From assembly GCA_014804285.1 (NCBI GenBank), contig JAAVAA010000069.1, forward strand, positions 47,276 through 93,481: a stretch of 46,206 nt of DNA, written 5' to 3'. How positions within the stretch are numbered: position 1 is the stretch's first letter; each line of letters begins with the position of its first letter. Below the pieces are notes generated by a model. It was given only the letters and a program-made list of their open reading frames with translations. It did not search any database and was not told the DNA's origin. This stretch comes from Lachnospiraceae bacterium (GTDB lineage: Bacteria > Bacillota > Clostridia > Lachnospirales > Lachnospiraceae). The position numbers and the translations under genes were made by a program. Of this stretch, positions 1 to 46,206 are shown in pieces.

Positions 1-648
1 GAGCTTCTGCATATCGGTTTCGGAACCATGAACGGAAAGGATGGCAAGCCTTTTAAAACCAGAGACGGCGGTGTAATGAGTCTGGAACTTTTGATTGGTG
101 AAATCAACGACGAGATGTACCGGAAGATCAGCGAGAGCCGCAAGGAGATGGATAAGGAGGCTGAGGAAACGGCAAAGATCGTTGCTCTTTCCGCGATTAA
201 GTATGGGGACTTATCCAATCAGGCATCGAAGGATTATATATTTGACATTGATAAGTTTACTTCCTTTGAGGGAGACACGGGACCGTATATTTTATATACC
301 ATTGTGCGGATCAAGTCGATCTTAAACAAGGTAAAAGAACAGGGAGGCATACCGGAGAATCCGGTGATCCGCGGTGCAGGAAGCGAAGCAGAAAAAGCGT
401 TGATGCTGCAAATTGCAGGATTCAATGCCATGATGGAAACGGCTTACAGCGAGACAGCCCCTCATAAGGTCTGCGCCTATATTTATGATCTTGCCAATGC
501 ATTTAATCGTTTTTATCATGAGACAAAGATTGTTACGGAAGAAAATCAGGACAAAAAGGCGGGCTGGGTAGCGCTTCTTATGCTTGTCAGAGATATTTTG
601 GAAACTTGTATTGATGTGCTGGGATTTACGGCACCGGAAAGAATGTAG
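1..648 (+). CDS. argS: Arginyl-tRNA synthetase, C-terminal part (5' truncated by window)
   Basis: KPFKTRDG (KMSKS-equivalent), GDTGPYILY, and a DALR anticodon domain ending APERM. Confidence 0.95.
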   Translation, partial: ELLHIGFGTMNGKDGKPFKTRDGGVMSLELLIGEINDEMYRKISESRKEMDKEAEETAKIVALSAIKYGDLSNQASKDYIFDIDKFTSFEGDTGPYILYTIVRIKSILNKVKEQGGIPENPVIRGAGSEAEKALMLQIAGFNAMMETAYSETAPHKVCAYIYDLANAFNRFYHETKIVTEENQDKKAGWVALLMLVRDILETCIDVLGFTAPERM

Positions 649-652
649 GGAT

Positions 653-2347
653 ATGCAGACACCAACAGAGTTAAGAAATAAATTAAGAAGTATTGATCAT
701 CGGAGTTATCCGGCTTACAAGGAGCTTAAGGGGCAGTATGATTTTGGAGATTACACGCTCTCTATCGATCATGTGCAGGGAGATCCGTTTGCGTCTCCTT
801 CCAGGCTGTCCGTCTGGGTAAAAAAGGAAAAGGCAGGATTCCCAAAAGAATTTTATGATACTGCGGTCAAAAGGATCACTCTTCAGGATCATCTTACCAG
901 GTTGTTTGGAAGATGGGCAGCAGGAGGAAGCTTTCAAGCAAAGGGTTCGGGTAAAAGCGGGCTTTTGTCCATCTCCAGATGCGGACAACAGGTGTTGGAG
1001 CGCACAGCATTGCGTGTCAGGGAGGGCGAGGTGATTCTGCGGTTTGAAGCGGGATTTCCGGCGAACGGACGTACCATTAATGCCAGAGAGCTGGAAAAGA
1101 TGTTGTTTGATATCCTTCCGGACTGTGTAAGAAAAAGTCTGTATTATGCAAGAATTGATCAGAATAAATTAAAACAGGCAATTTGCCTGTGTGAGGATCA
1201 GCAGTATATCCGCCAGAATCTGTCCGGGCTGGGGTTGTGTGCTTTTATTGCGGATGGTTCCATACTTCCCAGAGAAAGCGGTGTGTCACAAAAGCCGATG
1301 AAGGGGGCAGTGGCATTTAAATCTCCGGATTCTCTAAAGGTGACATTATCCCTTCCGAATAAAGGTGAGGTAACGGGAATGGGAATTCCTAAGGGCATCA
1401 CTTTGTTTGTGGGCGGAGGTTATCACGGTAAATCTACCATTTTGCAGGCACTCCAGAATGGTGTATATAATCATATTGCCGGAGACGGAAGAGAGCTGGT
1501 TATCACAGATCATTCGGCATTCAAGCTTCGTGCGGAGGATGGGCGGAGCATTACCGGAGTGGATATTTCTCCGTTTATCAAAAATCTTCCGAACAAAAAA
1601 GATACGGTGCGCTTCTCCACAGAAGATGCCAGCGGAAGCACTTCTCAGGCGGCGAATCTGATGGAGGCATTAGAGAGCGGAAGCACCTTGATTTTGATTG
1701 ATGAGGATACCTCTGCTACGAATTTTATGGTCCGCGATCAGCTGATGTCCCAGGTGATCACACAGGGGGAAGAACCGATTACCCCCTTTATCAGCCGGGT
1801 ACGGGGAATGTATGAGGATTTGGGAGTCTCTTCCATTATTGTTGCCGGAAGCTCCGGAGCTTATTTCCATGTGGCAGATACTATTATCCAAATGAAGGAA
1901 TATGTGCCGGTTGATATTACGAAGAAGGCAAAGCAGGCAGCGGCAGATTATTCCGATGGCGCAAAGGAAGAAGGTTTCCCGGATTTCTGCGCAAAGCGGA
2001 TACCGAAACCGGATATGGCGCTTAAGAGGGAAGAACGGATCAAGATTAAGGTAATAGGAACCAGTGAATTGTCTCTTTCCAAAGAAAGGGTGGAACTGCG
2101 TTATTTAGAGCAGTTAGAGGATCAGGAGCAGACAATGGCGCTGGCATATCTTTTGAAATATGCTCAGATCAAGCTGATGGATGGCAGAAAAGACTTAAAG
2201 CAGATTGGAGATCTTCTGGAGAATCAGCTTGATCAGAAGGGATTGGAAAGTCTCTTTGAGCGGGGAGAGGTTTCAGCGCAGCTGGCGAGACCCAGAAAGC
2301 AGGAGATTATGGCCTGCGTGAATCGATATCGCAGGTTGGAGATGTAG
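653..2347 (+). CDS. ABC-ATPase domain-containing protein (predicted P-loop ATPase)
   Basis: Walker A GGGYHGKST, STEDASGSTSQA, Walker B LILIDEDTSATNFM; ATG at 653 directly after argS. Confidence 0.85.
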   Translation: MQTPTELRNKLRSIDHRSYPAYKELKGQYDFGDYTLSIDHVQGDPFASPSRLSVWVKKEKAGFPKEFYDTAVKRITLQDHLTRLFGRWAAGGSFQAKGSGKSGLLSISRCGQQVLERTALRVREGEVILRFEAGFPANGRTINARELEKMLFDILPDCVRKSLYYARIDQNKLKQAICLCEDQQYIRQNLSGLGLCAFIADGSILPRESGVSQKPMKGAVAFKSPDSLKVTLSLPNKGEVTGMGIPKGITLFVGGGYHGKSTILQALQNGVYNHIAGDGRELVITDHSAFKLRAEDGRSITGVDISPFIKNLPNKKDTVRFSTEDASGSTSQAANLMEALESGSTLILIDEDTSATNFMVRDQLMSQVITQGEEPITPFISRVRGMYEDLGVSSIIVAGSSGAYFHVADTIIQMKEYVPVDITKKAKQAAADYSDGAKEEGFPDFCAKRIPKPDMALKREERIKIKVIGTSELSLSKERVELRYLEQLEDQEQTMALAYLLKYAQIKLMDGRKDLKQIGDLLENQLDQKGLESLFERGEVSAQLARPRKQEIMACVNRYRRLEM

Positions 2348-2381
2348 ATATTTGGAAAGGGCGATGTTTGGAGAAATAAAA

Positions 2382-2433
2382 TGTAAACCATAATTTATAT
2401 TTGGTTGACATTAAGAACGCAGGATGATATGAT
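2382..2433 (+). promoter_or_regulatory. BirA operator overlapping the sigma-A promoter of bioY
   Basis: TGTAAAC-N15-GTTGACA (2382-2410) fits the Firmicute BirA box; TTGACA-17-TATGAT promoter. Confidence 0.8.
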
Positions 2434-2473
2434 GTCTTCAGTCAAAAATGTTTAACAGGATTGGAGACAAATT

Positions 2474-3040
2474 ATGAGTACACAAACGATAACGGCAGGA
2501 AGAAGCAAGACCTATGATGTAGTATATGTGGGAGTTTTTGCGGTATTGATAGCAATTTGTTCATGGATATCCATTCCCACGCTGGTTCCTTTTACTCTTC
2601 AAACCTTTGCGGTATTTCTTACGGTAGGTTTACTGGGCGGAAAAAGAGGTACTATGGCGGTTTTGGTCTATGTACTGTTAGGAGCAATAGGAATTCCGGT
2701 GTTTGCCGGATTCACCGGAGGAATCGGCGTAATTTTAAATAATACGGGAGGGTATATCATTGGATTTATTTTTTCCGCGCTGGTTATGTGGCTGATGGAG
2801 AGCCTGCTTGGCAGAAAACTTTGGGTGCAGGGGCTTTCCATGATTTTGGGCATTATTGTCTGTTATGCTTTCGGGACCGCATGGTTTATGATCGTTTATA
2901 CCAGAGATTCCGGGGCGGTGGGACTTGCAACGGTTCTTAGCTGGTGCGTCATCCCTTTTATTATCCCCGATATTGTTAAAATTGCGTTGGCGCTGTTTTT
3001 GAGCAACAGACTTTCCGGAGTGATCAGAATTAATAATTGA
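2474..3040 (+). CDS. bioY: Biotin ECF transporter S component BioY
   Basis: VPFTLQTFAV, GIPVFAG and TGGYIIGF motifs; hydrophobic; BirA site upstream. Confidence 0.93.
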   Translation: MSTQTITAGRSKTYDVVYVGVFAVLIAICSWISIPTLVPFTLQTFAVFLTVGLLGGKRGTMAVLVYVLLGAIGIPVFAGFTGGIGVILNNTGGYIIGFIFSALVMWLMESLLGRKLWVQGLSMILGIIVCYAFGTAWFMIVYTRDSGAVGLATVLSWCVIPFIIPDIVKIALALFLSNRLSGVIRINN

Positions 3041-3054
3041 AAGGAATCAGGGAT

Positions 3055-3453
3055 ATGATTTACAGGATCAGAGCACATCACGGGATGTGCTTCTCCTTTT
3101 TTGAGGGGAAGGGATATAGCGGCGAGTTTATAGAAAACATGCAGAGGATAAAGGAACTGTTGGATAAGAATCCTGAGGTCTGTCTGCTTGATGAGGTGGA
3201 TGATGTCTGCGTGGGCTGTCCCAATAATCAAAAAGGAGAATGTACTTCGGCAGGGAAGGTACAGGTCTATGACAGACAAGTTCTGGAATATTGTCAGCTT
3301 GTACCCGGAATGCGAATTCGCTGGAAGGATTTTGAGGCAAAGGTGAGGGAGAATATATTGGATAAGGGGCGGAGAGAGAAAATATGCGGAAATTGTGAGT
3401 GGAACGAAATCTGTAAAAACTTTTCTTTACAACCGACCGAAAGGATATTATAA
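3055..3453 (+). CDS. DUF1284 family Cys-rich protein
   Basis: RAHHGMC...GYS..F, DDVCVGCP and ICGNCEW...C motifs. Confidence 0.8.
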   Translation: MIYRIRAHHGMCFSFFEGKGYSGEFIENMQRIKELLDKNPEVCLLDEVDDVCVGCPNNQKGECTSAGKVQVYDRQVLEYCQLVPGMRIRWKDFEAKVRENILDKGRREKICGNCEWNEICKNFSLQPTERIL

Positions 3454-3476
3454 TAAATATGTTGCAGATGCGTTAT

Positions 3477-3547
<71 letters not shown>

Positions 3548-3550
3548 TAC

Positions 3551-3584
3551 AAAGAGCCTTGATTTATCAGGGTTCTTTCTTTTT
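3551..3584. terminator. Intrinsic terminator between tRNA and integrase
   Basis: AAAGAGCCTTGAT-TT-ATCAGGGTTCTTT hairpin followed by a T-rich tract. Confidence 0.6.
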
Positions 3585-4616
3585 GTGTTGCATTTCGTGT
3601 TGCATGTTTTCAAAATGCTTAAAGGTAATATCTTGAAATTGTTTATTGTAAGTGTCAATTGTTCCTCTGTATATGTCTTTTAAGGTTTTGTCAGAAGCCC
3701 AGCCTCCACGTTGCATGATATACTGATCAGGAACACCCAAAGCGTGCATGATACTGGCAGCATAGTGCCTGAGATCATGAAATCTAAAATGTGTTATCCC
3801 AAGTTTAGTGAGAGTTCTTCCATGCCTTATACTGATTCGGTCAGGATTTATTGATACAACATATCCTTCTTTCGGAAGCATGTCAATAATAAATTGTGGC
3901 ATATTAATGTCCCGTGCACTGGACGAATTCTTGACAAACGGTTTTAATACAAATTGATTATTGCTGTCTTTTACTTTTGCTTGTCTTATATGCAGGGTAT
4001 TCCCAGTTATATGGTTTGCGTCAAGTCCGCAGATTTCAGAACGGCGCAGCGTGCCGAAAGCTGACAGACAGCTTGCAATCAGCATATCATTATCATTTTC
4101 AGAATAATATCTGATAAGTTCCTGAATCTCTTCATCATTCGGGACATATCCGTCATACCTGATTTTCGAAGGAAGAGTAACATTTACAGAAAATGTTTCC
4201 AGATTGTCTTTCATAACCGCACTTAGAAATCCATAGGCATTCCGGACAGACTTCGGAGAATGATTCTCAGAATAACGATTGATCCACCTTTGAAGGGTAA
4301 TTTTGTTTAATTCAGATAATTTTTTGTCTTCAATATCACTGTATGCGCTATTGCGAAGCTGCTCATATCCCCGTATAGTAGAAGGAGAAAGTACTGATTT
4401 TTTTAGGTTGCAATATTCATTCATGGCTTCACACAGTATTATATCTTTTGAGAATTCACTTTCTTCTTTTTGATTGCAGACATATTGTGTTGCCAGCAAT
4501 TCTGCTTCTTTTTTTGTGTCAGCGGTAAAAGACTTATATTTCCGCTTTCCGTGCTCCATGCCTATGTAAATAAGGCATCGGTATTTTCCTGATGGTAGTT
4601 TCTTTGCTGTAGCCAT
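3567..4616 (-). CDS. int: Tyrosine recombinase (phage integrase)
   Basis: LRRSEI, HDLRH, GGW and DIY catalytic motifs; N-terminal arm-binding-like segment; SD GGAGG before MATAKK. Confidence 0.95.
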   Translation of the reverse strand: MATAKKLPSGKYRCLIYIGMEHGKRKYKSFTADTKKEAELLATQYVCNQKEESEFSKDIILCEAMNEYCNLKKSVLSPSTIRGYEQLRNSAYSDIEDKKLSELNKITLQRWINRYSENHSPKSVRNAYGFLSAVMKDNLETFSVNVTLPSKIRYDGYVPNDEEIQELIRYYSENDNDMLIASCLSAFGTLRRSEICGLDANHITGNTLHIRQAKVKDSNNQFVLKPFVKNSSSARDINMPQFIIDMLPKEGYVVSINPDRISIRHGRTLTKLGITHFRFHDLRHYAASIMHALGVPDQYIMQRGGWASDKTLKDIYRGTIDTYNKQFQDITFKHFENMQHEMQHKKKEP

Positions 4617-4776
4617 AGTATTATCCTCCTTAAAAATGATATAAAAATGCCCGGTGACTTGATTTTGCACCGGAAAAATGATACAATTTATTCTGTCATG
4701 AATAAGTTGTATCGGGATTCCCGGTATACCTTGTACCTACCGCTCTGGTGTTGCTGCGTCAGGGCGGTTTTTCTGT

Positions 4777-4805
4777 TTGACAGGTTTTGGTATATTGCTT
4801 ATAAT
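4777..4805 (+). promoter_or_regulatory. Consensus sigma-A promoter of the antitoxin sRNA
   Basis: TTGACA-17 bp-TATAAT with no downstream ORF. Confidence 0.85.
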
Positions 4806-4811
4806 ATACTT

Positions 4812-4929
4812 AACAAGACAGCCGGAAGGTGAGTGCGATTCACCCGATCCGGCGAAGAACTATAACAAAACTATTAAGAAATAGCTGTCAGTTCTGGCCA
4901 GAGAACAGGACGGCTATTTCTTATTTTTT
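4812..4929 (+). ncRNA. Putative type I antitoxin sRNA
   Basis: Perfect promoter, GCCGGA..TCCGGC hairpin, terminator AAGAAATAGCTGTC..GACGGCTATTTCTT plus T-run; converges on the toxin 3' end. Confidence 0.7.
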
Positions 4930-4997
4930 ATATTCAGAATCGCTACAATCAGTAAAGCAATGCTCACTATTAAATTCAATTCCTCATATGTACTCAT
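4914..4997 (-). CDS. Holin-like type I toxin peptide MSTYEELNLIVSIALLIVAILNIKNKK (27 aa)
   Basis: Manual translation; SD GGAAGGTGG; one TM helix plus basic tail typical of Firmicute type I toxins. Confidence 0.8.
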   Translation of the reverse strand: MSTYEELNLIVSIALLIVAILNIKNKK

Positions 4998-5122
4998 AAT
5001 AATCACCACCTTCCACAAGACTCGGAACGGGTGAGAGCACGTCCCCCGGCTGCCCGGGTAAGCATATTATGTTATCAAGGTATATTTTGCTGATATGGTA
5101 GAAATAATTTTCTGTATTCGAA

Positions 5123-6094
5123 CTACCTGAAGCAATGTCCGCAAGTACTATATCCTTGGCTTTCCAGTTCACTTATACTTAAATTTGATGTTGAATAATT
5201 TTCGGGCGCAATTTTCTTAACATCATTACAAGTTGGCCAGTGAAATTTGAAAGTAGATGTATTCAAAACAAACATATCAGAGGTTTGTTGTTGTTCAAGA
5301 TTGTTATATGTGTTGAAATTGTTTTCGCTTGAATTATAAGTACCTTCAGTTTGAGTCGGGGCATCAGCGATAAATCCGGTGCTAGATGTTCCTTGCTCAA
5401 CAGGAATGGTATACAATAAAGTTTCCGAAGAATTTTCAGGTTCTAAAAGCTTCATGGAGTTGTCAGATTTTTCATTATTGCTTAAAATATTTTCTGCCTC
5501 ACCAGTGCTTAAATCTATAAAATATTCGGCTAACAGCATACCGCCAAAGAGAGCACTTGCGTCATGTTCTTCACCAGCGACATATTCATGTATAGCAACA
5601 TCTAGTGTTCCGCCATAAGGTACAGATATAGATGTAGTTGTATTTAAAGAAAAGTTTACAATGGCATGAATTTCATCATCTGAACTGAAAAAAGTATTAT
5701 AATAATCGACAACATATTCTGTTATATCTTTTGATGATGCAATGGAAGATATTCTCCACTTTCCTGTTATATCATTTATCACCGAATCAGAAAACCAGAA
5801 TTCTATATCATCAATAGTGTATGTACCTGATTTGACGGTTTCAGAATCTGTTTGTGTTTCTGGTATAATATCGTTAGGTTCCGGATTGTCAGTTTGTTGC
5901 TGAGGCTCAATTTGGTTAGATATATCAGGAGTATCACTTATATAGGCAGTGTTTTGAAGGGAGGATTTATTATTTTTACTCGATATATTATTATTCGAGT
6001 TAGGATAAATGAACAAAATGAAACATACTAAAATAACAGTACAACACCCTATTATTCCTAAAAATACGGTTAATAAATTAAATATTTGTTTCAC
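5123..6094 (-). CDS. Membrane-anchored protein with C-terminal Ada-like Zn-binding domain (lysogenic conversion gene)
   Basis: N-terminal TM, acidic linker, C-terminal NTSTFKFHWPTC...CGHC; lies between int and repressor. Confidence 0.65.
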   Translation of the reverse strand: MKQIFNLLTVFLGIIGCCTVILVCFILFIYPNSNNNISSKNNKSSLQNTAYISDTPDISNQIEPQQQTDNPEPNDIIPETQTDSETVKSGTYTIDDIEFWFSDSVINDITGKWRISSIASSKDITEYVVDYYNTFFSSDDEIHAIVNFSLNTTTSISVPYGGTLDVAIHEYVAGEEHDASALFGGMLLAEYFIDLSTGEAENILSNNEKSDNSMKLLEPENSSETLLYTIPVEQGTSSTGFIADAPTQTEGTYNSSENNFNTYNNLEQQQTSDMFVLNTSTFKFHWPTCNDVKKIAPENYSTSNLSISELESQGYSTCGHCFR

Positions 6095-6126
6095 TTGTAC
6101 ACACTCCCAACATTATAAGACGTATT

Positions 6127-6345
6127 TTATAAATGAGCTTGATTCTCAATTTCATTTATATCTATTTTTTCAAAGTCATTGCCGAAAATGTGCTTCATAG
6201 CGTGCATAAATGCTTTTTGCTGTGCTTCCTTAGATAATGAAGTTTCAATAAATATTGTGTAGCTGCCATCATTATTTTCGCTGACAGCTTCCTTGGTCTT
6301 CGTGTCTGGAAAAGTAGTAAGCCGTACTTGATAATCAATCATCAT
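6127..6345 (-). CDS. ImmA/IrrE-like anti-repressor metallopeptidase-like protein
   Basis: Coupled to the repressor stop; YTIFIETSLS..Q..AFMHAMKHI pattern with HAxxH instead of HExxH. Confidence 0.65.
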   Translation of the reverse strand: MMIDYQVRLTTFPDTKTKEAVSENNDGSYTIFIETSLSKEAQQKAFMHAMKHIFGNDFEKIDINEIENQAHL

Positions 6346-6709
6346 AATGCTGTTCCTTTCTTTTAAGAGCAAGAAGCATATTATGCACAGCCAATAAATC
6401 TTCTGGTTCGGCATTACGGGCTGTATCAAAAAGAAGTCGCAATTCTTTATTTTCAAAAATATCTTGCGCTATTTTGGCGGTTTCCTCATTAAGGTAGTAG
6501 GTTTCACCACCGTCTTTTTCTTCACCAGTCATTAAGTATTCTAAAGAGACACCGAAATAATCAGCTATTTTTTTCATATTTTCGGTCTTAGGGGTAATTT
6601 TACCCAGTTTCCAATCACTCAATGAGGATTGAGAAATTCCAGTTGCCTTACTTACTTTGTACGCAGTTACTCCAAATTTTTGGAGTAATTGACTAAAAAT
6701 CTCATACAT
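6335..6709 (-). CDS. CI/ImmR-like XRE repressor
   Basis: HTH TAYKVSKATGISQSSLSDWK..IADYFGVSLEYL; divergent from Cro-like gene; SD GAAAGGTGG. Confidence 0.88.
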   Translation of the reverse strand: MYEIFSQLLQKFGVTAYKVSKATGISQSSLSDWKLGKITPKTENMKKIADYFGVSLEYLMTGEEKDGGETYYLNEETAKIAQDIFENKELRLLFDTARNAEPEDLLAVHNMLLALKRKEQHYDD

Positions 6710-6740
6710 AATTTGTCCACCTTTCATAAATTCAGACAAA

Positions 6741-6884
6741 TACTAAGAAAAAACGGAATAATGCTTGACTGCTCCGTCATAACGTAGTATAGTATGAGCA
6801 TACCAAGTAAAAACGTAGTACTTGGAATGCTACGCAAATGCGAATTATTTGTCTGGTAAACGAAGTATATCACATTTGCGTAGT
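6741..6884. promoter_or_regulatory. Divergent promoter/operator region of the genetic switch
   Basis: Repeated AACG(T/G/A)A(G/A)TA half-sites (around 6752, 6781, 6812, 6859); TTGACT..TATAGT rightward promoter. Confidence 0.6.
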
Positions 6885-6920
6885 AAAAGCAATAAAAACA
6901 TACGGAAAGGCGGTGTAAAA

Positions 6921-7127
6921 TTGTATAAGAAAATTGCTGAATTATTACAAAAGGAGAATAAAACAGCGTACCAACTATCAAAAGATACAGGTATAGCACA
7001 ATCTGTATTATCAGATTGGAAAAATGGTCGTAGTAAGCCTAAGGTGGATAAACTTAAAATCCTTGCTGACTACTTCGGCGTATCTATTGACTATTTCTTA
7101 GATGAACCCACAAAGGACACCCAATAG
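6921..7127 (+). CDS. Cro-like XRE HTH regulator
   Basis: TTG start after AAAGGCGGTG; HTH closely similar to the repressor's. Confidence 0.85.
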   Translation: MYKKIAELLQKENKTAYQLSKDTGIAQSVLSDWKNGRSKPKVDKLKILADYFGVSIDYFLDEPTKDTQ

Positions 7128-7379
7128 GCTGGACACAACCCTCAATAAAAGAATAAAGGGGTAGTGCGAAGATAGCAATAGAACAATAAGTAGTTAAGTA
7201 TGGAGCAGTGGCGGTTATTCTGGATATCTGCTGATTATGTCTTAGATGATATCAAAGGGAGTGTCCAATAAATAGGACGAGGGGGAGGTGAGAAAATCAA
7301 AGATTACGGGGCGATATTTTTCTACATATTTGGGTGTATCGTAGGCATATTTATCATGTTGCTTATACGGAAATATGGG

Positions 7380-7715
7380 TTATAAAAGTCTGATAATAAT
7401 GTCAGCCAGTACAGCAGTGAAGATTCCGGCAAGAAACCCCAAAAAACGGTTAAGCCATATTTCAGAGCGCTCAACAAAATACATTGGAAGTTTATTTTCA
7501 GGAATAATATGGGACGGCATGACAGTATTATCAACATTAGGAGCGGTGATGTATCCTCCGGATGACAAGGCTTGAATTGCTTTTAGGTTTTTAGGATTTT
7601 TACAAAGCTTGTCAAGGTCTTTGCCGAGGCAGACACCTAATTCATTATTGTCACTTGATTTTTCAATTACTTTAAGGCAGTGATGCATTCTAAATCTTGT
7701 TGATAATCCTATCAT
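7380..7715 (-). CDS. Counter-oriented hypothetical protein with C-terminal TM (moron-like)
   Basis: SD GGAAAGGA before MIGLSTR; C-terminal hydrophobic helix. Confidence 0.55.
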   Translation of the reverse strand: MIGLSTRFRMHHCLKVIEKSSDNNELGVCLGKDLDKLCKNPKNLKAIQALSSGGYITAPNVDNTVMPSHIIPENKLPMYFVERSEIWLNRFLGFLAGIFTAVLADIIIRLL

Positions 7716-7835
7716 ATGTTTTCCTTTCCAATGGTTTGAGCTGAATCTGATAACAAAATTATAAGGGAGAAGCAAAATTCAGGCAACAGAATTTGGCAAA
7801 CAACGAGGATATTTAATAAACAGGACGGAAGGAGA

Positions 7836-8096
7836 GTGAAAAGAATGCCAAGAATAACATTAGGGCAGTGGACGCAGAAAGATGAACAGTTTGTGCGGAA
7901 CCTTAAAGCAGAGCTTGGCAGAAAGGGGAAGGATCACAAAAACCTTATGCGGAGGACAGGCAGGTCACAGGGGGCGATATACAAAAGATTTCATCAGCCT
8001 GGGACTACAACAGTTGATGAGCTCCGTATATTCATACAGGAAGCCGGGTTGTCGGAAGATGATGTGCTGGATTTTCTATTTAAGGACCGGAGGTGA
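7836..8096 (+). CDS. Phage HTH-like hypothetical protein
   Basis: SD AAGGAG; basic helical protein in the early operon. Confidence 0.55.
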   Translation: MKRMPRITLGQWTQKDEQFVRNLKAELGRKGKDHKNLMRRTGRSQGAIYKRFHQPGTTTVDELRIFIQEAGLSEDDVLDFLFKDRR

Positions 8097-8099
8097 GAA

Positions 8100-8348
8100 A
8101 TGATCTTTTTAAAAATAGCAGCTTTCTGGTTGCCGGTCATTGGTATAGGCAGTATCGTAGGTGCCATTGAAACAGGGACAAGCCCGGCGAAAGCGATTGT
8201 GGTCTTCCTGATCGGGTGTCTGGTAATGGCAGTTTATGTCAGACTCGACAGTATGAGATATAGGCGCGACAAAGAAATCGACCGCTTTATCAAAAAAGAA
8301 AATAGGTTCTGCTACCGACCAAAGCTACAGAACCTAAAGGACAACTAA
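8100..8348 (+). CDS. Two-TM phage membrane protein
   Basis: SD GGAGGTG; two hydrophobic helices. Confidence 0.55.
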   Translation: MIFLKIAAFWLPVIGIGSIVGAIETGTSPAKAIVVFLIGCLVMAVYVRLDSMRYRRDKEIDRFIKKENRFCYRPKLQNLKDN

Positions 8349-8399
8349 TTGTATTTATTGCCTATGCCCCAATTATGGCATAGGGGAAAGGAAAAGTCA

Positions 8400-8585
8400 A
8401 TGTTAGGGAAAGTGGAAAATTACGATCCTAAAAAGGGATATGGTTTTATCCGGGGAGATGATGGAAAAAAGTATTTTGTCCCTTACTGTAATGTAAACAC
8501 GGCATCGGGAAGTTTATCAGCAGGATATACAGTTGAGTTTAATACCGGTGAAGGAAACAGAGCATTCAATGTGAGATATTTATAG
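8400..8585 (+). CDS. Cold-shock domain protein
   Basis: GKVENY..KGYGFI (RNP1)..YFVPY (RNP2-like)..VEF..A.NV. Confidence 0.8.
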   Translation: MLGKVENYDPKKGYGFIRGDDGKKYFVPYCNVNTASGSLSAGYTVEFNTGEGNRAFNVRYL

Positions 8586-8591
8586 GAGGGA

Positions 8592-8861
8592 ATGAAGAGT
8601 ATGGGAAAGAATCAGATTATTCAGGAAGAATCAAAGGAACTGACTCAGGAAGAGTTTAAGGAACTGGCAAATGATTTGAAGCCGGTCTTAAAAAGCATGG
8701 AAGCGGTACTTAAGAAGCACAACATAGAATGTCTTACTTCAACGTGCATGAGTACAGATGGATATTTTAATTTCAGTCTGCATGATTCCGACTGGGAATT
8801 TAAGAGAACAAACAGTGATACGAAAATGTTGATATGCAAGAGCATAACAGAGGAAGTGTGA
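8592..8861 (+). CDS. Hypothetical phage protein
   Basis: SD AGGAGG; operon context. Confidence 0.6.
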   Translation: MKSMGKNQIIQEESKELTQEEFKELANDLKPVLKSMEAVLKKHNIECLTSTCMSTDGYFNFSLHDSDWEFKRTNSDTKMLICKSITEEV

Positions 8862-8862
8862 A

Positions 8863-8991
8863 ATGTCGGAGCAGATCGAAAACAGCATGGTAGTTGATGG
8901 TTACTGGAATGAAATTGAGTATGGCGTTCCTTCCAGTAACCGTCTGAAAAGGGAAAGAGAAGCCTATGAGCAGGTGGAAAGAGAGGAATAA
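8863..8991 (+). CDS. Small hypothetical protein (42 aa, MSEQIENSMVVDGYW...)
   Basis: Manual translation; exactly fills the gap between neighbours. Confidence 0.55.
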   Translation: MSEQIENSMVVDGYWNEIEYGVPSSNRLKREREAYEQVEREE

Positions 8992-8992
8992 T

Positions 8993-9895
8993 ATGAATGA
9001 AGTACAGACAGTTATAACATTAGAGAGCGCGAAGATCTCCTGTAACTTTGGACAGGTGGAGGAAGCAATACAAAAGGTACTCTCGGAGTATAAAGGTGCC
9101 GTATTTACGGAGGACAGCAAGACATATGCAAAGAAAGTGGTTGCCAGTTTACGTGCACAGAAAAAGACCTTTCAGGACAACCTGCGAGAGGAAAAGAAAA
9201 AGTATATGATCCCATGGGAAGAATTTGAAGCCCAGGCAAAGAGACTGATCGGCATGTATGACGAACCTATTGATCTGATCAATGGACAGGTGCAGGCCTT
9301 TGAAGAAAAGCGGATTGCTGAAAAGAAGGAACTGATAAACAGGCTGTATGCTGAAACCGTTCCGGCAGATCTGGAAGAATACCTTCCCCTCGAACGTATT
9401 TATAATTCCAAATGGGAAAATGCGACCACGAAGGGAAAGGATATCCGTAAGGAAATGTCGGAAACGGCAGAAAAGGCGAAGCGGGATATTGATACCATAA
9501 GCAGTATGGAATCAGATTCTACAGCCAAGGCATTATCCATGTACAGGGCAAATCTCGACCTGACAGAAGCAATTTCTTACATAAATAATTATGAGCGCCA
9601 GAAACAGGAAATTCTTGCAAAAGAGCAGGAGCGAAAACGCCGTGAGGAAGAGGAACGCATACGCCGTGAGGAACGTGAAAAGATTCTTGCAGAGCAGCAG
9701 GCAGAAATGGAGAAAAACGCTGCTGTTGAACAGGCGAAAGCGGAAGCAGCACAGGAAGTCGTTGACAGCCTTATTCCGGAGGAAAGCGGAGAGTCAGAAC
9801 TTTATGAGTACCGCATTTCTCTTTCCGGAGATGCAAAGATGAAACTGGAAATGTATATGGACAGTGTAGGGATTGAATGGGAGCTGATTCGATGA
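8993..9895 (+). CDS. DUF1351 family coiled-coil protein
   Basis: ISCNF..Y...VFTED..AKK.VA.L, YNSKWENAT; sits upstream of the recombinase. Confidence 0.75.
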   Translation: MNEVQTVITLESAKISCNFGQVEEAIQKVLSEYKGAVFTEDSKTYAKKVVASLRAQKKTFQDNLREEKKKYMIPWEEFEAQAKRLIGMYDEPIDLINGQVQAFEEKRIAEKKELINRLYAETVPADLEEYLPLERIYNSKWENATTKGKDIRKEMSETAEKAKRDIDTISSMESDSTAKALSMYRANLDLTEAISYINNYERQKQEILAKEQERKRREEEERIRREEREKILAEQQAEMEKNAAVEQAKAEAAQEVVDSLIPEESGESELYEYRISLSGDAKMKLEMYMDSVGIEWELIR

Positions 9896-10563
9896 GTGAA
9901 GAAAAAGTGCCTATGATCTATTCCGCTATCTGCGGTGTGATGGAAGATATTGGAGTGGTTGGAAAGGGTGACTACAACAAAATGCAGGGATTTAAGTACC
10001 GTAGTATTGATGCGGTTATGAATGCCCTTAACCCAGTCATGATCAAGCATAAGGTGTTTTGTACGCCGGAAGTCCTTGAACAGAGCCGTGAAGAGCGTAC
10101 TACTTCAAAAGGTGGCTCATTGATCTATTCCGTATGTCGAATGCGCTACCGTTTTTATACAACGGACGGTTCTTTTGTGGATGCAGTTGTAGTCGGGGAG
10201 GGCATGGACAGTGGAGACAAGGCAACAAATAAAGCTATGTCGGTAGCTTTTAAATATGCCTGCTTTCAGACTTTCTGTATTCCAACGGAAAACCTTATGG
10301 AGGATCCGGACAGTGAGACACCGGCTGAAAGCACAAAAAAGCAAAGTGCAGGAAATAATGAAGATAAGAAATCCCAAGATCAGGAAATGGAAAAGCTGTT
10401 TAAGCAGCTTACAGAGGAACTTATCCGCACGGGATACGGAGAAGGCTCAATCATAAAAACCTATAATGTAGAAAAAATGCAGGATCTGTCAAAACTGCAG
10501 ATTAAAGATGCCATAGGAAGATTGAAAAAGTGTAGTGACAAGCAGACGCAGAATGGGAAATAG
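9892..10563 (+). CDS. ERF-family single-strand annealing protein
   Basis: QGFKYRSID, GEGMDSGDKATNKAMSVAFKYA. Confidence 0.85.
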   Translation: MSEEKVPMIYSAICGVMEDIGVVGKGDYNKMQGFKYRSIDAVMNALNPVMIKHKVFCTPEVLEQSREERTTSKGGSLIYSVCRMRYRFYTTDGSFVDAVVVGEGMDSGDKATNKAMSVAFKYACFQTFCIPTENLMEDPDSETPAESTKKQSAGNNEDKKSQDQEMEKLFKQLTEELIRTGYGEGSIIKTYNVEKMQDLSKLQIKDAIGRLKKCSDKQTQNGK

Positions 10564-10565
10564 AT

Positions 10566-11150
10566 ATGGAATGCAGAGGAAAGATAACCGCAATAGCACA
10601 AGATTTTGAGACAAAAGGTATTCTTGTAACCCTGTCACTGGCCAATGTGTCAGTGCAGGAGTTACAGATTCTTAAAGCAATGGAAGAATTGTCTGTTTAT
10701 CTGAAAAGATACCGTGAAAAGAGATCACTTGATGCTAATGCTTATTTTCATCTTTTAGTCGGTAAACTGGCGGACAAACTGAGTATTTCAAAGATCCGCT
10801 GCAAGAATATCATGATAGGAAGATACGGACAGATGGATTTTATAGACGGTCAGCCCATCATGATTAAAACGCAGATCCCGGTATCGGACATGTTGGAGCA
10901 GGAAAATCTTCATTGTGTATCCTGCGGTGGGAAAACAGAGGAGAATGGATTGCAAACCTATTTTTACCGGGTATATAGGGGTTCTCATACCTATAACACG
11001 GAAGAAATGTCTATTTTGATTGATGGTGTAGTGCAGGAAGCCAAGGAGCAGGGGATTGAGACAACAACACCAGATGAGATTGAACGGTTGAAAAGCTTAT
11101 GGAAAGGTGGAAAGAATGGCCAGAAAACTAAGGAGTGTAATTCAGAATAA
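10566..11150 (+). CDS. NinB/Orf-like recombination protein
   Basis: KRSLDANAYFH..GSHTYNTEEMSILID..EAKEQGI pattern. Confidence 0.7.
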   Translation: MECRGKITAIAQDFETKGILVTLSLANVSVQELQILKAMEELSVYLKRYREKRSLDANAYFHLLVGKLADKLSISKIRCKNIMIGRYGQMDFIDGQPIMIKTQIPVSDMLEQENLHCVSCGGKTEENGLQTYFYRVYRGSHTYNTEEMSILIDGVVQEAKEQGIETTTPDEIERLKSLWKGGKNGQKTKECNSE

Positions 11151-11415
11151 TTTGGAAACCTGCTTTGTAACAGGATCACCTAACGTAGCGGTTCACCATA
11201 TTTTCCCGGGGAAGGGACGCAGGAAGCTGTGTGAAAAATACGGTTTTCTTGTAGCACTGGAACCGAGATACCATAACATGAGCAGTTACAGCGTCCATGC
11301 GGTTCCGAATGCTGGTCTTGACCTACAGTTTAAGCAGATGGCACAAAGTTATTATGAAGAAAACTATGGGTCAAGACAGGACTTCATAAAAGAGTTTGGA
11401 AAAAGTTATTTATAA
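11116..11415 (+). CDS. HNH-like small nuclease-fold protein
   Basis: CFVTG..HHIF..H..VH pattern; follows the NinB-like gene. Confidence 0.6.
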   Translation: MARKLRSVIQNNLETCFVTGSPNVAVHHIFPGKGRRKLCEKYGFLVALEPRYHNMSSYSVHAVPNAGLDLQFKQMAQSYYEENYGSRQDFIKEFGKSYL

Positions 11416-11570
11416 ATGGTTGAAACACCGCATTTCCGGAATGTCCGGGAAGGAAAAGAAACCCGTAAACTAACGCATAGTTCATGCAGCATATCACGGA
11501 AGCCATGAATTGCGTCTATCAGATTATGGAACTATGTCTTCCCCCCAGATATAGTTCCATGATACCTGAG
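11415..11570 (+). ncRNA. Candidate structured RNA upstream of the replication genes
   Basis: Three stems: TTCCGGA/TCCGGGA, ACGCA.AGTTCATG/CATGAATTGCGT, ATGGAACTATGTCT/AGATATAGTTCCAT. Confidence 0.5.
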
Positions 11571-11589
11571 GACAGAAGAAAGGAAAGCT

Positions 11590-11694
11590 ATGGACAGTTG
11601 TATTTATAACACAGGAGGCTTTTGTTACAAGAATAATAAGGACTGTCAATATATCGGAGATGAAGAGAACTGTGAAGAATCAGAAGAAAGTTAG
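11590..11694 (+). CDS. Small Cys-rich peptide (34 aa, four Cys)
   Basis: SD GAAAGGA; MDSCIYNTGGFCYKNNKDCQYIGDEENCEESEES. Confidence 0.5.
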   Translation: MDSCIYNTGGFCYKNNKDCQYIGDEENCEESEES

Positions 11695-11707
11695 GTGAGG
11701 TAATTAC

Positions 11708-12478
11708 GTGAACTATATAGCCGAAATAAAAGCATTCTACGATAGGCTCGAACTAAATCCGCTGCCCTCACCGGCCATCGTCTTATGGCATGCGCTTATG
11801 TCCATAGCGAATAAAACCGGTTGGCAGCAAGAGTTTACGGTAGCCGTATCAGTCCTGGTGCTGAAATCGGGATTGAATGCACAGGCGATCAAGAGGGCGA
11901 GGAACCGCCTTGAACAAGATGGGTTTATCACATGGCGTTCCCGTGGTGGAAACCAGTCTGCAATCTATCATCTTAATAGTATTGTGGTACAAAATGATGC
12001 TAGAAATGTACCACAGTGTGAACCACAAAGTGAACCACAGACCGACCCACAGAGCGTACCACAGTGTGAACCACAAAGTGAACCCATTAATAAACATAAA
12101 CTAAACAAAACAAATATCCCCCCTATATCCCCCGTGGAGCGTTTCGAGGATTTCTTGTCTGCATATCCGAAAGAATGTAACAGGTATCTGACAGAGACAG
12201 CCTATATTGATTTGCTGATGACCGGGAAGCTGACAGAAGAGGTGCTCATTGAGTGTGCACACAACTATGCGGAAACGTGCAGGATTCTCAAAACGCAGGA
12301 AAAGTATGTCAAGAATGCGGAAAATTTCTTGAAGGAACTCGTGTTTGAAAAATATCTTCCGGGAAAGTACAAAAAGCCGAAAGGGGAAACAAAACAGCAG
12401 GGGCAGTTTAATCAATTTCCTCAGAGAAATTATGATTTTGAAGCACTTGAAAACGAGTTACTTAAGGAGCAGATATGA
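11708..12478 (+). CDS. Phage replication initiator (N-terminal wHTH, internal iterons)
   Basis: MNYIAEIKAFYD..LWHALM..RARNRL; internal PQ repeats; C-terminal QRNYDFEALE. Confidence 0.8.
   Translation: MNYIAEIKAFYDRLELNPLPSPAIVLWHALMSIANKTGWQQEFTVAVSVLVLKSGLNAQAIKRARNRLEQDGFITWRSRGGNQSAIYHLNSIVVQNDARNVPQCEPQSEPQTDPQSVPQCEPQSEPINKHKLNKTNIPPISPVERFEDFLSAYPKECNRYLTETAYIDLLMTGKLTEEVLIECAHNYAETCRILKTQEKYVKNAENFLKELVFEKYLPGKYKKPKGETKQQGQFNQFPQRNYDFEALENELLKEQI
12008..12084 (+). repeat. 12-bp iteron array; probable phage origin
   Basis: About six ACCACA-containing units at 12-bp spacing inside rep, followed by an A-rich tract. Confidence 0.7.
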
Positions 12479-12660
12479 AAATAATAAAAGCTTTGGCGTA
12501 TATAATGGCCTGTCTGCTGCTGTGTATTGTATGGTTTATAACCTTTGCACTAGGGTACATACTGCAGCATACATGGGAATGTGTTCCTTGCATTGCAGTT
12601 AACTTTGTAATCAGTGTGATTCTATCAAAACTGATCTGTAACGAGGACACGGAGGTGTGA
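12475..12660 (+). CDS. Small two-TM protein
   Basis: SD AAGGAG; coupled to the rep stop; hydrophobic. Confidence 0.55.
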   Translation: MKIIKALAYIMACLLLCIVWFITFALGYILQHTWECVPCIAVNFVISVILSKLICNEDTEV

Positions 12661-12662
12661 TT

Positions 12663-12824
12663 ATGAGTGGGCTGACAGATCGAGTAATAAGAGATATTAA
12701 GTTTGAAAAGGGTGAACAATTCTCTACAAAGTTCATAAGGGATTTTGACCGAAGATGGACACAGGTAATAAACAGGCTTAAGAGATCAGGAGCGGATTTA
12801 TCCATTCCTTTGGCAAAAAGATGA
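12663..12824 (+). CDS. Small basic hypothetical protein (53 aa)
   Basis: SD GGAGGTG; MSGLTDRVIRD...LAKR. Confidence 0.55.
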   Translation: MSGLTDRVIRDIKFEKGEQFSTKFIRDFDRRWTQVINRLKRSGADLSIPLAKR

Positions 12825-12843
12825 TCAGAGAAAGGAAAAAACT

Positions 12844-13524
12844 ATGAAGAAATATGAATTTACAGGTGAAACAAAGAAGACAGGTATTTTTGGAGATATA
12901 ACGGTAAGAAGAATACGGGCTACAGTAGCATTCGGATTGATTGAAGTGGGTGATCTTGGTGGCTGGATTGAGAAAGAAGAAAATCTTTCCCATGAAAATA
13001 ATGCCTGGGTCTACGGTAATGCCGAGGTCTGCGGTAATGCCAAGGTCTGCGGTGATGCCTGGGTCTACGGTAATGCCAAGGTCTGCGGTGATGCCTGGGT
13101 CTACGGTGATGCCGAGGTCTACGGTAATGCCAAGGTCTGCGGTAATGCCAAGGTCTGCGGTGATGCCAAGGTCTGCGGTGATGCCGAGGTCTACGGTAAT
13201 GCCAAGGTCTGCGGTGATGCCGAGGTCTACGGTAATGCCAAGGTCTGCGGTAATGCCGAGGTCTGCGGTAATGCCGAGGTCTTTTCAGCAAGACACCTTC
13301 TGGTTATCGGACCGATCGGAAGCAGAAATGCTTTTACTACATTTTTCAGGGACAAAGACAAAGAAATAACCGTCAGATGCGGTTGTTTTCTGGGAAAGAT
13401 TGACAAATTCTTAGAAAAAGTTCAGCAGACACACGGAGAGAGCAAATATGCGCTTGTCTACAGAGCAGCGGTGGATATTGCCAAACTTCATATAGATCTT
13501 ACAGAGGAAACAAAAGAAGAGTGA
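12844..13524 (+). CDS. Phage hexapeptide-repeat (left-handed beta-helix-like) protein
   Basis: MKKYEFTGE..GDLGGWIEKEENLS, G[ND]A[KEW]V[CY] repeats, VRCGCFLG C-terminal domain. Confidence 0.85.
   Translation: MKKYEFTGETKKTGIFGDITVRRIRATVAFGLIEVGDLGGWIEKEENLSHENNAWVYGNAEVCGNAKVCGDAWVYGNAKVCGDAWVYGDAEVYGNAKVCGNAKVCGDAKVCGDAEVYGNAKVCGDAEVYGNAKVCGNAEVCGNAEVFSARHLLVIGPIGSRNAFTTFFRDKDKEITVRCGCFLGKIDKFLEKVQQTHGESKYALVYRAAVDIAKLHIDLTEETKEE
13015..13284 (+). repeat. 15 tandem 18-bp coding repeats
   Basis: GGT(A/G)ATGCC(AAG/GAG/TGG)GTCT(A/G)C, plus a partial unit at 12997. Confidence 0.95.
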
Positions 13525-13542
13525 TGTGATCAGATCATGATG

Positions 13543-13596
13543 GAAAGGAGCCGAACCTCCGGCCGGGGTAACGCTATAGCAGGTTCCTTTTGAGAG
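13543..13596 (+). promoter_or_regulatory. Conserved structured leader, copy 1
   Basis: GAAAGGAGC..CCGGCCGG..TATA..TTCCTT; homologous to 14713-14762. Confidence 0.6.
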
Positions 13597-14709
13597 ATGA
13601 AAGAAGTATATAAAAGCAAAGTTTATACAGAAAGACCTGATTACGCTGATTTTAATTCTCCAGCGAAGTTTATGGCAATTCAGAGTATTGTTGTAAAACG
13701 ACTAAGAGAACACCCGAACGCTATTTGTTCTTATTCAGGTGGAGCAGACAGTGACATTATGATTGATATCATAGAGCGGGCAAGGGATTTATTTAAGCTT
13801 CCGCCAATCAAATATTGTTTCTTTAATACAGGTCTGGAAATGAAAGCAATCAAAGACCATGTGAAAGACACGTCCGAGAAATACGGAGTTGAGATTGAAG
13901 AACACCGACCGAAAGTTGATATTGTCACGGCATCCAGAACATATGGAATTCCATTTGTATCAAAAATTATGTCTTCTGGATTATCAGAATGGCAAAAGAA
14001 GAACATTCCACTGTCGATTGCGGAGGAATATGAGCAGGCAGACGATAAAGCGGCGAAGCGGAAAGAGCTGAAAGAACGTTATCCAAAGTGCGAAAGCGTA
14101 ATTAATTTTCTCTGTTGCTGCAACTCTTCGGGTGAACCAAGACCAGATATCCAGCTTGTAATTAACTCATCAAAATATATGCGTGATTTTATCGGGGAAT
14201 ACCCGCCGGATTTTCAGATTAGCGCAAAGTGCTGTGATTACTGCAAGAAGCAGGTTGCACATGATGTGCAAAAAGATTATGACATGATAATCACAGGTGA
14301 GCGTAGAGCAGAAGGAGGTATGAGGTCGGTTCCACGCAAAGATAATACCGCATTGTGTTTTGGAGAACAAGGAAACGGTCAGTACCGGCTGCGTCCGCTG
14401 TACTATGTTACAGACAGGGACAAGGCATGGTATAAGGAATATTACGGCATTAGGTATTCTGATGCTTATGAAGTTTATGGCCTGACAAGGACAGGCTGCT
14501 GCGGATGCCCGATATCGCATAAAGCAGTGGAAGATCTGGAAAAGATCCGTCCATATGAAACAAATGTAGTAAAAGCTGCATGGAATGTATTTGGGAAAAG
14601 TTACGAATACCGTGCGAAATACAATATGTATAAGGCTGATAGGCTTAGGGCTGATCAGGAAGAAAAGAAAAACATAAACGGGCAAATGAATTTATTTGAT
14701 TTTATTTAG
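13597..14709 (+). CDS. PAPS-reductase-family (PP-loop, Cys-rich) protein
   Basis: SYSGGADS PP-loop, CCDYCKK, TGERRAEG, RTGCCGCP. Confidence 0.85.
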   Translation: MKEVYKSKVYTERPDYADFNSPAKFMAIQSIVVKRLREHPNAICSYSGGADSDIMIDIIERARDLFKLPPIKYCFFNTGLEMKAIKDHVKDTSEKYGVEIEEHRPKVDIVTASRTYGIPFVSKIMSSGLSEWQKKNIPLSIAEEYEQADDKAAKRKELKERYPKCESVINFLCCCNSSGEPRPDIQLVINSSKYMRDFIGEYPPDFQISAKCCDYCKKQVAHDVQKDYDMIITGERRAEGGMRSVPRKDNTALCFGEQGNGQYRLRPLYYVTDRDKAWYKEYYGIRYSDAYEVYGLTRTGCCGCPISHKAVEDLEKIRPYETNVVKAAWNVFGKSYEYRAKYNMYKADRLRADQEEKKNINGQMNLFDFI

Positions 14710-14712
14710 AAA

Positions 14713-14762
14713 GAAAGGAGCAAAAGCCCGGCCGGCGAAAGTGTATACAGCTCCTTGGAAAT
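14713..14762 (+). promoter_or_regulatory. Conserved structured leader, copy 2
   Basis: GAAAGGAGC..CCGGCCGG..TATA..GCTCCTT; homologous to 13543-13596. Confidence 0.6.
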
Positions 14763-17270
14763 ATGAATTATCAGGAATTTTTACAAAGCAAGATAGAGCT
14801 TGCAACAGAAAGCGGATTTGAGATTGAACCTTGTAAATTAAATAAAGCGTTACTGCCTCATCAGCGAGATGCAGTTGCCTGGGCGCTCCGTGGAGGAAGA
14901 AGGGCATTATTCGAGTCATTCGGACTTGGTAAGACTGTACAGGAAATTGAGTTCTGTCATCAGGCAGCAAAGCATGAAGACGGGAAAGCACTTATTGTTC
15001 TACCTCTTGGTGTAAAGCAGGAATTTTCTAGAGATGCAGTAGAGCTTATGGGATATGACAAACCTCAGTATGTACGGACTATGCAGGCGGCAAAGGAGGC
15101 AGGAGGAAGACTCCTTTTGACCAATTACGAAAGGGTGCGTGATGGAGATATTGATCCGTCATATTTTGTGGCAGTTTCATTGGACGAAGCCAGCGTGCTT
15201 AGAAGTTTTGGAAGCAAAACATATCAGACATTTCTTGATAAGTTTAAGGGAGTCAAATACAAGCTGGTTGCTACGGCCACGCCATCACCGAACAAGTATA
15301 AAGAGCTGATCCATTATGCCGGTTATCTGGAAGTGATGGATACCGGACAGGCTTTAACACGATTCTTTCAGCGTGATTCATCGAAAGCCAATAACCTGAC
15401 ACTCTATCCGAACATGGAAGATGAGTTCTGGTTATGGGTGTCAAGCTGGGCGCTTTTTATAACCAGACCTTCCGATCTGGATCCGGCATATTCCGATGAA
15501 GGGTATGAACTGCCCCCGCTGGAAGTAAGATGGCATGAAATACCGATAGGGTATGGAAATGCACAAGACAAAGACGGACAGATTTCTTTGTTTTCCGAAG
15601 CGGCAGCAGGATTAAAGGAAGCAGCGGACGTGAAGCGGGAAAGCATTGAGCAGAGGGTTCAGAAAATGAAAGAGATTGTGGAAGCGTCACCGGAAGATCA
15701 TTTCCTTTTGTGGCATGATCTGGAAGCTGAGCGCCATATGATCAGGAAGGAACTGCCGGATACCATAGACATTTACGGTTCCATGGATTATGACGTCAGG
15801 GAAAAACGTGTTATAGATTTTTCAGAAGGAAGAACAAGGCTGTTTGCTACGAAAAAATCATTATCCGGATCTGGCTGTAATTTTCAAAAGTTCTGCCATC
15901 GTGAGATCTTTGTAGGAATTGATTTTGAGTTTAATGATTTTATACAGGCCATACATAGGTGTTACCGATTCCTTCAGAAGAATCCTGTGATTATTGACAT
16001 TATCTATATGGAGAATGAACGCCGGATCAGGGAAGTTCTGCTGGAAAAATGGAAGAATCATGATCATATGGTCAAAAAGATGATCGAGATTGTAAAGAAG
16101 TATGGATTAACCAGTGCGGATAAAACGGAAAGATTAAAGCGGAAGATGGGAGTAGACAGAGTGAAAGTAGAAGGAAAACACTATACGGCGGTGCATGATG
16201 ACTGTGTGGTAGAAACAAAAAGAATGGAAAGTAACAGCGTGGGGCTGATCCATACCTCAATTCCTTTCGGAAATCATTATGAATATTCTGCAAATTATAA
16301 CGACTTTGGCCATAACAAAGACACAGAGAAATTCTTTGAACAGATGGATTTCCTTACACCGGAACTTTTCAGGGTGCTGCAGCCGGGAAGAGTAGCAGCA
16401 ATTCATGTGAAGGACAGGGTTCTGTTTGGAAATGCAACCGGAACCGGAATGCCTACGGTTGAGCCATTCCATGCATTGTGTATTGAACATTATATGAAGC
16501 ACGGATTTCAGTATTTTGGAATGATTACAATAGTGACCGATGTAGTCCGGGAAAACAATCAGACATACCGCCTGGGCTGGACGGAGCAGTGCAAAGACGG
16601 ATCTAAGATGGGGGTAGGGTGTCCGGAATATATTCTTTTGTTCCGTAAACTTCCCACGGATCGTTCAACAGCGTATGCAGATGTTCCGGTGGCAAAATCC
16701 AAGGAAGAATACACGAGGGCACAGTGGCAGATAGATGCACATGGTTATTGGAGAAGCTCCGGTGATAGGCTGGTAAGTAAAAAAGAGCTGGAAAGCATTT
16801 CTGTTGACAATCTGCAGGCAGTCTACAGGAAATACAGCAGGGAGCATGTATATGATTATCATGAACATGTGGAACTTGCAAAAAGACTGGACGAAAAAGG
16901 GAAACTGCCAGCTGTTTTTATGGTAGTGGCCCCGGGGAGCTGGAATAATCTTGAAGTTTGGGACGATATCAACCGAATGAAAACGCTCAACACAAATCAG
17001 AGCAGGCACCGGCAGCAGATGCATGTCTGCCCGCTTCAGATTGACATTGTAGAGCGTATCATAAACCGGTACAGCAATGAAGAGGATGTGGTTTATGATC
17101 CTTTCGGAGGTCTTATGACCGTACCGATGACAGCGGTAAAAATGGGAAGATATGGGAAGGGGTGTGAATTGAATCCGGATTATTACAGAGATGGAGTTGG
17201 ATACCTGCAAGCAGTAGACGATGAAAAAGATGCCCCGACATTGTTTGATTTTCTGGGAGATAAGGCATGA
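14763..17270 (+). CDS. SNF2-like helicase fused to an N4/N6 DNA methyltransferase domain
   Basis: GLGKT, LDEAS, TATP, QAIHRCYR helicase motifs; C-terminal TSIPF, HVCP and YDPFGG..GCELN in beta-class MTase order. Confidence 0.85.
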   Translation: MNYQEFLQSKIELATESGFEIEPCKLNKALLPHQRDAVAWALRGGRRALFESFGLGKTVQEIEFCHQAAKHEDGKALIVLPLGVKQEFSRDAVELMGYDKPQYVRTMQAAKEAGGRLLLTNYERVRDGDIDPSYFVAVSLDEASVLRSFGSKTYQTFLDKFKGVKYKLVATATPSPNKYKELIHYAGYLEVMDTGQALTRFFQRDSSKANNLTLYPNMEDEFWLWVSSWALFITRPSDLDPAYSDEGYELPPLEVRWHEIPIGYGNAQDKDGQISLFSEAAAGLKEAADVKRESIEQRVQKMKEIVEASPEDHFLLWHDLEAERHMIRKELPDTIDIYGSMDYDVREKRVIDFSEGRTRLFATKKSLSGSGCNFQKFCHREIFVGIDFEFNDFIQAIHRCYRFLQKNPVIIDIIYMENERRIREVLLEKWKNHDHMVKKMIEIVKKYGLTSADKTERLKRKMGVDRVKVEGKHYTAVHDDCVVETKRMESNSVGLIHTSIPFGNHYEYSANYNDFGHNKDTEKFFEQMDFLTPELFRVLQPGRVAAIHVKDRVLFGNATGTGMPTVEPFHALCIEHYMKHGFQYFGMITIVTDVVRENNQTYRLGWTEQCKDGSKMGVGCPEYILLFRKLPTDRSTAYADVPVAKSKEEYTRAQWQIDAHGYWRSSGDRLVSKKELESISVDNLQAVYRKYSREHVYDYHEHVELAKRLDEKGKLPAVFMVVAPGSWNNLEVWDDINRMKTLNTNQSRHRQQMHVCPLQIDIVERIINRYSNEEDVVYDPFGGLMTVPMTAVKMGRYGKGCELNPDYYRDGVGYLQAVDDEKDAPTLFDFLGDKA

Positions 17271-17286
17271 TAAACGGAGAGATGAC

Positions 17287-17646
17287 ATGAAGAAAAAGAC
17301 AGTAAAGGATCAGTTGCAGAAATACAGGGAATCAATCATAGAAAGGTTGGAACATTGGAAACACATTAAAAAAAACGGCTGTAATGACCCCTTTTGGGCG
17401 GATGGCTGCAATATGAACTTGATACGGAACCATATTATCTATTATAAGGGCGAGATTGCACAGATCTGTAAGGAAAACAGATTGGTGTTGCCGGAAGAAT
17501 ACTATATTCCATTGCCCCCTGAGGTTGATAGTGGATACATGGCAAAATTGGATCAGAAAGAACGTGTGCAGAGATTCAGGCAGGAAGGGAGAAAGCTAGT
17601 GACCAAAAAGATAGAGTATGATGAAACACAGTTGAGCTTGTTTTAG
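17287..17646 (+). CDS. Conserved phage protein ending in QLSLF
   Basis: GCNDPFWADGCNMNLIRNHI..PPEVD; start placed at MKKKTV. Confidence 0.7.
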   Translation: MKKKTVKDQLQKYRESIIERLEHWKHIKKNGCNDPFWADGCNMNLIRNHIIYYKGEIAQICKENRLVLPEEYYIPLPPEVDSGYMAKLDQKERVQRFRQEGRKLVTKKIEYDETQLSLF

Positions 17647-17654
17647 GAGGAAAA

Positions 17655-17828
17655 ATGAAGCGGTACAACATAGAAGATTATCCCATAGGGTCCAGAGTGC
17701 GACTTGACAGCGATTATCCGGACGAAGCAGAACGTGAAGTGGCAGGATATAAACAGATAGGAGGATTTGACTATCTGATATTCACAGATGGATATATGGC
17801 ATTTGTGGGGAGAGTGGAACAGTATTGA
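17655..17828 (+). CDS. Small hypothetical protein (57 aa)
   Basis: SD AGGAGG; MKRYNIEDYPIGSRVRL... Confidence 0.6.
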   Translation: MKRYNIEDYPIGSRVRLDSDYPDEAEREVAGYKQIGGFDYLIFTDGYMAFVGRVEQY

Positions 17829-17856
17829 GTAGAACTTTAGTGGAGGAAAAGGAATT

Positions 17857-18597
17857 ATGAATAAATCTAAAATTGACTGGTGTGACAGCACATGGAATCC
17901 TGTTACCGGCTGTCTGCATGGGTGCGAATATTGTTATGCAAGAAATATTGCGAAAAGGTTTGGGTGTCACGCAACACCAGATGATGAAATATCCGTAGTC
18001 ATTCACCCTTGGGAAGATTCTGAAACTGGAAGAAAGCTACCATATCCTTTTGATTTTATCCCAACATTTCATAGATACCACTTGAATGATTACATAAGCA
18101 AGAAAGGCAGAAATATATTTGTATGCTCTATGGCTGATTTGTTTGGAGATTGGGTATCGGATAGTTGGATTGAGGAAGTGTTTAAGGCTTGTGAGAAAGC
18201 ACCACAGCACAATTACCTATTTCTGACAAAGAATCCGAAACGGTATATTGAACTTGTGGAGTCCGGCAAATTACCACAAAAGGATAATATGTGGTACGGT
18301 TCAACAGTAACAGCTATGGAAGAATATTTTAGCAGCAAAAAGGCGTTTAATACATTTTTGAGTATAGAACCAATGCTTTCCTCTATTTCTCCATCAACAA
18401 TTAGCGGTGTAAAATGGATTATTTTTGGTGCAGAAACCGGACACAGAAAAGGCAAGATAATTCCTAAACGAGAGTGGATAGAGGACATTGTAAACGAATG
18501 CAGAAAAGCAAACATTCCAGTCTTTATGAAAGAAAGCCTTGCGGATATATGGGGTGAACCACTTATACGGGAATTTCCAAAAGGACTAAAACGTTAG
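17857..18597 (+). CDS. DUF5131 / phage Gp37-Gp68 radical-SAM-like protein
   Basis: SKIDWCDSTWNPVTGCLHGCEYCYA, FVCSMADLF, LTKNP, SIEP, WIIFGAETG. Confidence 0.88.
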   Translation: MNKSKIDWCDSTWNPVTGCLHGCEYCYARNIAKRFGCHATPDDEISVVIHPWEDSETGRKLPYPFDFIPTFHRYHLNDYISKKGRNIFVCSMADLFGDWVSDSWIEEVFKACEKAPQHNYLFLTKNPKRYIELVESGKLPQKDNMWYGSTVTAMEEYFSSKKAFNTFLSIEPMLSSISPSTISGVKWIIFGAETGHRKGKIIPKREWIEDIVNECRKANIPVFMKESLADIWGEPLIREFPKGLKR

Positions 18598-18609
18598 TGG
18601 AGGTAAGAT

Positions 18610-19041
18610 ATGGCAATTTTAAATTACACAACAACTGTTGATAGCTTCAAAACAGTGTCTGAAATTGAGTACATACTGATGAAGCACAAAGCAAAATCAA
18701 TTATGAAAAACTATGAGGGTGAATCTATAACCGGACTTTCGTTTTTGATTGATACTGGAATACAGCAGATTCCGGTTAAGCTCCCTGTAAAGGTAGATGA
18801 ATGTCTGAAAGTTCTGAAAAAGGAGAAAAAGGATAATCCCCGGAAACAGATTAAGGATACCAGAGATCAGGCGGAGCGTGTAGCGTGGAGGATCCTAAAA
18901 GATTGGGTTGAAGCCCAGATGGCGTTGTTGGATATCGAGATGGTTCGTTTTGAAGAAATATTCCTTCCGTACATAGAAACCGGAAACGGACAGACTGTGT
19001 ATGAGAGGCTTGAAGAGAAACAATTTTTACTGGAAGGTTAG
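18610..19041 (+). CDS. Conserved hypothetical phage protein
   Basis: MAILNYTT..QAERVAWRILKDWVEAQMA..FLPY; strong SD. Confidence 0.7.
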   Translation: MAILNYTTTVDSFKTVSEIEYILMKHKAKSIMKNYEGESITGLSFLIDTGIQQIPVKLPVKVDECLKVLKKEKKDNPRKQIKDTRDQAERVAWRILKDWVEAQMALLDIEMVRFEEIFLPYIETGNGQTVYERLEEKQFLLEG

Positions 19042-19063
19042 TGGATCTTTAGTGGAGGTAGGA

Positions 19064-19525
19064 ATGGAGAGATTAACAATAAATAATTTGGATAAGGTTT
19101 GCTATGACCCGTGGGAATTATGTGGAATGGATAGTTATTGCACAAAGGGGTGTCATGAAGAGGGAGGATGCACAAAAGGCTGTGACATTCTAAAAATGTA
19201 TCGTAGGCTTGCAGAATATGAGGACTTAGAGGAACAAGGAAAACTGCTGAAACTGCCTTGCAAGATAGGAGATACGATTTATGTTATACCCAGCAGGGCA
19301 AATTATGGGATTAACATCGTTAATAGACACAAGGAAAATAATAGAGTATATGAGCAGATAGTAGATCACATAAGGTTTTACAAAAGTGGATATTTGCTTT
19401 CTACATGTGAAGGATTTGCGTGCGTAATTGAAGAATCTTACAAAGAAACATGGTTTTTAACCAAAGAAGAAGCCGAAACTGCATTGAGAAAATTAAAAGA
19501 TGTATGGAAAGAATTGGAGGGCTAA
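19064..19525 (+). CDS. Hypothetical phage protein
   Basis: MERLT..LAEYEDLEEQGKLLKLPCKIGDT..FLTKEEAE pattern. Confidence 0.7.
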   Translation: MERLTINNLDKVCYDPWELCGMDSYCTKGCHEEGGCTKGCDILKMYRRLAEYEDLEEQGKLLKLPCKIGDTIYVIPSRANYGINIVNRHKENNRVYEQIVDHIRFYKSGYLLSTCEGFACVIEESYKETWFLTKEEAETALRKLKDVWKELEG

Positions 19526-19528
19526 GGA

Positions 19529-19933
19529 ATGAGTAATAGAGAGATTTTGTTTAGAGCGAAAAGAAAATCAGACGGAGAATGGATATTCGGAAACCTGTTA
19601 CGGACAGATGATGATGGTATCTGTATTATTCAAAACCATGTTCCGCATCATCTTTTGAAAAATTATGAAGTAGACTCCGAAACCATCTGCCAGTACACAG
19701 GCTTGACCGACAAGAATGGCAGGAAGATTTTTGAGGGGGATATTGTTCAGTATTCAAAAATTGGAGCAGTGGGCAAGGTTGTATGGTATGAGGGCGATTA
19801 TATAGGCTTTGCAGTAGACGATATAGACGATAGTTTTCAGCAATACGATAAGGAATTATTTGATAAACATGAAGTTATCGGCAACATTTTCGATAATCCT
19901 GAATTATTGGAGGTGGAAAATGAGACTGATTGA
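19529..19933 (+). CDS. YopX family protein
   Basis: REILFRAK..QYTGLTDKNGRKIFEGDIV..EVIGNIFDNPELLE. Confidence 0.9.
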   Translation: MSNREILFRAKRKSDGEWIFGNLLRTDDDGICIIQNHVPHHLLKNYEVDSETICQYTGLTDKNGRKIFEGDIVQYSKIGAVGKVVWYEGDYIGFAVDDIDDSFQQYDKELFDKHEVIGNIFDNPELLEVENETD

Positions 19934-20177
19934 TGCAGATAAAATAGATTTTGGAAAAATCTTTGTAGGGAATGCTGATTTAGCTAAAGCTATTAGAGAT
20001 ACGGCTCAGGAATATATTGATGCACAGCCTACCGCCTATGACGTGGATAAGGTTAGAGCACAGTTGAAAGAAAGGTTGTGCAGCGCAGAAGATGAAGCAT
20101 CAGATATAGAGTGCCATGCAAGGAACCGGCATTTCAGAGATGCAATTGGAGTCGTAAGAGCAGGGATAAAAGTATAG
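19920..20177 (+). CDS. Hypothetical phage protein
   Basis: MRLIDAD..QPTAYDVDKV; SD GGAGG. Confidence 0.7.
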   Translation: MRLIDADKIDFGKIFVGNADLAKAIRDTAQEYIDAQPTAYDVDKVRAQLKERLCSAEDEASDIECHARNRHFRDAIGVVRAGIKV

Positions 20178-20221
20178 GTATGTAAAACTGGTCTTTAGCG
20201 AAGGAATAGGGGAGGAAATAG

Positions 20222-20641
20222 ATGAAACAGGATCAGACAGAGATTGAACTGAAAAAAGAATACCTCAGGGGCTATGAGAAAGCAAAGCGCCAGATGGAAC
20301 GTAGCGAACTCAAAATAAGAGAAATGCGTTTGAACAGAATATGCCCTCCTGTAATAAATGACGGTATGCCCCACGCTTCAAGTCAAAATGATTTATCCAG
20401 TTATGCTGCACTGTTGGATCAGGAAGAAAAGCGGTATATGCGGTACAGGTACCAGCGGATCCAGAAGTGCAAGGAGATTACCGACCGGATAGAACAGCTT
20501 TCTGATGAAGATGAAAAAGATGTTCTGATGTACCGGTACATAAAGCTGATGAAGTGGGAAGATATTTGTGTGAAAATAGGGCATAGCTGGCAACATACTC
20601 ATAGAATTCATGCAAAAGCACTAAAAAATTTTAAAATGTGA
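20222..20641 (+). CDS. ArpU/RinA-like late transcriptional activator
   Basis: KKEYL..Y; VLMYRYI..WEDI..HRIHAKAL C-terminal HTH; last early gene. Confidence 0.8.
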   Translation: MKQDQTEIELKKEYLRGYEKAKRQMERSELKIREMRLNRICPPVINDGMPHASSQNDLSSYAALLDQEEKRYMRYRYQRIQKCKEITDRIEQLSDEDEKDVLMYRYIKLMKWEDICVKIGHSWQHTHRIHAKALKNFKM

Positions 20642-20824
20642 TTAAATGTTACTATCTGAGTATGCTATAGTGGAAGCTGAAAAGAAGAAATACTTCTCCC
20701 CAATACATTTTTTAAAATACCTGACTGGTGAACAGTCGGGTATTTTTATATTACTTATAGGTAAATGGTAAATTGTCGAATTTTAGTGTATTATATAGAA
20801 AAATGTATTGGAGGGGGTTAATTT
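20636..20824 (+). promoter_or_regulatory. Late promoter, terminator-like hairpin and moron leader
   Basis: TG-C-TATAGT extended -10; hairpin 20714-20746; homologous to about 43790-43945. Confidence 0.6.
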
Positions 20825-21436
20825 ATGAATATGGATGTTCTTATTTTTTTGTACAGTCTTTTAGTTTTCGGTATGATTATTGCGGAAATAGTTCTATTGC
20901 AAAATAATAAAGGGAGATATTTAGTAACGTCATATAAAGCAATAGAAAAAATATGTTATGACATTGTTGATGAAGATGATGGTACGTATAGTGTCGATGA
21001 ATTAATAGTATCTATCAATAGATTTTACGAAGAATATGTTCAAGAAGATTCAAAAGTAAAAAAGTATTTTCCCAATGTAGTAATATGGTTAGATGCAATT
21101 ATATTTAGAGTTGATTGTGGGTATAGCAGGGCACGAATTTTAAGTAGCTGTATATTAGGCCTTAAGGAGGCGAGAGATGAATTAGAACGTGAAAATCCAT
21201 TTAACAAATGTGAAAAATATCAGCAAGATATTCTGAATGATATCAACAAATTAAAGACGGATCAAAATAGCATAATTATATCAAATATTGTAAAAAGAAC
21301 AGAGGATGAGTTTATAAGGATGTCAAGAGACATAAATAAAAATGATAGAGCAAATAAAATATCAATGGTTATTGGTATAATTGGAATTATTGTATCTATA
21401 GGTATGGCGTTTGTGAAATTTAGTACAACAAGTTAG
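20825..21436 (+). CDS. AT-rich moron membrane protein (N- and C-terminal TM)
   Basis: AT-rich, own leader, between late activator and terS. Confidence 0.7.
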   Translation: MNMDVLIFLYSLLVFGMIIAEIVLLQNNKGRYLVTSYKAIEKICYDIVDEDDGTYSVDELIVSINRFYEEYVQEDSKVKKYFPNVVIWLDAIIFRVDCGYSRARILSSCILGLKEARDELERENPFNKCEKYQQDILNDINKLKTDQNSIIISNIVKRTEDEFIRMSRDINKNDRANKISMVIGIIGIIVSIGMAFVKFSTTS

Positions 21437-21507
21437 ACAGTGACAATGGTTACAGATTGATTATTTAAATGTTTTTTCTCAAAACAAACGAATGAGAGGT
21501 GGTGATC

Positions 21508-22404
21508 GTGCCAAGGAAGCCAGATAAGCGAATAGAGCAAGCACAGGCGTTGTACCTGAAAGGCTTGAAATTAGTGGATATTTCCAAGCAGCTTGATCTG
21601 CCTGAGGGGACGATTCGAAGCTGGAAGAATAGATATAGATGGGATAATGGTTCTAATGCAACGTTGCAAAAAAATGATTGCAACGTTGCGAAAGAAAAGC
21701 ATATAAAAAAAGATAAAGTAAAAGCCATTGCAGATGAAGTTAATCAGGTAATAGAAAATACTGATTTAACCGATAAGCAAAGGCTTTTTTGCTGTTTGTA
21801 TATTAAGTGTTTCAATGCTACCAAAGCATATCAGAAAGCATATGGAGTAGACTATATTACAGCCTGTGGAAATGCTTCAAAATTATTGAAAAGTATTGAA
21901 ATAAAAAATGAAATCCAACGCCTAAAACAGAACCGCCTTAACAGAGAAATGTTATCTGAAGAGGATATATTTCAGAAGTACATGGATATAGCCTTTGCAG
22001 ATATCACTGATTACGTAGAATTTGGACGTGAGACAGTTCCAGTCATGGGACCATTTGGCCCCGTTATAGTGAAAGATGAAGAAACCGGTGCCAAAGTAGA
22101 GGTAAAAAAAGAAATAAATGTGGTTCGGTTCAAGGAAAGTATTGAAGTTGATGGAACGCTGATCACGGAAGTCAAGCAGGGAAAAGATGGAGCGAGTATA
22201 AAGCTTGCCGACCGCATGAAAGCATTGCAGTGGATTTCAGATCATATGGATTTGGCTACGGCGGAGCAGAAAGCAAGAATTGCAGTTCTTCAATCACAGG
22301 TAGTACAGAAAGATGAAACCAAAGAGCAGGTGCAAGATTGGAAAACAGCGATCATTGAGATAGCAAAGCGAAGGAGTGAAAAGGCAGATGGAAGAACTGA
22401 TTGA
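21508..22404 (+). CDS. terS: Terminase small subunit
   Basis: N-terminal HTH (GTIRSWKNRYRW), LTDKQRLFC..NATKAY, KLADRMKAL. Confidence 0.88.
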   Translation: MPRKPDKRIEQAQALYLKGLKLVDISKQLDLPEGTIRSWKNRYRWDNGSNATLQKNDCNVAKEKHIKKDKVKAIADEVNQVIENTDLTDKQRLFCCLYIKCFNATKAYQKAYGVDYITACGNASKLLKSIEIKNEIQRLKQNRLNREMLSEEDIFQKYMDIAFADITDYVEFGRETVPVMGPFGPVIVKDEETGAKVEVKKEINVVRFKESIEVDGTLITEVKQGKDGASIKLADRMKALQWISDHMDLATAEQKARIAVLQSQVVQKDETKEQVQDWKTAIIEIAKRRSEKADGRTD

Positions 22405-23779
22405 CGCTTTGGAAGTCTATTATGATGATCCGGTTGCTTTTCTGGAAGATATGCTTGATATGAATTGTGATGATTGGCAGGGAGAGGTTGCTTCTGATGT
22501 AGCAGAATATGCCAAAGTAGCAGTTAAGTCCGGTCAGGGTGTAGGTAAGACAGCTCTGGAAGCCGGGCTTATTATTTGGTTTCTTGTGTGCCGCCCATAT
22601 TCCAAGGTGATAGCTACGGCACCCACCATGCAGCAACTTTATGACGTTCTTTGGGCTGAAATTGCAAAGTGGCTTGGTTCTTCCAAGGTGAAGAACCTGC
22701 TCACATGGACCAAAACGAAGGTTTACATGGTAGGGGATTCTGAACGGTGGTTTGCTACTGCCAAGACAGCAACAAAGCCTGAAAACATGCAGGGATTTCA
22801 TGAAGATCACATGCTGATTGTAGTAGACGAAGCATCGGGCGTTGCGGATCCGATCATGGAAGCAATACTCGGAACACTGACGGGATTTGACAATAAGCTC
22901 CTTCTGATGGGAAACCCAAACCGAATTGAAGGAGTATTTTTTGACGCATTTAATAAAGACAGGGATAAGTTCAGAACCCACACAGTAAGCAGCCGGAATA
23001 GTAAGCGAACGTCCAGAGATAACATTGCCATGCTGGAATCTAAGTATGGGAAAGATTCAGATGTTGTCCGGGTGCGTATTGACGGCCAGTTCCCTAAAGG
23101 AGCGCTTGACTCTTTTATATCATTGGAAACAGTTGAGCTTGCCTGCTCCAAGGAAAACCGGATCAGACAACAGGATATTGATACGGCACAAATCCTTCAT
23201 ATTGGTGTTGATGTGGCAAGGTTTGGTGATGATAAGACGGTAATAACTCCAAGGATCAGTGCAAAGGTGTTTGAATTCAGGAAATACACAAAGAAAAGTA
23301 CAATGGAAACAGCCGGCAATGTGATCAAATGCTGCAGGGATTATATGAGGCAGTTTCCGCATATAAAGAAATGCCTCATAAAAGTAGATGATTCCGGTGT
23401 TGGCGGCGGTGTGACAGATCGCTTGAATGAAGTAATCCGGGAAGAAAAGCTTCCTTACACGGTAATTCCGGTAAATAATGGGGATTCAGCTACGGACGGG
23501 TTTTTTTTTAATCTGGGAGCGCAGATCTGGGGAAATATAAAGGAATTGCTTGAAAACAATTTCTCCAATAATTTGCAAGGAAAGCAGGACGTTCAGATAG
23601 AGCTTCCGCATGATGAAGAAATGATAAAGCAACTAAGTGTCAGAAAGTATCATATGACTTCCAAAGGCAAAATACAGCTTGAATCAAAAGAGGATATGAA
23701 AAAGCGGGGGCTGGGTTCACCGGATACCGCCGATGCTCTTTCTCTTGCATTGTATGAGCCCGACACATGGTTGTATTAG
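22388..23779 (+). CDS. terL: Terminase large subunit
   Basis: SGQGVGKT, VVDEASG, GNP, GVDVARFGDD, SPDTADAL. Confidence 0.93.
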   Translation: MEELIDALEVYYDDPVAFLEDMLDMNCDDWQGEVASDVAEYAKVAVKSGQGVGKTALEAGLIIWFLVCRPYSKVIATAPTMQQLYDVLWAEIAKWLGSSKVKNLLTWTKTKVYMVGDSERWFATAKTATKPENMQGFHEDHMLIVVDEASGVADPIMEAILGTLTGFDNKLLLMGNPNRIEGVFFDAFNKDRDKFRTHTVSSRNSKRTSRDNIAMLESKYGKDSDVVRVRIDGQFPKGALDSFISLETVELACSKENRIRQQDIDTAQILHIGVDVARFGDDKTVITPRISAKVFEFRKYTKKSTMETAGNVIKCCRDYMRQFPHIKKCLIKVDDSGVGGGVTDRLNEVIREEKLPYTVIPVNNGDSATDGFFFNLGAQIWGNIKELLENNFSNNLQGKQDVQIELPHDEEMIKQLSVRKYHMTSKGKIQLESKEDMKKRGLGSPDTADALSLALYEPDTWLY

Positions 23780-23791
23780 AGAGGATCAGAT

Positions 23792-25240
23792 ATGTTAAAA
23801 CCAAGTGAGATCAAACATTTCATTGAAGAGGATAGAACCTCACATAAAAAGAGAATGGCAGAGCAGGGATTGAAGTACTATGAGGGTGAACATAAGATCA
23901 TGGGATCCCGTATCTTTTATGTTGATGCCGATGGAAATGTAAAAGAGGATACGCTCCGGAGCAATGTGAAAATATCGCACCCATTTTTTACGGAGCTTGT
24001 AGATCAGGAAGTCCAGTACATGATTTCCGGTGATGAAAACTTTATTAAATCCGATAATCCGGAATTGCAGAAACAGTTGGAATTGTATTTCAATGACAGC
24101 TTTTGGTCAGAAGTGTATGAGATGCTTACAGGGTGCATTTCCAAGGGATTTGATTACATGTATGCCTACAAATCGAACAATGGCAGAATTGGTTTTCAAC
24201 ATGCAGATTCCATAGGAGTTATTGAAGTCCAGGCAAAATATGCAGATGATAGCGAAGATCATGTGATCTACTGGTACATTGACCGTATTGAAAAAGGGAA
24301 TAAGACGATCAAAAGGATCCAGGTATGGGATAAAAAGGAGACTTATTATTATAAGCAGGTCGATGATGGGGAGATTGTTGACGATGATCAGGAATTATTA
24401 AATCCAAGGCCTCATATAGTGACTGAAAATGAGAAGGGGGAACGGTTTGGTTCCTCCTTTGACTTTATTCCGTTTTTCCGGCTGGATAATGGATCGAAAC
24501 AGTTTAGCGGGTTGAAACCGATCAAAGATTTGATTGACGATTATGATTTGATGGCCTGTAGTCTGTCCAACAATTTGCAGGATTTTACCGATGCAATCTA
24601 TGTGGTATCCGGTTTTCAGGGATCCAATCTTGATGAGATGATCCAGAACATCAAAGCAAAAAAGCATCTTGGCGTTGCTCCTGATGGCGGACTGGATATT
24701 AAGACCGTGGATATTCCATATGAAGCCCGGAAGGTGAAGCTGGAACTTGACGAAAAGAACATATACCGGTTTGGCATGGGCTTTAATTCCGCACAGCTTG
24801 GTGATGGCAACATTACCAATGTTGTGATCAAGAGCCGGTATGCACTGCTTGACCTGAAATGCAACAAGCTTGAAATAAGGCTGAAGGAGTTTCTGCGTAA
24901 GATCATCAAGGTAGTATTAGACGAAATCAATGCCGATAAGAAAACGGATTATAAGGTTGAGGACATTTATTTTGTCTTTCCCCGGGAAGTTATCACAAAT
25001 GCGCAGGATAACGCACAGATTGAGCTATTGGTTGCGCAGAAACAAGGACAACAGCTTAACAATATTCTATCAGTTGCTAATACGCTGGACGATGAGACTG
25101 TTATTCAGGCTGTCTGCTCCATTTTGGATATTGATTATGAGGAAATCAAGGATAAGCTGGCAGTAGGGGAAGGTGATACCGAGTCAGTTCAAAAGACACT
25201 GGAAGGAATAGTCCCTGATGATGAAGGCGGTGCAGGATAA
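23792..25240 (+). CDS. SPP1-type portal protein
   Basis: YYEGEH, KDLIDDYD, YALLDLKC; follows terL. Confidence 0.88.
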   Translation: MLKPSEIKHFIEEDRTSHKKRMAEQGLKYYEGEHKIMGSRIFYVDADGNVKEDTLRSNVKISHPFFTELVDQEVQYMISGDENFIKSDNPELQKQLELYFNDSFWSEVYEMLTGCISKGFDYMYAYKSNNGRIGFQHADSIGVIEVQAKYADDSEDHVIYWYIDRIEKGNKTIKRIQVWDKKETYYYKQVDDGEIVDDDQELLNPRPHIVTENEKGERFGSSFDFIPFFRLDNGSKQFSGLKPIKDLIDDYDLMACSLSNNLQDFTDAIYVVSGFQGSNLDEMIQNIKAKKHLGVAPDGGLDIKTVDIPYEARKVKLELDEKNIYRFGMGFNSAQLGDGNITNVVIKSRYALLDLKCNKLEIRLKEFLRKIIKVVLDEINADKKTDYKVEDIYFVFPREVITNAQDNAQIELLVAQKQGQQLNNILSVANTLDDETVIQAVCSILDIDYEEIKDKLAVGEGDTESVQKTLEGIVPDDEGGAG

Positions 25241-26949
25241 TGAATAAAAGGCAGCTTGAAGTTCAGAAAGCGCTTGCCGACAATGAAGCAGAGGTTATCA
25301 AACAGTTAAAGCAGATATATGCCAGAGCTTCAAAGGATTGTGAAAATAAAATCCGTGATCTTTCTGCAAGGACGGACATGGAAAATCTGAAATCCATTGT
25401 CTGGCAAAAGCAGTACCAGGAAGCGCTTAAGAAGCAGATTGATGGGGTGCTGGATAAACTGAATGCGGAATCATTTACCACGATAGCTGATTATCTGACA
25501 GATTGTTATGAAAATGGATTTTTAGGGACCTTATATGATCTCCAGGGGCAGGGCATTCCGTTGAGTCTTCCGATTAATCAGGAAGAGGTTGTGCAGGCTA
25601 TACAAATTGACTCAAAGATTTCCAAAGGCTTATATCAGCGCATGGGCGAAGATACGAATCAGCTTAAGAAATCCATCAGATCAGAGGTTTCCAGAGGGGT
25701 GAGCAATGGCTCTTCATGGAATACTATAGCAAGTAAGATTGCTTTTGGCATGAACAGCCCATTCATGAAAGCATATAACCGTGCTATCGGGATCACAAGG
25801 ACAGAGGGGCACAGGGTACAGCAGGAATCAACATTGCATTGTCAACAGCGTGCAAAAGAGAAAGGCGCCGATATTGCAAAGCAGTGGGACTCAACGCTTG
25901 ACAGCGTGACAAGACCGACTCACCGGGAACTGGACGGACAGATCAGGGAAATTGATGAGCCGTTTGAGGTAGAAGGAAAGAAAGCTATGTATCCCGGAGC
26001 ATTTGGAGATCCTTCCGAAGACTGTAATTGCCGTTGCTGTCTTTTACAGCGTGCAAAATGGGCTTTGTCTGATGAAGAATATTATACAAAGTTTAATGGT
26101 GACAAAAATGAGCTTGTAAGGATAGAAGCAAAGACTTATAATGAATTTAAAGAGATGGTAGCAGAAGTGACTGCTTCACAAAAAAGTCAATTTTTGTTTA
26201 AAGAAACGGCAACAATAAAGGAAGCAGAAGCGTATGCAAGGGATGTGGTAGGTGTTCCAAATGTTTCTTTCAAGGGGGTTGATATAAAAGTTGCTAATTC
26301 TATGAATGAAGCATTGACAAATGCAGTAAATTATTGCCCTGACTTATTGAAGCGAATGAACTTCTATGGTGCTGCACAGGAAAGAAATAAAAAGATAAAA
26401 AAAGAATTAGAAGCATATTATACAAATTATTTTGCAAGTAAGGGTTATACTGATGCTGCAAAATATGGGAAAAGATATGCTTCAAGATTTGTCGGTAGGA
26501 TATCATCAAATACTTATGCGCTGGCGTATTCTGGAGAAGTGTACGGTTCAGGTGTAACAGATGAATTAAGAGCTATTGTTCAAAAATGGTCAGGTATTGG
26601 TGTAAACGTTGGTATTGGAAATGATTATGAAGATATGTTAAAATCCGTACAATGGGATATGTCAATTGGATATCATCCGCAGGGGTGTGATTCTGTACGT
26701 TCAATCTTTGACCATGAATTTGGGCATCAGTTGGATTTTGCTTTTGGGTTAAGGTCTAATGAAGAAATCAAGAATTTGTGGTCTGGCTTTGGTGGAAAAA
26801 CAGAGAGGTCATTAGCAGTTTCAAGCTACGGTGCAGAGAATATTAAGGAATTCATTGCAGAAGCATATGCTGAATACGTCAATAGTGAAAAACCAAGACA
26901 AACGGCTTTGACCATCGGAAGTATTATTGAAGGGAAGGTGAATCAGTAA
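25240..26949 (+). CDS. MuF/SPP1 gp7 minor head protein with C-terminal zincin metallopeptidase extension
   Basis: RTE, WDSTLD..TRPTH..LDGQ, NCRC MuF motifs; C-terminal DHEFGH..EFIAEAY. Confidence 0.85.
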   Translation: MNKRQLEVQKALADNEAEVIKQLKQIYARASKDCENKIRDLSARTDMENLKSIVWQKQYQEALKKQIDGVLDKLNAESFTTIADYLTDCYENGFLGTLYDLQGQGIPLSLPINQEEVVQAIQIDSKISKGLYQRMGEDTNQLKKSIRSEVSRGVSNGSSWNTIASKIAFGMNSPFMKAYNRAIGITRTEGHRVQQESTLHCQQRAKEKGADIAKQWDSTLDSVTRPTHRELDGQIREIDEPFEVEGKKAMYPGAFGDPSEDCNCRCCLLQRAKWALSDEEYYTKFNGDKNELVRIEAKTYNEFKEMVAEVTASQKSQFLFKETATIKEAEAYARDVVGVPNVSFKGVDIKVANSMNEALTNAVNYCPDLLKRMNFYGAAQERNKKIKKELEAYYTNYFASKGYTDAAKYGKRYASRFVGRISSNTYALAYSGEVYGSGVTDELRAIVQKWSGIGVNVGIGNDYEDMLKSVQWDMSIGYHPQGCDSVRSIFDHEFGHQLDFAFGLRSNEEIKNLWSGFGGKTERSLAVSSYGAENIKEFIAEAYAEYVNSEKPRQTALTIGSIIEGKVNQ

Positions 26950-27086
26950 TGAATAAAGAAAAATTTGTTCAAATGGCAAAACAATCCGGCTATTCAGATG
27001 ATGAAATTCAAGATCTGCTGGAATTTCAGGAGGATTCGGGAATTGTCTTCGATGATTTGCCGTTAATGGATAAAATTGAAGATTAA
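26949..27086 (+). CDS. Small acidic protein (45 aa), candidate immunity for the MuF toxin domain
   Basis: TAATG overlap with muF; MNKEKFVQMAKQSGYSDDEIQDLL...; terminator follows. Confidence 0.55.
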   Translation: MNKEKFVQMAKQSGYSDDEIQDLLEFQEDSGIVFDDLPLMDKIED

Positions 27087-27097
27087 CATTCAAAAAT

Positions 27098-27124
27098 AAG
27101 CATCCGTATAGGGTGCTTTTTTTA
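27098..27124 (+). terminator. Intrinsic terminator
   Basis: AAGCATCC-GTATA-GGGTGCTT plus T-run. Confidence 0.7.
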
Positions 27125-27248
27125 TGCCCGAATAACCGTGACGGCATATAAACTATGCGGAAATATACCCTTGCAGAATGGGAGATAAACTTCTGTATCA
27201 CAGCGGAGACACCGCATATAAAAACAATGTGATGGAAAGGAAAGAGGA

Positions 27249-27854
27249 ATGGATTGGTTAAAAGAAATCTTAGGTGAGGAATTGTACAACCAGCTTGTGG
27301 CAGCGCTTAACACACATAACGGAAAGCCTGAAAACAAAGAGAAGCAGGTAAAGCTTGCTGATCTGGGGAAAGGTGAATATGTGTCAAAAGAAAAGTATTC
27401 AGCATTGGAGACAGATAAAGGAAACCTTGCTGAACAGCTTAAGACAGCGCAGGGGCTGATTGAGGAACTGAAAAAAGGGACCAGCAAAGATGAAGCCCTA
27501 CAGGGAAAGATCGGAGAATATGAAACTACAATTGCCACATTACAGAAGCAGTTAAATCAGGAAAAGCTTGACGCAGCAGTAAAGATTGCGCTTCTGGAAT
27601 CCAATTGCAAGGACGTGGATTATATCACTTTCAAGCTGAAAGAGAAAGGTGAACTTTCCCTTGATGATTCAGGAAAGGTGAAGGGCATGGAAGATAAGCT
27701 TGCAGCACTTAAAACGCAGTTCCCGGATCAATTTGTATCCAGTACTTCTACTAAGGTAGATGAAAAAAGGCTTCCGGAGTCTGACAGTAGCCGGACAGGT
27801 GAACCTAAGAATTTGGCGGAAGCGCTGAAAATGCAGTATGAAGACAATAAGTAA
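27249..27854 (+). CDS. Capsid scaffolding protein (GP20 family)
   Basis: MDWLKEILGEELY..YVSKEKY; coiled coil; precedes the capsid gene. Confidence 0.85.
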   Translation: MDWLKEILGEELYNQLVAALNTHNGKPENKEKQVKLADLGKGEYVSKEKYSALETDKGNLAEQLKTAQGLIEELKKGTSKDEALQGKIGEYETTIATLQKQLNQEKLDAAVKIALLESNCKDVDYITFKLKEKGELSLDDSGKVKGMEDKLAALKTQFPDQFVSSTSTKVDEKRLPESDSSRTGEPKNLAEALKMQYEDNK

Positions 27855-27880
27855 AAGAAAGGTTAAAAAGGTGAACGATT

Positions 27881-28912
27881 ATGGCAGCAATGACACTTGA
27901 AGAATTAAAGAAAGGCATGTCTGATAAGGTATTTGATAAGATTGTTGATATCTTCCTCAGACATTCCGATGTTTTGGCAGTATTGCCGTTTGATGATTGC
28001 GTAAGTGCATCTGGGGGAGGTTCTACCATGAAGTACAAATACATGAGAAAAGTACTCCCTGCTACTGCGCAGTTCCGGAAGCTGTACGGGTCTTATACGG
28101 CAAGTACTGCAACAAAGCAGGAATGTGAAGCAGCCCTTGCAATCATGGGCGGTGCAGTTCAGATGGACAGAGTGCTCAATAAAATTTCAGGGCGCTGGGA
28201 CAATCTGGCTTACCAGATCGAGGAGCACATCAAGGCAGTTATCAGTTTGTTCCATTATACGCTGATCAATGGCGATGCGGTAACAACTGCTGCAACGAAT
28301 GAACCGCAGTTTGAGGGGCTTGATTCCATGCTGGCAGGAACAACTACAGAGTACGGCACAGAAAAGTCTATTGACTTATCTACGATCACTAACCTGAAAA
28401 ACAATGCAGATGAGTTTTACGAAGCATTGATGTTGCTTGTGAAAGCTACTCAGGCAGATGCTCTCATGATGAATACCGACATGATCACAAAGATTCAGAC
28501 CGTTGCCCGTGTGCTTGGCTATAAGACGGAGACAGAGGAAGCTTTTGGCAAAAAGGTGGTATCTCTGGACGGTGTGCGCTTTATGGATATGCAGAATCAT
28601 TATACTGTTACCGGCTCCGGTACCAGTGCAGTAGCAACTGCAAATGCGGTTGTTAAAAAAGGGATTTCCCGGAAGATTGGCAGTGCAGAAACAGCAACCA
28701 CGGGCTTGACAGATATTTATGCGGTTAAGTTCGATGAAAATGACGGATTCCACGGGATCAGCCTGAATGGTTCAGCTGTCATTGAGAAGTATTTACCGGA
28801 TTTTTCGAAACCGGGAACGGTAAAAGATGCGGAAGTTGAAATGATTGCGGCAACAGTGCTTAAAAACACCCAGCACGCAGGCGTATTAAGAAATATTAAG
28901 ATTTCAGCGTAA
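27881..28912 (+). CDS. Major capsid protein
   Basis: Position, size, and MTLEE..LPFD..FEGL..AGVLRNIK pattern. Confidence 0.85.
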   Translation: MAAMTLEELKKGMSDKVFDKIVDIFLRHSDVLAVLPFDDCVSASGGGSTMKYKYMRKVLPATAQFRKLYGSYTASTATKQECEAALAIMGGAVQMDRVLNKISGRWDNLAYQIEEHIKAVISLFHYTLINGDAVTTAATNEPQFEGLDSMLAGTTTEYGTEKSIDLSTITNLKNNADEFYEALMLLVKATQADALMMNTDMITKIQTVARVLGYKTETEEAFGKKVVSLDGVRFMDMQNHYTVTGSGTSAVATANAVVKKGISRKIGSAETATTGLTDIYAVKFDENDGFHGISLNGSAVIEKYLPDFSKPGTVKDAEVEMIAATVLKNTQHAGVLRNIKISA

Positions 28913-28969
28913 GAGAAAGGGCGTCTGACAGGCGCCCTTCACTATTTAAGAAAGGAAAAGGTGGTTATT

Positions 28970-29287
28970 ATGGCAAAATCATCAACATTAGAAGAAAAGA
29001 TTGCAAAGGCAGAGGAAGAGGCACGCATGAAAGCTGAAGCAGAGGGGCTTGACGAAGCAGCTACACAGGAAGCAGTAAATGAAGCCGTGGCGAAGGTAAA
29101 AAAGACAGCTGAAAAGGCAGCAAAGGAAAAAAATCCTTCCTGGCTGGTAAAGGTAAAGAACAATCCTGATTTTTGCGGTATTGGCGCAGGCGGGGTTCAG
29201 TTTGCCGATGGACAGGCAACGGTCACATCAGAGAGAATGGCAGACTGGTTCACAGAGCATGACGGCTATGAAGTGATCAAGCGGTGA
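28970..29287 (+). CDS. Hypothetical head-associated protein
   Basis: Follows capsid gene; GVQFADGQA..GYEV. Confidence 0.6.
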   Translation: MAKSSTLEEKIAKAEEEARMKAEAEGLDEAATQEAVNEAVAKVKKTAEKAAKEKNPSWLVKVKNNPDFCGIGAGGVQFADGQATVTSERMADWFTEHDGYEVIKR

Positions 29288-29306
29288 GAGAAAGGCGGTG
29301 ATCCTG

Positions 29307-29834
29307 ATGGTGGTTAATATTGAAAAGCTTCTTTCAATGCCGGAATTTAAAGGTATGGACAAAGATGTCTTATCTGCAAAGCTTAAGGCTGTTGAAAATC
29401 TTATCAGGTCATACACCAATAATAATTTTCAAAACCGTACTATGAGGATAGAGGCCCCTGTCATTAATGGAATGATCCAGGGGCATTGTCCTTATTTCAG
29501 AGTGGGTGACACAGTCCAGATATCACAGTCCAAAGTAAATGACGGGCTATATGAGATCACAGAGATTACTGACACGGCAATCAAAGTAGATGGTGAAATC
29601 TATGATTTCCCTGTCAATATTGTTACGAAGGTGATTTATCCGCCTGATGTTCAAAAAGGTGTGGTTGACCTGATGATATGGGAAAAGGACAACCGGAAAA
29701 AGGTTGGAATTAAATCTGAGGAACTTTCACGGCACTCAGTAACATATTATGATCAGGATTCGAATAATCAGGTGATGGGATATCCGGTTTCCCTGCTTGG
29801 CTTTTTGAAGCCGTATGTGAAGCCCAGGTTCTGA
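29307..29834 (+). CDS. Head-tail adaptor/connector
   Basis: IRSYTNNNF..GIKSEELSRHSVTY..LKPY. Confidence 0.75.
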   Translation: MVVNIEKLLSMPEFKGMDKDVLSAKLKAVENLIRSYTNNNFQNRTMRIEAPVINGMIQGHCPYFRVGDTVQISQSKVNDGLYEITEITDTAIKVDGEIYDFPVNIVTKVIYPPDVQKGVVDLMIWEKDNRKKVGIKSEELSRHSVTYYDQDSNNQVMGYPVSLLGFLKPYVKPRF

Positions 29835-30199
29835 TGGGGAATATTGGTGGAAACAAGTCGGCTGTTATTCAGATTAAGAATGTAACACAAAATAAGATAG
29901 GTGAGCGTGAGCCGGATTATAAAGATGCACTTACGGACCTTATAGGGTGGCTGGATTTATCAGCCGGTGATTCTAAGCATTTGAACTATAATGCTAAAAT
30001 ACAGGAATCAACCCATGTCTTTCTGTGTGATTATTTTGAACTGAAATATAAGGTGGAAGGAAAACCGGACGTAAAGATCACACCTGAAAACAGCAGAATG
30101 ATAGTCGATGAAGATGTTTACGAAGTCATGTTGTATGATGATCCGATGGGTATGCATGAGCATCTTGAAATCTATCTGAAATATACAGGGGGCAGTTAA
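29834..30199 (+). CDS. Head closure protein
   Basis: Position; ESTHVF..YEV..DDPMG..HLEIYL. Confidence 0.7.
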   Translation: MGNIGGNKSAVIQIKNVTQNKIGEREPDYKDALTDLIGWLDLSAGDSKHLNYNAKIQESTHVFLCDYFELKYKVEGKPDVKITPENSRMIVDEDVYEVMLYDDPMGMHEHLEIYLKYTGGS

Positions 30200-30200
30200 T

Positions 30201-30617
30201 ATGGCAGTAGAATTCCAAGATAACCGTATAGAGGTAAAGGCGGCTATAAGCGGTGCTGTGACTGCCTTTTTGCATGAAGCTTGTGGAGAGCTGGAAGCCC
30301 AGACAAAACGAAACTCAAAGGTAAAGACCGGCCAGACTAAAGGCTCCTACGGATATGTTGTTGATGAAGCAGAGCTTACGGGATATGTAGGGTCGAATTA
30401 TGATAACGCTATCTGGGAAGAATTTGGAACTGGTGAGTATGCGCTAAATGGTGATGGGAGAAAAGGCGGCTGGCGTTATGTAGATGCGGAAGGAAAAGGT
30501 CATTTTACCTATGGCAAGAAGCCCCGGAGACCGCTTTTTAAGGCATTTACCGAATTAAGGGCAAGAATAATTGCAAAGGCTGAACAGATCATGAAAGAAA
30601 GGCTGGGATCAGAGTGA
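30201..30617 (+). CDS. HK97 gp10-like tail completion protein
   Basis: VKTG..VGS..A..EEFGTG..PRRPL. Confidence 0.8.
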   Translation: MAVEFQDNRIEVKAAISGAVTAFLHEACGELEAQTKRNSKVKTGQTKGSYGYVVDEAELTGYVGSNYDNAIWEEFGTGEYALNGDGRKGGWRYVDAEGKGHFTYGKKPRRPLFKAFTELRARIIAKAEQIMKERLGSE

Positions 30618-31009
30618 GCATTGAAGCACTTAGCATCATAAAAGATGCCATGGAAGAAATGAGATTGAATTATGCTTTTATGGAGTACGTGGTTGAAGGC
30701 GATGAAACTCTACCCAAGACTTATTTTGTCGGTGAATACCAGGAATTGGAGCCTGTAAATGAAGACGGGGAAGAGGATACAGTATTTATTCTGACTGGAT
30801 TTTCACGGGAAAAGTGGATTCAGTTGGAAGAGGCAAAAGGAAAGATTAAGAAATACTTTCCAAAGACAACAGGGAAAACGGCTGTCACGGAATCGGGTTC
30901 AGTGATAGCTATTTTTTATGCCAATAGTTTACCGTTCCCCGTAGAGGACGATGAACTGAAAAAGATACAAATTAATTTAACAGTCAAGGAATGGAAGGTG
31001 GAAGAATGA
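30614..31009 (+). CDS. Tail terminator-like protein
   Basis: Position before the major tail gene. Confidence 0.6.
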   Translation: MSIEALSIIKDAMEEMRLNYAFMEYVVEGDETLPKTYFVGEYQELEPVNEDGEEDTVFILTGFSREKWIQLEEAKGKIKKYFPKTTGKTAVTESGSVIAIFYANSLPFPVEDDELKKIQINLTVKEWKVEE

Positions 31010-31749
31010 GAAAATCAGGAATTAACAGTAATACCCCTAATGATTTTTTGCTTGGGGCAGGCGTTGTATTTAAAAATTTTAAATACCTGTACAAGAAATA
31101 TACTGGGGAGGAGCCCGAAGATACAAAAGAAATCAAGCTCAGCCAGGTAAAGGCAAAAGCATCTTTTATCGGCACAGAACAAGGTTATGAGCCTGTAGTT
31201 GGTGATTTCGTTACTGGGGCATGGGACGATTCCGAAGAAAATGTGCTTGGTGCTACCAGTGGAGGAAATAAGCTTTCTATTGTGCCGGAGATCACGCCGA
31301 TTGAAGTCGATGGTGCAGTTGTAGAAATTAAAGGCCTTAACCAGAAAACAGGGGAGACCGGGACAATTGAAGTAAATCTTGCGCAACATACAATGGAGTC
31401 TCTTAAACGTGCAATCGTGGGGAAAGAAGTCGATAGCCTGATTGCAGGATACAAGCAGATTCAGACAAAATCACTCATTGAACTGTCTGATTATCTGGAT
31501 AATATTGCCTACGTAGGCAGTATGACAGACGGAACAGAGGTCATTGTCATCATGGAAAATGCAATCTGCTCATCGGGGCTTGAAATGGATACGAAAAATA
31601 AGGAAACATCTGTTGTGAAGACAGTATTCAAATCTACTGCTGACTTTAACAGCGGAGTATATGATACACTTCCTGTTTACATTTTCTATCCGGACAAGAC
31701 AGAGCAGAAAGCAGCATCAAAGCAGATTTTAAAAATTGTTGAAGGGTAA
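31006..31749 (+). CDS. Major tail protein
   Basis: LLGAG..LGATSGG..IEVDG pattern; position. Confidence 0.78.
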   Translation: MRKSGINSNTPNDFLLGAGVVFKNFKYLYKKYTGEEPEDTKEIKLSQVKAKASFIGTEQGYEPVVGDFVTGAWDDSEENVLGATSGGNKLSIVPEITPIEVDGAVVEIKGLNQKTGETGTIEVNLAQHTMESLKRAIVGKEVDSLIAGYKQIQTKSLIELSDYLDNIAYVGSMTDGTEVIVIMENAICSSGLEMDTKNKETSVVKTVFKSTADFNSGVYDTLPVYIFYPDKTEQKAASKQILKIVEG

Positions 31750-31760
31750 GGGCTAAGGTT

Positions 31761-32189
31761 ATGGAGAAAAAGGAAGTAGAAGGGACATTGCAGGAGCCTC
31801 CTGTATCAGAAAATCAGGAAGCGGAAGAAATCATAGAGCGACCTTATACGCTGCGTAAACTGAAAGATCATGATTTATTCACGCTGCTTAAAATTTTAAA
31901 GAAAATCGGCATTAAGGATTGTAAGGAAGCATTCATTCAGGTTGCTTCCGGCGAAAAAACACTGAAACAGATCGGTATTATGGCTTCCTTTGACATAGCA
32001 GATATCCTGATCGGGAATCTGGCAAAGGTTGAAGAGGAAACCTATGAAATGTGGTCAGATATTTCAGGCATTCCGGTGGAAGAGATGAAAGATATGGAAT
32101 TCGGTACACTTCCGCTCATGATCATGGATACTTTTTCAGAGGCACGAAATACAAGTTTTTTCAGGGTGCTCTCCAAATTTCTTTCGTAG
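31761..32189 (+). CDS. Tail assembly chaperone G
   Basis: Between major tail and tape measure genes; slippery site near the 3' end. Confidence 0.75.
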   Translation: MEKKEVEGTLQEPPVSENQEAEEIIERPYTLRKLKDHDLFTLLKILKKIGIKDCKEAFIQVASGEKTLKQIGIMASFDIADILIGNLAKVEEETYEMWSDISGIPVEEMKDMEFGTLPLMIMDTFSEARNTSFFRVLSKFLS

Positions 32190-32518
32190 GTGAATTTGAA
32201 TTCATGGACTTGCTGTATTCCAGATACGCAAGTCCTGCTGAATTCATGAAATCTTATATTGAACAGGGCAGATTTGGGGAATTTGTAGCTAATATCCTTG
32301 AAATGGATATGAAGCGGAAAAAGGAAAACGCCCAAAAAGATGAAGATAATAAACTGTGGCTTGCATATATCCACAGTATGACCGATCAGTCATTCCAGGA
32401 TTGGAAAAAAGGACTGATGCAGAACCAAGAACCTGTATCCTATTCGATGTCGGATAAACAGGTTGATGCAGTGAAACAGCAGGCAAGGGGAATCTTGAAT
32501 AAGTTTTCCCCTGTATAA
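32156..32518 (+). CDS. Tail chaperone GT extension via -1 frameshift
   Basis: T TTT TTC at 32156-32162; the -1 frame is open to 32518. Confidence 0.65.
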   Translation, partial: FFQGALQISFVGEFEFMDLLYSRYASPAEFMKSYIEQGRFGEFVANILEMDMKRKKENAQKDEDNKLWLAYIHSMTDQSFQDWKKGLMQNQEPVSYSMSDKQVDAVKQQARGILNKFSPV

Positions 32519-32520
32519 TT

Positions 32521-32554
32521 AATGCACCGGTAAATTATTTATCGGTGCATTTTT
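32521..32554 (+). terminator. Intrinsic terminator before the tape measure gene
   Basis: AATGCACCGGTAAA..TTTATCGGTGCATT plus T-run. Confidence 0.6.
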
Positions 32555-32625
32555 AAGGCGCATATAAGGGAAGGGCTGGCTTGGAATCAGCTCTTCATTT
32601 ATTTCATAGAGAAGGGATCTTCATA

Positions 32626-35034
32626 ATGGAACTATTTAAGTTATTTGGAACAATAGCAGTCAAGAATACGGAAGCTAATAGTGCAATTGATCAAACAACG
32701 AATAAGGCACAGTCCTTTTCCCAGAAGTTGTCAGATAGGTTTGAAGATGTGGGGGCAAAGGCAACAAAGCTTGGAACAAAGTTGAGCCTTGGATTAACAG
32801 CACCAATTACCTTGATTGGAACAAAAGCCATACAGGCTACAGCTGATTTTGAGTCTGCCATGTCAGAAGTCGGTGCAATCTCAGGTGCAACGGGTGATGA
32901 TCTTGCAGCGTTAGAGAATAAGGCTAAAGAGATGGGGGAAACAACAAAGTTTTCTGCATCAGAGTCAGCCGAAGCCCTTAAATATATGGCTATGGCTGGT
33001 TGGAAAACATCTGACATGTTAGAGGGACTGGAAGGAATTATGAACCTTGTAGCAGCTTCTGGCGAAGATTTAGGAACTACATCTGATATTGTGACAGATG
33101 CACTGACCGCATTTGGAATGACTGCTTCAGATAGTGGACATTTTGCGGATATTCTGGCAACGGCATCTAGTAACGCAAACACAAATGTTTCAATGATGGG
33201 GGAAACCTTTAAATATGTTGCCCCCGTAGCAGGTGCACTAGGGTATAGTGCAGAAGATACAGCGGAAGCGATAGGGCTCATGGCGAATGCTGGTATTAAG
33301 TCATCACAGGCTGGTACTTCGTTGCGTAGTATCCTTACAAATCTTCAAGGGGAAGTTGAGTTTACTGGTGCGCAATTTGGGGAAATGACCATACAGACTA
33401 CAAATGCAGATGGCAGTATGCGCAGTCTTGGTGAAATACTTGGAGATTGCAGGACTGCATTTTCTATGATGTCAGAATCGGAAAAGGCATCGAATGCAGA
33501 AATGGTAGTTGGTAAGGAAGCCATGAGCGGTTTTTTGGCTATCATGAATGCTGCACCAGAAGATATTGATAAGCTCAATAATGCAATCAGTAATTGTGAT
33601 GGTTCAGCGAAAGAAATGGCAGATACAATGAATGATAATCTATCTGGTCAGATTACATTGCTCAAATCTCAGTTAGAAGGGCTTGCAATTCAGTTTGTAA
33701 CGCTTATCATGCCATATCTCAAGCAAGGAGTAGAGTGGCTTTCTAAAATTTGTGATTGGATAGCTGGTCTTGATGATGGCACTAAGAAGATGATTATAAC
33801 GGTAGCTGCGGTTCTGGCTGCTGCTGGTCCTGTACTGATCTTTTTTGGAAAAGTATCCAGTGGGATAGGTGAAATCATCAAAGTTGGTGGCTTATTGATT
33901 GGCGGCATCGGGAAACTATCACCTGCCATATCCGGAATAATGGGTATTGGTAGTAAGCTGATAGGCGGCATCGGTGGATTAATTGGGAAGGTCACTGGTG
34001 GTGGTGGTCTGATAGCTGCTTTGGGTGCAATCCCAGCCCCTGTATGGATTGTTATTGGTATATTTGCAGCTCTGGTGGCAGCAGGTGTCCTGATCTACAA
34101 AAATTGGGACGAAATTAAGGAATGGGCTGGGAAAGCTTGGGGGAAAATTACAGAAATAATCGGTGGAGCGGTTGATGGAATTAAAAATTTCTTTTCTGGA
34201 ATCATCGAAAAAGCCGAAGAATTGAAGGATAAGGTGGTTAACAAGGCAAAGGAATTAAAAGATGGAACTGTTGAAAAGTTCCATGAGCTGAAAGAGAAAA
34301 CTGCTGAAAAAATTGAGAACCTTAAAGAGAGCGCTTCCAATAAGTTTAATCAGCTTAAGGAAAGTGCAACTGAAAAGGTAAACAGCTTGAAGGAAAAAGC
34401 GGTATCCAAATTCCAGGAATTAAGGGATAAGGCATCTGAAAAAATTGACTCATTGAAAGAAAAAGGAATGACCGGATTTGAAGCATTAAAGACAGGAGCA
34501 CTTCAAAAGTTTGATAACCTAAAATCCGGTGTGACTGAAAAATTAGACGCAGTAAAGAGCTTTGTTTCAAATACCGTTCAAAAATTGAAAGACTTTTTTA
34601 AGTTTGATTGGAGTCTTCCTAAGATTAAACTGCCGCATTTTAGTATGGAAGGAAGCTTTTCACTGAATCCGCCATCTATACCGCATATAGGCGTTGAATG
34701 GTATAAGAAAGCTATGGACAATCCTCTTGTTATGGATAAGCCAACAGCGTTTGGAATCAATGCATCTGGCCAGATCATGGCAGGAGGGGAAGCAGGAAGC
34801 GAAGTGGTAAGTGGAACACAGACGCTGATGAATATGATTTCGGCAGCAGTAGCAGAAAATAATGATCAGTTATATGAAGTAATGAATAAGCTCTATAATT
34901 TATTGGTTGAATATCTTCCTGCACTTGCCAATATGCAAATGGTCCTTGATTCGGGTGTACTGGTGGGTGAGCTTGCACAGCCGATGAATGAAGAACTTGG
35001 GCGGATCACACATATGAGGGGGAGGCGGAATTGA
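32626..35034 (+). CDS. Tape measure protein (TP901 family)
   Basis: FESAMS.V.A, TKFSASE.AEA..YMAMAGW, MNDNLSG; 11-aa periodic repeats around 34210-34560. Confidence 0.93.
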   Translation: MELFKLFGTIAVKNTEANSAIDQTTNKAQSFSQKLSDRFEDVGAKATKLGTKLSLGLTAPITLIGTKAIQATADFESAMSEVGAISGATGDDLAALENKAKEMGETTKFSASESAEALKYMAMAGWKTSDMLEGLEGIMNLVAASGEDLGTTSDIVTDALTAFGMTASDSGHFADILATASSNANTNVSMMGETFKYVAPVAGALGYSAEDTAEAIGLMANAGIKSSQAGTSLRSILTNLQGEVEFTGAQFGEMTIQTTNADGSMRSLGEILGDCRTAFSMMSESEKASNAEMVVGKEAMSGFLAIMNAAPEDIDKLNNAISNCDGSAKEMADTMNDNLSGQITLLKSQLEGLAIQFVTLIMPYLKQGVEWLSKICDWIAGLDDGTKKMIITVAAVLAAAGPVLIFFGKVSSGIGEIIKVGGLLIGGIGKLSPAISGIMGIGSKLIGGIGGLIGKVTGGGGLIAALGAIPAPVWIVIGIFAALVAAGVLIYKNWDEIKEWAGKAWGKITEIIGGAVDGIKNFFSGIIEKAEELKDKVVNKAKELKDGTVEKFHELKEKTAEKIENLKESASNKFNQLKESATEKVNSLKEKAVSKFQELRDKASEKIDSLKEKGMTGFEALKTGALQKFDNLKSGVTEKLDAVKSFVSNTVQKLKDFFKFDWSLPKIKLPHFSMEGSFSLNPPSIPHIGVEWYKKAMDNPLVMDKPTAFGINASGQIMAGGEAGSEVVSGTQTLMNMISAAVAENNDQLYEVMNKLYNLLVEYLPALANMQMVLDSGVLVGELAQPMNEELGRITHMRGRRN

Positions 35035-35663
35035 TGATGCATGGTGCAATATTCGGAAATAAGCGCTCAAAAGAAGATTATGGAGCTGTCATGAACTATG
35101 CACGGATAACACCGCCTTCCGTAAAGGAAAATTATGTAGATATTGCCGGCGGTGATTCTTCCATAGATTTAACAGAAGCAGTGGGCGGTGTAGTGTTTGA
35201 TGATGGGAAGATCAGTTTTAAGTTCACACTATTTGATGTGGAACATAAAGAAAAAATGAAAAATGACCTGCATGGGAAAAGACTGAGAATAGTGCTGGAA
35301 AGGGAGCCTGACTTCTACTATGAAGGAAGACTTTCTTTTATCAGTGAATCACAGACCGGGAGTATCTATGAGCTATGCATGGAGGCAAGGGTAAATCCTT
35401 ATAAGATGGAAAATCAGATTACGATCCATGACGAAGAGGTGAAAGCAGCAAAGGAAATCATCATATTGAATGAGAGAATGCCGGCTATGCCGGTAATAAC
35501 GATCAGAGGAAATATCAATATAAGTTATGCTGGTATTAGTTTTTCCTTGAAAACAGGTATTTATGAGATACCGGAAATTACGTTCCGGGAAGGAATTAAC
35601 AGATTAAAGGTATCCGGGAATGGAAGTATCCGGATTGAATACAGAAAGGGGAGATTGATTTGA
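35031..35663 (+). CDS. Distal tail protein
   Basis: Follows TMP; IDLTEA..FYYEGR..PYK. Confidence 0.75.
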   Translation: MMMHGAIFGNKRSKEDYGAVMNYARITPPSVKENYVDIAGGDSSIDLTEAVGGVVFDDGKISFKFTLFDVEHKEKMKNDLHGKRLRIVLEREPDFYYEGRLSFISESQTGSIYELCMEARVNPYKMENQITIHDEEVKAAKEIIILNERMPAMPVITIRGNINISYAGISFSLKTGIYEIPEITFREGINRLKVSGNGSIRIEYRKGRLI

Positions 35664-37537
35664 TAATCATTAAAAATGGTGAAAGGCAGATCTATCACCC
35701 TCAGAACCCTAATCTGAAACTGATCAGTCCCAAACTTACCCTTGAAGACAATGCAGCCGGAAGCCTCACCTTCAAAATCTATGATAGCAATTTGAATTAC
35801 AGTACCATCAGAAAACTGTATCCGGTCGTGTCAGTGGCAAGAGACGGCGAAACCTTGTTTAAAGGAAGAGTAATCTCTGATAAGAAAGACTTTTACAATG
35901 GAAAATCGGTGGAAGTGGAGGGAAAGCTTGCTTTTTTCAATGACTCTTATATGGAACCCTTTTCCTTTTCTGGAAGTCCTGTAGATCTGTTTAAGATGAT
36001 CATAGAAAATCATAACGCTCAGGTGATGGAATGGCAGCAGTTTAAGGTCGGGAAGGTGACAGTAGTTGATCCGAATGATTACATCGTAAGGAGCAGCGAA
36101 AATGTTATTAATTCGTGGAACGCTTTAAAGGATAAATGCTTTAAATCTTCTTTAGGCGGTCATATCCGCATACGCTATGAAGATGATGGTGACTACATTG
36201 ACTGGCTGGACGATTATGAAACAGTATCGAAACAGAGCATTGAGTTTGCCAAAAATATGATTGATATGTCCTTGGAAGTAGATGCCACGGAAACTTATTC
36301 AGCGATCAGACCAATCGGAGCAGAGGTGGACGGTGTCAAGATTGATATTTCGTCTGTGAATGACGGGAAGCCCTATCTTGTGAATGAGGAAAAGGCTGCT
36401 GAATATGGGATCATTTTCGCGCCGGAAAACGAATCCACATGGGAAGACGTAACGTTGCCCCAAAATCTTCTTAAAAAGGCAAAAGATAAACTGTTCGGTT
36501 CCTTCATTACCTTGAATGAGACTTATGAGATTAAAGCGGTTGATCTGCATCTGACAGATGAAAAAATCGAAGCTTTAAATATCTGTGAATATGTACCGGT
36601 AATCAGCAGGCTGCACGGGATAAATGGAAATTATCTGCTAAGTAAAGCGGATATCAGTATCGCAGAACCGCAAAATTCCATTTTTTATCTTGGCTCTAGT
36701 AAAAGAGTGTTCAGTGATATGAACAGCGGTGGAACGGTGGTTGTTTCTACTCCCAAAAATATCAGTTCATTTAAGAATGATGCCGGGTATATTTCAGAAG
36801 AAAAGACAGAAGAAATCCTTTCTGACTATACCAAGACAGAAGATGTAGAAGAGATTGTCAGCAAGGCAGTATCACAGATACCCAGCGGAGAAAATGGTCT
36901 TTCTGCTTATGAAATTGCTGTGATTTATGGTTTTAATGGTACAGAAGCAGAATGGCTTGATTCCCTTAAGGGGGAAGACGGAGATCCCGGCATTACGCCA
37001 ACAATTGGCGAAAATGGGAATTGGTTCATTGGTGAAACAGATACCGGAATTCCCTGCAAAGGTGAAGATGGATTTGCTCCAACCATTGAGGTAGGTACCG
37101 TGACAACCGGCGATCCGGGGACACAGGCAACGGTAGAAGCAAGAGCAGGCGATTCTGAAACGGAAAAGGTTATATTTCTTGATTTTGTGATACCAAGAGG
37201 TGAAAAAGGAGATCCGGGAAGCTCCGGTGGAAGTGGTGATGGAAATCCTGAAACTGACCAAGATATTTTAAGTAAATTAAATGAAATTATAGATAGGGTA
37301 GGTGGATTTTCATTTGGTTATACGGAAGATGGTAAGCCAGGATTCAAAGAACCCGGCAGTGAAATTTTTAGGTCATTTGGTTCAGAAAGTATGGAGGAAG
37401 AGATGTATAAAATAGCAACAAATATTCAGTTATACATGCAGCCGTTAATTTCTAATGTTGTTGCAGTAGAGGAAGAAATAAGTCCTGTTATTGCGGAAAG
37501 CGTACAAATTGAAGCAATAAGTGCAGAAATTTTATAA
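35660..37537 (+). CDS. Tail spike / baseplate hub protein with short collagen-like segments
   Basis: N-terminal prophage-tail-type domain; GLSAYEIAV..EWLDSLKG, GENGNWFIG, GEKGDPG. Confidence 0.78.
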   Translation: MIIIKNGERQIYHPQNPNLKLISPKLTLEDNAAGSLTFKIYDSNLNYSTIRKLYPVVSVARDGETLFKGRVISDKKDFYNGKSVEVEGKLAFFNDSYMEPFSFSGSPVDLFKMIIENHNAQVMEWQQFKVGKVTVVDPNDYIVRSSENVINSWNALKDKCFKSSLGGHIRIRYEDDGDYIDWLDDYETVSKQSIEFAKNMIDMSLEVDATETYSAIRPIGAEVDGVKIDISSVNDGKPYLVNEEKAAEYGIIFAPENESTWEDVTLPQNLLKKAKDKLFGSFITLNETYEIKAVDLHLTDEKIEALNICEYVPVISRLHGINGNYLLSKADISIAEPQNSIFYLGSSKRVFSDMNSGGTVVVSTPKNISSFKNDAGYISEEKTEEILSDYTKTEDVEEIVSKAVSQIPSGENGLSAYEIAVIYGFNGTEAEWLDSLKGEDGDPGITPTIGENGNWFIGETDTGIPCKGEDGFAPTIEVGTVTTGDPGTQATVEARAGDSETEKVIFLDFVIPRGEKGDPGSSGGSGDGNPETDQDILSKLNEIIDRVGGFSFGYTEDGKPGFKEPGSEIFRSFGSESMEEEMYKIATNIQLYMQPLISNVVAVEEEISPVIAESVQIEAISAEIL

Positions 37538-37553
37538 AGGGGGGATAAAAGAA

Positions 37554-38357
37554 ATGTTTAAAGAAAAATTATATTCTGGAACGTTTACAAAAGCTTCAAC
37601 AACAAAAGCGGTTACAAGAGTTCCAGAAACAACAACGGTTACAACTAATATAGAAAAAACAAATATAATATGTAATGCTCTGTTAGATTTTTTGACAGAA
37701 TGTGGGGTTGATGTAAGTTATGAGGAGGAAAGCCTAATTATTTATATATGTGGACTTCCTGTGATTTTTTATTTTCAAGGTAGTTATATGTATTACTCAA
37801 ATATCTATGTTGGAGGGTGCACGATTGTAACTGGAAGTTCTACAAATACAGTTATTTTTAACAGTAGTGGGGAATACAAATTTAAGTTAACATTGATTGG
37901 AGAGCCAACAGGATTCTTTTCAATTTTAATATCAAATATGAATTTAACATATACTGCTTCGGCGAATCAGATAAATTTTGTAAATCTTGAAAATATTTTA
38001 GAAAACCAACAATATGCTGGAATAAATTCAGGAACAAATTCCAGTGCGTTTTATGTATTTAAGAAAACCCCAATTTTATCTATGAATCCAAGTAATTCGA
38101 ATACAACTACATTATTTGGTTCAAGTTATACTATGTCAGAAAACGAAAAAAATGTTTTGGGAAATCAAGGAAAATATCCTTTAATTCAGAAATTTATAGG
38201 ACCTTATAAACTTTTGAATTGCTATGAATTTGTAAAAACGAATGAAATAAATAATTATTCGACTCCAAGTCAAAGTGGAGGAACATTTTATAAAATCGAT
38301 AATAAAATTTATATGACAAATTCAAGTTATGCATTAGTTGAATGCGTAACACCATAA
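37554..38357 (+). CDS. AT-rich tail-associated hypothetical protein
   Basis: ORF in the tail-tip module; S/T/N/Y-rich; low GC. Confidence 0.6.
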   Translation: MFKEKLYSGTFTKASTTKAVTRVPETTTVTTNIEKTNIICNALLDFLTECGVDVSYEEESLIIYICGLPVIFYFQGSYMYYSNIYVGGCTIVTGSSTNTVIFNSSGEYKFKLTLIGEPTGFFSILISNMNLTYTASANQINFVNLENILENQQYAGINSGTNSSAFYVFKKTPILSMNPSNSNTTTLFGSSYTMSENEKNVLGNQGKYPLIQKFIGPYKLLNCYEFVKTNEINNYSTPSQSGGTFYKIDNKIYMTNSSYALVECVTP

Positions 38358-38368
38358 TGGAGGGAACA

Positions 38369-39169
38369 ATGGCACAAATAAAACTTTTATTAGAGAAGCA
38401 GTTACTTACAATTCAGAATATGGAAATTATAGCTTCCGGGGATAGTAATTTTGATTCCTGCAAGTTTACATTTGATGAAACATGGGACGGATTTGTCAAA
38501 ACAGGGGTCTTCTATCAGGACAAGTCAAATGTACAGTATGCGGTTCTTGGAAATGATGATACCTGCATGATTCCGGCAGCAGCAATGGCAAGGGCAGGAC
38601 GAATGTACATAGGCGTGTTTGGAATTAAGGACACAGCGGTTGTTACTTCTACACTTGGGACAATAGATATTAAAGAGGGAGCAATATCCGGCGGTAATAT
38701 ATCTACAGAGCCGACAGATGATGTTTTCTTGGCCATCATTGCACAGTACCAGCGGATTGTGGAAATGATAAGTCAGTATGAAGCTACGACGGCACAGTTC
38801 AATATACAGATTGCAGAGCAGAATGCCATTCTTGAAACATTAAATGCTTTTGAAGTGATGGAGCTGATGCAAAAGCTGGAACTGATCGAAGACCGGATGA
38901 TAAACTACACCAATGTTGCTAAAGAAATCATGAGCAGGGAAGTAGTTATCAGAGATGTTCCAATTAAATTTGTAAATAAGGTATGCAAGGTAGAGAATGA
39001 CGCCATTACAGCTGATTCGCTATGTGACGTCTATTTTGATGAATACTCTTTTGAGATTGCATCAAAGGCACTGATCATGCCGGTATCATATGATGGGTAC
39101 ATAGAACTGACCAGTTCCATTGATATCCAGGAAGAATTGACCGCAAATATACTTGTCAGGAGGAATTAA
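38369..39169 (+). CDS. BppU-like baseplate protein
   Basis: FTFDETWDGFVKT.VF..CMIP..IGVFG N-terminal domain plus coiled coil. Confidence 0.65.
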   Translation: MAQIKLLLEKQLLTIQNMEIIASGDSNFDSCKFTFDETWDGFVKTGVFYQDKSNVQYAVLGNDDTCMIPAAAMARAGRMYIGVFGIKDTAVVTSTLGTIDIKEGAISGGNISTEPTDDVFLAIIAQYQRIVEMISQYEATTAQFNIQIAEQNAILETLNAFEVMELMQKLELIEDRMINYTNVAKEIMSREVVIRDVPIKFVNKVCKVENDAITADSLCDVYFDEYSFEIASKALIMPVSYDGYIELTSSIDIQEELTANILVRRN

Positions 39170-39171
39170 GC

Positions 39172-40662
39172 ATGTTAGGAAAAACAAATATAACCACCTT
39201 GTCAGAAGGTGCAATCGTAACTGAAGTTGAAGACTTTAAATGGATACAGATGCAGTCTGGTGTATATGGAAACTTTGTGAAAGCAATCTATAAAAATGAT
39301 TATCTGGTTGCCATCACAGCAGATGGAACTATTGCCTATACAATAGATGGGGAAGTGTGGCAGGTTTCTGTTCTGGAATATGAAGATTGCAAGCTGAATG
39401 ATATTGAGTGGGATGGGAGCAGGTTTATACTGGTTGGAAGTCATACAGATACGATAGAAACATTTACTTCGACCTATGGATTAATATTGTTTACAGATGA
39501 TTTTGTAACTTATATAAAGGCTGACATAAAAAATAATGATGATGAATACAAGGACTATGGAAAGTATAATGCTGAATATTATGCGGTTTATATACAAAAT
39601 GGAAAATATTTTATTTTAGCAAATAGACGGTCGTCTAAAATATATTACGAATTGTATTTATATAAAGGTGACTTGATAAATGCTTGGGAAAATAGTGTCA
39701 AAATGCATAATCATAATGTTAATGTTGGGGCAGTTACGATAGCAAAGAATTCGAGTGAAATGTTAGTTTGCGTTAATGCAGAAAATAATGGAACAGGTTC
39801 ATATCATGGCTATCCCAATTATGTTTATAAAGTAAACGGTGATAATATTGCTGATGTAAAAACATTAGCAATAAAATTTACAAATATTCCGATGGTTTTT
39901 GCGATAGAGTGTAAGGACATTCTTTATTATATGTCAACATTAGCTCTGGATAATTATGAATTTGCAAAGGTGTCAGAAGCTAATGAGACGTTTTTGATGA
40001 GCACAGAGAAAAACTATGCGTTTAAAAGTGGTGTATATTTTAATAGCTGTGAACTATTCATTAACAATCACGAAATACTGATTGTAAAGAAAGGAGAGAG
40101 CATAGCTGACAAAACCCTAGATGATCTGATAGAGATTGCCCCAGAACTTACAATGAATTGCATTACGAAAGCATTTGGTCAGCTCTACATATTTGGAAAT
40201 CAGGGGGCAATCCTGAAATCAAGTGTTGAAACCAATAATGAAAGTGCAATTACTGTGCAGACAATATCAGCCAAGAAGGCACTCTCAGATGCAAAGCAAT
40301 ATGCAGATAAAAAGATTGCAGAGTCAGGATGCTTTCAGCCGGGAGATATTATAAACTTAAGTCCGAATCTTCCTTTTGCCGGATATATAACAGGTGGAAA
40401 AACGCAGATTCTATGTACCATTCCGCTTCCCAAAATAGCTGAGGGAAGAACCATAAGCTTGGAAGGAACTCTCACAGTTCGTGGAATGCAGGAATATGTA
40501 TTAAATCGGGTTGATATGTCAGATTATAATATTAGCATTACACCAACTCATAGTTTTCTTCATTTGATTATAGAAAATAAAGATAAGAGTGCTTTTAGCG
40601 GAAACAATAATTGTCCTTTAGCTATATCATTCGAATATGGTCTTAAGATAACTTTTTCGTAA
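39172..40662 (+). CDS. Putative receptor-binding/tail fibre protein
   Basis: Last tail gene; DG..W and LNDI.WDG..F..VG propeller-like motifs. Confidence 0.6.
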   Translation: MLGKTNITTLSEGAIVTEVEDFKWIQMQSGVYGNFVKAIYKNDYLVAITADGTIAYTIDGEVWQVSVLEYEDCKLNDIEWDGSRFILVGSHTDTIETFTSTYGLILFTDDFVTYIKADIKNNDDEYKDYGKYNAEYYAVYIQNGKYFILANRRSSKIYYELYLYKGDLINAWENSVKMHNHNVNVGAVTIAKNSSEMLVCVNAENNGTGSYHGYPNYVYKVNGDNIADVKTLAIKFTNIPMVFAIECKDILYYMSTLALDNYEFAKVSEANETFLMSTEKNYAFKSGVYFNSCELFINNHEILIVKKGESIADKTLDDLIEIAPELTMNCITKAFGQLYIFGNQGAILKSSVETNNESAITVQTISAKKALSDAKQYADKKIAESGCFQPGDIINLSPNLPFAGYITGGKTQILCTIPLPKIAEGRTISLEGTLTVRGMQEYVLNRVDMSDYNISITPTHSFLHLIIENKDKSAFSGNNNCPLAISFEYGLKITFS

Positions 40663-40776
40663 TATATAAGGATTGCGGCGTTGGGAAGGTTAACAACAGA
40701 ATAGAAAGTATAAGTCAGATGTAGAAATGCATCTGGCTTTTATTTTACCTAAAAGCAGAAGGAAGGAGGGATAAGA

Positions 40777-41049
40777 ATGCCGGATAATAGTTTTGAAAGG
40801 GAAGTTTTAGACCGTCTGATCAAGATAGAAGCAAAGTTGGAAAGCTGGGATAACAGCAAAAAACAAATCTATGATAATCAGCAAGAAATCATCCGTTTGC
40901 AGGAGAAGACGGATCAGCAGCAAAGGGATATTGACGAACTCAGAGACCGTAATAAGTGGCTTGGACGTACAACGACAGGAGCGGCTATATCGGCAGTAGT
41001 GTCCACAATCATTGCCGCTGCTCTTGCATTTTTGCATATGGGTGGATGA
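40777..41049 (+). CDS. XhlA-like holin-associated protein
   Basis: Coiled coil, KWL.RT, C-terminal TM; lysis cassette. Confidence 0.7.
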   Translation: MPDNSFEREVLDRLIKIEAKLESWDNSKKQIYDNQQEIIRLQEKTDQQQRDIDELRDRNKWLGRTTTGAAISAVVSTIIAAALAFLHMGG

Positions 41050-41114
41050 GGTTAAGATCATCAAGTCAATAATGACTTTTTGATACATAAAAAAATTTAA
41101 GGAGGATATGTAAC

Positions 41115-41360
41115 ATGATGAAAGAAATTAACTGGAAAAGGAAACTGACAAGCAGGAAGTTATGGGCGGCGGTAGCGTCTTTTGTGTCCATGATGATTGT
41201 AGCCACTGGTGGTGCGGAGAATACAGCAACCCAGGTAACAGCCCTGATTATGGCAGGAGCCTCCGTTGTGGCGTACATCATCGGAGAGGGGTTGACTGAT
41301 TCTGCAAATGTCGAAATGGAAGCTGAACAGCTTGAGGAAATTCAGGAGGACGAACAGTAA
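41115..41360 (+). CDS. Holin
   Basis: NWKRKLTSRKLW, two TM, YIIGEGLTD. Confidence 0.8.
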   Translation: MMKEINWKRKLTSRKLWAAVASFVSMMIVATGGAENTATQVTALIMAGASVVAYIIGEGLTDSANVEMEAEQLEEIQEDEQ

Positions 41361-41435
41361 AATGTACCATATCAAGAAAGATCCAGGCATAACAGTCTGG
41401 GTCTTTTTTGATGAATGGAAAAGGAGAAAATAATT

Positions 41436-42635
41436 ATGGTAGTAGGCATTAATTGCGGACATACAGCCAGCGGTCCCGGATATGGTGCCGTTGGCATTAT
41501 TAAAGAAAGTGAACATACCCGTTTGGTGGGGCAGGCTCTTATGGGACTGCTCCGATCAGCGGGGGCAACGGTAATTGATTGTACCATAGATCAGGCGAAT
41601 ACTCAAAATGAATATCTTGCTGCAGCGGTAGCACTGGCAAACCGGCAGGACTTAGACTGGTTTATCAGCATTCACTTCAATGCATCAGCCAGTCATGAGG
41701 GGCATGGAGCGGAAGTGTTTACCTATGAGGGCAGGCAATACCAAGATGCTTTGGACGTATGCGCGAACCTTGCGGAGCTTGGATTTACAAACCGTGGAGT
41801 AAAAGCCGGATCAGGATTATATGTTATCCGGAAGACGAAAGCGAAGGCCATGTTAATAGAGTGCTGCTTCTGTGATAATCAGCAGGACATAGATATCTAC
41901 AATGCGGCAGGTGGAGCAGAGGGAATTGCAAAGGCGATCTACAAAGGTATTTATAAAGAAGCTGTTCTTCCTTCCGTGCAGACTCCTTCAGCGGAGAATC
42001 ACAACCTTACAAGGGAAGAATTCCATGGATTTGTAGGGAATATTGCCCGGAAGGATTGGGAAGACCGACACATCATGCTTCCGAGTGTAATTATAGCACA
42101 GGCAGCCATCGAAAGCGGTGTGGGAACATCAGAACTTGCGCAGAATGCGAATGCTTTATTTGGCATTAAGCTAAACGGATGGACAGGAAGAAGCTATGTA
42201 AAAGATGCTACAGAACAAAATCCGGACGGAAGCTATCGAGTGGATCAGAATGCCTTATGGCGGGCTTATGACAGTTGGGAGCAGTCTATTCTGGACCATA
42301 GCGAGTATATAGCTACCAGAAGTACAGATGGCGGTAAGACCTTAAGGTATAATCCAGTGATTGGATGTGATAGTTATATTCTCACTTGCCAGCACCTGCA
42401 GCAGTGCGGATACGCCACTTCACGGACTTATGCGGAAACGCTGATAAATTATATTGAAAAATATAATCTTAAAAGCTATGATGAATTTGAACCAGAGCAG
42501 ATCGCACCGGAAGGATTTTTATGGATTGTACAGGTGGGAGCATACAAGAGCCTGAGCGATGCCAAGAAATTGCAGAGCAGGCTTGAAAAGATGGGAGTTA
42601 TTTCCTCGATCAATAGGTACAATATTGAGGGGTAA
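41436..42635 (+). CDS. Endolysin: Amidase_3 + GH73 glucosaminidase + SPOR domain
   Basis: GH..E..SIHFNA..LIECCF; AQAAIESG..NALFGIK..GYAT; VQVGAY. Confidence 0.9.
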   Translation: MVVGINCGHTASGPGYGAVGIIKESEHTRLVGQALMGLLRSAGATVIDCTIDQANTQNEYLAAAVALANRQDLDWFISIHFNASASHEGHGAEVFTYEGRQYQDALDVCANLAELGFTNRGVKAGSGLYVIRKTKAKAMLIECCFCDNQQDIDIYNAAGGAEGIAKAIYKGIYKEAVLPSVQTPSAENHNLTREEFHGFVGNIARKDWEDRHIMLPSVIIAQAAIESGVGTSELAQNANALFGIKLNGWTGRSYVKDATEQNPDGSYRVDQNALWRAYDSWEQSILDHSEYIATRSTDGGKTLRYNPVIGCDSYILTCQHLQQCGYATSRTYAETLINYIEKYNLKSYDEFEPEQIAPEGFLWIVQVGAYKSLSDAKKLQSRLEKMGVISSINRYNIEG

Positions 42636-42794
42636 TTTCGTGTTGCATTTCGTGTTGCATAGTTTTAAATTTGTATGTAAATTTCAATTTTTAAATTAAA
42701 ATTTATTCACATACATGTAATAATAAATCCAGTAAATACAAGGAATTCGAGAAAAGTATTGTATTTACTGGATTTTATAAAATATGTTCTAATA

Positions 42795-42821
42795 GGGTTC
42801 GATTCCCGTCATCTGCTTACA
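42795..42821 (+). repeat. attR core
   Basis: Identical to 3525-3551. Confidence 0.95.
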
Positions 42822-43044
42822 TACGAAACAGCCGTAAACTTGAAGGATTTATAGTAGAATCAAGGGTTTACGGCTGTTTTTATGGTTATTTTTACAATCC
42901 CAAATATCGTCTTCTTAAAAATGGTATAAAAATGCTTAGTATCTTGATTTTGAGCCGGGTGCCAGTGCATTAATAAACTTTGATATTGGACATTGACTTA
43001 TACGCATAAAAGACGCATAATAACAATTGGAAGGAGAAAACAGG

Positions 43045-43218
43045 ATGAAGACAAAAGACCTTATCAAACTGCTAGAAAGCAATGGCTGGAAGTTTAAGCG
43101 GCACGGCGGAAACCATGATGTTTATGAAAAAGATGGAAAAAGAGAAAGCATCGTAAGGCATAGGGAAACGGATGAAGATTTGGCAAAGGCAATCATCAAG
43201 CGGAACGGGCTTAAATAA
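43045..43218 (+). CDS. hicA: HicA family mRNA interferase toxin
   Basis: LIKLLESNGW.F.RHGGNHD..RH.E; SD AAGGAG; TTGACT-17-CATAAT promoter with ACGCATAA repeats. Confidence 0.9.
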   Translation: MKTKDLIKLLESNGWKFKRHGGNHDVYEKDGKRESIVRHRETDEDLAKAIIKRNGLK

Positions 43219-43278
43219 GCCTAGTATCCGCAGGATATAATATTATAAAGTTATAAGTATAGGAGGTTAACGGAGTAA

Positions 43279-43677
43279 ATGAAAAAGACATATCCAGTTA
43301 TTTTGTCGCAGGGAGAAAAATTTGTTATAGCATATGTGCCGGATTTTGACATTAATACGCAGGGCACAGATATTACGGACGCAATTGAAATGACGAGAGA
43401 TGCAATAGGCGTTGTCGGTATTGATATGGAAGATGATGGGGAAGTTCTGCCAGAACCGACAGCTGTTTCGGAAGTGAAAGTAGATACGGCAGCAGGGATT
43501 GTGACGCTCGTGGATGTGGATTTTGGGGAGTATCGCAGGAAAAATGACATGAGGGCGGTAAAAAAGAACTGCACGATACCCTCATGGCTTAATTTTGAAG
43601 CGGAAAAGGCAGGGGTGAATTTTTCTGCAATCCTGACAGCGGCGCTTAAAAGTGAATTGAAAATTCAGAGCAGATGA
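43279..43677 (+). CDS. hicB: HicB family antitoxin
   Basis: YPVIL..VPDF..TQG..AIEM.RDA..LPEP; C-terminal KKNCTIPSWL..NFS. Confidence 0.9.
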   Translation: MKKTYPVILSQGEKFVIAYVPDFDINTQGTDITDAIEMTRDAIGVVGIDMEDDGEVLPEPTAVSEVKVDTAAGIVTLVDVDFGEYRRKNDMRAVKKNCTIPSWLNFEAEKAGVNFSAILTAALKSELKIQSR

Positions 43678-43948
43678 GTAAATAGACAGCGGTTGAGGAA
43701 GCGGACGGAATCAATATAGTATCATTGGATTTGGGTGAAAAAATTTTAAAATTTTGCAAAATGACATAGAATGATATACTCAATCTGTGATATAGTACAA
43801 GTTGAAAAAAGAAATACTTTTCCCCCAATACATTTTTAAAAATACCCGACTGGTGAACAGTTGGGTATTTTCACGTTACTTATTGGTAAATAGCAAATTG
43901 TCGAATTTTAATGTATTATGTAGAAAAATGTATTGGAGGAATTTGAAT

Positions 43949-45094
43949 ATGGATTATGCTATTATGAGTAATGCATTTAAACAGTTAGAAAATTTTTGTA
44001 TACCAGAAATTAGTGATACTGTAAATTTTTGGATGATCCGATCTAAAGGAGGGTATTTTTATCATGAATATATAAAAGAAGAATTTATTGCACTGGGATG
44101 GAATTTTATTGATAAATCAACAGCAATTAATAGTCAGATGATTGATATCTTGAAGGAGGGAATAAGGGATCGGTATGGCGATAAAAGACCTATGTATGCT
44201 ATCAACAAATGCAATAAGTTTATAGGTGGCATGAAAGAAGGGGATTATGTTATAATTCCAGATATGGGTAGTACTAAAGTTGCAATTTGTATTGTAGGGG
44301 AATATTATGAAAGGGAAATAGATTATAAGAAGGAAATTGAAATTATACATAAAATTGATAATCGGGAATTTGAGGTTAATCAAATAGAATGCCCATATAA
44401 AAAACGAAGAAAAATACAGGTGCTTTTGGAAGTATCTACAAAAAGAATAGGGCATAATATTTTAAAAGCATTGACATCGTACCATGGCTTAAGTGATATG
44501 AATGACTATGCATATGATATTTTGAATTGCGTATATGATTGTTATAGTTATAACGGAGATGTAATTTTTTCTTTAAATGTAGGGAAAGAGGAACCAATCA
44601 GACCTAGAGAAGTAGCGAAGCTTATGTATGGAATAACAAGTTTTTTTGGATCGGTGGTTGATGAGGAAACATTGGCAACTTCCTTAAATTTGAATTCGCC
44701 AGGAAAAGTTGTTGTATTTTTAAAGAAAGGATTTTCTTCACTAAAAAAGAAGGTTCTTCCACTTGTAGGTGTTTATATTGCAATTGTAGGCGGTTCAGGG
44801 TTTGGGTTCGAATTTCCAGGACTTGTTGGATTTATTAAAGAAGTACAGACGATGGAAATTGATTTGGAAAAGGAAAAGACCGAATTAGACAGTTTACGTT
44901 TGGAAAACTATCAAAAAGCTCTTGAAGTAATCAAAGATGCAAAAGATGAGGGGATAGATTTGGATGAAGTTTTACAAGGATTAGAAACTTTAGAGAGCTT
45001 GAATAAAGTATTGCATTTTGAGGGAAATCAAGAGTTTGCCTTGGAGAAAAATCGACAGGCGGAAGTTGAAGTGGTGGAAGCTGATGAGGAATGA
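43949..45094 (+). CDS. AT-rich moron protein with N-terminal EVE/PUA-like domain, hydrophobic segment and coiled coil
   Basis: FWMIRS.GG..IALGW..MKEGDYVIIP..G.Y..R.I pattern; SD GGAGG before MDYAIM. Confidence 0.6.
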   Translation: MDYAIMSNAFKQLENFCIPEISDTVNFWMIRSKGGYFYHEYIKEEFIALGWNFIDKSTAINSQMIDILKEGIRDRYGDKRPMYAINKCNKFIGGMKEGDYVIIPDMGSTKVAICIVGEYYEREIDYKKEIEIIHKIDNREFEVNQIECPYKKRRKIQVLLEVSTKRIGHNILKALTSYHGLSDMNDYAYDILNCVYDCYSYNGDVIFSLNVGKEEPIRPREVAKLMYGITSFFGSVVDEETLATSLNLNSPGKVVVFLKKGFSSLKKKVLPLVGVYIAIVGGSGFGFEFPGLVGFIKEVQTMEIDLEKEKTELDSLRLENYQKALEVIKDAKDEGIDLDEVLQGLETLESLNKVLHFEGNQEFALEKNRQAEVEVVEADEE

Positions 45095-45308
45095 TGTGGC
45101 AAATATGTTATATGCTTTATTCTTTGTAATTGTATCTCTTTTTACTTGGTGTTCTATAAGTTTTAAAATAGCAGATTATATATGGGGAGAAGAAACACTG
45201 TTTTCAAGAAAAAAAAATGCAATTTTAATATATTTAATTAGCATATTTATAGCTTTAATAATGACAGGAATAGTTTATTGCCTAATATTATTTATACAAA
45301 GTCTATAA
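45084..45308 (+). CDS. Small two-TM membrane protein
   Basis: Overlaps the upstream stop; two hydrophobic helices; start may be 45105. Confidence 0.6.
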   Translation: MRNDVANMLYALFFVIVSLFTWCSISFKIADYIWGEETLFSRKKNAILIYLISIFIALIMTGIVYCLILFIQSL

Positions 45309-45352
45309 ATAATTAAATTGACAAAACAACACAAATCAGGCGGTGATAGGGA

Positions 45353-45830
45353 GTGAATGAAGTAGATAAAGGAAAGGTTAAAGTTGATTATCTAAGCGGT
45401 ATGAAGCAGAAAGATATTATACAGAAGTACAATCTTCCATTAATTACTTTGAAATCATGGATAAAGCGCTATCACTGGTCAGAAGAGAAAAAGGGTGCAC
45501 CCTAAAATAATAGAAATGCAGTCGGAAATAATGGAAGAACACCACCTAAAAATAGTAACGCAGAGAAGCATGGTCTTATTCGGAAATACCTTCTGGAAGA
45601 GACCTTTTCTATTATTGATGAAATAAAGAGTAAATCACCCCTTGATCTGATATGGGACGCAATACAGATCCAATATGCCGCAATCATACGGTCACAGCAG
45701 ATCATGTACGTTCGTGACCAGGAAGATAAAATAATAGAGAAGGTTGAGGAAAAATCAGGTAATATTTTCGGTGAGCCGTGGGGAGTGCAGCAGACATGAG
45801 ATAATCAGGCCTGCTTTTTAAAGCCCAGGG
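45353..45830 (+). pseudogene. Terminase small subunit pseudogene (type differs from the resident prophage terS)
   Basis: DYLSGMKQKDI..TLKSWIKRYHW..KGAP*NNRNAVGN..NAEKHG..IQYAAIIRSQ; in-frame stops at 45503 and 45797. Confidence 0.8.
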
Positions 45831-45877
45831 TACAACAATCATTGAGATAGCAAAGCGGCGGATGAGTGAAAAAACAG

Positions 45878-46206
45878 ATGAAAGAACTGATTGACGCTTT
45901 GGAAGTCTATTATGATGAGCCGGTCGCCCTTCTGGAAGATATGCTTGATATGAATTGTGACGATTGGCAGAAACAGAAAAAGGCATTTGTGAATCTTTTC
46001 AGGGCATTGGATCACGATTTTGCACACCTGAAATCATTTTCTGTTTATGAACCGCATGTATTGGACGAGTTTGGCTTTTCCGAAGAGGAATATGAAAATT
46101 ATGCAGCAATGTATAAGAATGTAATGGAAGAATTGAAAAAGCCAGATGATAATTCAGGCACTGATGAAGAGCCTGTGTGGGATGATTATGATTTGGTGGC
46201 TTACAG
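45878..46206 (+). CDS. Chimeric ORF: TerL N-terminus fused to an HsdR C-terminal-like segment (3' truncated by window)
   Basis: First 31 codons match terL; continues in frame as KQKKAFVNLFRALD..LKSF..GFSEEEYENYAAMYKNV..DYDL. Confidence 0.6.
   Translation, partial: MKELIDALEVYYDEPVALLEDMLDMNCDDWQKQKKAFVNLFRALDHDFAHLKSFSVYEPHVLDEFGFSEEEYENYAAMYKNVMEELKKPDDNSGTDEEPVWDDYDLVAY

Follow-up and report, generated by a model that had tools for sequence, protein, structure and literature searches.

A leader RNA with two self-complementary palindromes and a split ribosome-binding site precedes DNA-modification genes in Lachnospiraceae prophages

The window (the whole 46,206-nucleotide (nt) stretch of DNA that was analysed) holds a prophage adjoining a tRNA gene (3477-3547), with integrase, HTH repressor, ERF recombinase, replication initiator, head, tail and lysis genes. 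The integrase (3567-4670) directly adjoins the tRNA, whose anticodon loop reads CCC (Gly) in the Rfam alignment, and this tRNA-Gly is likely the prophage integration site. Two genes of DNA-modification type lie in the early region, both on the forward strand. The first (gene 1, 13597-14709) encodes a 370-residue PAPS-reductase-domain protein (Pfam PF01507, E 7.6e-11; phrog_424) that matched no PDB sequence relative, and for which we infer a role in DNA modification from its family context. The second (gene 2, 14763-17270) encodes an 835-residue fusion of an SNF2 helicase with an N6/N4 DNA methyltransferase (N6_N4_Mtase; Pfam PF00176 and PF01555); its NCBIfam matches all fall below their cut-offs. 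Upstream of both, the gene at 12844-13524 contains tandem 18-nt repeats encoding a beta-solenoid (YdcK-like, phrog_7964).

Each of the two genes is preceded by one copy of an element of about 50 nt, arranged as a Shine–Dalgarno (SD) sequence, strand a, palindrome 1, an A-rich linker, palindrome 2, strand c and the start codon. Copy 1 begins at 13543 and ends 7 nt before the ATG at 13597. All of its parts lie on the forward strand: the distal SD GAAAGGAG (13543-13550), which is the sole strong SD of gene 1; strand a (GAACCT, 13553-13558), which pairs with strand c in an SD-free state or, in the predicted monomer, with the G-run after palindrome 1; palindrome 1, CCGGCCGG (13559-13566; self-duplex −17.3 kcal/mol), which has compensated variants; an A-containing linker separating the palindromes (13567-13572); palindrome 2, GCTATAGC (13573-13580; self-duplex −10.6 kcal/mol); and strand c with a pyrimidine run (AGGTTC, 13581-13591), whose partner is either strand a or the SD. 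Both palindromes are putative intermolecular pairing sites. Copy 2, also on the forward strand, starts with its distal SD (14713-14720), 4 nt past the gene 1 stop, and ends 6 nt before the ATG at 14763. Its strand a (AGC, 14725-14727) forms 3 bp with strand c, making this copy a weak member for the a:c helix; palindrome 1 (14728-14735) is the same word as in copy 1, CCGGCCGG, palindrome 2 (14742-14749) is a different one, TGTATACA, and strand c, or anti-SD, reads GCTCCTT (14750-14756).

The earlier note had described these twins from the window alone, and their strings, spacings and pairings are exactly as it gave them, including a sole strong SD more than 40 nt from the start codon (AAGGAG ends 46 nt upstream of the ATG in copy 1 and 42 nt in copy 2). 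It had seen the motif before no other gene, which holds: the window contains the shared pattern 2 times, where 100 shuffles give an expectation of 0.00, a covariance model finds no third copy there (next best E 0.63), and a pattern search of the whole genome returned no occurrence beyond these two. Copy 1 is also spanned by a short open frame (13538-13594) of 18 codons with two ATGs, whose stop lies 2 nt short of the ATG at 13597; this frame is generally not conserved across the element family. Elsewhere in the prophage, 8349-8585 encodes a cold-shock-domain protein, a possible RNA chaperone that does not recur in other element-bearing loci.

The element family is common in Lachnospiraceae prophages. 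A pattern scan of viral contigs matched at least 121 stretches, and the family pool (loci L001-L446) held 335 candidate sites, of which 298 passed the parse score with an open reading frame (ORF) and gave 223 unique contexts; the 37 sites left out were shortened, mis-parsed duplicates or without an ORF. These contexts fall into 45 protein clusters, each labelled from one representative. In 180 of the 223, the element directly precedes a methyltransferase (109), PAPS-reductase-like (65), radical-SAM (5) or Mom-like (1) gene, bearing out the link to phage DNA modification proposed from the window; the remainder comprise 5 SNF2-only, 4 HNH, 1 integrase, 1 HTH and 32 unlabelled contexts. The methyltransferases cover C5, N6/N4, D12 and SNF2-fused enzymes and two PHROG families. 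PAPS-reductase-like proteins take part in phosphorothioation systems, as the available text of two articles describes, which argues for a DNA-modifying role (PMC11437467, PMC12707154). The enrichment extends to whole loci: across 15 long, mutually related loci, 14 of 17 element genes are modification-like compared with 18 of 363 other genes, although the relatedness of these loci inflates the statistical significance. Those 18, out of 32 modification-like genes in all, have no called element, and 2 of them carry a divergent copy.

Named relatives place the family in Lachnospiraceae. Strong covariance-model matches (E < 1e-4) were found in 6 of 150 family genomes and 13 of 60 genus genomes, in 1 of 150 genomes of the order sample, itself Lachnospiraceae, and in 0 of 150 of the class sample; since 40-61 candidates were scored per genome and the model, R2, misses window copy 2, these counts do not establish absence outside Lachnospiraceae. 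Those weak matches that were inspected do not have the element grammar. In a pattern scan of genome contigs, the matches listed were mostly chance ones outside Lachnospiraceae, recognised by missing a:c, palindrome 2 and a start codon. Intact copies are present in the cultured Ruminococcus gnavus phages phiRgPS_6 and RG-TP1. Two RNA runs, X1 and X2, turned out to match contigs of relatives at a small word share and are uninformative on expression of the element. One typical Lachnospiraceae-type phage contig with an element (L253) sits inside a Paludibacteraceae metagenome-assembled genome and is probably mis-binned. A divergent copy with an 8-bp a:c helix (L124:1000-1062, 11 loci) stands ahead of a tyrosine integrase and not a modification gene. 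Mom-family acetyltransferase-like genes occur in two Lachnospiraceae prophage modification clusters (L400:1058-1489 and L293), one of them with its own element.

The position of the SD suggests a ribosome-binding site (RBS) in two parts. Across the family, the linear gap between SD and start codon is 39-52 nt; when the segment from a through c is removed, it collapses to 11-14 nt in 198 of 223 contexts. SDs were scored with a 9-nt anti-SD, the assembly having yielded no 16S 3′ end; by this score only 6 of 223 element genes have a proximal SD, which 217 lack, compared with 149 of 219 control genes that have one. A gene-first sample, the best 80 of 376 viral homologues of gene 1 picked by protein and not by motif, gives the same division. 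The 68 homologues with the element all have no proximal SD (−3.3 kcal/mol or weaker), and the 12 without it all have an ordinary one (−4.4 to −11.8 kcal/mol). Two perfect palindromes are present in 61 of the 68, and the other 7 have an imperfect or decayed one. In one lineage (5 of 80 loci) both palindromes have decayed and there is still no proximal SD, which counts against the dimer model developed below. Natural truncations without strand c have a G-rich word 5 nt ahead of the ATG, and in one of these (L046) the distal SD and strand a have decayed. Half-elements without palindrome 2 or strand c also occur in L031, L039, L128, L156 and L121, as in L046 (before an N6/N4 methyltransferase); some have gained a nearby SD, making them natural controls.

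A strong distal SD with no proximal one, and a conserved intervening helix that restores the spacing, make the split RBS well supported by comparison of these sequences. Several features qualify this picture. The collapsed spacing is about 5 nt longer than that of ordinary neighbours (mode 12 versus 7), the two gaps show no mutual compensation, and the spacing-restoring helix is weak in copy 2 and in a second subfamily. In 155 of 161 scorable cases, 0-28 nt separate the end of the upstream gene from the SD. A coding role for the element was rejected, as the upstream ORF enters it in 6 of these 161.

Two competing partners of strand c are evident from the folds. In both window copies, the helix in which the 3′ end of the element sequesters the SD is part of the predicted minimum-energy fold, in agreement with the earlier note. 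Taken one sequence at a time, folding is not exceptional (z −0.1 to −1.0), and the argument therefore depends on comparison. The monomer prediction hides the SD in 83 of 88 variants compared with 30 of 77 ordinary RBSs, and a:c is never dominant in the predicted monomer. Among 42 distinct variants, however, the SD-hiding helix is 88.8% paired (in one register) versus 98.7% for a:c. The latter is 98.7-99.5% paired across alignments, has 4 of 6 pairs compensated in the 42 variants, and contains 40 G-U versus 2 A-C combinations. The competing GAACCT/AGGTTC helix that had been pointed out in copy 1 is confirmed, and no other helix of the family is as well conserved. Within the two commonest lineages, the SD-hiding fold is itself kept (96.8% paired); together with the conservation of a:c, this means that both states look selected. 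The cis-acting mRNA element first proposed, conserved and with both an SD-hiding fold and an RBS bridged by structure, is supported by the 83 of 88 variants, the scarcity of proximal SDs (6 of 223), the 68 of 80 gene-first loci and the enrichment before modification genes. The proposed structure is less well conserved: in the same alignment, pairs changed on both sides number 1 for that structure versus 9 for a:c plus two full palindromes. Almost no unpaired bases are conserved except in the A-rich linker, and the linker next to the palindromes varies freely in sequence. Outside the pattern-fixed SD, the A2 alignment has 3 invariant columns, two of them within palindrome 1, a site that takes 18 words in the wider set.

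The palindromes are the most informative feature of the element, more so than the fold drawn from the window. That fold had the inner stems covarying around CGGCC and TATA loops; the stems do covary, but the supposed loops are the centres of freely changing 8-nt palindromes. When TATA was not required of stem 2, its sequence was altered and the full palindrome kept, and stem 1 in neighbouring copies found without requiring CCGGCCGG was likewise altered yet palindromic. We then used patterns in which only the SD, a and c were fixed and one non-standard palindrome base was forced, in viral contigs. Perfect palindromes were returned in 15 of 15 matches with position 4 of palindrome 2 not A, in 37 of 37 with position 3 of palindrome 1 not G, and in 18 of 18 with position 1 of palindrome 1 not C. 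Pooled, 70 of 70 are perfect, central bases included, against a background of 0.46% for perfect 8-mer palindromes; the 70 come from related phages with about a dozen distinct words and are not 70 independent events. No palindrome-1 variant turned up in viral scans aimed at another subfamily. With a central base of palindrome 1 forced in metagenomes, 8 of 14 matches had no element grammar, and the 6 true elements comprised 3 fully compensated and 3 with single G-to-A changes.

In alignment A3 (40 distinct rows, enriched for palindrome variants by the preceding forced searches), pairing reaches 99.3% for a:c together with both zero-loop palindromes, and 9 of the pairs are compensatory. Two-sided changes affect 4 of 4 pairs in palindrome 1 and 3 of 4 in palindrome 2, including the central adjacent bases, which vary as GC/CG and AU/UA/GC. 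In all, 18 distinct 8-mers occur at palindrome 1 and 19 at palindrome 2. Where a palindrome carries a single mismatch at an unforced position, 5 of 6 are G-U; this excess, like that in a:c, points to the mRNA (sense) strand. A hairpin offers no way for neighbouring bases to pair with each other, and the simplest cause would be that the strand pairs with another copy of itself. The double palindrome appears well supported by this covariation, and RNA self-pairing is probably real. Tandem copies differ in at least one palindrome in 9 of 9 distinct pairs, which a rough word-frequency estimate puts at about 1 in 8 by chance and which we do not count as evidence.

We propose, at a little under even confidence, that the leader would pair two copies of the same mRNA and that the dimer would be the translated state, such that enzyme synthesis would await a high level of phage transcripts. 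In a lone mRNA, strand c would fold back on the SD (the predicted OFF state) and palindrome 1 would be displayed in a hairpin loop. When two mRNAs meet, palindrome 1 would pair with 1′ and palindrome 2 with 2′, which would build a complex of two-fold symmetry, both of whose ends are three-way junctions. Each junction would then be closed by pairing of strand a with strand c, freeing the SD at 11-14 nt from the AUG. The a:c helix abuts both palindromes without a spacer, as expected if all form one structure. Such a two-molecule requirement would set a steep threshold, keeping potentially toxic enzymes silent in the lysogen and turning them on after induction and replication. This would serve a purpose like that of Com acting on Mu mom, without a protein, and fits enzymes harmful to the lysogen, as mom is in the available account (PMC3299994). 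More tentatively, the element may be a switch free of protein and ligand that lets an mRNA register how many copies of itself are present: the split RBS would be rebuilt in a symmetric double three-way junction, and the palindrome words would act as private addresses. If so, different genes and co-resident prophages could be controlled without cross-activation; as each element has two sticky words and an operon up to three elements, higher oligomers could also form.

The energetics divide by subfamily, under a split drawn post hoc with the sequences in view. When both palindrome duplexes form, opening the SD becomes cheaper in 17 of 17 second-subfamily variants, at 4.5 instead of 8.6 kcal/mol. 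In the main subfamily, to which both window copies belong, the energies do not show such a gain: 7.8 versus 8.5 kcal/mol with a:c forced and 6.3 versus 7.0 kcal/mol with a:c unforced (96 variants), and the probability of a:c given a bound SD rises only from 0.15 to 0.33. Nearest-neighbour energies would thus support an active dimer for the second subfamily and not for the window's type. These values come effectively from one parameter set (switching to Turner 1999 made no change) that has no coaxial stacking or tertiary terms, and therefore neither prove nor exclude the direction of the switch. Pairing of both palindromes also needs two loops to interwind, for which the closing helix must open; this counts against the model. 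Members of the second subfamily (L507, L523, L542, L561, L563, L573, L138, L268 and others) have palindromes of 10-14 nt and a weak a:c, with an SD-hiding helix that runs into palindrome 2, making them the best candidates for dimer-driven SD release.

If self-pairing is granted, its sign could be reversed, with the dimer as the OFF or decay state, although we regard this as unlikely. A lone mRNA would then be translated through the a:c-bridged RBS, perhaps aided by ribosomes finishing the upstream gene, and abundant dimers would lock the SD or yield cleavable double-stranded RNA, capping enzyme dosage during phage DNA replication. Close upstream gene ends (in the 155 of 161 cases above) allow such coupling, the best nested dimer is predicted about 18 kcal/mol below two monomers with the SD still paired, and in 50 of 96 main-subfamily variants opening the SD costs more than 1 kcal/mol more in the dimer. 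However, prediction already places the monomer in the OFF state in 83 of 88 variants, leaving a dimer little to repress; dimerising makes the SD of the second subfamily more accessible by about 4 kcal/mol, and the junction of a:c with both palindromes without a spacer is that expected of one structure.

It also seems unlikely, to a similar degree, that strand c is moved off the SD and onto strand a by a small molecule or by a protein of phage or host, in a manner like Com on mom or like a riboswitch, with the palindromes as a dimeric scaffold or binding surface and not a concentration sensor. Extra energy may indeed be needed: despite its conservation, a:c comes at a cost of about 7 kcal/mol in the monomer, and the modelled main-subfamily dimer makes it no cheaper. 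There is also a precedent in Mu-like phages, which in the available text control mom and unrelated methyltransferases through Com (PMC3299994), and one downstream gene here is Mom-like. A candidate trigger does not emerge from the neighbourhood: across about 10 kb on each side in 16 long loci, only the modification enzymes and a replication initiator (9 of 16) recur in most. Few unpaired bases are conserved for recognition, the target enzymes differ in their cofactors, and the element has no Rfam match.

We consider it improbable that the palindromes act instead as double-stranded DNA, whether as methylation targets, sites for a homodimeric regulator or a cassette-recombination site. Every palindrome word is a potential restriction-modification site, and hairpin-like motifs can be DNA sites of homodimeric proteins, in an example from the available text of PMC1950547. 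There is, however, no correspondence between word and downstream enzyme: within the SNF2-methylase cluster, 3 words occur at the first site and 6 at the second, and C5, N6/N4, D12 and PAPS genes share the same words, which counts against methylation-feedback sites. Exchange at the element, the alternative raised in the earlier note, is borne out to the extent that genes are swapped at its boundary, contigs diverge at its edges and identical leaders precede unrelated genes, in prophages of which ours encodes an ERF recombinase. This exchange is explicable by short-homology recombination and reads as a by-product. The 18 and 19 different 8-mers, the G-U bias that marks the sense strand and the way the element stands in for a proximal SD all argue against a DNA-level site, and no listed sigma-70 promoter or intrinsic terminator consensus site overlaps either window copy.

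Equally improbable is a static bridge that dampens translation, in which the palindromes are kept by template-switch mutation and not by selection. Quasi-palindrome correction is a known mutational route, and a few uncompensated and decayed copies exist. The geometry also matches that of phage T4 genes 25 and 38, with 27 nt reduced to 11 for gene 25 in the available text (PMC3014915). In contrast, all 70 forced viral variants are compensated while the neighbouring linker varies freely, and a static bridge would make the stronger competing SD-hiding helix needless. A SAM/SAH metabolite riboswitch is not supported, nor is the suggested monomeric three-way-junction aptamer for SAM, SAH, PAPS or ATP, as there is no invariant unpaired pocket, few unpaired bases are conserved and the downstream genes share no single ligand: 66 of 223 are PAPS-reductase-like or Mom-like, families that are not known to use SAM.

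The element is thus a real, widespread and unexplained RNA element, and the reading first drawn from the window stands in part: the RNA element and its split RBS remain, the ligand aptamer is not supported, and the palindromes had been missed. Homodimer formation is strongly suggested by these comparisons, and concentration-gated activation would be its leading, as yet unproven, function. Functional RNA homodimers are rare, and the natural cases in the available text of PMC7357161 serve packaging, transport or catalysis. A leader that sets its own translation by self-pairing would, if true, be a new gene-control logic, a threshold without protein or metabolite, and would explain how temperate gut phages safely carry swappable, potentially toxic DNA-modifying enzymes. 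Even with the direction reversed, centre-to-centre covariation of two palindromes in a bacterial leader needs explanation. Its 50-nt size, the at least 18 natural words per site and the cultured R. gnavus phages would make for cheap testing and an orthogonal synthetic-biology part.

Known systems resemble the element in single respects. The SAM-III/SMK riboswitch is a small three-way junction coupled to SD pairing, and many of the downstream genes here use SAM; unlike SAM-III/SMK, the element has no Rfam match, no conserved ligand-pocket bases and its SD at the 5′ end. At cassette recombination sites of the attC and PeSL type, a dedicated recombinase exchanges genes; the observation here is confined to gene exchange at the element boundary. 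Rfam 15 at the gathering threshold reports only the tRNA in the window, and an E-value search of 13400-14900 gave two chance matches (E 3.6 and 6.1), neither on the element. Among 10 loci of diverse variants, Rfam matched only an unrelated RAGATH-18 RNA (RF03064; L005:1067-1139), about 430 nt upstream of an element.

The mom mRNA of phage Mu has an inhibitory structure, and a comparable occlusion of the RBS on a modification gene is predicted here in 83 of 88 variants. In both systems a harmful phage gene for DNA modification would be restrained at translation, a Mom-like gene follows one of the elements here, and the Mu-type regulator, in the available text, serves Mom or unrelated methyltransferases (PMC3299994). 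Mu, however, needs the Com zinc-finger protein encoded just upstream (PMC3299994), whereas in the 16 long loci no partner gene recurs in most within about 10 kb on each side. In T4 genes 25 and 38, a distant SD is likewise brought close by intervening RNA structure, and the likeness is one of geometry (27 to 11 nt in gene 25; in the element, 39-52 to 11-14 nt in most contexts). In T4, by the account available, the bridge is one stem formed within a single molecule, and it enhances initiation (PMC3014915), whereas the element has an SD-hiding competitor and two covarying palindromes.

In the literature searched, mostly open-access and including the main text of Weinberg 2017 (PMC5737381), there is no description of the element or of a self-dimerising bacterial leader. 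The closest record is DNAVirus_7602 (Fremin et al. 2023, PMC10690425), 51 nt with 216 sequences, Lachnospiraceae hosts and a both-strand match flag, located upstream of PAPS-reductase genes; in the available material it is one of 10,006 candidates, a bare unnamed row without analysis. It may be this motif or part of it, as compared by length, host and gene and not by alignment. The same source lists DNAVirus_2123, a 54-nt candidate RNA upstream of PAPS-reductase genes in Lawsonibacter and Flavonifractor phages, possibly an analogue in another family (PMC10690425). The nearest relatives in principle are the palindromic kissing loops that dimerise retroviral genomic RNA, the oskar 3′ UTR and the hatchet ribozyme, in which self-complementary words likewise pair two copies of one RNA (PMC7357161). 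The available parts of that article name no bacterial or phage mRNA leader that controls its own RBS by self-pairing. A self-complementary word kept through compensatory change, the mark of palindromic dimerisation, is found here as well; kissing-loop elements use one palindrome, for packaging, transport or crystal contacts, whereas the element has two (PMC7357161).

What the first reader, a model, noticed from the sequence alone, without database searches (positions are those of the whole stretch)
20636..20824. Late-promoter leader with a built-in anti-RBS for the downstream moron, conserved in two copies with different cargo
Seen: just after the late -10 box, CCAATACATTTTT (20700-20712) is the exact reverse complement of AAAAATGTATTGG (20799-20811). 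The pyrimidines 5' of it can extend pairing over the moron SD (GAGGGGG) with one bulge. A terminator-like hairpin (20714-20746) and a candidate internal promoter (TGGTAA-17-TATTAT) lie between the two segments. The same layout recurs at 43825-43837 / 43924-43936, with a hairpin whose substitutions keep pairing through G-U, in front of an unrelated gene. Inference: the lysogen expresses the cargo from the internal promoter, whose transcript lacks the anti-RBS. On induction, the late transcript (in cis) or its ~70-nt terminated RNA (in trans) would occlude the RBS. This would be a reusable socket that silences toxic or defensive cargo during the phage's own lytic cycle.
Basis: partly seen in the sequence, partly recalled or inferred. 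Interest (0 to 1): 0.82.

Follow-up and report, generated by a model that had tools for sequence, protein, structure and literature searches.

The report
Phage RNA safety catch for cargo
In a group of gut-bacterium prophages, the leader just behind the late-gene activator is complementary to the ribosome-binding site of whichever accessory gene sits before the terminase gene (some resemble anti-phage defence genes), a pairing that likely keeps that gene untranslated while the phage builds its own particles.

Summary
Observation confirmed; interpretation largely supported, with two corrections. The upstream gene is DUF1492 (LtrB family), not ArpU proper. Copy 2 lies outside the intact prophage, beyond attR (42795-42821), in the same activator-terS slot of a decayed second prophage. 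I collected 51 cassettes (seed, hairpin, -10 box, target plus SD) in front of 38 unrelated first-cargo families. 42 of 51 pair at -14 kcal/mol or better (same seeds on terS starts: median -9), across arm distances of 57-161 nt and behind two distinct activator families. Of 42 cargo proteins tested, 7 match PADLOC models (Kiwa, AbiH, dGTPase, three PDC candidates). Targets in this slot carry their own upstream seed, favouring cis action on read-through RNA. Covariation of the long helix is weak (p about 0.005-0.015, kin not independent) and shows no G-U bias, so a twin DNA operator is not excluded. The hairpin is a generic late-leader terminator (79 of 85 loci), so read-through would need antitermination. 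No transcript data were available. It works like T4 gene e RBS sequestration with timing reversed, built as a reusable socket. New variant of a known kind.

The parts
3525..3551 (+). attL core (3' end of tRNA at 3477-3547)
   Evidence: 27-nt perfect repeat with 42795-42821; tRNA; integrase 3567-4670
20222..20641 (+). Late transcription regulator, DUF1492/LtrB family
   Evidence: PF07374 over cut-off; weak sigma-70 similarity
20638..20652 (+). Repeat box, likely the activator binding site
   Evidence: box type tracks the activator's C-terminal helix sequence across clusters; repeats just distal to ltr genes are binding sites in PMC3753634 (passages)
20661..20671 (+). Extended -10 box (TATG-C-TATAGT), inferred late promoter; start predicted near 20678
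   Evidence: TRTGnTAynnT in 85 of 97 activator clusters
20695..20712 (+). Anti-SD pyrimidines plus 13-nt seed
   Evidence: C fraction 0.58 against 0.16 upstream
20714..20746 (+). Terminator-like hairpin
   Evidence: 10 of 15 pairs with changes on both sides in 13 homologues
20751..20764 (.). Near-palindrome overlapping the region 5' of the internal -35; role unknown
   Evidence: conserved in the long-spacer cassettes
20766..20794 (+). Candidate internal promoter (poor -35, conserved -10)
   Evidence: -10-like hexamer before the target in 34 of 42 strong cassettes, 24 at the same offset
20799..20817 (+). Target: A-rich stretch plus Shine-Dalgarno of cargo 1
   Evidence: duplex with own seed -23.4 kcal/mol
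20825..21436 (+). Cargo 1, 203 aa, hydrophobic ends, no family
   Evidence: no Pfam, PADLOC or NCBIfam match; only hypothetical look-alikes
21508..22404 (+). terS
   Evidence: PF03592; SD-led start
42795..42821 (+). attR core; end of the intact prophage
43027..43677 (+). hicAB in the remnant beyond attR
   Evidence: PF07927, PF15919
43763..43796 (+). Activator box of another type plus extended -10 (copy 2)
43820..43871 (+). Copy 2 anti-SD, seed (43825-43837) and hairpin (43839-43871)
43914..43939 (+). Copy 2 internal -10, target (43924-43936) and SD
43949..45094 (+). Cargo 2, 381 aa; N-terminal part matches PADLOC PDC-S02; DUF8426-bearing look-alikes
   Evidence: 82% identical to cargo of L407, which sits behind another activator with its own cassette
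45832..45970 (+). terS-end/terL-start fragment of the decayed prophage
   Evidence: repeats D3 and D8 with 22345-22480

Best explanation
This is a conserved cargo socket between the late-gene activator and terS, whose leader is complementary to the cargo's ribosome-binding site and likely blocks the cargo's translation in cis on the long late mRNA. Shown: the layout box/-10, seed, hairpin, -10, target, SD, variable cargo, terS, and the complementarity. Inferred: in the lysogen upstream transcripts stop at the hairpin, and the cargo is made from the internal promoter, whose RNA lacks the seed. On induction, activator-dependent RNA from the late promoter must pass the hairpin and cargo to reach terS (antitermination or leak-through, untested). 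That RNA would fold seed onto target and SD, with the hairpin bringing the arms together, so a strong late promoter can run through a defence or toxic gene without making its protein. Seed and target stay near-standard because cargo and activators are swapped by recombination.
For: 42 of 51 cassettes pair at -14 kcal/mol or better (median -17.9), against median -9.0 for the same seeds on terS-like starts (n=30) and mean -9.4 on 479 other SD-led starts. Arms lie 57-161 nt apart around different hairpins, spacers and promoters. Searched from the other side, 8 of 9 target hits in this slot have an upstream seed; the ninth is cut by the contig end. Two more cassettes behind a different activator family also have their own seed. 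The tandem second cargo in L214/L372 keeps a seed although hairpin and late box have decayed, which fits read-through. Pairing reaches upstream of the expected internal +1 in 21 of 28. Predicted SD accessibility 0.19 in read-through against 0.66 in internal RNA, lower in 49 of 51. Cognate pairs beat shuffled pairs (p 0.005; 0.015 dereplicated); position -3 shows a U-A to A-U swap (5 of 10 against 1 of 32). Target motif at the cargo position in 16 of 28 seed clusters, against 3 of 71 seedless ones, which are near-identical and carry a degenerate seed. Precedent: T4 gene e (PMC3014915, passages).
Against: No RNA data: only contigs were available. In the first 28 cassettes there was no cognate-specific covariation (p 0.34-0.87); in 13 close homologues only 1 of 13 long-helix pairs changes on both sides. 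G-U against A-C in the core is 11:7 (13:12 over all 51), so there is no RNA-strand bias. Anti-SD helix alone: p 0.03, 0.06 dereplicated. 9 of 51 pair weakly, among them a dCTP-deaminase-like and a PDC-S31 cargo. Seeds persist without cargo in L016, L235, L311, L186 and L185. Three looser target-like starts elsewhere in phages have no seed (L373, L376, L392). Copy 2 keeps a perfect 13-bp pair in a remnant with no activator of its own. The internal -35 is poor, while host promoters are TTGACA-17. Copy 1 and several others show no terminator between cargo and terS. In S. aureus the terS start was mapped 23-24 nt before terS, with RinA binding over 155 bp upstream (PMC3152322, passages); if so here, late RNA would not cross the cargo.
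Confidence: 0.6

Rival explanations
1. The extended -10 promoter is constitutive like lambda pR'; the terminated leader of about 75 nt is a small RNA that represses the cargo in trans in the lysogen (StxS-like damping, or an antitoxin-like guard that decays when an invader shuts off transcription).
For: Near-consensus TRTGnTATAGT followed by a terminator in 79 of 85 loci; seed-then-terminator is small-RNA architecture; StxS arises this way and represses stx1B (PMC7547250, abstract and section 11); seeds cross-pair freely (copy-1 seed on copy-2 start -21.1 kcal/mol); seeds persist without cis cargo.
Against: The -35 position is taken by repeats that track the activator type; no seedless target in this slot; the L372 second seed has no promoter box or terminator of its own; pairing extends upstream of the expected internal +1.
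Confidence: 0.15
2. The two arms are inverted DNA binding sites for one protein (twin operator, one in the late leader and one over the cargo start); RNA pairing is incidental.
For: No G-U over A-C bias in the core; core conserved as sequence more than as pairs; a change of specificity would also alter both sites together.
Against: Complementarity continues across variable bulges into a C-run facing the SD; core-to-C and core-to-G spacings correlate weakly (rho 0.33, p 0.03); no shared regulator seen among cargo; the motif was not found at further gene starts in the window.
Confidence: 0.12
3. One ancestral promoter/RBS unit with a chance inverted repeat was inherited and recombined; the pairing is not under selection.
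For: Single origin likely; 9 of 51 pair weakly; retention in seed-only and decayed loci.
Against: Both arms persist while spacer, hairpin, activator family and cargo were replaced; 94% of core positions pair in the 42 strong cassettes (275 of 294).
Confidence: 0.1
4. The arms are recombination sites of an invertible promoter/terminator switch, or ends of a miniature mobile element.
For: An inverted repeat flanks a promoter and a terminator.
Against: 0 of 51 cassettes inverted; no strand-change joints among contigs laid on either copy (contigs drop rare forms); repeats are bulged, imperfect and variably spaced.
Confidence: 0.03

Closest known systems
T4 genes e, soc, 49 and I-TevI: RBS-sequestering leaders (PMC3014915, passages read)
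   Same: Upstream-initiated RNA folds over the SD; a promoter inside the structure gives a translatable RNA; protects the phage from an ill-timed toxic protein.
   Different: Timing reversed (predicted silent late, on in the lysogen); long-range helix closed over a terminator and a whole promoter; a shared socket for at least 38 unrelated cargo families rather than a gene-specific hairpin.
StxS from lambdoid pR'-tR' (PMC7547250, abstract and section 11 read)
   Same: Late-promoter leader, terminated early, complementary to the RBS of a gene carried in the late region.
   Different: StxS acts in trans in the lysogen with Hfq and two short sites, about 2- to 3-fold; here one 13-19 bp site with a cis seed for each target, in Firmicute phages.
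TERi hotspot of Listeria prophages (bioRxiv 10.1101/2025.02.27.640495, passages and section 8 read)
   Same: Conserved promoter with alternating defence cargo that must be neutralised on induction.
   Different: TERi is antisense in the early module and uses immunity proteins; here same-strand, late slot, and a cargo-independent RNA element.
Tha/Ith of S. aureus prophages (PMC11087260, passages read)
   Same: Genome architecture ties defence shut-off to the lytic switch.
   Different: Inhibitor protein plus antisense transcription; no RBS-pairing leader.
Ltr/RinA late activators, DUF1492 = LtrB (PMC3753634, PMC3152322, passages read)
   Same: Activator gene, distal repeats, terminator and terS in the same order.
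   Different: The passages read describe no anti-RBS or cargo; here a strong extended -10 lies upstream of the terminator.
IS10/IS50 protection from read-through transcription (recalled; one search gave a search listing only)
   Same: Outside-initiated RNA sequesters the start region of a gene that has its own promoter.
   Different: Protects against accidental host read-through, not the element's own programme.

Membership tests
Promoter-dependent RBS-sequestering leader (T4 gene e type) | Upstream segment complementary to SD region | tested here: met
Promoter-dependent RBS-sequestering leader (T4 gene e type) | Second promoter between the arms | tested here: inconclusive
   -10 in 34 of 42; -35 poor, consensus scan negative
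Promoter-dependent RBS-sequestering leader (T4 gene e type) | Pairing conserved by covariation | tested here: inconclusive
   weak in 51, absent in 28 and 13
Promoter-dependent RBS-sequestering leader (T4 gene e type) | Reduced translation of the long transcript | not testable with these tools
   folding prediction only
StxS-like late-leader small RNA | Terminator right after the late promoter | tested here: met
   79 of 85 loci, shuffled 6 of 59; hairpin covaries
StxS-like late-leader small RNA | Stable RNA in the lysogen | not testable with these tools
   no raw RNA reads
StxS-like late-leader small RNA | Targets in trans | tested here: inconclusive
   no orphan target in 5 records (30 of 34 matches inspected) or the own genome
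Any Rfam family | Gathering-score match | tested here: not met
   best SpF11 24 bits against 54, E 0.12
Invertible DNA switch | Both orientations found | tested here: not met
   0 of 51; no strand-change joints
LtrB (DUF1492) late regulator | DUF1492 domain, distal repeats, upstream of terS | tested here: met
Q-like antiterminator | Structural kinship to Q or shown read-through | tested here: inconclusive
   model pLDDT 70, fold and profile searches gave only coiled coils and weak sigma region 4
Prophage defence hotspot | Fixed slot with variable defence genes | tested here: inconclusive
   7 of 42 first-cargo proteins match PADLOC at E up to 0.001; 35 do not; no activity tested

The most novel reading that the evidence does not exclude
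A population-wide RNA standard for phage self-immunity. One seed sequence silences any defence gene plugged into the slot, in cis on the late mRNA, and the abundant terminated leader also silences, in trans, the cargo of co-resident or rival prophages that use the same socket (here: the intact phage muting the PDC-S02-like gene of the remnant beyond attR). LtrB-type regulators would act as Q-like antiterminators to make this work.
Probability: 0.2. Interest if true: 0.9.

Novelty: new variant of a known kind. Interest (0 to 1): 0.7.

Why it matters
Prophage defence genes must be switched off when their own phage goes lytic. The cases I read (Tha/Ith, TERi) rely on a dedicated inhibitor protein for each system. 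A cargo-independent RNA catch would explain how a phage can swap unrelated defence genes into the middle of its late operon without evolving a new inhibitor each time. The motif also marks a hotspot: most of the 38 cargo families have no annotation and are direct candidates for new defence systems. The general terminator behind the late -10 box makes a testable case for antitermination by Ltr/RinA-type regulators, whose mechanism PMC3152322 left open.

Tried and rejected
14-nt pattern scan of viral contigs: chance hits. Seed pattern after TATAGT: 28 loci, 5 next to the activator, all already held. Annotated phage collection: no DNA match; 3 distant activator hits, whose leaders I did not analyse. 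Family-wide searches: only short weak matches in 8 of 400 genomes, strict target pattern 0 of 401, diverged pattern 1 of 301 in the order; not found in those searched, not absent. My first reading of the L214 second gene as a trans target was wrong: it has its own seed. A by-eye C-G extension in L372 was wrong. G-U bias test negative. L180 start mis-set and L458 seed mis-set, both corrected. Spo0A-box reading of the TGTCGAA stretch: the host has Spo0A but there is no genome-wide enrichment at that spacing. Activator fold searches uninformative. Scan for relatives of the second activator family found none. Sequencing runs held under 30% of the words, contigs only; the one RNA run cannot show starts or ends. 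Three look-ups of earlier findings returned nothing. Literature searches showed no description of this element in their listings; subscription papers are not covered.

Full report
1. Observation. The 13-nt inverted repeat, the hairpin and the candidate internal promoter are at the stated coordinates in both copies. Both leaders fold the seed over the A-rich stretch and the SD (z -6.4 and -5.4; 0 of 200 shuffles each). A perfect 13-nt inverted repeat occurs in 3 of 2000 shuffles of the region. Rfam has no match.

2. Setting. The window holds a prophage from attL 3525-3551 to attR 42795-42821. Copy 1 lies between a DUF1492 gene and terS. DUF1492 is the LtrB family of late activators (PMC3753634, passages). 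Copy 2 lies beyond attR, after hicAB, and is followed by a terS/terL fragment 87-91% identical to the intact genes. It is the same slot of a decayed second prophage. An 82% identical homologue of its cargo sits behind another activator, with its own cassette, in L407.

3. Activator-anchored survey. Of 194 loci, 193 gave an activator stop; they formed 98 clusters, 99 with the window. In the 97 clusters with enough sequence, 85 have an extended -10 right after a repeat box, and 79 of those 85 have a hairpin with a U-tract after it (shuffled 6 of 59). The box type tracks the activator's helix sequence, which supports reading this as the activator-controlled promoter. A few loci without a hairpin lead straight to terS (L227, L324). 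The seed occurs in 28 of 99 clusters. 24 of these have a foreign gene next, 3 have terS, and 1 has tail genes. By inspection most seedless loci go straight to terS or structural genes.

4. Target-anchored and other surveys. A target pattern gave 21 viral hits, 16 distinct. Nine lie in the slot; 8 have an upstream seed and the ninth is cut by the contig end. Three of the nine are contigs already seen in section 3. Of the other seven, three are looser target-like starts without a seed and four look like chance. A hunt for trans targets in 5 records (34 matches, 30 inspected) found no orphan target but two new cassettes behind a different activator family. The element is in 14 of 60 same-genus genomes at E up to 0.001, 11 of them at E below 1e-10. 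A seed-plus-hairpin pattern gave 16 viral loci, 13 new and more diverged. Contigs of two public runs join 20814 to 21474-21480 with other sequence between, consistent with cargo exchange between leader and terS.

5. Is the pairing selected? Over 51 cassettes the median duplex is -17.9 kcal/mol and 42 reach -14; 9 are weak. The same seeds give a median of -9.0 on terS-like starts (n=30). Arms are 57-161 nt apart. In the 42 strong cassettes the 7-bp core has 264 Watson-Crick, 11 G-U, 7 A-C and 12 other cells. Cognate pairs beat permuted pairs (p 0.005; 0.015 after dropping 9 near-duplicates), and one position shows a U-A to A-U swap (5 of 10 against 1 of 32, about three independent events). Against this: no covariation in the first 28 cassettes, 1 of 13 long-helix pairs changed on both sides in 13 close homologues, no G-U bias, and kin are not independent. 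The terminator hairpin covaries clearly (10 of 15 pairs). The case rests mainly on both arms persisting while everything between and around them was replaced.

6. Cargo. 50 first-cargo ORFs fall into 38 families. Of 42 scanned with PADLOC, 7 match at E up to 0.001: Kiwa, AbiH, dGTPase, PDC-S02 (twice, N-terminal part only), PDC-S31 and PDC-S34. Others carry DUF2806, DUF6864, DUF4062, a dCTP-deaminase-like domain, an SDH protease, a ParA-type ATPase or an Sll1717-type ATPase. Most have no family. Cargo 1 has none.

7. Mechanism. Predicted SD accessibility is 0.19 in RNA that starts upstream and 0.66 in RNA from the internal promoter, lower in 49 of 51. Pairing reaches upstream of the expected internal start in 21 of 28. 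A tandem cargo keeps its own seed without a hairpin or late box. These points favour cis action on read-through RNA (confidence 0.6). The steps that are inferred are activity of both promoters, termination in the lysogen, read-through on induction, and the block on translation. Open problems: a poor internal -35; no terminator between cargo and terS in copy 1 and several others; seeds without cargo; a perfect pair in copy 2, whose box is not the resident activator's type (the genome holds only one close activator homologue); and the S. aureus terS start mapped close to terS (PMC3152322, passages; its supplementary figure was not seen). Rivals are a constitutive StxS-like small RNA (0.15), a twin DNA operator (0.12), neutral inheritance (0.10) and an invertible switch (0.03; 0 of 51 inverted).

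8. Comparison and verdict. It works like the T4 gene e leader (PMC3014915, passages) with timing reversed, and it shares the terminated late leader with StxS (PMC7547250) and the swapped-cargo hotspot with TERi. It is not a member of any Rfam family. Nine literature searches listed no description of it; I read listings for all nine, and passages or sections only of the papers cited; a term search in PMC7397523 found nothing. Verdict: a real, selected element; new variant of a known kind; interest 0.70. The bolder reading, trans silencing of other prophages' cargo plus antitermination by LtrB, has probability about 0.2.

Noticed in passing
window 42822-45970: Remnant of a second prophage beyond attR: hicAB, cassette, cargo 2, a small membrane ORF, broken terS (read by eye) and a terL fragment fused to unrelated sequence. 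A contig from run X1 spans 42536-43969.
   Followed up: partly
activator loci L180-L371: The activator's C-terminal helix sequence tracks the downstream repeat type (for example QHxHR, KQxHR, KWxHK and RRTHY each go with their own box): a readable recognition code.
   Followed up: partly
79 of 85 activator loci: An intrinsic-terminator-like hairpin lies between the extended -10 and terS, which suggests antitermination by LtrB-type proteins.
   Followed up: partly
L315 and L316, about 130-200 nt after the activator: An inserted promoter with a LexA-box-like palindrome (box consensus recalled) and a second partial seed, upstream of Kiwa in L315.
   Followed up: no
L375, L461, L462 leaders: tRNA genes (Ile-TAT, Arg-GCG, Trp-CCA) lie in the late leader directly before the seed.
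   Followed up: no
L235 and L311, about 130-420 nt after the activator; L220/L263 groups: A non-coding insert of about 300 nt before terS, and a recurrent second hairpin in seedless leaders; no Rfam match.
   Followed up: partly
L184, L186, L216, L295: Activator followed directly by tail-like genes without terS, with a degenerate seed: possibly a tail-only element.
   Followed up: no
window 12945-13336 and 12008-12084: 18-nt and 12-nt tandem repeats inside early-region ORFs (YdcK beta-solenoid match).
   Followed up: no
window 3581-3614 and 42636-42669: 34-nt repeat near both prophage ends, possibly integrase arm sites.
   Followed up: no
window 5123-6094 (-): 322-aa ORF between integrase and repressor with no Pfam or PADLOC match: a second cargo slot.
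   Followed up: partly
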